The notes under the pieces: generated by a model
What the model was told of the DNA's origin: nothing
Databases searched by the model: none
What the model saw: only the letters and a program-made list of their open reading frames with translations
Made by a program: the position numbers and the translations under genes
In this document: positions 1 through 31,006 of the stretch, piece by piece
How the letters are laid out: every line of letters begins with the position of its first letter
Position numbering within the stretch: position 1 is the stretch's first letter
From: a virus
Taxonomy: Duplodnaviria; Caudoviricetes
DNA length: 31,006 bases
Virus record (IMG/VR): IMGVR_UViG_3300028008_000067
Span: 1 to 31,006 of that record
Strand: one strand, 5' to 3'

Positions 1-2
1 CA

Positions 3-98
3 CTAATAACAAAATATAAGAAAGCTAACGAATATTTTGATAACTATAAGTATCAATCAATGTTAACAGGGATATCAAATGGATCTACTATTAAATAA
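3..98 (+). CDS. 3' end of a gene truncated by the window start (…LITKYKKANEYFDNYKYQSMLTGISNGSTIK*)
   Basis: Open frame from base 3 to TAA 96-98, overlapping the next start at 79 as is typical of this operon; not in ORF track. Confidence 0.55.
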   Translation, partial: LITKYKKANEYFDNYKYQSMLTGISNGSTIK

Positions 99-849
99 CC
101 ACCAAACAAGAGGACTTCATTCACTGAGGTTTTTATCAGCATTAGAAGACTACCCAGAAATGATGCAAAGTATTTCAAGTGTTCTTGATATTGAATCAGG
201 AATAGGATTAGATTCTGAATGGTGGGCAACAAGAATGGACGATGATGAAAAGGATCCAAAACCTTTAGAAATTGACGTAACAGCTTGTAGCCGAACTGAC
301 GAAATGAAACAAGAAGTTAAAGACATGGAAAGAGTAAACTATGTTAAAACAGGTAAGCCTTTTTGGGAGTCATTTAAAAGCAGTGAAAAGTTTGATGTAT
401 TATGGTGTCATAGTGTTTTACACAAATACAGTAATTTTTATGAAGTGCTAGTAAAAATGAACGAGCTACAGTCGAATGAAGGTATGCTATGTATTACTGT
501 TCCTAGAATTAGTAATATGTTTTATGGAGAACCTGATTATAGAGTTTATCCTGATTGCCATACTGATATTAATATTGTAAATCTTATTCATGGATTAGCA
601 TTAGCTGGATATGATTGTAAAGATGCTTATTTCATGCAAGAAAAAAATAGCAATCTAGTAAATGCTATTGTATATAAAACATCTGATGATACATATGGTA
701 TTAATGATGTTACACCTTATGATCTAATGGAAATGGATCGCTTACCTCGTTCAATGGTACAGCAACTTAATAAGTTTGGATTTATTTCTAATAAAAATTT
801 ACTTCTTAGTTGGATAGACGGTACTCTTGTAGACTACTCCACAGTCTAG
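79..849 (+). CDS. Class I SAM-dependent methyltransferase-like protein
   Basis: Motif-I-like VLDIESGIG, FDVLWCHSVLH and GMLCITVP strands typical of Methyltransf_11/23 folds. Confidence 0.7.
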   Translation: MDLLLNNHQTRGLHSLRFLSALEDYPEMMQSISSVLDIESGIGLDSEWWATRMDDDEKDPKPLEIDVTACSRTDEMKQEVKDMERVNYVKTGKPFWESFKSSEKFDVLWCHSVLHKYSNFYEVLVKMNELQSNEGMLCITVPRISNMFYGEPDYRVYPDCHTDINIVNLIHGLALAGYDCKDAYFMQEKNSNLVNAIVYKTSDDTYGINDVTPYDLMEMDRLPRSMVQQLNKFGFISNKNLLLSWIDGTLVDYSTV

Positions 850-1699
850 ACCAAGGTATACATTCACTAATTTCTTCAACAGTCCATTCAGTATGTGCTA
901 ACTCTACTAGCCATTGTTCTCTATTTGGTCTTAAATTATCTAAATCTTTAGGATGAACACTAACAGGGTAAGTTAGACTTTCAGGTCCAGTCCAAGCCGC
1001 CACTCCATTTATAGTAGCCTCCATAGCAGGGTTACTACTTTCACTAACAACTAGTTTAGCTGTTTCTAATGCTTTGTTAAAATCAAAGTTATCGTATGTG
1101 CCTTCAACATGATTAGCTGACATATACTTAACACCATATTTCTTTTTTAAGTTAATTTCTTCGTTATAGTGAATACTTCTTTGATGCCTAGGATGGTCTC
1201 TTATTAGTATTGGAATATCTGTATGGTTTCTAATTTCTAATATTCTATTTTCGTAGTATTGATCTATATGTGGCAAGTTACGCCATTGGTCGCTTTTTTG
1301 ATGTTGCCCACAAATAATAATATTATCTCCAAGTAAGTTCCAAGCCTTTAATTTTATTCCTAGCTTACTTGGTCGATCGACGTCTAAATTTGTTTTATTA
1401 CAAAAGTTAGCTTTAGCATTAATACCATTGATGCCAACTTTCCATGTAACGTTTCTGTTTAATCCACCTACTTCTAAAACTACAACAGGTTTACCTTGTT
1501 TATGAAATTCATTCCAAACAGCTCTATTAGGAGCCATTCTACCATTCCATAGTAATGACCAAATTACAGCAACGTCGGCATCCATGTCGTTTTCAACTAC
1601 TGAGTCGTTACACTTCCATTCGTTGACAGCTTTCATCATAGCTTCGAAAACTGGCTTACCTGCCTTGCTAGAATTTTGAGTAAAGAATGAAACTTTCAT
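806..1699 (-). CDS. KpsC/KpsS (Capsule_synth)-like GT-B glycosyltransferase
   Basis: GQ..SD motif (CGQHQKSD), IRDHPR, VVSESSNPAMEATINGV resembling the Capsule_synth 'HP' and 'NSsvg.EAll.G' motifs. Confidence 0.6.
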   Translation of the reverse strand: MKVSFFTQNSSKAGKPVFEAMMKAVNEWKCNDSVVENDMDADVAVIWSLLWNGRMAPNRAVWNEFHKQGKPVVVLEVGGLNRNVTWKVGINGINAKANFCNKTNLDVDRPSKLGIKLKAWNLLGDNIIICGQHQKSDQWRNLPHIDQYYENRILEIRNHTDIPILIRDHPRHQRSIHYNEEINLKKKYGVKYMSANHVEGTYDNFDFNKALETAKLVVSESSNPAMEATINGVAAWTGPESLTYPVSVHPKDLDNLRPNREQWLVELAHTEWTVEEISECIPWSRLWSSLQEYRLSN

Positions 1700-1704
1700 A
1701 AAAG

Positions 1705-1719
1705 TATTTACACTAAATA
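1705..1719. promoter_or_regulatory. Back-to-back T4-late-like TAAATA boxes (TATTTA-CAC-TAAATA) serving divergent genes
   Basis: TATTTA 1705-1710 (minus-strand TAAATA) and TAAATA 1714-1719 in a 49-bp divergent gap. Confidence 0.6.
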
Positions 1720-1748
1720 TGAGTAGTTAATTCGAGAAATGGAAATCA

Positions 1749-2624
1749 ATGTTATACGGTTATAGTACAAGTAAAAGACATACTCAAGGAGTGGTAGACT
1801 CTTTTACTAAAGGCTCAAACGGTGTATCAATTGATATAAGCGATTTAAAAAATGGACTTCCGGGCGATGCTAGTACAGTTACTAGTTTTGGTTTTCTAAG
1901 AGGTACAGCCGAAGTATTTAAACAAGCAGAAAGTAAAGGAATCAATTACTTACATATTGACCATGCTTACTTTCAAGGCGGCCATAAAACAGAACCAGAT
2001 CCTTGGTATCGTATAATCAAAAACGGAATGAACATAAAAGAAATAAACAAAAGATGGCCTTCTGACAGATTTAATTTTTACTTTAGTCAACAACTTAATA
2101 TACAACCATGGAAGGAAAAAGATGACGGGTATATATTAATTCTTCCTCCGACTCAGCCGACAGCTTGGTATACAAATTCTACAAATTGGTTAGTTGAAAC
2201 AGTAAAACTTATTAAGTCTAAGACTGATAGAGAAATTAAGATTAGACATAAACCACCTGTAATGGTTTGTGACGATAGAGGCTATCCTTTACATTCAGAT
2301 ATAGTAAAACAACATATTCAAGATATGGAACATCTTGTAAGTGGTAATACTTTACAACAAGATTTAAACGGTGCTAATTGTGTAGTAGCTTATAATAGTG
2401 GAGTAGTAGTAGATGCTATTGTTCAAGGTATTCCTGTAATTAGTCACAGTAATGCGGCTTCGTATCCTTTGAGTTTTAGCATTAATGATATAGATACAAG
2501 TGTAATGAAGCAAGAACCTGATAGACAAAATTGGCTTAATGCTTTGGCTTATCATCAGTTTAGATTATCTGAAATGAGAGATGGAACAGCTTGGAATTTA
2601 CTGAAAGAACATCATGGAATATAA
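1749..2624 (+). CDS. KpsC/KpsS (Capsule_synth)-like GT-B glycosyltransferase, paralog of 806-1699
   Basis: IKIRHKP, VVAYNSGVVVDAIVQGIPV, and C-terminal PDRQNWLNALAYHQF matching PNREQWLVELAHTEW of the neighbour. Confidence 0.6.
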   Translation: MLYGYSTSKRHTQGVVDSFTKGSNGVSIDISDLKNGLPGDASTVTSFGFLRGTAEVFKQAESKGINYLHIDHAYFQGGHKTEPDPWYRIIKNGMNIKEINKRWPSDRFNFYFSQQLNIQPWKEKDDGYILILPPTQPTAWYTNSTNWLVETVKLIKSKTDREIKIRHKPPVMVCDDRGYPLHSDIVKQHIQDMEHLVSGNTLQQDLNGANCVVAYNSGVVVDAIVQGIPVISHSNAASYPLSFSINDIDTSVMKQEPDRQNWLNALAYHQFRLSEMRDGTAWNLLKEHHGI

Positions 2625-2820
2625 CGTAGTATACGCTAGTTTTTACCGTCTTATTAAGCATATAATAGGCGTACACGCTGACTTAAGGTAAAGTACTATC
2701 AAAGTGCTATATAGAATATTTCCTGACGTTTTAAGAAGGTTTTAATTGGCACCACTTGTTTGATTGGCTGAAAAATTTTTCGATACATACATTAGTAGAC
2801 TATTATACCGGATAAAAATT

Positions 2821-3438
2821 ATGAAAATACATTGTGTAACAACTTTTAGTAATGATGGATACAAGCAATACGCCCACCGAATGTTAGATTCGTGGATTGA
2901 ACACTGGCCTAGCGATATTACCCTCCATGTATACCATGATATTCCTGCTCCTCAATGGCACAGGCAATTTCCTAGATATGTTAAAATGTGGGCTTTCGAT
3001 AACAAGGAACTAGAAAGCTTCAAAGTAAGAAATAAAAATAATCCAAGTGACAGTATTAAGTTTAGTCATAAAGTTTTTGCTTTTGGAGATTGTTGTGATA
3101 AGCATATTAATTTAAAAGAGCAAATTGTAATTTTTCTAGATGCCAATACTATTACACATAGTCCTATGACAGCACCTGAGTTAGCAAGTCTAGTAGAAGG
3201 CTATCTTGGTGCTTGTTCACTAGATCCTACAGAAACTGGATTTCATATGATTAACTTAGATCATGGAGATGCTAGAGAGTTTTTAAAATACTTTTTAGAT
3301 GAATACCGAAGAGATAAAATATGGGATTTACCTGCTCACACAGATAAAGATGCTTATGATAAATCAAGAGAAAGAATAGGCGCTCATTTGTTTAATAATT
3401 TAAAAGATAACGAAGTGTTAAAGGGGATTAGCAAGTGA
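2821..3438 (+). CDS. GT-A-like glycosyltransferase, degenerate paralog of the next gene
   Basis: MKIHCVTTF aligns with MNIKTVTTF of the next gene, so ATG 2821 is preferred over TTG 2764; shared KFSHKVF/RFCYKVY, FLDANT/CIDADS, ETGF/ECGY. Confidence 0.6.
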   Translation: MKIHCVTTFSNDGYKQYAHRMLDSWIEHWPSDITLHVYHDIPAPQWHRQFPRYVKMWAFDNKELESFKVRNKNNPSDSIKFSHKVFAFGDCCDKHINLKEQIVIFLDANTITHSPMTAPELASLVEGYLGACSLDPTETGFHMINLDHGDAREFLKYFLDEYRRDKIWDLPAHTDKDAYDKSRERIGAHLFNNLKDNEVLKGISK

Positions 3439-4172
3439 ACATAAAAACAGTAACAACTTTTAATAAACGTTTATATGATGAGTATGCTCATAGATTTATG
3501 TCAACTTATAATTGGCCTTTTGAACTAATTGTTTATAGTGAAGACGAAATACCTAATGTAGAAACATTTAATACATTTGATCTTATTCCAAAATGTAAAG
3601 AATTTGTTGACAGGAACATCAATAGAGAAGTACCTAGTTTAAATTTAGATACTTTTAAATATGATGCTGTAAGATTTTGTTATAAAGTTTATGTATATAC
3701 ACACGAAATATTAAAACAAATAGAAGCAGGCACAGACGGCTTAATATGTATAGATGCTGATAGTGTATTTTATAATCCTATAGATGTAGATTGGATGAAA
3801 CAAAATATACATCGTGATGGATATATGATGACATACTTAGGTAGACCACGACCAGATTATAGTGAGTGTGGTTATCTATATTTTAATTTAAAACACCCGC
3901 ACACCAAATACTTTGCTGAAGCGGTTCAAGAAATGTATAATTCTGATATGCTATACAATGAAAAGGAATGGCACGACAGTTGGATATGGGACGAAGTAAG
4001 GTTTAGGTTTGAAGAAAGAGGTACACAAAATTATAATATAAGTGATAACAAAAAAGGTCACGTTCAATGTAGAAGTGTATTAGGTCAAGTTTACGACCAT
4101 ACAAAAGGCCCAAGGAAAATAACAGGGCGTAGTTTAGAATTTACAGGTAAAGAAAGAAATAACAATGAATAA
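3435..4172 (+). CDS. GT-A-like glycosyltransferase (phage family)
   Basis: DxD motif (IDAD), YLGR..YSECG, WHDS and C-terminal DHTKGPRK. Confidence 0.65.
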   Translation: MNIKTVTTFNKRLYDEYAHRFMSTYNWPFELIVYSEDEIPNVETFNTFDLIPKCKEFVDRNINREVPSLNLDTFKYDAVRFCYKVYVYTHEILKQIEAGTDGLICIDADSVFYNPIDVDWMKQNIHRDGYMMTYLGRPRPDYSECGYLYFNLKHPHTKYFAEAVQEMYNSDMLYNEKEWHDSWIWDEVRFRFEERGTQNYNISDNKKGHVQCRSVLGQVYDHTKGPRKITGRSLEFTGKERNNNE

Positions 4173-4851
4173 CATATATGTAGGATGGGATAGTAGAGAA
4201 GACATAGCTTACCAAGTTTGTGAGCATAGCATTCTTAATAGATCTAAAACTACTGAAGTCATTCCGCTAAAACAAAAACATTTGAGAGATAGTGGAATAT
4301 ACACACGAGATATTGACAAACTAGGAAGTACAGAATTTACTTTTACAAGATTTTTAGTTCCGTTTTTAAATAATTACGAAGGCTGGGCTATATTCTGTGA
4401 CTGTGATATGGTATTTTTAAGTGATGCTAAAAACATATTTGACCAAGCTGATGACAAGTATGCTGTGATGTGTGTACAACATGATTATACCCCACCTGAA
4501 GGACATAAAATGGATGGGCAATTACAGTTACAATATCCTAGGAAAAACTGGAGTTCTATGGTATTGTTTAATTGTGGCCATCCTAGTAATAAAAAATTGA
4601 CAAAAGAGCTTATAAATGATCCTAGCATAACTGGAAAATACCTCCATAGGTTTAGTTGGCTAGAAGATTCAGAAATAGGTGAACTAAGTCACGAGTACAA
4701 CTGGTTAGTTGGGTGGTATAAAGAACCTAAAGATGGTTCACCTAAAGTGTTACATTATACAGAAGGTGGTCCTTGGTTTGATAATATGAGAGATTGTGAA
4801 TATAGTGATATATGGAAGAAAGAAGTTATCAACTTATATTCTAGTCAATAG
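4165..4851 (+). CDS. Glycosyltransferase, GT8/CDI-like
   Basis: YVGWDSRE, STEFTFTRFLVP, DCD (DxD), YPRKNWSS, LHYTEGGPW. Confidence 0.8.
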   Translation: MNNIYVGWDSREDIAYQVCEHSILNRSKTTEVIPLKQKHLRDSGIYTRDIDKLGSTEFTFTRFLVPFLNNYEGWAIFCDCDMVFLSDAKNIFDQADDKYAVMCVQHDYTPPEGHKMDGQLQLQYPRKNWSSMVLFNCGHPSNKKLTKELINDPSITGKYLHRFSWLEDSEIGELSHEYNWLVGWYKEPKDGSPKVLHYTEGGPWFDNMRDCEYSDIWKKEVINLYSSQ

Positions 4852-4859
4852 GATTAATA

Positions 4860-5657
4860 ATGTCTGATTCGAAAATAGTAATGTGTACAGGTGGCTTTGA
4901 TCCACTACATACTGGGCATATTGCTTATTTAAAGGCCGCTAAAGAATTAGGAGACATACTTATTGTAGGTATAAACTCTGATGAATGGTTGGAACGTAAA
5001 AAAGGCAAAGCATTTATGCCATGGAACGAACGTCTTGCTATTTTAAATAGTTTAGAAGTAGTCGATGAAGTATTTACGTTTATGGATGATGACAACACAG
5101 CTATAAATTTTATAAAACAAGTTAAAGCACATTATCCTATTACAGCATATAAGTTAATTTTTGCTAACGGTGGAGATAGAACAGCAGATAATATTCCAGA
5201 AATGATATTTGATGATGTAGAATTTGTGTTTGGTGTTGGTGGAGAAGATAAAAAGAATTCAAGTAGCTGGATATTAGAAGAATGGAAAGCACCAAAGGTA
5301 GAACGTAGTTGGGGTCATTACAGAAATTTATACAAAGGTAAAAATTTTATGGTAAAAGAATTAGTTATTAATCCACATAGTGCTTTATCAATGCAAAGAC
5401 ACGAGCATAGAAGTGAAACTTGGAACCTAGTTAGTGGCAATGCTGAAGTTTTAGTTAAGCAAGGTATAACAGATCCGTATGATGGACCATCAGTATGGGC
5501 ATTACACCCTAACAATCCTGTAGATATAATAAAAGGAGTCTGGCACAAAGGCAGAAATACTACAGATGAACCAGCACATATTATTGAAATATGGAAAGGC
5601 GAAACTGATAAATTAACAGAAGAAGACATAGAACGTTGGGATAAGGAAGAAGAATGA
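4860..5657 (+). CDS. HxGH cytidylyl/adenylyltransferase (TagD/RfaE-II-like) fused to a mannose-6-P isomerase-type cupin
   Basis: GGFDPLHTGH, NSDEWL..KKG, FANGGDR, KNSSS; C-terminal RSWG..VKEL..LSMQRHEHRSETW cupin. Confidence 0.85.
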   Translation: MSDSKIVMCTGGFDPLHTGHIAYLKAAKELGDILIVGINSDEWLERKKGKAFMPWNERLAILNSLEVVDEVFTFMDDDNTAINFIKQVKAHYPITAYKLIFANGGDRTADNIPEMIFDDVEFVFGVGGEDKKNSSSWILEEWKAPKVERSWGHYRNLYKGKNFMVKELVINPHSALSMQRHEHRSETWNLVSGNAEVLVKQGITDPYDGPSVWALHPNNPVDIIKGVWHKGRNTTDEPAHIIEIWKGETDKLTEEDIERWDKEEE

Positions 5658-6289
5658 TATTATACTGTGCGGCAGACTCAAAATATTTTGATCTTTACTT
5701 TCATTTGTGGGCCCACCAGGCTAACAAGTTTTATCCTGACATGAAAAAGTATGTTGCTATATATAGACCTACAATTGAACAGCAACATAGGTGTCAAGCA
5801 TTTGGTGTAGAATGGAAAGACGTTACAAAATCAATGCCAGCAGATCCTATTAGAAAACATTTTTATCTTTTACGTTGGTTAAACTTGCCTTATGAAAGAG
5901 GAGAACCAATATTAGAAACACAGATAAATTGTTTAGCAGTTAAAACACAACACTTTAGTGAACATACTGTAGAGCAGTTAAGGATTGGTCGAATGAAACG
6001 TGGTTTTATAGGTGGTGTATCGGCGGCAGTTTTCACACCAGAGGGTGCTAAACGTGTTGTTGAACAAGCAAAAGTAATGATTGCTGATCCTCCCGAAAGC
6101 GACCACGAGATGAATATGTGGCAAGAGGAAAATTTAACTTACCAAAACGTATTAGCAGAAGAACAATTTAAAAAAATTAACACTTATAAAAAACTAAAAG
6201 AACAAACTTGCTGGATTACTGCCGGGACATCTCAGAATCACACTCCAGAACAAAAGTTGAAAGTATTGAGGTATTACATTGATGAGTAA
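5654..6289 (+). CDS. Hypothetical protein, possibly a divergent GT-A-like transferase
   Basis: ORF coupled to both neighbours; start ILYCAADSKYF resembles GT-A beta1; no clear DxD. Confidence 0.5.
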   Translation: MILYCAADSKYFDLYFHLWAHQANKFYPDMKKYVAIYRPTIEQQHRCQAFGVEWKDVTKSMPADPIRKHFYLLRWLNLPYERGEPILETQINCLAVKTQHFSEHTVEQLRIGRMKRGFIGGVSAAVFTPEGAKRVVEQAKVMIADPPESDHEMNMWQEENLTYQNVLAEEQFKKINTYKKLKEQTCWITAGTSQNHTPEQKLKVLRYYIDE

Positions 6290-7010
6290 ATTAACAGTTA
6301 TTATGCCGGCCGCCGGCAAAGGCACACGTTTGAACCTGCCTTATCCAAAAGAAATATTAAGACTTGACAAAGAACAAGCATTAATAGATCACAGTTTTGA
6401 CTTTTTTAGAGATTATGGTCGTAAAGATGTTGAATTTGTTATTGTTGTTAATGAAGAAAAAACAGAAATAGTAGAATATCTAGCAAGATATAAAGATAGG
6501 TATAATATAAGTTTCACTTATCAAAATCCAAACGAATTTGAATACACAGGTGCTATAAAAAGTGCTAGACATTTGTTTGGTGAGCATAATGTTATACTGT
6601 TACCTGATACTATTATGAAATTACCACCTAATGTAGATTTAGTAGAAGCATTAGAAAACAGTTTAACTGAAACTGGCTTTACATTTTTTTACAAAGAAGA
6701 AACAAATCCTGATATGTTAAAAACTAAAGGTGCTTTGAGTATTGATCTCGAAGGCAAAGTAGTATTGTATGAAGATAAGCCAGAACAAGACTTTGAGAGG
6801 TTTAATGCTTTTTGGTGTAGCTTTGCTTTTAGACGTAGAGCATTTGATGATTGTATTTCCTTTATGGAAAAGAGTACATTAAATCAAAGAGTAAACATTG
6901 ATGAAATTAAAAGCACACCTATATTTCAAAGTAAAGGAATTAAAGTTGACGATTATACTGATTTAGGTACTTGGGAAGAAATAAGGCGATTATTAGCCAA
7001 TCATGAGTAA
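6282..7010 (+). CDS. Sugar-1-phosphate nucleotidyltransferase (RmlA/NTP_transferase family)
   Basis: PAAGKGTRL..PYPKE signature, LLPDT, EDKP, DLGTW. Confidence 0.85.
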   Translation: MSKLTVIMPAAGKGTRLNLPYPKEILRLDKEQALIDHSFDFFRDYGRKDVEFVIVVNEEKTEIVEYLARYKDRYNISFTYQNPNEFEYTGAIKSARHLFGEHNVILLPDTIMKLPPNVDLVEALENSLTETGFTFFYKEETNPDMLKTKGALSIDLEGKVVLYEDKPEQDFERFNAFWCSFAFRRRAFDDCISFMEKSTLNQRVNIDEIKSTPIFQSKGIKVDDYTDLGTWEEIRRLLANHE

Positions 7011-7584
7011 GAAAATTGTAACAGATTGTGATGGTGTATTGTTAGACTGGTGTTATGCTTATGACATTTGGATGAGCGAACAAGGATATCAAAGACAACC
7101 AGACACAGATCACAGTTTTAATCAAACAGTACGTTATGGTATTAGTGAAGAAGATATGATTGATACTGTAAAAAGTTTTAATGAATCAGCATCAGTAGGT
7201 TATTTGCCTGCCTTTAAAGATAGTGTAGAATATGTTACACGACTTGCTGAAGAAGGTTGGCGGTTTGATGTTGTTAGCAGTTTACATATTGACAAGTATG
7301 CTCAAACTTTAAGAAAAAAGAATTTAACACACTTGTTTGGAGATGTGTTTGACAAGATTGATGCCAGTTTAAGTTTTACAGGAGGCAAAGGAGACTACCT
7401 TGCTGAACATTATGGTGATACAGGATACTGGTGGATTGAAGATAGCGTAAGTCATGCTGTTAGTGGACAAGACGCTGGCCTTAAGAGCGTGGTAATGGAT
7501 TGGCCTTATAACCAACGTTGGGAAGGTCTAAGAGTAAAAAATTGGAAAGAGTTATACGGAGTAATAAATGACACCACACATTGA
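7003..7584 (+). CDS. HAD-superfamily phosphatase / 5'-nucleotidase-like (T4 gp30.2-like)
   Basis: Motif I DCDGVLLDW, motif II VSS, WIEDS motif IV, C-terminal RVKNWKE. Confidence 0.75.
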   Translation: MSKKIVTDCDGVLLDWCYAYDIWMSEQGYQRQPDTDHSFNQTVRYGISEEDMIDTVKSFNESASVGYLPAFKDSVEYVTRLAEEGWRFDVVSSLHIDKYAQTLRKKNLTHLFGDVFDKIDASLSFTGGKGDYLAEHYGDTGYWWIEDSVSHAVSGQDAGLKSVVMDWPYNQRWEGLRVKNWKELYGVINDTTH

Positions 7585-8278
7585 AGCACAAAAAGGAGAT
7601 TATGCTCCTACAGTTTTAATGCCAGGCGATCCTCTTAGGGCTAAATGGATTGCTGAAACATTTTTAACAGATTATAAGCAAGTAAACGGTGTAAGAAACT
7701 GTTTAGGATACACTGGATATTATAACGATTCAAGAGTTAGTGTCCAAGCTAGTGGCATGGGACAACCTAGTTTAGGAATATATGCCCATGAACTTTATAA
7801 CTTTTATGATGTAAAAAATATTATAAGAGTTGGTAGTTGTGGAGGATTAGCAAAAAACGTTAAGTTAGGAGACATTGTTGTTGCTATGACAGCCTCCACT
7901 GATAGTGATATGTCTAGTAAAATATTATCTAGTTTATATACTGATGTAAAATTTTGCCCTTGTGCCGATTATGAATTATTAAAAGATTTTGTTAGCAACA
8001 TACCCAAGACGGCAAAGTATCATGTAGGTAGTATTGTTAGCACAGATTATTTTTACCAACCAGAAGAAGATTGGTGGAAACCTTTAGCAGATGTAGGTAT
8101 ACTTGCTGTTGAAATGGAAGCTCACTTACTATACACTTTAGCTATGAGATTTGGCAAAAAAGCATTAGCAGTTAGTACGGTAAGCGACCATCTAGATGGC
8201 GGTGACTCTATGTCTGCTAAAGAAAGGCAAAGTAGTTTTAACGATATGGTTAAAACAGTTTTAGAAACAGTATGTTAG
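7568..8278 (+). CDS. deoD: Purine nucleoside phosphorylase, DeoD type
   Basis: MTPHI, MPGDPLRAKWIAE, VRN, SGMG.PS.GIY..EL, IIRVGSCGG, VEMEA, TVSDH: phosphate- and ribose-binding residues intact. Confidence 0.95.
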   Translation: MTPHIEAQKGDYAPTVLMPGDPLRAKWIAETFLTDYKQVNGVRNCLGYTGYYNDSRVSVQASGMGQPSLGIYAHELYNFYDVKNIIRVGSCGGLAKNVKLGDIVVAMTASTDSDMSSKILSSLYTDVKFCPCADYELLKDFVSNIPKTAKYHVGSIVSTDYFYQPEEDWWKPLADVGILAVEMEAHLLYTLAMRFGKKALAVSTVSDHLDGGDSMSAKERQSSFNDMVKTVLETVC

Positions 8279-8853
8279 CCTTTGGTTGTAGCATAGTAGC
8301 TGGAGAAGAGCTAGAAGGTAAACAAACAATACCTAAACTGTTTGCTGAACATATTGGCGAACCATTAATCAATCACGGACTTATGGGTGCTGGTAATGAT
8401 GAAATTTTACTTGAAGCATTTGATAAAGTAGAACCAGGACATACTGTACTAGTAGGTATCACTGATGTAGCAAGAGTCTTTTGGCCACACGTAGCAGTCG
8501 AAGATAAGATGCAGACGTTTAGTATAAATGAAAAAAGTAAACTTCATAAGTTAAAAGAAAGTCTTGACCTTTGGTTTAAATGGTGCTATAATGAAGGTAC
8601 ATTAGAACAATATTATATTAAACGTTTTAAGCAGTTTGAAAAATATTGTCAAGTGTTAGGCAACAAAATATATTTCTTTTCAGGCATTACTCCTCCTACT
8701 AGCCAATTTCAAAAACATCATGGCACTAACTGGCATACATCTTCAGCATTGATAGATTACGCCGACCAGTATGGTAGAGAGCCCAAAGGCCATCCAAATG
8801 AAATATGCCATATTAAATATTTTGAAAGTATGAAAGAAGAGTTTAAATTATAA
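8272..8853 (+). CDS. SGNH/GDSL-hydrolase-like protein
   Basis: AFGCS block I variant, NHGLMGAGN block II, GHP...H block V. Confidence 0.5.
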   Translation: MLAFGCSIVAGEELEGKQTIPKLFAEHIGEPLINHGLMGAGNDEILLEAFDKVEPGHTVLVGITDVARVFWPHVAVEDKMQTFSINEKSKLHKLKESLDLWFKWCYNEGTLEQYYIKRFKQFEKYCQVLGNKIYFFSGITPPTSQFQKHHGTNWHTSSALIDYADQYGREPKGHPNEICHIKYFESMKEEFKL

Positions 8854-9536
8854 TGAAAGCAAAATTAGTATCGTACTCAGTACCAACAGAAGAATTTAAA
8901 AATCTTGGATTAGATAATGTACAAGACTTGGTAGCCTATTGTGCCAAAGTAAGCAATCCATCAAATCAAATTAACAAAGAAACAAGTGAACGTTTGATTA
9001 AGTATTTAATACAACATCAACATTGGTCACCACTCGAAATGGTTAGTGCTTGTTTAGAAATAGAAACAACAAGAGATATTGCTCACCAAATAGTAAGACA
9101 TAGAAGTTTTAGTTTCCAAGAGTTTAGTCAACGCTATGCTGATCCTACTACAATGGAAGATTGGTATGAATTAAGAGAAGCACGTTTACAAGATACTAAA
9201 AATAGACAAAACAGTATTGAAACTGAAGATGTACACTTAACTATGGAATGGTTTAAGAAACAATCAGCAGTACAACAGGCATCAGAAGATGCTTATAATT
9301 GGGCGATTACAAACGGTATTGCTAAAGAACAAGCCCGTGTAGTATTACCAGAAGGAATGACTAAAACAAGATTATATATGAATGGTACATTACGAAGCTG
9401 GGTACATTATATTGAATTAAGAGGAGCCAACGGAACACAAAAAGAGCATATGGAAATAGCTCACGCTTGTGCTGATGTTATTAGTAAAATATTTCCTCTT
9501 ATGAATAATTTAGGAGATGAGAATGAAAGCAGGTAA
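8853..9536 (+). CDS. thyX: FAD-dependent thymidylate synthase
   Basis: HWSPLEM, RHRSFSFQEFSQRY ThyX motif, AKEQAR.VLP, TQKEH. Confidence 0.97.
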   Translation: MKAKLVSYSVPTEEFKNLGLDNVQDLVAYCAKVSNPSNQINKETSERLIKYLIQHQHWSPLEMVSACLEIETTRDIAHQIVRHRSFSFQEFSQRYADPTTMEDWYELREARLQDTKNRQNSIETEDVHLTMEWFKKQSAVQQASEDAYNWAITNGIAKEQARVVLPEGMTKTRLYMNGTLRSWVHYIELRGANGTQKEHMEIAHACADVISKIFPLMNNLGDENESR

Positions 9537-9876
9537 GATATGGGGACAAACAGAACTCATTCATGCTAATGGAGTTCTTGAGTTTCATAGAATAGAATTT
9601 AAAGCAGGTTATAAATGTAGTGAACACGAGCATGAATTTAAATGGAACGGATTCTTTGTAGAATCAGGTAAGATGATAGTTCGTGTATGGCAAAGTGAAG
9701 ACCAACAAGGATTAGTAGACGAAACTATTCTTAAAGCAGGAGATTTTACACAGGTTAAGCCAGGAATGGTACATCAATTTGAAGGTGTAGAAGATGGTGT
9801 AGCTTTTGAACTATATTGGGCTGAATTTAATCACAGTGATATTAAAAGACGTACGGTGGGCTCTAAATTAAAATGA
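9523..9876 (+). CDS. Cupin-domain protein (sugar isomerase-like)
   Basis: KIWG, SEHEHEFKWNGFFVESG, PGMVHQF; AGGAG 9512-9516 favours ATG 9523. Confidence 0.75.
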   Translation: MKAGKIWGQTELIHANGVLEFHRIEFKAGYKCSEHEHEFKWNGFFVESGKMIVRVWQSEDQQGLVDETILKAGDFTQVKPGMVHQFEGVEDGVAFELYWAEFNHSDIKRRTVGSKLK

Positions 9877-10577
9877 TAAATGTAGCTTGTGTTTGGATAC
9901 CACCAAAATACAGTATGTCTTATGTAGATAAACTTTACAATAGTGTAAAAAGAAACCTAACACAGAATTTTAATTTTTATTGTTTAACAACACACCCACA
10001 AGACGTTAATAATCCTAATGTAATACCTATTAGTATACCTATTGATGAACAATTAGAAAAAGGTAAAAACAAATGGTGGTATAAGGCTCATTTATTCAAA
10101 GAACATAATTGGGAAGGACAAATCTTATATTTAGATTTAGACACAGTCGTTGTTAACAATTTAGATAAGTTTTTTAACCATAGACCTACCGAATTCAATA
10201 TATGCCAAGATTTTAATCGACACGGAATGCCTAAATACTATGTAAGTAATAGTAGTGTAATGAAGTTTCAAGCAAACAATTATACTAAATTTTATCAAGA
10301 CTTTATTGAAAATAAGACTAATATTGTTAACAAATTTAAGGGAGATCAAGATTGGTTAACTAGAATCTTAGAAGATAATAAATCATGGTGGCCTAAAGAA
10401 TGGGCTATGAGTTATAAATGGGAAGTCCTCAACGGAGGATTAAAACATATGGGCACAAAAGAATATCTTTCTAATGAAACAATAGTAAATCCTGAAACAA
10501 GTATTTTAGTATTTCATGGCAACCCAAATCCTGGTGATATTGCCGACGATCCAATTATAAAAGAACACTGGTTATGA
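9873..10577 (+). CDS. GT-A glycosyltransferase (GT8-like)
   Basis: KY...YV.KL, WWYK, YLDLDTVV (DxD), NSSVM, GDQDW, ILVFHGNPNP. Confidence 0.8.
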   Translation: MINVACVWIPPKYSMSYVDKLYNSVKRNLTQNFNFYCLTTHPQDVNNPNVIPISIPIDEQLEKGKNKWWYKAHLFKEHNWEGQILYLDLDTVVVNNLDKFFNHRPTEFNICQDFNRHGMPKYYVSNSSVMKFQANNYTKFYQDFIENKTNIVNKFKGDQDWLTRILEDNKSWWPKEWAMSYKWEVLNGGLKHMGTKEYLSNETIVNPETSILVFHGNPNPGDIADDPIIKEHWL

Positions 10578-11407
10578 TAACAAAGAAAAAATGTAGACAC
10601 GGTAATTTTACTTTTTTTGATAATGATATTATCATTGGAAAAAGTATGGCAGTATATGGCGAGTACTGTGAATGGGAGATTATGTGTTTAGATCATATTA
10701 TTGAATCCGATTGGCATATAGCTGATATAGGTGCTAACATAGGAACACATACTATACCATTTACTAGATTTGCTCACAAAGGTCATGTACATTGTTTTGA
10801 GCCTAACGAAACAACTAGAAATTTATTAGAAAGAAACTTATTAGATAACAAAGTTACTAATGCTACTGTTTTCCCTTATGCTTTAAGTAGAAGTGCTGGA
10901 GAAAAATATTTGAGTAATTATAATCCACAAAAGCCAGGAAATTACGGTGAATCAAGTTTAAATTCTAGTAGCGAATATATGTCTTTAGTTCCTACTATGA
11001 GATTAGATCAAATACAGTTTGAAAGATTAGATTTAATTAAGTGTGATGTAGAAGGCGAAGAACTTGAAGTATTTAAAGGAGCCAAACATACACTAGCAAA
11101 ACACTTGCCTTCTTGTTTTGTAGAATGTAATACAGAAACTCATTTAGCACCTCTATGGGATAGATTTACAAAACTAGGATATCATAAATTTTATTGGTGC
11201 CCTGTTAGAAATTATAACCCAGACAATTACAATAATTACGAAAAGAATATATTTGGTACTAGTGGTGTTATTAACATACTAATTCTATCGCCTAAATTAA
11301 AAGTAAAATTTGATTACTTAGAACCAGTTACAGACAGAGAAGATACTTATAAGAAAATGTATGATAGAGTATCAACAGATCAAATCAACAAAAATAAATT
11401 AATTTAA
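10574..11407 (+). CDS. FkbM-family methyltransferase
   Basis: YGEY, DIGANIGTHT, FEP, LDLIKCDVEGEE. Confidence 0.9.
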   Translation: MITKKKCRHGNFTFFDNDIIIGKSMAVYGEYCEWEIMCLDHIIESDWHIADIGANIGTHTIPFTRFAHKGHVHCFEPNETTRNLLERNLLDNKVTNATVFPYALSRSAGEKYLSNYNPQKPGNYGESSLNSSSEYMSLVPTMRLDQIQFERLDLIKCDVEGEELEVFKGAKHTLAKHLPSCFVECNTETHLAPLWDRFTKLGYHKFYWCPVRNYNPDNYNNYEKNIFGTSGVINILILSPKLKVKFDYLEPVTDREDTYKKMYDRVSTDQINKNKLI

Positions 11408-12537
11408 CTTTTCCAGTCTGACCCTGTCCAACCGTCTTCGTTATCTACTGGAATACTACCAGTAATAAAAGTTTGATTAGGTAGTTTACTTTTTAACGTG
11501 TCATATGTTGATAGGCATAAATTATGTCTTGCTTTTATATCGTAAAGTTTATTTTTATCACTAGCTGTAATAGAACCAATTGTAGCAGTATCAAAAATGT
11601 TACTCATCCAAAATAGTGTTGGCTTGTTTTCTAAAGAATTAAAGAGTATATCTTGCCCCATAGTGTCAGTAACTAAATTTAATGAAACCCATGAGATATT
11701 TCCCATAAGTTCGGCGTGTTGAAGTTGAGTCATTGTTTTAGTAATATTATCAACTCCTCCCCATTTATCACATTCTTCTTTCCACATTCTATCCCATTCC
11801 CTAGGACCAGCGCCTGGTCTACAACCTTCTGTACATTGTCCTGTTTGTACTAGAATACTTTTAGCAACTGAATGTTCTAATGCCCATTCATGTAACGGAG
11901 TATGACCGTCCCAATCTATTATCATTTCTTTAGCAAAAGAAATAGGCAAACTACTAACATCATAAAGTACTAGTCTTTTGTCCCAAGTCCAATTTAACTG
12001 ATATAGTAACCAAGCAAATTTTAAACCACTAGGTAATAGTACAAACTGATCAAAATCTCCTTTTGACTTAGCTTTTTTAATTTCTGATTCTCTATACTTT
12101 TCTGTATTAAACAAATGATGTACTAAAGTATAACCGCCTAAGCTCATAGTAAGTTTATTTCTTGTATAGTCGTCGGTTTGCCATTCGTTAGTAACACTTA
12201 ATACTTCGTTCCATTCTTTATTATCGAGAACAACTTCGTCGTTAGTATAATCAGTATAGTAGCTTGTAATAGTGCCACATGGACTTTTTACTTTTATTGC
12301 TTTTTTTAGATGTTGTTCTTTTAGTAAAAGCATTAACAAATCTTCACTAATGTTTTTGTTATTACCTGTAATATGAAAGTAGCCTTTAGTTTGACATTCA
12401 TTAATAGTCTTGTATATACGATCACCTAAGGCATAAGAAGATATTTTAGAAAAGAAGTTTGTATTATCGCTAAGATCTTGTTCTAAAACAATAGAATACT
12501 CATATCTCATTATATCAAAATAATCGTTATATAACAT
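11404..12537 (-). CDS. Hypothetical protein with C-terminal SAM-fold-like domain (paralog of 12527-13705)
   Basis: LLPSGLKFAW, LYDVS, WKEECDKWGG, ISWVSLNLVTD, FWMSNIF. Confidence 0.6.
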   Translation of the reverse strand: MLYNDYFDIMRYEYSIVLEQDLSDNTNFFSKISSYALGDRIYKTINECQTKGYFHITGNNKNISEDLLMLLLKEQHLKKAIKVKSPCGTITSYYTDYTNDEVVLDNKEWNEVLSVTNEWQTDDYTRNKLTMSLGGYTLVHHLFNTEKYRESEIKKAKSKGDFDQFVLLPSGLKFAWLLYQLNWTWDKRLVLYDVSSLPISFAKEMIIDWDGHTPLHEWALEHSVAKSILVQTGQCTEGCRPGAGPREWDRMWKEECDKWGGVDNITKTMTQLQHAELMGNISWVSLNLVTDTMGQDILFNSLENKPTLFWMSNIFDTATIGSITASDKNKLYDIKARHNLCLSTYDTLKSKLPNQTFITGSIPVDNEDGWTGSDWKS

Positions 12538-13705
12538 CTAAACTTTTAACCATTTCTATAACGCTGTTTTTGTACTGAGGGAATCTTCCAAATACAACAT
12601 CATCTTTGTTTAATCTTTTCTTAAATGTTTCGTACCAAACTAATTCGTTATCTTTACTTCCTGCTGACCACATACGACTAGCATAGCTAGTAAAAATATT
12701 ACTAATAAACCAATAAGATCTACCTTTAGTGTAAGTAGATAGTTTTTTAGCTAAGAAGTTATCTGAGATAACATTCATATTAACATATGAAATTTTTCCT
12801 AAAGCAGATGATTTTTGAAAATTATGGAAAAATTCTTTAAACAACTCCCAACCAACTTCAGGATCGTCGCTATGTTTTAAAGAAGCCCATCGTATCATTT
12901 CTTGTTCCCACAAATCTGTTAAGTGATTTCTGGTTGCTTCTATGTCGTTGCCTTCAATCCAACCAGAGTAAATGAATATTTCTTTAGCTAAAGGATTTTC
13001 TAAAATAAAATCAGTAAATGATTGATCCCAAGGAGACCATTTTTCTACTATGTTTCTTAAGTGTAATAGATTTGTACTACTAATGTCAAACAATGTTAAG
13101 TATTCTTCTTCTGGGTTCCATTTGTTTGCTGTTAATTGCCACGCCCACAGCCAACCTGAAGCAACCATAACATAATGATCAAACTTTTTGTTTTTTAGTT
13201 TATTAAAAGGATTGTAGTATTTTTCTGTATTAAAGGCAAACAAATTGTTAACCCATGGACTAACTTCTTCTTGAATTCTAAACGTTACTAGGTCTTTACA
13301 AAAGGGTCTATCTTGTGATGAAAGTTCTTCTAATGTTTTATCGGTAACACAATCTTCTAATAATTGGCCTAGTTTTAATAAATGAACGTTTCCTGTACTA
13401 ATAGCTTTTTCTTCTTGTTTATTTTTAATCAACATTTCAATAAACATTGTTTCGCTAAACTCAGCATCATTTTCTACGATAATAGCATAGTTACTTTTAA
13501 ATGCTAGTGCTTCTTCTAAGGTTTCAACTGTTGTAATATTATTAAGAACATTAGAAACAATTAAGCTATAAAAAGATGTTTGTTCGTTGGGATTTACTAA
13601 TATTAAGTCTACAGCAGATTCTAATATCCTTTGAGCATTAGGATAATCGTTGCCTTCTATTTTAAACTTATCAAAATCTTTGTTAGACTCAGAACTCAAC
13701 TTCAC
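12527..13705 (-). CDS. Hypothetical protein with C-terminal SAM-fold-like domain (paralog of 11404-12537)
   Basis: MVASGWLWAW, LFDIS, WEQEMIRWAS, ISYVNMNVISD, WFISNIF. Confidence 0.6.
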   Translation of the reverse strand: MKLSSESNKDFDKFKIEGNDYPNAQRILESAVDLILVNPNEQTSFYSLIVSNVLNNITTVETLEEALAFKSNYAIIVENDAEFSETMFIEMLIKNKQEEKAISTGNVHLLKLGQLLEDCVTDKTLEELSSQDRPFCKDLVTFRIQEEVSPWVNNLFAFNTEKYYNPFNKLKNKKFDHYVMVASGWLWAWQLTANKWNPEEEYLTLFDISSTNLLHLRNIVEKWSPWDQSFTDFILENPLAKEIFIYSGWIEGNDIEATRNHLTDLWEQEMIRWASLKHSDDPEVGWELFKEFFHNFQKSSALGKISYVNMNVISDNFLAKKLSTYTKGRSYWFISNIFTSYASRMWSAGSKDNELVWYETFKKRLNKDDVVFGRFPQYKNSVIEMVKSLDVI

Positions 13706-14411
13706 CGTCCTCTATATAATCATTCATATTTTCAATTAACCAATTGTGATTTTTCATATCTTCATCTGACTCGTAATAAACAAACTGTCTAAATGGATTA
13801 ATTCTTTCATCAAACATATGAACTTCATATCCTTGTAATAAAAATTTACTAATCCAATTCCATCCATAGAAAAGTTTACTATCTGGTTGTCTAGTTATCT
13901 CGCCAGCAGATTTTAAAATGCCATCGATATTAGTTACTTTTGGAAATACTTGATCACTTTCGGCGGTATCTCGTCTGTTACCAAAAAATAGTCTTCCTGC
14001 TTTTTGAAAATGTTCTAAGTTTACAACTAATACATATGGCATAATCCCCCACCATCTATCTCCAGTGTCGTCACTTTTATGTACATAATGACACAGTACA
14101 CTACAGTTAGGATTTTTTTCCATGTAGTTCATAGCTCTAATTGTAAACTCTCGTGCTATTACACTACCTGGTGTTTGTATAATAGCAAATTTAGAATCTG
14201 ATTTATGTAGAGATTTCATTACACCTAATTCTACTACAGGTCCAGTATATTCAAAAGCAAACATATCTTTTAGCTCTTCATGGTTTGCTGTAGTAAGTGT
14301 AGATGCTAAAGTTCCAGCATTTTCTAGTGTATCTACTTTTTCATCTAAGAATTTTTTATAATCCCAATGTATTAGTGATACTTGATTTTTTATAAAACTC
14401 CAACTAATCAT
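13689..14411 (-). CDS. Hypothetical protein, possibly GT-A-like
   Basis: Start abuts upstream stop; AIIQTPG, LVVNL and GWNWIS..L..GY.V..F pattern resembling GT-A strands/helices. Confidence 0.5.
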   Translation of the reverse strand: MISWSFIKNQVSLIHWDYKKFLDEKVDTLENAGTLASTLTTANHEELKDMFAFEYTGPVVELGVMKSLHKSDSKFAIIQTPGSVIAREFTIRAMNYMEKNPNCSVLCHYVHKSDDTGDRWWGIMPYVLVVNLEHFQKAGRLFFGNRRDTAESDQVFPKVTNIDGILKSAGEITRQPDSKLFYGWNWISKFLLQGYEVHMFDERINPFRQFVYYESDEDMKNHNWLIENMNDYIEDGEVEF

Positions 14412-15173
14412 TTACGTCCTCTGTTTAAATTTACCCCACCATTGACGTCTAAAACTATTAGCAGTAATGTCTGCCCAATATTGTTCGTCTGGTGTTCCAC
14501 TAGCAATCATATGATACCTTGTTTCGTTACTCATATTAACAACAGTATGATAGTGATTATTACCAAACAACCACATACATCCATCTGTTACAGGAATATT
14601 ACCCCATTGACCCATATGGAAGTAACACTTGTCGGGATTTGTTAAACTAATATTAACAACACCTAAATCAAATGTAGGATCCTCTCCATCTGGTACATCA
14701 TTATGCCAGCGAATAACTCCGCCAGGACGTAGTATCATAAATCTAATTCTGTTATATCTTTTATAGTGGAAATCATTTTTAAAGAAGTTTGTTGTAACAG
14801 GACATTCATCTGCTATCTCTGTCCACTTTAATGCTCCGGCGGCTCTTGCTTCATTGTAATTAGCATAACCATATTCTTCGGGTGGTAACGTGGAATCAGA
14901 ACTTAAACCATAAAGTGCTACAGCAGACCAACCTTGGTTACTACCGTCATTGTATGTTGGTATTAATCCTTTTTCATCTAGTACTTTTGCTTCTTCGGCC
15001 ATTTCTTCATAAGGCCATGTAGGAAAGTCTAACATAAGCCAAGGTAAGCCAAATCCAAAATGTTCTTTCTTTGGGTGACTGTTATCTCTTATCCAATCGT
15101 ATGTATCTTGGTTATTTAAGGGGTCAATGCCAAAGTCTCCTGGCATGGGAATTTGCTTTCCGTTTATATCCAT
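14412..15173 (-). CDS. Aspartyl/asparaginyl beta-hydroxylase-like 2OG-Fe(II) oxygenase
   Basis: RIRFMIL.PGG.I.WHND (HxD), HTVVN..NETRYHMI; true start ATG 15173 (MDING) with AAAGGA RBS and GATAAATA box upstream. Confidence 0.8.
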   Translation of the reverse strand: MDINGKQIPMPGDFGIDPLNNQDTYDWIRDNSHPKKEHFGFGLPWLMLDFPTWPYEEMAEEAKVLDEKGLIPTYNDGSNQGWSAVALYGLSSDSTLPPEEYGYANYNEARAAGALKWTEIADECPVTTNFFKNDFHYKRYNRIRFMILRPGGVIRWHNDVPDGEDPTFDLGVVNISLTNPDKCYFHMGQWGNIPVTDGCMWLFGNNHYHTVVNMSNETRYHMIASGTPDEQYWADITANSFRRQWWGKFKQRT

Positions 15174-15192
15174 GTGGTGATTTCCTTTACAA

Positions 15193-15200
15193 TATTTATC
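15193..15200 (-). promoter_or_regulatory. T4-late-like promoter GATAAATA for the minus-strand four-gene operon
   Basis: TATTTATC on + strand, 20 nt upstream of ATG 15173. Confidence 0.55.
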
Positions 15201-15231
15201 TGGGTATATAATGGGTGAGTGTATTATTGGC

Positions 15232-15260
15232 TTGACACAACTTACAGTTTGTGTTACAAT
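15232..15260 (+). promoter_or_regulatory. Sigma70-type promoter for mtnN
   Basis: TTGACA-17 nt-TACAAT with TGn extended -10. Confidence 0.75.
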
Positions 15261-15288
15261 AACAAAGTTATTTATAAGGAGATACAAA

Positions 15289-15873
15289 TTGACCACATTA
15301 TTAGCTGTAGCATTACAGGATGAATACCCAAACACTAATATACCTACTGGGTTTGATATAGTATATACTGGCGTTGGAAAAATTAATGCCACATACGAGC
15401 TAACTAAAAAACTTATGCTGAGTGATGACGAAATGCCAAAACAAGTAATTAACTTTGGAACAGCAGGATCAGTAAATGGAAAGCATACAGGACTAGTAGA
15501 AGTAGACATTATTTTACAACGTGATATGATAGCTGAGCCACTAGAACCACGTGGCATTACACCATATCAAGAAGCCAGCGGAGTAGATCATGCTATTGTA
15601 TTACATTCAAATACTAACATAACTTTAGGCACAGGAGATAACTTTGTAAGTGAAGATGACCCGTGGTTTGAGTATGCTAATGTAGATCTAGTAGATATGG
15701 AAGCCTATGCTTTAGCCGTTGTATGTGCTAAAATGGGTGTAAAATTTCGTTGTTTTAAATATATTTCGGATAGTGCTAACAAAGAAGCCAAAAACGATTG
15801 GGAATCATCACTCAAAATAGCCAAAAATGACTTCCAAAAATTGCTTGAGGAGGAAAATAATTTAAAAACCTAA
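15289..15873 (+). CDS. mtnN: 5'-methylthioadenosine/S-adenosylhomocysteine nucleosidase (MtnN/Pfs family)
   Basis: VALQDE, TGVGKINA, VINFGTAG, GTGDNFV, VDMEAY, KYISD; TTG start 15289 after AGGAG 15277-15281. Confidence 0.8.
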   Translation: MTTLLAVALQDEYPNTNIPTGFDIVYTGVGKINATYELTKKLMLSDDEMPKQVINFGTAGSVNGKHTGLVEVDIILQRDMIAEPLEPRGITPYQEASGVDHAIVLHSNTNITLGTGDNFVSEDDPWFEYANVDLVDMEAYALAVVCAKMGVKFRCFKYISDSANKEAKNDWESSLKIAKNDFQKLLEEENNLKT

Positions 15874-15876
15874 TAA

Positions 15877-15889
15877 AATCAATGGTTTA
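15877..15889 (+). promoter_or_regulatory. IHF-consensus-like site
   Basis: AATCAATGGTTTA matches WATCAANNNNTTR exactly; ends 26 nt before the -35 at 15916. Confidence 0.4.
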
Positions 15890-15912
15890 TAAGCAAAAAA
15901 AATATGCTAAAA

Positions 15913-15943
15913 TGGTTGACAGCAAACCTAAAGATGCTATAAT
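15913..15943 (+). promoter_or_regulatory. Sigma70-type early promoter (TGGTTGAC-N9-AAAGATGCTATAAT)
   Basis: TTGACA 15916-15921, 16-nt spacer, TGC-TATAAT 15938-15943, A-tract upstream; AAGGAG RBS before 15993. Confidence 0.8.
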
Positions 15944-15992
15944 AGTATATGTAAGTTAGAAAAACAATAGACAATGAAAAAGGAGTAACTAT

Positions 15993-17033
15993 ATGTCATA
16001 TGTTAATATCAAGAAAGGTTCTTACAGAAACAAACCTGTTGAGAACATCATTTTTCCACTCATTAAGAACATGACTTCAGGTAAGAAGGGTATGTTCCTT
16101 ACTGTTGATGGTTCAAAAGTATTTGGTCCTGATTTTAATAAAATTAGGGTTACAGTTAAGCCAAGTGGTTTTGAGTTTATCGAAGATGAGCAGGATTATT
16201 TTAAACAATGTGATTCTTTAGGACACGGCGATACAGATGATGGATCACCTAGTTCACAAGAAGATGATGAGAAACGAATTAAAGAAATTGATGAACGTTT
16301 CGAAATTTTAAATGAAATGTCAGCAAGTCTTAAAAATGGCGACATTCGTGCTTTGATTGTTACAGGCCCTCCGGGGGTTGGTAAATCATATGGTGTTGAA
16401 CAAACACTAGACGATCACAGCCTATTTGATGACTTGGCTAGTAGCAAAAGAAAGTATGAAGTAGTTAAAGGTGCTATGACGGCCTTAGGACTTTATGCTA
16501 AACTTTATGAGTATAGTGATCCAGGTAACGTAGTTGTATTTGATGACTGTGACTCTGTATTACTAGATGACTTGGCTTTAAACATTTTAAAGGCCGCTTT
16601 AGATAGTGGTAAGAAACGTAAACTAATGTGGAGTGCCGATAGTGCTAAACTAAGAGCAGAAGGTATCCCAAATGAGTTTGAATTTAAAGGTTCAGCTTGT
16701 TTTATTACAAACATTAAGTTTGAAAATGTTAAGTCTAAGAAACTACAAGATCACCTAGAGGCACTTATGTCAAGATGTCACTATTTAGATCTTACTCTTG
16801 ATACAATGAGAGACAAGTATCTTAGAATTAAACAAATTGCTGACAAAGGTGATTTGTTTGAAGGATACGGTTTTAGCAAAGAAGACGAAGATGAGATTCT
16901 TAACTTTGTTTATGAGAACCGAAATAGACTTCGAGAGATGAGTTTAAGGACAGCTCTTAAAGTAGGTGACCTTAAAAAGATCTCTGAGAAGTGGCAGAGC
17001 CTAGCTGTATCGACCTGTATGAAACGGGTATAG
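15993..17033 (+). CDS. AAA+ ATPase (phage family)
   Basis: Walker A GPPGVGKS, Walker B VVVFDDCD, sensor ITN, Arg finger ALMSRC. Confidence 0.85.
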   Translation: MSYVNIKKGSYRNKPVENIIFPLIKNMTSGKKGMFLTVDGSKVFGPDFNKIRVTVKPSGFEFIEDEQDYFKQCDSLGHGDTDDGSPSSQEDDEKRIKEIDERFEILNEMSASLKNGDIRALIVTGPPGVGKSYGVEQTLDDHSLFDDLASSKRKYEVVKGAMTALGLYAKLYEYSDPGNVVVFDDCDSVLLDDLALNILKAALDSGKKRKLMWSADSAKLRAEGIPNEFEFKGSACFITNIKFENVKSKKLQDHLEALMSRCHYLDLTLDTMRDKYLRIKQIADKGDLFEGYGFSKEDEDEILNFVYENRNRLREMSLRTALKVGDLKKISEKWQSLAVSTCMKRV

Positions 17034-17055
17034 TTGCTCCTTACTAGGCACACTT

Positions 17056-17090
17056 GGGGGAGTTCTTCCACAAAGGACTTCCCCTTTTTT
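17056..17090 (+). terminator. Intrinsic terminator
   Basis: GGGGGAGTTCTT-CCACA-AAGGACTTCCCC 12-bp stem (2 G-U) followed by T6. Confidence 0.85.
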
Positions 17091-17108
17091 AATAATAAAG
17101 GTTAGATT

Positions 17109-18338
17109 ATGAGTTTGAAGTTACCATCAAATATAGAATACTGTATAGAGATAATGGCAGGGTTTACTGAGCCTCCTGTTGTACCTAAAGTAAAAGGTAT
17201 TCGTATAGGTTCGTATATTAAACTAGCAAGATACGATGTTAACTTTGTTAATAATGTAAGTTCGTTTATTGCTAATAATCAAGGTATGACAAGCAGGCAA
17301 CGTGAACTAGCAGTTAAATTAACAGACAAATACCGTAAGCAATTTAGACGTGTGGGAATTGATGTAACACAAATTGCTAAAGAACCAATTTTTAGTCAAC
17401 CAGAAAGACAAGTAGACCGTACAAAAAAGATGACAATGGATGAAGATTTTATCTATTTGAAGTTTCCATATAATCAAGACTTGATTAAAGATGTAAATAC
17501 TTTTTTACGTGATGAAAAATTATACCATAACGGAACCTCTAGATGGGTGCCAGAAGAAAAGCTATGGTACATTAATAATAACGAAAGTAATTTTGTTATA
17601 TTATATAACTGGTCACATAATAACGGGTTTGAGAAATCTAAAGAAGTAGAACAATATTCAAAAGACATTAGAAAAATTTTAGATAATAAGTTAGATTATA
17701 TTCCTTATGCTAGGGTTACACAGTCGACAGACTTATGTAATGACTCGTTTTTAACTCTAGTTAATGCTCCGCCTAGTTTACAGGAGTATTGGGATAAGAA
17801 TGTAAGAGGACAATCAGTTTTAGGACAAATTAGAAGTTGTGGATTATTGGCAATAACACTTGACAATGAAGTTTTAACCAAGTATAATTTTAGTATAGTA
17901 GAAAAAGCAGTATTAGAAAATAATCATGTTAGTTTAAATTATGATTGTGGAACTATAATTTTTGCTTGTCTTAATTTAGGATATGAGAAAATAGCAGTAG
18001 GATTATCAAGTCATTCTCAGTCTAATGTTAAAGAAGTAGAAAAGATAGTAAGGCTTTATAAAGAAAAGTTTGGTTCTGCTAAAGGCTTATGTGTTAGTGG
18101 AAAGTCAAAAGCATTTGATGACATAGGAGATGATGTTATTGAAACACCAGATAAAGATACTAGAGTTTTAATAACTGATAGAATGAGTAGGTTACATAAT
18201 ACAGACTGGAATTTTAATTCAGAAGTAACTATAGGACAAGGTATGTTTAGTAAAAGAAATGTATGGATGTCTAATAAAGTTATAGAAGTAAAACCACAGC
18301 CAGATGAAGATACAGTAGATAGTGATGAATTATTTTAA
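17109..18338 (+). CDS. Hypothetical protein coupled to the UvsW-like helicase
   Basis: 409 aa; LKFPYNQDLI..W..EEKLW resembles a HARP-like motif; TAATG stop/start overlap with helicase. Confidence 0.6.
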   Translation: MSLKLPSNIEYCIEIMAGFTEPPVVPKVKGIRIGSYIKLARYDVNFVNNVSSFIANNQGMTSRQRELAVKLTDKYRKQFRRVGIDVTQIAKEPIFSQPERQVDRTKKMTMDEDFIYLKFPYNQDLIKDVNTFLRDEKLYHNGTSRWVPEEKLWYINNNESNFVILYNWSHNNGFEKSKEVEQYSKDIRKILDNKLDYIPYARVTQSTDLCNDSFLTLVNAPPSLQEYWDKNVRGQSVLGQIRSCGLLAITLDNEVLTKYNFSIVEKAVLENNHVSLNYDCGTIIFACLNLGYEKIAVGLSSHSQSNVKEVEKIVRLYKEKFGSAKGLCVSGKSKAFDDIGDDVIETPDKDTRVLITDRMSRLHNTDWNFNSEVTIGQGMFSKRNVWMSNKVIEVKPQPDEDTVDSDELF

Positions 18339-19801
18339 TGAGTAAATGTATATTACATATTAAAGATGAGGTAAACGTTAAGTTTGAAGGCTTAGATTTA
18401 AATGCCCGTAAAAAGCTAACTAACAAATTTAAATTTGAAGTTCCTTATGCTAGATATTTGCCAGCAGTAAGATTAGGCAGATGGGATGGCAAGATAGGAT
18501 TTTTTCAGCTAGGCGGATCTTCGTTTACAAATTTGTTACCTGATATTATTCCTATATTAGATGAACTTAATTATGACATTGAATTAAACGATCAAAGAGA
18601 ATATAGAACTAACTTTGATTTTGAACAAGTTACAGAAGAATCTTACAGTCATCTCACATGGCCAGAAAGGCACCCTATAGCAGGTGAGCCTATTGTATTA
18701 AGAGATTATCAAGTAGATACAATCAATAAGTTTTTAGAGAATCCACAAAGTATACAAGAAATAGCCACAGGTGCTGGTAAGACTTTAATAACAGCCGTAT
18801 TAAGTAATAAGGTAGAACCATATGGCAGAAGTATTGTAATTGTTCCTAACAAATCACTAGTAACACAAACAGAAGAAGATTATATTAATATGGGCCTCGA
18901 TGTTGGTGTGTTCTTTGGTGATAGAAAAGAATTTGGTAAAACACATACTATTTGTACATGGCAAAGTTTAAATATATTACTAAAGAAAACTAAAAACAGT
19001 GAAGCATTAATAACCATTGATGAGTTTTTAGAAGGTGTAGTATGTGTTATGGTAGACGAAGTACATATGGCAAAAGCAGATGTACTAAAACAATTACTAA
19101 CAGGTGTTATGGCCCAAGTTCCTATTAGATGGGGACTAACAGGAACAATACCAAAAGAAAACTTTGAATGGATGAGTCTTTTGGTTAGTTTGGGAGATGT
19201 GACACAAAGAATACAAGCTAGTGAATTACAAGATAAAGGAGTACTAGCTAACTGTAATGTTAATGTTGTACAATTACAAGACTTTGGCGATTATGGTGGA
19301 TATCAACAAGAACTAAAATATCTATTAACAAATGCTAAACGTTTAGATTATATGGCAAGGCTGTTTTCAAAAATATCTGAATCAGGTAATACTTTAATAC
19401 TTGTTGATAGAATTAGTGCTGGTAATGAATTAGTAGAACGGTTAGGTGACAAAGCAGTATTCATTTCAGGAGTTACAAAAGGTGAAGATAGAAAAACAGA
19501 ATACGACGAAGTTGCAGAAGTGGATGGAAAAATCATCGTGGCTACATATGGTGTGGCCGCTGTTGGCATTAACATTCCACGTATTTTTAATTTGGTACTT
19601 CTTGAGCCAGGCAAGTCTTTTGTTAGAGTTATACAGTCGATAGGACGTGGTATTCGTAAAGCAGAGGATAAAGATTTTGTACAAGTGTGGGACATAACGT
19701 CTACTTGTAAGTTTGCCAAAAGGCACCTAACCAAACGTAAAGCATTTTACAGAGAAGCTAATTACCCATTTCAAGTAGAAAAAGTTGACTGGGACAAATA
19801 A
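18338..19801 (+). CDS. uvsW: UvsW-like SF2 DNA helicase
   Basis: GRWDG, LRDYQ, ATGAGKT, DEVH, GLTGT, GINIP, QSIGRGIR. Confidence 0.88.
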   Translation: MSKCILHIKDEVNVKFEGLDLNARKKLTNKFKFEVPYARYLPAVRLGRWDGKIGFFQLGGSSFTNLLPDIIPILDELNYDIELNDQREYRTNFDFEQVTEESYSHLTWPERHPIAGEPIVLRDYQVDTINKFLENPQSIQEIATGAGKTLITAVLSNKVEPYGRSIVIVPNKSLVTQTEEDYINMGLDVGVFFGDRKEFGKTHTICTWQSLNILLKKTKNSEALITIDEFLEGVVCVMVDEVHMAKADVLKQLLTGVMAQVPIRWGLTGTIPKENFEWMSLLVSLGDVTQRIQASELQDKGVLANCNVNVVQLQDFGDYGGYQQELKYLLTNAKRLDYMARLFSKISESGNTLILVDRISAGNELVERLGDKAVFISGVTKGEDRKTEYDEVAEVDGKIIVATYGVAAVGINIPRIFNLVLLEPGKSFVRVIQSIGRGIRKAEDKDFVQVWDITSTCKFAKRHLTKRKAFYREANYPFQVEKVDWDK

Positions 19802-19813
19802 AGATGTTATACT
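19785..19813 (+). promoter_or_regulatory. Sigma70-type promoter overlapping the helicase 3' end
   Basis: TTGACT-17 nt-TATACT with AAAGATGT immediately before -10. Confidence 0.6.
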
Positions 19814-19836
19814 ACATCAATAATAAAGGATAAAAA

Positions 19837-20343
19837 ATGAGTCAAATATTAACATTAGATAATAAATGTTTTCCGATGACAGAAGTACCTGACCAAGTAG
19901 AAGATATGAGGTTTGGTGTATTAGATAATTCAAATCCACAAGATCCAGATTATTTCTTTATACCACTTATATTTTTAGAAAGTTTTAATAGTCCGGCACT
20001 AGTATTAAAGATTGGAGATCACCAAATTAAGATGCCATTAGATTGGTGTATGCTTATTGGTGAAGAAGATCACGGAGACCTAGAAGTTTTAAGTTTAACA
20101 AGTATTAATGACAGAGGCTTCAAGGCGTTTGTGTTTAATCAGTTAACTGATTTCAAACCAGATTTTTATGACGTTGAAATAGTAGACGTGTATCAAGAAG
20201 TAAGATGGTTCTTTCCAAAGCTAAAAGCAGGACAGCTTCTTGCTGTTCCGTTACATGATGGACCTAAACCAAAGTGTGCTTTCTTTGTTAAAGAAGTAAC
20301 AAGAAACAATGAAATTGTAGATGTAGGAAAAGTATGGGGATGA
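19837..20343 (+). CDS. Hypothetical beta-rich protein
   Basis: 168 aa, AAAGGA RBS, ATGA overlap with next gene. Confidence 0.65.
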   Translation: MSQILTLDNKCFPMTEVPDQVEDMRFGVLDNSNPQDPDYFFIPLIFLESFNSPALVLKIGDHQIKMPLDWCMLIGEEDHGDLEVLSLTSINDRGFKAFVFNQLTDFKPDFYDVEIVDVYQEVRWFFPKLKAGQLLAVPLHDGPKPKCAFFVKEVTRNNEIVDVGKVWG

Positions 20344-20810
20344 GTTTACCACTAAACAAGGTGTTACCTGCTATCGATAAAAAAGATAGAAAGTTCTGGG
20401 ATAGATTAACAGAAGAAGAGAAGAAAGCATTTAGTCCTTTCTTATACAACAGGTATGCTAGTAGTGTTAAAGGTGAAAACTTATTACAACAATGGTATCT
20501 TAGAGCTACAAACGAACGTACTAACAAGAATTTTTTTGATATAAGTAGTAGTAAACATCCTAAATTACATTGGTTGCTATTAACTACAATTAGTCCACAG
20601 ATGGGTACACAGTATCACGAATGGATACCTCATAAGAAAAAAACAAAATCTAGTAAAAGTGGATTCGATAAAACTATTAGAAAACTGTATCCTAATATGA
20701 AAGAGGATGAAGTTCAACTGTTAGCTTCTATTGTAACTAAGAAAGAACTAAAGGAACAGTTAATTTTACTTGGCTGGGACGATAAAGATATAAAGGCTGA
20801 GTTAAAGTGA
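20340..20810 (+). CDS. Clamp-loader small subunit (T4 gp62-like)
   Basis: FSPFLYNRYAS resembling the gp62 'Y.PF..NR.LS' motif, then W..KK, basic linker and helical tail; replication context. Confidence 0.55.
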   Translation: MSLPLNKVLPAIDKKDRKFWDRLTEEEKKAFSPFLYNRYASSVKGENLLQQWYLRATNERTNKNFFDISSSKHPKLHWLLLTTISPQMGTQYHEWIPHKKKTKSSKSGFDKTIRKLYPNMKEDEVQLLASIVTKKELKEQLILLGWDDKDIKAELK

Positions 20811-21538
20811 ATGGACAGATGGTTGAAATTGTGAAAGACGTTATTAACAATTACAAATCTTCAAAATCATACAAATGTAAATATTGTGAAAGAAGCTTTG
20901 TAAAAGAGTCAACATTATTAGCTCATATGTGTGAGCCTAAAAGACGTTGGGAACAAAAAAATGAAAAACACATTCAATTAGGCTTACAGGCATACTTGTA
21001 TTTCTTTAAACAAACACAATCAAATTCTACAAACAAAGGTTACAAAGACTTTATAGGAAGCAATTATTATAATGCTTTTTGTAAGTTTGGTAAGTTTATG
21101 ATTGATTATAAAGTCATAAACACACAAAAATATATTGAGTATGTAATTAACAGTAAGTTTAAATTAGATCATTGGTGTAAAGAACAGTATTACTTAGATT
21201 GGTTAGGCGGTTACTTAAAAACAGAGCATTGGGAAGATGCTTTAACTAGAAGTTTAAACACAATGGAATCTTGGGCAGACACAGCCGGAGTAGATATTAA
21301 AAGTTATTTTATAGCTAACAATAAAAATAAAATAGTTCAAGATATTATTAATGGACGTATAAGTCCATGGGTAATTTTTAGTACAGAAACAGGCAAAGAG
21401 TGTTTAGGAAAACTTAATGAAGAACAAGTACAATTAGTTTACCCATATATAGATCCTGACTACTGGAGACAGCATCTTATTAAATTTAACAAAGAATCTA
21501 AAATTGTAAAAGATACTTTAAAGGAAGTAGGATTTTAA
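20807..21538 (+). CDS. Zn-finger-containing hypothetical replication-region protein
   Basis: YKCKYCERSFVKESTLLAHMC (C-x2-C-x12-H-x-C), GRISPW. Confidence 0.65.
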   Translation: MNGQMVEIVKDVINNYKSSKSYKCKYCERSFVKESTLLAHMCEPKRRWEQKNEKHIQLGLQAYLYFFKQTQSNSTNKGYKDFIGSNYYNAFCKFGKFMIDYKVINTQKYIEYVINSKFKLDHWCKEQYYLDWLGGYLKTEHWEDALTRSLNTMESWADTAGVDIKSYFIANNKNKIVQDIINGRISPWVIFSTETGKECLGKLNEEQVQLVYPYIDPDYWRQHLIKFNKESKIVKDTLKEVGF

Positions 21539-21813
21539 TGGAACACGTGGTTAATTATTTTAAAGAAAGTTATAGATTAAGCCCGTTTGCTTTTTATTGT
21601 GAGGTTGGTGAAGCAATAGTATTAATAATAGGTAGTGCTGTTTTAAGTTTTACAATTTTAAATCCAGCAACACATATATTTGTTCCGCTTTACTTAATAG
21701 GCAGTATACTAGGACTGATAAGTACTTACATAAGAAAGTCTAGTGCTATTGTCCTTATTAGTTGGTTTGTAGCAATGAACTTTTGGGCTTTCTTACAGTT
21801 ATTCATCATATGA
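21538..21813 (+). CDS. Small membrane protein (about 3 TM helices)
   Basis: Three hydrophobic segments; overlaps both neighbours. Confidence 0.7.
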   Translation: MEHVVNYFKESYRLSPFAFYCEVGEAIVLIIGSAVLSFTILNPATHIFVPLYLIGSILGLISTYIRKSSAIVLISWFVAMNFWAFLQLFII

Positions 21814-22388
21814 TTAAATTACCTGATATAGACATAGACTTTGCTAATAGAGAAACTATATTAAGCAAGTTAAAACATATACCTGCTACTTTAGACACTG
21901 GTAAGAAACACAACACAGGTGCTTATTTTGTAGACATTCCTGTAGATCCTATGACTGGACAAGCAAGTATTGATCATGAAGTAGCAGAAGAAAGAGGATA
22001 TTTTAAAGTAGACTTTTTAAATGTAAGTGTATACCAAGGTATTAAAGATGAAGATCATATTAATCGTTTACTAGAAAAGACACCAAACTGGAAACGATTA
22101 TGGTTAGACGAAGAATTTTGTAGTAAGGTAATTCATGTAAATGGTCATTATGATCTAATGACACAAATGAAACCTGACAGCATTGTAAGAATGGCAATGT
22201 TCTTAGCAGTTATGAGACCAGGCAAAGCAAACCTAAGGCAACATAACTGGAAAGACATAGCAGAAAAAGTCTGGATTAAACCAGAAGATGGAAGTTACTA
22301 TTTTAAAAAAGCACACGCCGTAGCCTATGCCCATTTAGTAGCAATCCATGTAAACTTATTAGAAGAACAAGAAAAGGAGACAACATGA
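21810..22388 (+). CDS. Miniature DNA polymerase III alpha (DnaE)-like protein
   Basis: PDIDIDF, KHNTG, YFKVDFL, MRPG, YYFKKAHAVAY; ATG 21810 overlaps upstream TGA. Confidence 0.8.
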   Translation: MIKLPDIDIDFANRETILSKLKHIPATLDTGKKHNTGAYFVDIPVDPMTGQASIDHEVAEERGYFKVDFLNVSVYQGIKDEDHINRLLEKTPNWKRLWLDEEFCSKVIHVNGHYDLMTQMKPDSIVRMAMFLAVMRPGKANLRQHNWKDIAEKVWIKPEDGSYYFKKAHAVAYAHLVAIHVNLLEEQEKETT

Positions 22389-22540
22389 ACTTTATAATTT
22401 GGCACTTATTAGCAATAGTATCGGTAATGGCAATATCATTTATTGCTGGCTTTTGGTATGCTAATAATACTTGGATTAGGTTTAAAAGAACAACTAATGT
22501 TCTTAAGCCAATGACATCATCTAAATACATGAAAGAATAA
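22385..22540 (+). CDS. 51-aa single-TM membrane protein (MNFIIWHLLAIVSVMAISFIAGFWY…)
   Basis: AAGGAGA RBS, ATGA overlap, fills gap exactly to 22541; missing from ORF track. Confidence 0.75.
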   Translation: MNFIIWHLLAIVSVMAISFIAGFWYANNTWIRFKRTTNVLKPMTSSKYMKE

Positions 22541-22918
22541 ATGACATATCTGGTAGACGATAAATGTGTTTTATGTAAACACAAGGATTGTGTAGAAGTT
22601 TGCCCTGTGGATTGTTTCTACGAAGGCGAAAACACTTTAGTAATTAATCCTGATGAATGTATCGACTGTGGAGTATGTGAACCTGAATGCCCAGTAGAGG
22701 CAATTTGGGCAGATACTGATTCTAGTAAAGACCCATCAGAATTAGCCTATTGGTTACAATATAATAATGCTGAATTCATTGAAAAGAATAACTGGCCAGT
22801 TATTACAGACAATGATGATCCAATGCCAGAACATGAAAAGTACCATCCAGATAATTTCCCAGAAGGTAAAAAACATCTCTTTAGTGAAAAGGCAATGCCC
22901 CCAGGCGGCAGTGATTAA
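22541..22918 (+). CDS. fdxA: Dicluster ferredoxin, FdxA type
   Basis: [44 protein letters not shown]. Confidence 0.92.
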
Positions 22919-23604
22919 TGAATTGGTTTCAAGATCATCAACGTGTATTAGTATATCATCCTGGACAAGGTGGCGAATATATTTGCTGTAAATTAAACGG
23001 TGAAAAGCCTCCTAAAGAAAATACTACTAATAGATTTAGAACTATTAACAGTTTTCCTGGACAAGATTACTTGTATGATCAGGCACTACGTTCTGAATCT
23101 GTTTATTGGGAATGGTCAGAAGAGTGTAGACTAACTTTTAATTCAGAACAACATTTAAAAAACGAAATACAAAATTCAAATCCTAAATTTAAATTTATGG
23201 GAGGTAATCCTGACAGAGATTTTCCTAGACTAGGAAGACGTAATCATGCTGAAAAGTCTGATTGGTTTCCTACTCATTGGTGTTATGGATTGTTTAGGGA
23301 ACCTGTTTTTAAGTGGCTCGATTGTGATAACGAGGAATGGTTACATCATTGGGCTGTTTGTATTCAAATGAAAGGTGATAAATCTAGTATTGTTAGAACA
23401 AGTGATACTATAACAACTCTTAATAGGTATAGAAATTACTACAATAGCAAGTATCCTAATTCTAGAATAAGTGTAGACGATCCTAAATTTAGAGAGGAAA
23501 CAGGATACATGGATTGGGCTAAAAGAAATACAGAATTATTAGACGAAAATGTTAAACCTATACAATCAGATGATTTACTTAGGTTTAAGAATTTGCCTTC
23601 TTAA
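22918..23604 (+). CDS. Hypothetical protein (N-terminal Y.PG.GG loop)
   Basis: 228 aa coupled ORF; VYHPGQGGEYI P-loop-like segment. Confidence 0.55.
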   Translation: MNWFQDHQRVLVYHPGQGGEYICCKLNGEKPPKENTTNRFRTINSFPGQDYLYDQALRSESVYWEWSEECRLTFNSEQHLKNEIQNSNPKFKFMGGNPDRDFPRLGRRNHAEKSDWFPTHWCYGLFREPVFKWLDCDNEEWLHHWAVCIQMKGDKSSIVRTSDTITTLNRYRNYYNSKYPNSRISVDDPKFREETGYMDWAKRNTELLDENVKPIQSDDLLRFKNLPS

Positions 23605-23959
23605 CTAACTGGATACTTCTTTTCTTTACTCTTTTTTCGCTGATATTTTTTAATGAAATTTGAGGCCCAGCGAGAACCTCACAGTCTTTGGCTATGAATG
23701 TGCTAAGGCATATTTTAAAATAAACAAAATCTTTCTTTAAAAATATGTTAATAGGTATTAGTCTATTAGACTCATTCCACCAAACATCTCCTAGATCTAA
23801 GAACAATTTCTTTTCGTCTAGGGTTTTAAGTCGCTCAATGTCGTATATGCTTAAACAATGCTTATCATAGTTTTGTATGATACCAACATATTCATTACCA
23901 GCATAGGTTACATGGCTAAGAAATGGGAATTTCTTCTGTAACTTTTCAAATTTATTCAC
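23585..23959 (-). CDS. Hypothetical protein
   Basis: GTG start with GGAG RBS; FPFLS..EYVGIIQN..WWNESNR.IPINIFLK. Confidence 0.7.
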   Translation of the reverse strand: MNKFEKLQKKFPFLSHVTYAGNEYVGIIQNYDKHCLSIYDIERLKTLDEKKLFLDLGDVWWNESNRLIPINIFLKKDFVYFKICLSTFIAKDCEVLAGPQISLKNISEKRVKKRSIQLVKKANS

Positions 23960-23967
23960 GTCCGCTC

Positions 23968-23975
23968 CATAAATA
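23968..23975 (+). promoter_or_regulatory. T4-late-like promoter CATAAATA
   Basis: 25 nt upstream of ATG 24000. Confidence 0.55.
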
Positions 23976-23999
23976 CAGTATAATAAAGGTAATTTTATA

Positions 24000-24749
24000 A
24001 TGCTAAAAACTACAACCTATTTAGTAGAACAAAACCACTCAGTAGTATATACCACTATTGGGTCCACACCGAACAGGAATATGACTATGTATGCTCGTAA
24101 TTTAAAAGTTTACAAGGGTGTTAACAACCCACTTGTAATAGAAATGAAAAACAACGATCAAAAACCTGTAGATATTACTGGTAAAACATTTGTCTTTAAT
24201 ATCCTAGATCAGGAAAATCGTAAAACACTTATTAGTAGAACAGGTACAATTACTAATGCTTCAAAAGGCAAGGTAAAATTTGATATATCTGAGAGCGATT
24301 TGTTAAAAGTCGATGGACAGTTTTTAAACTATAGTATTTTAGACAATACTAGTGGCGATAGAGGCGTGATTTTTGTAGATGATCATTATGGTGCTATGGG
24401 TAACATAGAAGTAATTGACGGACCATATACAGAGTTTAGAACTTCACAGGAAATTACATTGCCTGATAACAATGCTGTTTCAGTTGAAGCTTCGCCTAGT
24501 TTAAATCAGAATTCTGCTTTACATACAGCTCAAGTATATTTTACAAATTTTACAGGTTCTTTAAAAATTGAAGGTAGTATGGCCGCTATAAGCGAATTAG
24601 ACACAGATGAATGGTTTGAAATCACTACAAAAAACTATTCAAACCAATCAGATAACGTTTATATTAATTTTAATGGTGTTTACAGCCACGTTAGATTTTC
24701 TAGAACACTAACTTCAGGTACAATAGACAAGATATTGTATCGTTTGTAA
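24000..24749 (+). CDS. Putative virion structural protein (BppU/Ig-like beta-sandwich)
   Basis: KNNDQKPVDITG..F..GKVKFDI..Y pattern, beta-rich composition, late promoter. Confidence 0.55.
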   Translation: MLKTTTYLVEQNHSVVYTTIGSTPNRNMTMYARNLKVYKGVNNPLVIEMKNNDQKPVDITGKTFVFNILDQENRKTLISRTGTITNASKGKVKFDISESDLLKVDGQFLNYSILDNTSGDRGVIFVDDHYGAMGNIEVIDGPYTEFRTSQEITLPDNNAVSVEASPSLNQNSALHTAQVYFTNFTGSLKIEGSMAAISELDTDEWFEITTKNYSNQSDNVYINFNGVYSHVRFSRTLTSGTIDKILYRL

Positions 24750-24754
24750 AAAAA

Positions 24755-24770
24755 TCACTATATGTAGTGT
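24755..24770. promoter_or_regulatory. NrdR-box-like palindrome (or weak terminator hairpin)
   Basis: TCACTATATGTAGTGT vs NrdR consensus acaCwAtATaTwGtgt (14/16). Confidence 0.45.
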
Positions 24771-24788
24771 ATTTTTATCCTATTTTTC

Positions 24789-24819
24789 TGGTTGACTTTA
24801 TCTCCAAAGATGCTATAAT
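24789..24819 (+). promoter_or_regulatory. Sigma70-type early promoter (TGGTTGAC-N9-AAAGATGCTATAAT)
   Basis: TTGACT 24792-24797, 16-nt spacer, TATAAT 24814-24819; AAGGAG RBS before 24848. Confidence 0.8.
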
Positions 24820-24847
24820 GTAAGTATAGTTAAAAAGGAGCAAAAAT

Positions 24848-25357
24848 ATGTCAGCACTAACTAAACATCTAGAAGCAATTAATATTAAAGCTCAAGCATG
24901 GGTTGACGAAGATCCTAAAAACCGTTTTTCGGGTATGGTTGTAACTGACCCTAACCATTGGGCAGAGTACGGCATTTATACCCCTTCACAATATGATCGT
25001 TATGTTGACGAAAATACTCTTTACGAATTGGCATCTACGGCATATTCTAAAAGTTATGCTAGAAGCATAGATACAGCATCTATGTCTAATGATGAACTTC
25101 AAAAGGCTATTAACGAATATAGCATTCAAGCTGAAGCTACAATGAAGCAAGAAGCTGAAGAAGAAGCTATTAGAGTAAAAGACTTTGAAGGGCAGATTTT
25201 AAACACAATTAAATCTGGTGCTGGAACTCGTAAAAGAGCAATTAAATGGATTTTACAAAGTCAAGATTTAGATAAAGAAAAAGATAAAGGTTATATTTGT
25301 TATAGCCTTGGTCTTCCTTACTCATTTGAGAAGGAGTTTACAGAGGTATTAAGCTAA
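24848..25357 (+). CDS. Hypothetical early protein
   Basis: Strong promoter and RBS; helical; HWAEYGIYT and GYICYSLGLPY segments. Confidence 0.7.
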   Translation: MSALTKHLEAINIKAQAWVDEDPKNRFSGMVVTDPNHWAEYGIYTPSQYDRYVDENTLYELASTAYSKSYARSIDTASMSNDELQKAINEYSIQAEATMKQEAEEEAIRVKDFEGQILNTIKSGAGTRKRAIKWILQSQDLDKEKDKGYICYSLGLPYSFEKEFTEVLS

Positions 25358-25358
25358 T

Positions 25359-25511
25359 ATGTCTTTTGTGGGCTTTTTATTATTGTGTTTAGTATTAATG
25401 TATGCTAGTAAAAACTTTCCTGGGGCTATAGGAAATTTATTTAAAGGCGTTATGATTATATTTGGAGTATTGTTTATTGCCATATTGTTATTAATGATAT
25501 TGGCATATTGA
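25359..25511 (+). CDS. 50-aa two-TM membrane protein (MSFVGFLLLCLVLMYASKNFPGAIGNLFKGVMIIFGVLFIAILLLMILAY)
   Basis: GAGGT RBS, starts 2 nt after previous stop; missing from ORF track. Confidence 0.65.
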   Translation: MSFVGFLLLCLVLMYASKNFPGAIGNLFKGVMIIFGVLFIAILLLMILAY

Positions 25512-25539
25512 TAATTATTAGTTTGTAAAGAGGAATATT

Positions 25540-26013
25540 TTGAAAATTTTTAAAGACAAAACAGACGACTTTTTTAGATGGGTTAAAGGTACAGAACTAG
25601 TTGAACTAGACGACATTGATGTATCTGAAGATCCAGTAAGGCCTGAGCTTACTTTAGGTTTTAGAATTCTTCATGGAAGAAAGATCTTTGGTTTAAAATA
25701 TCAAGATGAAATTGAGGCTATTATTTGTGTAGCATTTTGTCCTGAAATACCATATACAGTTAGAGAAATGGACTATATGAGTAGAACAGAAGATGGCACT
25801 ATTGCTATTGCTTATACTGTATGGTCTCGTAAAAAAGGTGCTGGTAAAGAGATTGTAAAAAAATTAGGAGAATGGTGTAATAAAAATCATTGTTCTAGAC
25901 TAGTAACGTTATCACCATTAACAACTATGGCAACACACTTTCATATTAAGAATGGGGCCAAACAAGTTCATATTAACGACATAACTCAAAACTTTGAATA
26001 TAAGTTAAATTAA
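25540..26013 (+). CDS. GNAT-fold-like hypothetical protein
   Basis: AYTVWSRKKGAGKEIV acetyl-CoA-loop-like motif, VTLSP..A..FH.KNGA; TTG start with GAGGA RBS. Confidence 0.5.
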   Translation: MKIFKDKTDDFFRWVKGTELVELDDIDVSEDPVRPELTLGFRILHGRKIFGLKYQDEIEAIICVAFCPEIPYTVREMDYMSRTEDGTIAIAYTVWSRKKGAGKEIVKKLGEWCNKNHCSRLVTLSPLTTMATHFHIKNGAKQVHINDITQNFEYKLN

Positions 26014-26735
26014 ATTATTTGTTTATTTTTAGCAGTATTCTTAACGTAGTTTGCCATTCCGTGGTCTCTTAAACCATCAAACAATTCAAAGTTTTTAATG
26101 GCCGCCCAATGTCCTCTAGCCCAGTCTTTAAGTAATTGCCATTTAGATAAACCGTTTCTTAACTTACCATAATGATTAATGTACATCATATCCCCATGGT
26201 GTCTGAAACCCATAATCCATAAAGGTACTTTAGTAACTAGGTCGTTGTTATTACGCCATCTGTAGTGTTTAACATTAACACTTTCTACCCATTTTTTATT
26301 ACCAACTCTAGGTGATCCAAACGTGTATAATTCTTTACATTTATTTTGTAATCTACTAGCGGCGATTGTTGCCATTGCTCCACCTAAACTGTGACCACAA
26401 ATATATAATGGTTTTGTTGTGCTTAATTTGTCTTTTATGTCTTTCCAGACCTTATTAACTTCATCATAAAAGCCATCATGTACTCTACCTTTAGTTCTAG
26501 ACTTGCTCTTCCATGCTTTTAGGTCAGCTTTGATATCATTAAACTCTTTTGGCTCTGTACCCCTAAATGCTAACACCTGCTCATCTTTGTTTGTTAATAC
26601 TACTACTTGAGCACCGTCTTTGCTTATAAATTGTACTTTAGTATATCCGACCTTTTTTAGTTTAGCTGTTAATTTAGCGTCGAATTCTTCATACACTAAT
26701 CCTGCCAAATTAGCGAAATGACTACTTCTATTCAT
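26010..26735 (-). CDS. Class 3 lipase (alpha/beta hydrolase)
   Basis: LAFRGT, VHDGF, GHSLGG nucleophile elbow, TFGSPRVGN, NDLVTKVP, DH; AGGAG RBS. Confidence 0.9.
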   Translation of the reverse strand: MNRSSHFANLAGLVYEEFDAKLTAKLKKVGYTKVQFISKDGAQVVVLTNKDEQVLAFRGTEPKEFNDIKADLKAWKSKSRTKGRVHDGFYDEVNKVWKDIKDKLSTTKPLYICGHSLGGAMATIAASRLQNKCKELYTFGSPRVGNKKWVESVNVKHYRWRNNNDLVTKVPLWIMGFRHHGDMMYINHYGKLRNGLSKWQLLKDWARGHWAAIKNFELFDGLRDHGMANYVKNTAKNKQII

Positions 26736-26770
26736 AATGTTTACTCCTAATGATTACTTTTAATATACTA

Positions 26771-26838
26771 TATTTAACGATTTTAGCGAAAAAACTGTAA
26801 ACAAGATATTAATAGAACTGAAGAAAATTCAATAAATA
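26771..26838. promoter_or_regulatory. Divergent T4-late-like promoters
   Basis: TATTTA 26771-26776 (minus TAAATA, lipase) and AATAAATA 26831-26838 (plus operon). Confidence 0.5.
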
Positions 26839-26857
26839 ACATTACAGGGAGACTCTA

Positions 26858-27106
26858 ATGAAAAGAAAAACAAGATCATTACTAGAAGAATTAGATTCTA
26901 TATCGTACGATAGGGATCGAAAACACGTGGTAGAAAGTAGAGCAACTCACCTAATCCAATCATCAATTAACTTAATCAATATGATAAAAGAAAATTTTAG
27001 CGAAGAAACAGCAGTAGACTTAGAAAAAAGATTTTTAGCGGCTATTAGAAAGCAAGAGCCAGTCAAATTCACTAGAGGAATTAGGAAATTAAAGCATGAA
27101 GATTAA
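26858..27106 (+). CDS. Small hypothetical late protein
   Basis: GGGAGA RBS; TRSLLEEL..ESRA..SSINL..KFTRGI. Confidence 0.7.
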   Translation: MKRKTRSLLEELDSISYDRDRKHVVESRATHLIQSSINLINMIKENFSEETAVDLEKRFLAAIRKQEPVKFTRGIRKLKHED

Positions 27107-27692
27107 TGAAGTTGATAACGTAAAAAAGTACAGTAAAGGTAGTTATAAGTTATCAGGTGGCATAACCGGTAAGGGCGGCCAAATAGGCGAAGTTATTGAT
27201 ATGACAGTACGTCATTATAAGGCGTGGAGAAATATTGTAGCAAAGCATCAAGATCATGCTAAATCAAATCCAGCTGGGTTATTAAAAGCCTGGCATGAAA
27301 AATTTTATGGTTCTAGTTCAGCTAGAGTATCATGGAAGAAAGCTACTAGCGAACTTGGTGTTAGTGATGACAAAAAAGGCGCCAATGCTATTCTAAGAAC
27401 TGTAATAGGTATTATGTTAAAGCCTAAATCAGCTGTAGAAATGCAATCTTACATTGAACAAATACAAGATAAACTACCTAATGATATTTCTAAAGAAGTA
27501 CAAGAAGATATGCCCACTCCTCAAGGAGATCCAGAACCAGCCGCGGCACAAAACCAAGGTTCAAACATAGCAAAAGGTACACTTAAAAAAGCATCTGACG
27601 GTGCTCCATATGAGTGGAAAGGTGCTCAATGGGTAAATTTAAAAACTGGTAGGATGGCAACTAAACAAATATCCGCAGAATTAGGAAAATAA
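27096..27692 (+). CDS. Hypothetical late/virion protein
   Basis: MKINEV start, Pro/Ala/Gln linker, C-terminal DG..YEWKGAQW module. Confidence 0.6.
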   Translation: MKINEVDNVKKYSKGSYKLSGGITGKGGQIGEVIDMTVRHYKAWRNIVAKHQDHAKSNPAGLLKAWHEKFYGSSSARVSWKKATSELGVSDDKKGANAILRTVIGIMLKPKSAVEMQSYIEQIQDKLPNDISKEVQEDMPTPQGDPEPAAAQNQGSNIAKGTLKKASDGAPYEWKGAQWVNLKTGRMATKQISAELGK

Positions 27693-27693
27693 A

Positions 27694-28953
27694 ATGCTAA
27701 TAACAGAAGTACTCAAACGCCGTACATGGCAAACATTATTAGAAGCAACAGATAAAAATTTACATTTAGAGCATTTAGAAGATTTAATTTTAAATAACGG
27801 ATACGATGGTGCTATTTCATCTCTAAAATATATTGATGCTATCAGAGGTATGCTTTACACAGGAGGTAAGGCACAGAGTCAAGTAACAGTTAAATGGGAC
27901 GGTGCTCCGGCAGTATTTGCTGGCACAGATCCAGTAGATGGAAAGTTCTTTGTAGGAACTAAAGCAGTATTTGGTAAGACTGAACAAAAAGCGGCCAAAT
28001 CTAATGCTGACATAGACAAATGGTATCCTGGAGAAGGATTAAATGCTAAACTTAAAATAGCATTATCAGAATTAAGTAAATTAGGAATTCAAAAAGTATT
28101 ACAAGGTGATATGATGTTTACTGATGATTCAATAGAAGAATCAAATATTAATGGCGAAGCACATTTAACATTTACACCAAATACTATTACCTATGCTGTT
28201 CCAGTAGATAGCAGTATTGGTAAAACAATTAGACAAGCAAAAATTGGTGTTGTTTTTCATACAACATACTCAGGTGAAACGTTATCTGATATGAAAGCTG
28301 ACTTTGGTGCTAGTGTAAACAATTTAAAGAAAATACCTAGTGTTTGGGTAGATGATGCTTATTATAAAGATGTTAGCGGTAAAGCAACATTAACAAAAGG
28401 TGAAAACCAAACAATAGTACAAGCATTAGGACAAAGTAAAAATACACTTGGTAAAGTAGATAAAGAAAGATTTAATTCATTTTTACAGCAACCTGATTTA
28501 GCTAAATGGGTTAAACCATTTATTAATAAAAAAATTACAGCAGGACAAAGTATAGGTGATCCTACAGCATTTGTTAAAGACTTTGTAGTATACTTTAAAG
28601 AAAGAATGGACAAAGAAATTGCTGGTTTAAAAAGTGGACCAGAAGGACCTGCGGCACAAAAAAGAATTGAACGTAATTTACAGTTAGAACAATTTGTAGA
28701 TGATAACTTAAATAACTTGTTAGCAGTTATGGCCGTATATAAACAAGTTATACAACTTAAATTAAAACTGTTAAAGAAATTAGAATTAATAGAACAGAAC
28801 GTAGGCACGTTCTTAAAAACAGACTCAGGATATAAAGTTACAAACCCAGAAGGTTTTGTAGCATTTGGTATTGAAGGTGGCGCTGTAAAACTTAATGATA
28901 GATTAGAATTTAATACAGCAAACTTTAATCAAGCAAAGAGCTGGAGCAAATAA
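27694..28953 (+). CDS. DUF6267-like protein with ATP-dependent ligase/nucleotidyltransferase motifs
   Basis: HLEHLEDL, TVKWDGAPA (KxDG), QGDMMF, PNTITY, EGFVA, VKL.DRLEF. Confidence 0.7.
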   Translation: MLITEVLKRRTWQTLLEATDKNLHLEHLEDLILNNGYDGAISSLKYIDAIRGMLYTGGKAQSQVTVKWDGAPAVFAGTDPVDGKFFVGTKAVFGKTEQKAAKSNADIDKWYPGEGLNAKLKIALSELSKLGIQKVLQGDMMFTDDSIEESNINGEAHLTFTPNTITYAVPVDSSIGKTIRQAKIGVVFHTTYSGETLSDMKADFGASVNNLKKIPSVWVDDAYYKDVSGKATLTKGENQTIVQALGQSKNTLGKVDKERFNSFLQQPDLAKWVKPFINKKITAGQSIGDPTAFVKDFVVYFKERMDKEIAGLKSGPEGPAAQKRIERNLQLEQFVDDNLNNLLAVMAVYKQVIQLKLKLLKKLELIEQNVGTFLKTDSGYKVTNPEGFVAFGIEGGAVKLNDRLEFNTANFNQAKSWSK

Positions 28954-29609
28954 TGGCATTTGAATTTATAAAAGAAGAATTAGGCGAAGCTAGAATGTTT
29001 AAAGATCCTAAAAGGATTAATGTTAGCAGTCAAGCACGTTTAGGTGATACATTGTATTCTCATTTACTTGGATTACAAGTAATGAAATATGAAAACCCAG
29101 CCCAAGCTAAAGCCTATGCTAGAAGCACTATGAGGTTTGCAGGCTTTGATGGTGTACGAGCAGGAGCAACAGATTTACACAATTTGTTAGCAAGTGTTGA
29201 CAAAGTGCCACAAGCTCAAGTAAAAAGATACTTAATGGACATTGTTAATGGCAGAAAAGATACCCAAGCAGATCGTAGAGCATTAATAATGATTCAAAGA
29301 GGCTTAGGTGTTAGAAGTGGTACTACAAATCAAATGAGACGTATTATTGCTGACTGGCCTAGAATGTTACCAAATGAGCGTAAAGTAGCGGCCACTAGAC
29401 TAGGCTTTGCTTTAAATCACAATGCTAGAGGCAGTGACTTAACGCCTATGTATGTTAAAACAGTTAAAAAGGGTGGCTTGGGAATGGATCAAGCTAAAAG
29501 CCCATTATCTAAAAATCCACTTGTATGGGGAGCAGTAGCAGGAGCGGCCTTATACAAAGCTATACGAGATCCACGTTTAAAAGACCGTATAGGCGGTATT
29601 AAAAATTAA
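28953..29609 (+). CDS. Hypothetical late/virion protein
   Basis: EFIKEELGEARM N-terminus, TDLHN, C-terminal small-residue hydrophobic helix. Confidence 0.6.
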   Translation: MAFEFIKEELGEARMFKDPKRINVSSQARLGDTLYSHLLGLQVMKYENPAQAKAYARSTMRFAGFDGVRAGATDLHNLLASVDKVPQAQVKRYLMDIVNGRKDTQADRRALIMIQRGLGVRSGTTNQMRRIIADWPRMLPNERKVAATRLGFALNHNARGSDLTPMYVKTVKKGGLGMDQAKSPLSKNPLVWGAVAGAALYKAIRDPRLKDRIGGIKN

Positions 29610-29637
29610 TCTTAGTAGTTAAAAATCTCCAAAATTG

Positions 29638-29645
29638 TATAAATA
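29638..29645 (+). promoter_or_regulatory. T4 late promoter consensus TATAAATA
   Basis: Exact gp55 consensus 44 nt upstream of ATG 29689; AGGAG RBS. Confidence 0.8.
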
Positions 29646-29688
29646 CTTGTATGTTCGCACTAGCGGATAAAAATTTAGGAGACTTAAA

Positions 29689-29982
29689 ATGGCAGATTTA
29701 ACAAGAGTACATGGCGCTTCAGGCGTTATGTTCGCAGGAAAAGATGTAGCTTTAACTAGCTTATCTAAAACTAACTTAACACAAGCAGAGCTTGATTCAG
29801 CTATCGCTTTCATCCAATTAACAGCGACTATCGTTGGTATTGGTGACGATACAGCAGGTGGATTTAACGCAGGTGCTTCAGACGTAGTTCACGTACTATC
29901 TGAAGGTCCAGCTCCAGCGGCAGGTTCTAACTTTGGTGGTGTTACTGGTGTTACGGCGGCTGTTGTAGCACACTTTAACTAA
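29689..29982 (+). CDS. Small, probably abundant virion protein (decoration-like)
   Basis: Own late promoter, RBS and terminator; Ala/Gly/Thr-rich; C-ending codons (TTC, AAC, ATC, GAC) unlike neighbours. Confidence 0.65.
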   Translation: MADLTRVHGASGVMFAGKDVALTSLSKTNLTQAELDSAIAFIQLTATIVGIGDDTAGGFNAGASDVVHVLSEGPAPAAGSNFGGVTGVTAAVVAHFN

Positions 29983-30006
29983 TAGTTAGAGAAGTTATAC
30001 ACAATT

Positions 30007-30039
30007 AAAAATAGGCACTTTTATAGTGCCTATTTTTTT
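30007..30039 (+). terminator. Intrinsic (possibly bidirectional) terminator
   Basis: AAAA-ATAGGCACT-TTTAT-AGTGCCTAT-T6. Confidence 0.88.
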
Positions 30040-30074
30040 GACTACCCTTTCACGTTAAGATAAGTACATATATA

Positions 30075-31006
30075 ATGAATTATCTTAATCTCAATGAAAT
30101 AACACAAATACATTTCGAACATACTAGTAAATGTAATTTACTTTGCCCTCAATGTGCTAGAGTTACAGATGATGGTACAGTAAATCCTTATATGCCTATA
30201 GACGAAATGTCTTTAGATGACTATAAAAGAATACTAACACCTGATGTTGTTAAACACGTTAATCATGTCTTCTGGTGTGGTAATTATGGTGATAGTATTG
30301 CTAGTAATAATTTTTTAGAATGTTTAGAATTTGTAAAAAGCACAGGAATTGAAGGAATAGGTATTGTAACCAATGCTAGTGCTAGAACACCAGACTGGTG
30401 GAGAAAGTTAGCAAACATTTTAAATGGACCAAAACAATCAATAACAATTAGTGTAGACGGTCTTAAAGATACTAATCATTTATATCGTGTTAATAGTAAT
30501 TGGAATAAAATTATTGAAAATGTTACAGCATTTATTGAAGCAGGTGGAGAAGTACATTGGGATTATTTAATATTTGATCACAATATACATCAAGTATCAG
30601 AAGCAAAAGAATTAGCAAAAAGTTTAGGAGTTAAAAGTATTAATTTTAAAAACACTAGTAGATTTGTAAAAGTAGAAGAATTTAATAAAGCTAGTAACGA
30701 TGCCTTAACAGTTAAAACTAGAAAATCAGAACATACTATTTCTAGTAAAGAAAACAAAAACAAATCAAAATATGATCAAATTATAGATAAGTTTGGATCA
30801 TTCCAAACTTATGTAGACCAGACGCCTATAACTTGTAAATATAAAAAGAAGAACATGATTTATATAGACTTTGAAGCAAAAGCCTGGCCTTGTTGTTGGG
30901 TTGGTACTAATAGATACTCTACTGGTAGAAAAAATATACAAACAAAACAAATAATAGATTTACAAGAACGTTACGGAAAAGATTTTAATAGCACAAAAAT
31001 ATATAG
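30075..31006 (+). CDS. Radical SAM (SPASM/twitch-like) protein, truncated by the window end
   Basis: EHTSKCNLLCPQCAR (CxxxCxxC), CGNYGD, TNAS, SVDGL..TNHLYR, C..IYID..AWPCCW; open to end; missing from ORF track; GATAAGTA box 30059-30066. Confidence 0.9.
   Translation, partial: MNYLNLNEITQIHFEHTSKCNLLCPQCARVTDDGTVNPYMPIDEMSLDDYKRILTPDVVKHVNHVFWCGNYGDSIASNNFLECLEFVKSTGIEGIGIVTNASARTPDWWRKLANILNGPKQSITISVDGLKDTNHLYRVNSNWNKIIENVTAFIEAGGEVHWDYLIFDHNIHQVSEAKELAKSLGVKSINFKNTSRFVKVEEFNKASNDALTVKTRKSEHTISSKENKNKSKYDQIIDKFGSFQTYVDQTPITCKYKKKNMIYIDFEAKAWPCCWVGTNRYSTGRKNIQTKQIIDLQERYGKDFNSTKIY

What the first reader, a model, noticed from the sequence alone, without database searches (positions are those of the whole stretch)
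5654..8278. Candidate phage pathway turning nucleotides into an activated pentose donor (HAD -> DeoD -> NTP-transferase -> transferase)
Seen: four translationally overlapping genes inside a glycosyltransferase island: an unknown GT-like ORF, an RmlA-family sugar-1-P nucleotidyltransferase, a HAD nucleotidase-like phosphatase and an intact DeoD. Known: HAD nucleotidases give nucleosides, DeoD converts them to alpha-(deoxy)ribose-1-phosphate, and RmlA-family enzymes activate alpha-sugar-1-phosphates. Inference: the phage may salvage host nucleotides to make NDP-(deoxy)ribose for ribosylating virion proteins, DNA or the host surface. This would parallel the arabinosylation clusters of RB69-like phages but use different chemistry. 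In my experience DeoD is uncommon in phages, and no dTDP-rhamnose partners (RmlB/C/D) are in the window.
Basis: partly seen in the sequence, partly recalled or inferred. Interest (0 to 1): 0.75.

Follow-up and report, generated by a model that had tools for sequence, protein, structure and literature searches.

The report
Phage nucleotide-to-activated-ribose gene cassette
An uncultured marine phage carries four adjacent genes, three of which stay together in order in dozens of distantly related aquatic phages, that likely strip ribose from purine nucleotides, activate it as a nucleotide-sugar and attach it to a glycan, probably on the virion; the route resembles one used to make nucleoside antibiotics, and no enzyme has been tested.

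Summary
The four genes are real and intact. Nucleotidyltransferase, HAD phosphatase and DeoD form a conserved block: in viral contigs DeoD has the transferase just upstream in 43 of 44 informative 90% clusters, and the HAD is a dedicated paralogue. The first gene (5654) is a GT-A-fold glycosyltransferase with QxN in place of DXD; it is tied to the transferase (24 of 26 clusters) but optional for the block (8 of 26). The nucleotidyltransferase is not RmlA or GalU. It belongs to a separate subfamily whose actinobacterial members sit in liposidomycin/muraymycin-type clusters, where a phosphorylase, LipM and LipN make NDP-aminoribose; orthology to LipM is inferred from gene content only. At one sugar-pocket position phage enzymes carry Lys (119 of 120) and actinobacterial ones Asp (81 of 81), which fits loss of the amine. 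Best reading (about 0.55): NMP to nucleoside to ribose-1-phosphate to NDP-ribofuranose to a glycan. The acceptor is unknown; no DNA-modification partners were found nearby. Against: 5 of 25 transferase clusters lack DeoD, and one sister DeoD sits alone among dTMP genes. This scan reached the same reading earlier on three other genomes. Not found in print in my searches.

The parts
5654..6289 (+). GT-A-fold glycosyltransferase (GT6/GT8-like), QxN (Q90-I-N92) in place of DXD; candidate pentofuranosyltransferase; optional partner of the block
   Evidence: Model pLDDT 95.2; best Foldseek match BoGT6a, titled a metal-independent glycosyltransferase, E 1.1e-6, TM 0.61; VIA top rows glycogenin/GT8-like, Z 14.8, rmsd 3.7, 204 aligned; Q90 118 of 120, N92 118 of 120; transferase within 1.5 kb downstream in 53 of 63 informative loci
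6282..7010 (+). Sugar-1-phosphate nucleotidyltransferase of a distinct subfamily shared with nucleoside-antibiotic clusters (LipM-like by gene context); predicted ribose-1-phosphate:NTP transferase
   Evidence: PF00483 E 5.8e-7; RmlA/GalU fold, TM about 0.7, 14-21% identity; 28-30% identity to the Streptomyces cluster enzymes and 36% to the Bacillus one; profile match E 4.7e-41; residue table
7003..7584 (+). HAD phosphatase of phrog_420 (T4 gp30.2-like, name recalled), block-specific paralogue with a DxD motif (D8-C-D10); predicted 5'-nucleotidase
   Evidence: phrog_420 E 9.3e-28; NT5C 18.9 bits, below cut-off 24.8; 76 block-associated HADs split from 25 others on one branch, support 99; L056 and L060 carry both types
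7568..8278 (+). DeoD-type purine nucleoside phosphorylase, intact; would give alpha-(deoxy)ribose-1-phosphate
   Evidence: Above TIGR00107 and NF004489 cut-offs; 47% identical to E. coli DeoD, 17 of 20 checked active-site positions identical (choice of positions recalled); PDB DeoD hits E 1e-67
79..11407 (.). Context, not part of the conserved block: glycan-modification island with GT8-like, GT (phrog_1962), cytidylyltransferase-cupin, FkbM methyltransferase, cupin, and ThyX
   Evidence: island genes are shuffled around the block in relatives

Best explanation
The nucleotidyltransferase, HAD and DeoD genes form a conserved phage block that likely converts purine nucleotides into NDP-ribofuranose, which a neighbouring glycosyltransferase (here probably the GT-A-fold 5654 protein) would transfer to a phage-built glycan, most likely on virion proteins. 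Step 1 (inferred): the HAD removes the 5'-phosphate of NMPs. Step 2 (follows from DeoD family chemistry and an intact active site): DeoD phosphorolyses the purine nucleoside to base plus alpha-D-ribose-1-phosphate. Step 3 (inferred from subfamily and context): the nucleotidyltransferase condenses ribose-1-phosphate with an NTP, probably UTP or another pyrimidine because Q81 matches the RmlA/GalU/GlmU glutamine. Step 4 (inferred): a GT uses the donor; the partner GT varies between lineages (5654 family, a second family 'c7' that looks GT-B-like by eye, or others). A retaining GT6/GT8-like enzyme would give alpha-linked ribofuranose. Shown: gene identities, folds, linkage, subfamily placement. 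Not shown: any activity, the sugar, the nucleotide, the acceptor.
For: (1) Linkage. DeoD-anchored scan: transferase within 2.7 kb upstream in 73 of 74 informative loci, 43 of 44 clusters at 90%. Transferase-anchored scan: HAD downstream in 70 of 77 loci (22 of 25 clusters), DeoD in 59 of 72 (20 of 25 clusters). 75 distinct full trios, with pairwise identity down to 51, 40 and 47%, in different flanking contexts. (2) The HAD is a dedicated paralogue. (3) The transferase is far from RmlA (hhalign E 0.0014 against one sequence) and close over its whole length to actinobacterial enzymes (E 4.7e-41, profile against profile). Those lie in the order class III aminotransferase, transferase, GT, TauD dioxygenase, SHMT-like enzyme in L108, L110 and L120, and the part of that order that the contig covers in L119 and L121-L124; L120 has a PNP_UDP_1 gene downstream. 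This is the LipO/M/N/L/K gene set of the NDP-aminoribose route (PMC4902027, passages). (4) Sugar-pocket changes against RmlA: E162 to D165, Y146 to K149, N112 to T110, T174 to W178; W178 in 231 of 231 subfamily sequences; position 149 is Lys in 119 of 120 phage and Asp in 81 of 81 actinobacterial sequences. (5) No DeoA, DeoB or DeoC hit in the window or in 273 overlapping viral loci with the transferase, so no catabolic outlet for ribose-1-phosphate lies nearby. (6) Flanks are glycan genes (GT11, GT6, sulfotransferase, SDR epimerases). (7) In one lineage the 5654 homologue sits between tail-sheath and terminase genes, with the transferase about 9 kb away on the same contig in 2 of 3 contigs searched.
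Against: No assay exists. I could not compare with the characterised LipM, Mur18 or Cpz16 sequences; none of the 91 relatives showed such a name. In the quick tree the phage branch (support 96) and the antibiotic-cluster branch (98) are not sisters; they join at an open fork (the careful search did not finish). The transferase lacks DeoD in 13 of 72 informative loci (5 of 25 clusters) and lacks the HAD too in 7 of 77; none of 5 such contigs searched whole held DeoD, but they are 13-23% complete. L131 has a DeoD next to the window's in the tree, among DHFR and ThyA genes, on a 109-kb contig with no transferase. In the T4-like lineage the block lies a few genes after ribonucleotide reductase genes (names by eye). 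The DeoD scan used patterns from block-associated DeoDs and kept the best 80 of 103 relatives, so it is biased toward the block. No LipN-like GT is present in phage loci. DeoD also cleaves deoxynucleosides (established family knowledge), so 2-deoxyribose is not excluded.
Confidence: 0.55

Rival explanations
1. HAD and DeoD are nucleotide-pool or purine-salvage genes, and the transferase is an independent sugar-1-phosphate enzyme for the glycan island; the three are linked by history, not chemistry.
For: DeoD alone beside DHFR and ThyA in L131; ThyX two genes downstream in the window; block a few genes after ribonucleotide reductase in the T4-like lineage; transferase without DeoD in 5 of 25 clusters; similar distance patterns of the three genes (Spearman 0.71-0.74) show shared history only.
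Against: DeoD is next to the transferase in 43 of 44 clusters while the surrounding genes differ; the HAD is a separate paralogue kept beside a general one; no DeoB or DeoC nearby; the transferase fails every NCBIfam hexose-enzyme cut-off and groups with enzymes of aminoribose-type clusters.
Confidence: 0.17
2. Same block, different sugar or order: the donor is NDP-2-deoxyribose from degraded host DNA, or the HAD acts later on a phosphorylated sugar or glycan, as AfhF and the PRP domains do, with K149 binding a 5-phosphate.
For: The HAD's nearest Pfam family is the deoxy-nucleotidase NT5C (below cut-off); DeoD uses both nucleoside types (established knowledge); HAD sugar-phosphate phosphatases act in the RB69-type UDP-Araf route (PMC13326640, passages) and in PRPP-based ribosylation (PMC11127046, passages); transferase plus HAD without DeoD occurs in 6 loci (L004, L039, L046, L047, L049, L050 and L048 share this pattern).
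Against: No sugar kinase or phosphoribosyltransferase in the window; DeoD gives ribose-1-phosphate directly, so no 5-phosphate needs removing; D165 keeps an acid at the RmlA E162 position, recalled to bind the 2- and 3-hydroxyls.
Confidence: 0.15
3. The NDP-pentose is used for DNA hypermodification, as in RB69-like phages, to block restriction enzymes.
For: RB69 and DLP3 use a HAD phosphatase, an NDP-sugar pyrophosphorylase and GTs to arabinosylate 5-hydroxycytosine (PMC13326640, abstract and passages); the block lies near nucleotide genes in some lineages.
Against: No ThyA-like gene in the window or in 273 overlapping loci (flanks only 4-8 kb); the window has ThyX; no tblastn match of the transferase or of 5654 in 50,697 deposited phage records; the flanks are glycan-type genes; a 5654 homologue lies among virion genes.
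Confidence: 0.08

Closest known systems
LipP / LipM / LipN aminoribosyl branch of A-90289, caprazamycin and muraymycin biosynthesis
   Same: Same strategy: a nucleotide supplies the sugar, a phosphorylase frees a pentose-1-phosphate, a nucleotidyltransferase makes an NDP-pentofuranose, a GT transfers it (PMC4902027, passages). The phage transferase is homologous over its whole length to enzymes in clusters with this gene set.
   Different: No dioxygenase, aminotransferase or LipN-like GT in the phage loci; a HAD and a purine phosphorylase instead; Lys instead of Asp at position 149, so an unmodified pentose is predicted. LipM is recalled (Chi et al. 2011, not seen) to need the 5-amine. The product would be a glycan, not an antibiotic.
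RB69/DLP3/HY126 UDP-arabinofuranose route (AfhE, AfhF, arabinose-5-phosphate isomerase)
   Same: Phage-encoded HAD phosphatase plus NDP-sugar pyrophosphorylase making an NDP-pentofuranose (PMC13326640, passages).
   Different: That route starts from ribulose-5-phosphate with an isomerase and a kinase, has no phosphorylase (0 occurrences of the word in the paper's main text), and modifies DNA. No sequence match to the window's transferase among deposited phages.
PRPP-dependent ribofuranosyltransferases (gPRT-PRP) and the undP-Ribf / GT136 route of bacterial polysaccharides
   Same: Put ribofuranose into glycans; include a HAD phosphatase (PMC11127046, passages).
   Different: Their donors are PRPP or a lipid phosphate, not a nucleotide-sugar. 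That paper states that alpha-Ribf needs either a retaining GT or a different donor; the phage block would supply an NDP donor and a GT6/GT8-like enzyme.
RmlA / GalU hexose-1-phosphate nucleotidyltransferases
   Same: Fold (TM about 0.7; Z 19-20, rmsd about 3, 216-222 aligned) and catalytic R16, K23, D109, K166, D227.
   Different: 14-21% identity; far below family cut-offs; altered sugar pocket; no RmlB/C/D in the window.
BoGT6a and GT8-like GT-A glycosyltransferases (for 5654)
   Same: GT-A fold; best Foldseek match is the metal-independent BoGT6a; no DXD.
   Different: At most 12% identity; top VIA rows are tied between glycogenin, GT8 and GT24-like enzymes; no family assignment.

Membership tests
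DeoD purine nucleoside phosphorylase | Score above curated cut-off (TIGR00107, NF004489) | tested here: met
   270.9 vs 232.25; 306.4 vs 230
DeoD purine nucleoside phosphorylase | Phosphate, ribose and base pocket residues (H4, G20, R24, R43, R87, S90, E179, M180, E181, S203, D204, R217; list recalled) | tested here: met
   17 of 20 checked positions identical to E. coli DeoD, including all listed; A156, F167, I206 differ
DeoD purine nucleoside phosphorylase | Phosphorolysis of purine nucleosides | not testable with these tools
   Needs an assay
RmlA / GalU | Nucleotidyltransferase fold and catalytic Arg, Lys, Asp | tested here: met
RmlA / GalU | Score above family cut-off | tested here: not met
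   TIGR01208 19.7 vs 320.25; TIGR01099 15.6 vs 326.8
RmlA / GalU | Hexose-pocket residues (RmlA N112, Y146, E162, T174-G175; roles recalled) | tested here: not met
LipM/Mur18-type NDP-aminoribose synthase | Full-length homology to nucleotidyltransferases of clusters with the LipO/L/K/N gene set | tested here: met
   28-30% identity, E 1e-31 to 1e-34; profiles E 4.7e-41 over 237 columns; cluster content
LipM/Mur18-type NDP-aminoribose synthase | Direct orthology to characterised LipM, Mur18 or Cpz16 | not testable with these tools
   Their sequences are in no collection I could reach; no such name among 91 relatives
LipM/Mur18-type NDP-aminoribose synthase | Partner dioxygenase, aminotransferase and LipN-type GT; Asp at position 149 | tested here: not met
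   0 hits in the window and 273 overlapping viral loci; Lys in 119 of 120. It works like LipM but is not filed as one.
RB69-type arabinosylation cluster | ThyA-like dCMP hydroxylase, arabinose-5-phosphate isomerase and kinase-fused transferase | tested here: inconclusive
   None in the window and no ThyA-like hit in the loci; the transferase is a single 242-aa domain; but the record is about 9% complete
GT-A glycosyltransferase (GT6/GT8-like), 5654 | GT-A fold | tested here: met
   language-model neighbours with PF03407/PF01501 at 0.95-0.96
GT-A glycosyltransferase (GT6/GT8-like), 5654 | DXD metal-binding motif | tested here: not met
   E88-T-Q90-I-N92 at the position expected by eye; compatible with a metal-independent enzyme; an NXN motif in BoGT6a is recalled
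HAD 5'-nucleotidase (NT5C / phrog_420) | HAD motif I DxD and family match | tested here: met
   D8-C-D10 conserved in block HADs; phrog_420 E 9.3e-28
HAD 5'-nucleotidase (NT5C / phrog_420) | Nucleotide monophosphate as substrate | tested here: inconclusive
   NT5C 18.9 vs cut-off 24.8; no solved relative (best PDB E 0.57)

The most novel reading that the evidence does not exclude
Widespread aquatic phages make NDP-ribofuranose from salvaged purine nucleotides and use a new metal-independent GT-A family (5654) as a Leloir-type, retaining ribofuranosyltransferase that puts alpha-ribofuranose on virion glycans: a third route to ribosylated glycans beside PRPP and undP-Ribf, built from the same nucleotidyltransferase subfamily as nucleoside-antibiotic clusters and retuned by an Asp-to-Lys swap.
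Probability: 0.3. Interest if true: 0.82.

Novelty: new variant of a known kind. Interest (0 to 1): 0.62.

Why it matters
The ribofuranose routes for bacterial glycans described in PMC11127046 use PRPP or a lipid carrier, and the only NDP-ribose-type donor I found described is the aminoribose of nucleoside antibiotics. A three-gene phage block making plain NDP-ribose would add a new sugar donor, point to new ribofuranosyltransferase families, and give a handle on the large unexplained glycan islands of marine phages. It is cheap to test: three small soluble enzymes and commercial substrates. It would also give a simple enzymatic source of NDP-pentofuranose for glycoengineering.

Tried and rejected
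Deposited phages: no match for the transferase or 5654; DeoD matches were mostly bacterial-looking records. GTDB scan: 2 contigs from 71 pattern matches; patterns came from phage sequences, so this does not give the bacterial range. PDB sequence searches: one IspD N-terminal match for the transferase profile, nothing for 5654 or the HAD. GT family c19 as a dedicated partner: rejected, transferase nearby in only 15 of 67 informative loci, 11 of 45 clusters. Family c7: linked in 60 of 71 loci, 30 of 41 clusters, absent from the window; no Pfam hit, GT-B by eye only. Homology of phage GTs to the LipN-like GT: none. Overlapping reading frames as evidence of a unit: rejected, island-wide. Expression: contigs of one metatranscriptome cover 5124-6242 and parts of 6878-7547, a second gives short pieces (4 of 24 listed runs laid); contigs cannot show transcription, so inconclusive. 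Metagenome scan with P0264 found nothing. The careful tree did not finish; ManC fell inside the subfamily on a long branch, treated as an artefact. Paper searches gave nothing new; the JOC 2018 paper on Mur18/Mur19 and Chi et al. 2011 were not seen, nor any supplements, so LipM substrate data rest on recall and a review. No complex prediction was run.
Full report
Observation. The four ORFs are present as described: 5654-6289, 6282-7010, 7003-7584 and 7568-8278, overlapping by 8, 8 and 17 nt. Overlap is the rule in this island (11 of 12 junctions) and is not evidence of a unit. The record is a linear virus contig estimated at 9% complete, which implies a genome of about 340 kb (inference). Of 20 runs holding the stretch or part of it, 18 are labelled marine or seawater; 7 may be its source.

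Gene identities. DeoD passes two curated cut-offs and keeps 17 of 20 checked active-site positions of E. coli DeoD (positions chosen from recall). The HAD matches phrog_420 and, below cut-off, NT5C. The nucleotidyltransferase matches PF00483 weakly, fails all 14 NCBIfam cut-offs it touches, and folds like RmlA/GalU at 14-21% identity. The 5654 protein has no family hit but gives a confident GT-A model (pLDDT 95.2); its best Foldseek match is the metal-independent BoGT6a, the best VIA rows are glycogenin and GT8-like enzymes (Z 14.8, rmsd 3.7, 204 aligned), and it has QxN rather than DXD in 118 of 120 sequences.

Conservation. Five alignment-based scans of IMG/VR were counted, dropping loci whose flank was too short. 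DeoD anchor (best 80 of 103 relatives): transferase upstream in 73 of 74 loci, 43 of 44 clusters at 90% identity; HAD upstream in 77 of 78. Transferase anchor (best 80 of 152): HAD in 70 of 77 loci (22 of 25 clusters), DeoD in 59 of 72 (20 of 25), 5654 family in 42 of 79 (8 of 26), c7 in 42 of 66 (11 of 23). 5654 anchor (72 loci): transferase in 53 of 63 (24 of 26). c7 anchor (76 loci): 60 of 71 (30 of 41). c19 anchor (78 loci from the best 80 of 109): 15 of 67 (11 of 45). There are 75 distinct full trios, diverged to 51, 40 and 47% identity, in T4-like, RecA-encoding and LPS-like cluster contexts (lineage labels by eye). The 76 block HADs separate from 25 other HADs of the same family on one branch, and two loci carry both. 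The DeoD scan is biased toward the block because its patterns came from block members. So the conserved unit is three genes, with an exchangeable GT.

Where the transferase belongs. A profile search of 1.84 billion representatives gave 485 hits at E 0.001. One of them led to 6 plasmid records. Two Streptomyces records carry the order class III aminotransferase, transferase, 413-aa GT, TauD dioxygenase, SHMT-like enzyme, PLP enzyme, NRPS, HAD fusion; the SHMT-like protein's best PDB match is 7k34 (recalled as a threonine transaldolase) and the PLP enzyme's is ACC synthase (Mur24/LipJ likeness recalled). Six metagenome loci repeat the part of this order that they cover, and L120 adds a PNP_UDP_1 gene. 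This is the gene set of the A-90289/muraymycin core, where LipP frees aminoribose-1-phosphate, LipM makes NDP-aminoribose and LipN transfers it (PMC4902027, passages; Cpz15 and Cpz17 roles in PMC9814697, passages). Phage and actinobacterial profiles align over 237 columns at E 4.7e-41, against E 0.0014 for E. coli RmlA as a single sequence. Two other Streptomyces hits (L111, L113) lie beside an NRPS and a glycosyltransferase-like ORF without this set, and look truncated; two Bacillus hits have the transferase, the same GT and a HAD but no dioxygenase or transaldolase. Orthology to LipM itself was not tested. In the quick tree the phage and cluster branches are each supported but not sisters.

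Active site. Catalytic R16, K23, D109, K166 and D227 are kept. Against RmlA, E162 is D165, N112 is T110, Y146 is K149 and T174 is W178. W178 is present in 231 of 231 subfamily sequences. Position 149 is Lys in 119 of 120 phage and Asp in 81 of 81 actinobacterial sequences. An Asp would suit the ammonium of aminoribose and a Lys a neutral or anionic sugar; this is inference from alignments, without coordinates.

Mechanism. Most likely NMP to nucleoside (HAD, inferred), to alpha-ribose-1-phosphate (DeoD, family chemistry), to NDP-ribofuranose (transferase, inferred), to a glycan (5654 or another GT, inferred). No DeoA, DeoB, DeoC, ThyA-like gene, RmlD, aminotransferase, TauD or LipN-like GT was found in the window or in 273 overlapping viral loci with the transferase; SDR epimerase-like genes were found in 46 and RmlC in 1 of them, none in the window, so later epimerisation is possible in some lineages. 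The acceptor is unknown. The best hint is a lineage where the 5654 homologue lies between tail-sheath and terminase genes, with the transferase about 9 kb away in 2 of 3 contigs searched.

Results against. The transferase lacks DeoD in 13 of 72 loci; 0 of 5 such contigs held DeoD elsewhere, though they are 13-23% complete. L131 holds a sister of the window's DeoD beside DHFR and ThyA, with no transferase on 109 kb. These keep the salvage rival alive (0.17). Deoxyribose or a later role for the HAD (0.15) and a DNA acceptor (0.08) remain open.

Comparison and novelty. It works like LipP/LipM/LipN but fails that membership on partners and on residue 149. It is an analogue, not a homologue, of the RB69-type UDP-Araf route (PMC13326640, abstract and passages). 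Known ribofuranose routes into bacterial glycans use PRPP or undP-Ribf (PMC11127046, passages). Searches (listings and abstract starts) showed no description of a phage DeoD-nucleotidyltransferase block; the library lacks most subscription papers and I saw no supplements. Three earlier notes of this scan reached the same reading on other genomes; my note predates that look-up, and they are not independent support. Added here: the GT-A fold and linkage of 5654, its place among virion genes in one lineage, the dedicated HAD branch and the Lys/Asp swap. Verdict: real, conserved, a new variant of a known strategy, untested; interest 0.62.

Noticed in passing
L107:7001-7729 (G002:C174:30770-31486): A high-GC Acidobacteria MAG contig has a transferase 70% identical to the window's, with GC3 0.97, directly after a multi-module PKS and without HAD or DeoD next to it; it falls inside the phage branch of the tree. 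Possible phage-to-bacterium transfer into a natural-product cluster.
   Followed up: partly
L109:435-12395 / L114: Bacillus cereus and B. thuringiensis plasmids carry the transferase, a 414-aa GT homologous to the Streptomyces cluster GT (32-35%), a Cof HAD, a phosphotransferase, a methyltransferase and two ABC transporters, without dioxygenase or transaldolase: an unexplained cluster.
   Followed up: partly
L110:6652-16708 and L108:6652-16708: Streptomyces clavuligerus pSCL3 and a Streptomyces sp. plasmid hold clusters with a liposidomycin/muraymycin-type core gene set, mostly annotated as hypothetical proteins.
   Followed up: partly
window 15274-15873: A second phosphorylase-superfamily gene, nearest to MTA/SAH nucleosidases but below cut-offs; may serve the island's methyltransferases.
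   Followed up: no
L015:2922-4031; P0315: A radical SAM/SPASM gene is inserted between HAD and DeoD in one locus; P0315 looks like a radical SAM domain fused to a transferase of this subfamily (by eye).
   Followed up: no
L106 / L128 (G001:C1): A contig binned in a Rickettsiales MAG carries the whole block plus c19 among phage-like genes; probably a mis-binned phage contig.
   Followed up: partly
L131:4001-6301: A sister of the window's DeoD lies beside DHFR and ThyA on a 109-kb contig without the transferase.
   Followed up: yes
window 4860-5657: Cytidylyltransferase-like domain fused to a mannose-6-phosphate-isomerase-type cupin, directly upstream of 5654; a second nucleotide-activating enzyme of unknown substrate, seen in 20 other loci.
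   Followed up: no
window 22541-22918, 26010-26735, 14412-15254: Phage-borne 4Fe-4S ferredoxin, class 3 lipase and Asp/Asn beta-hydroxylase-like genes.
   Followed up: no
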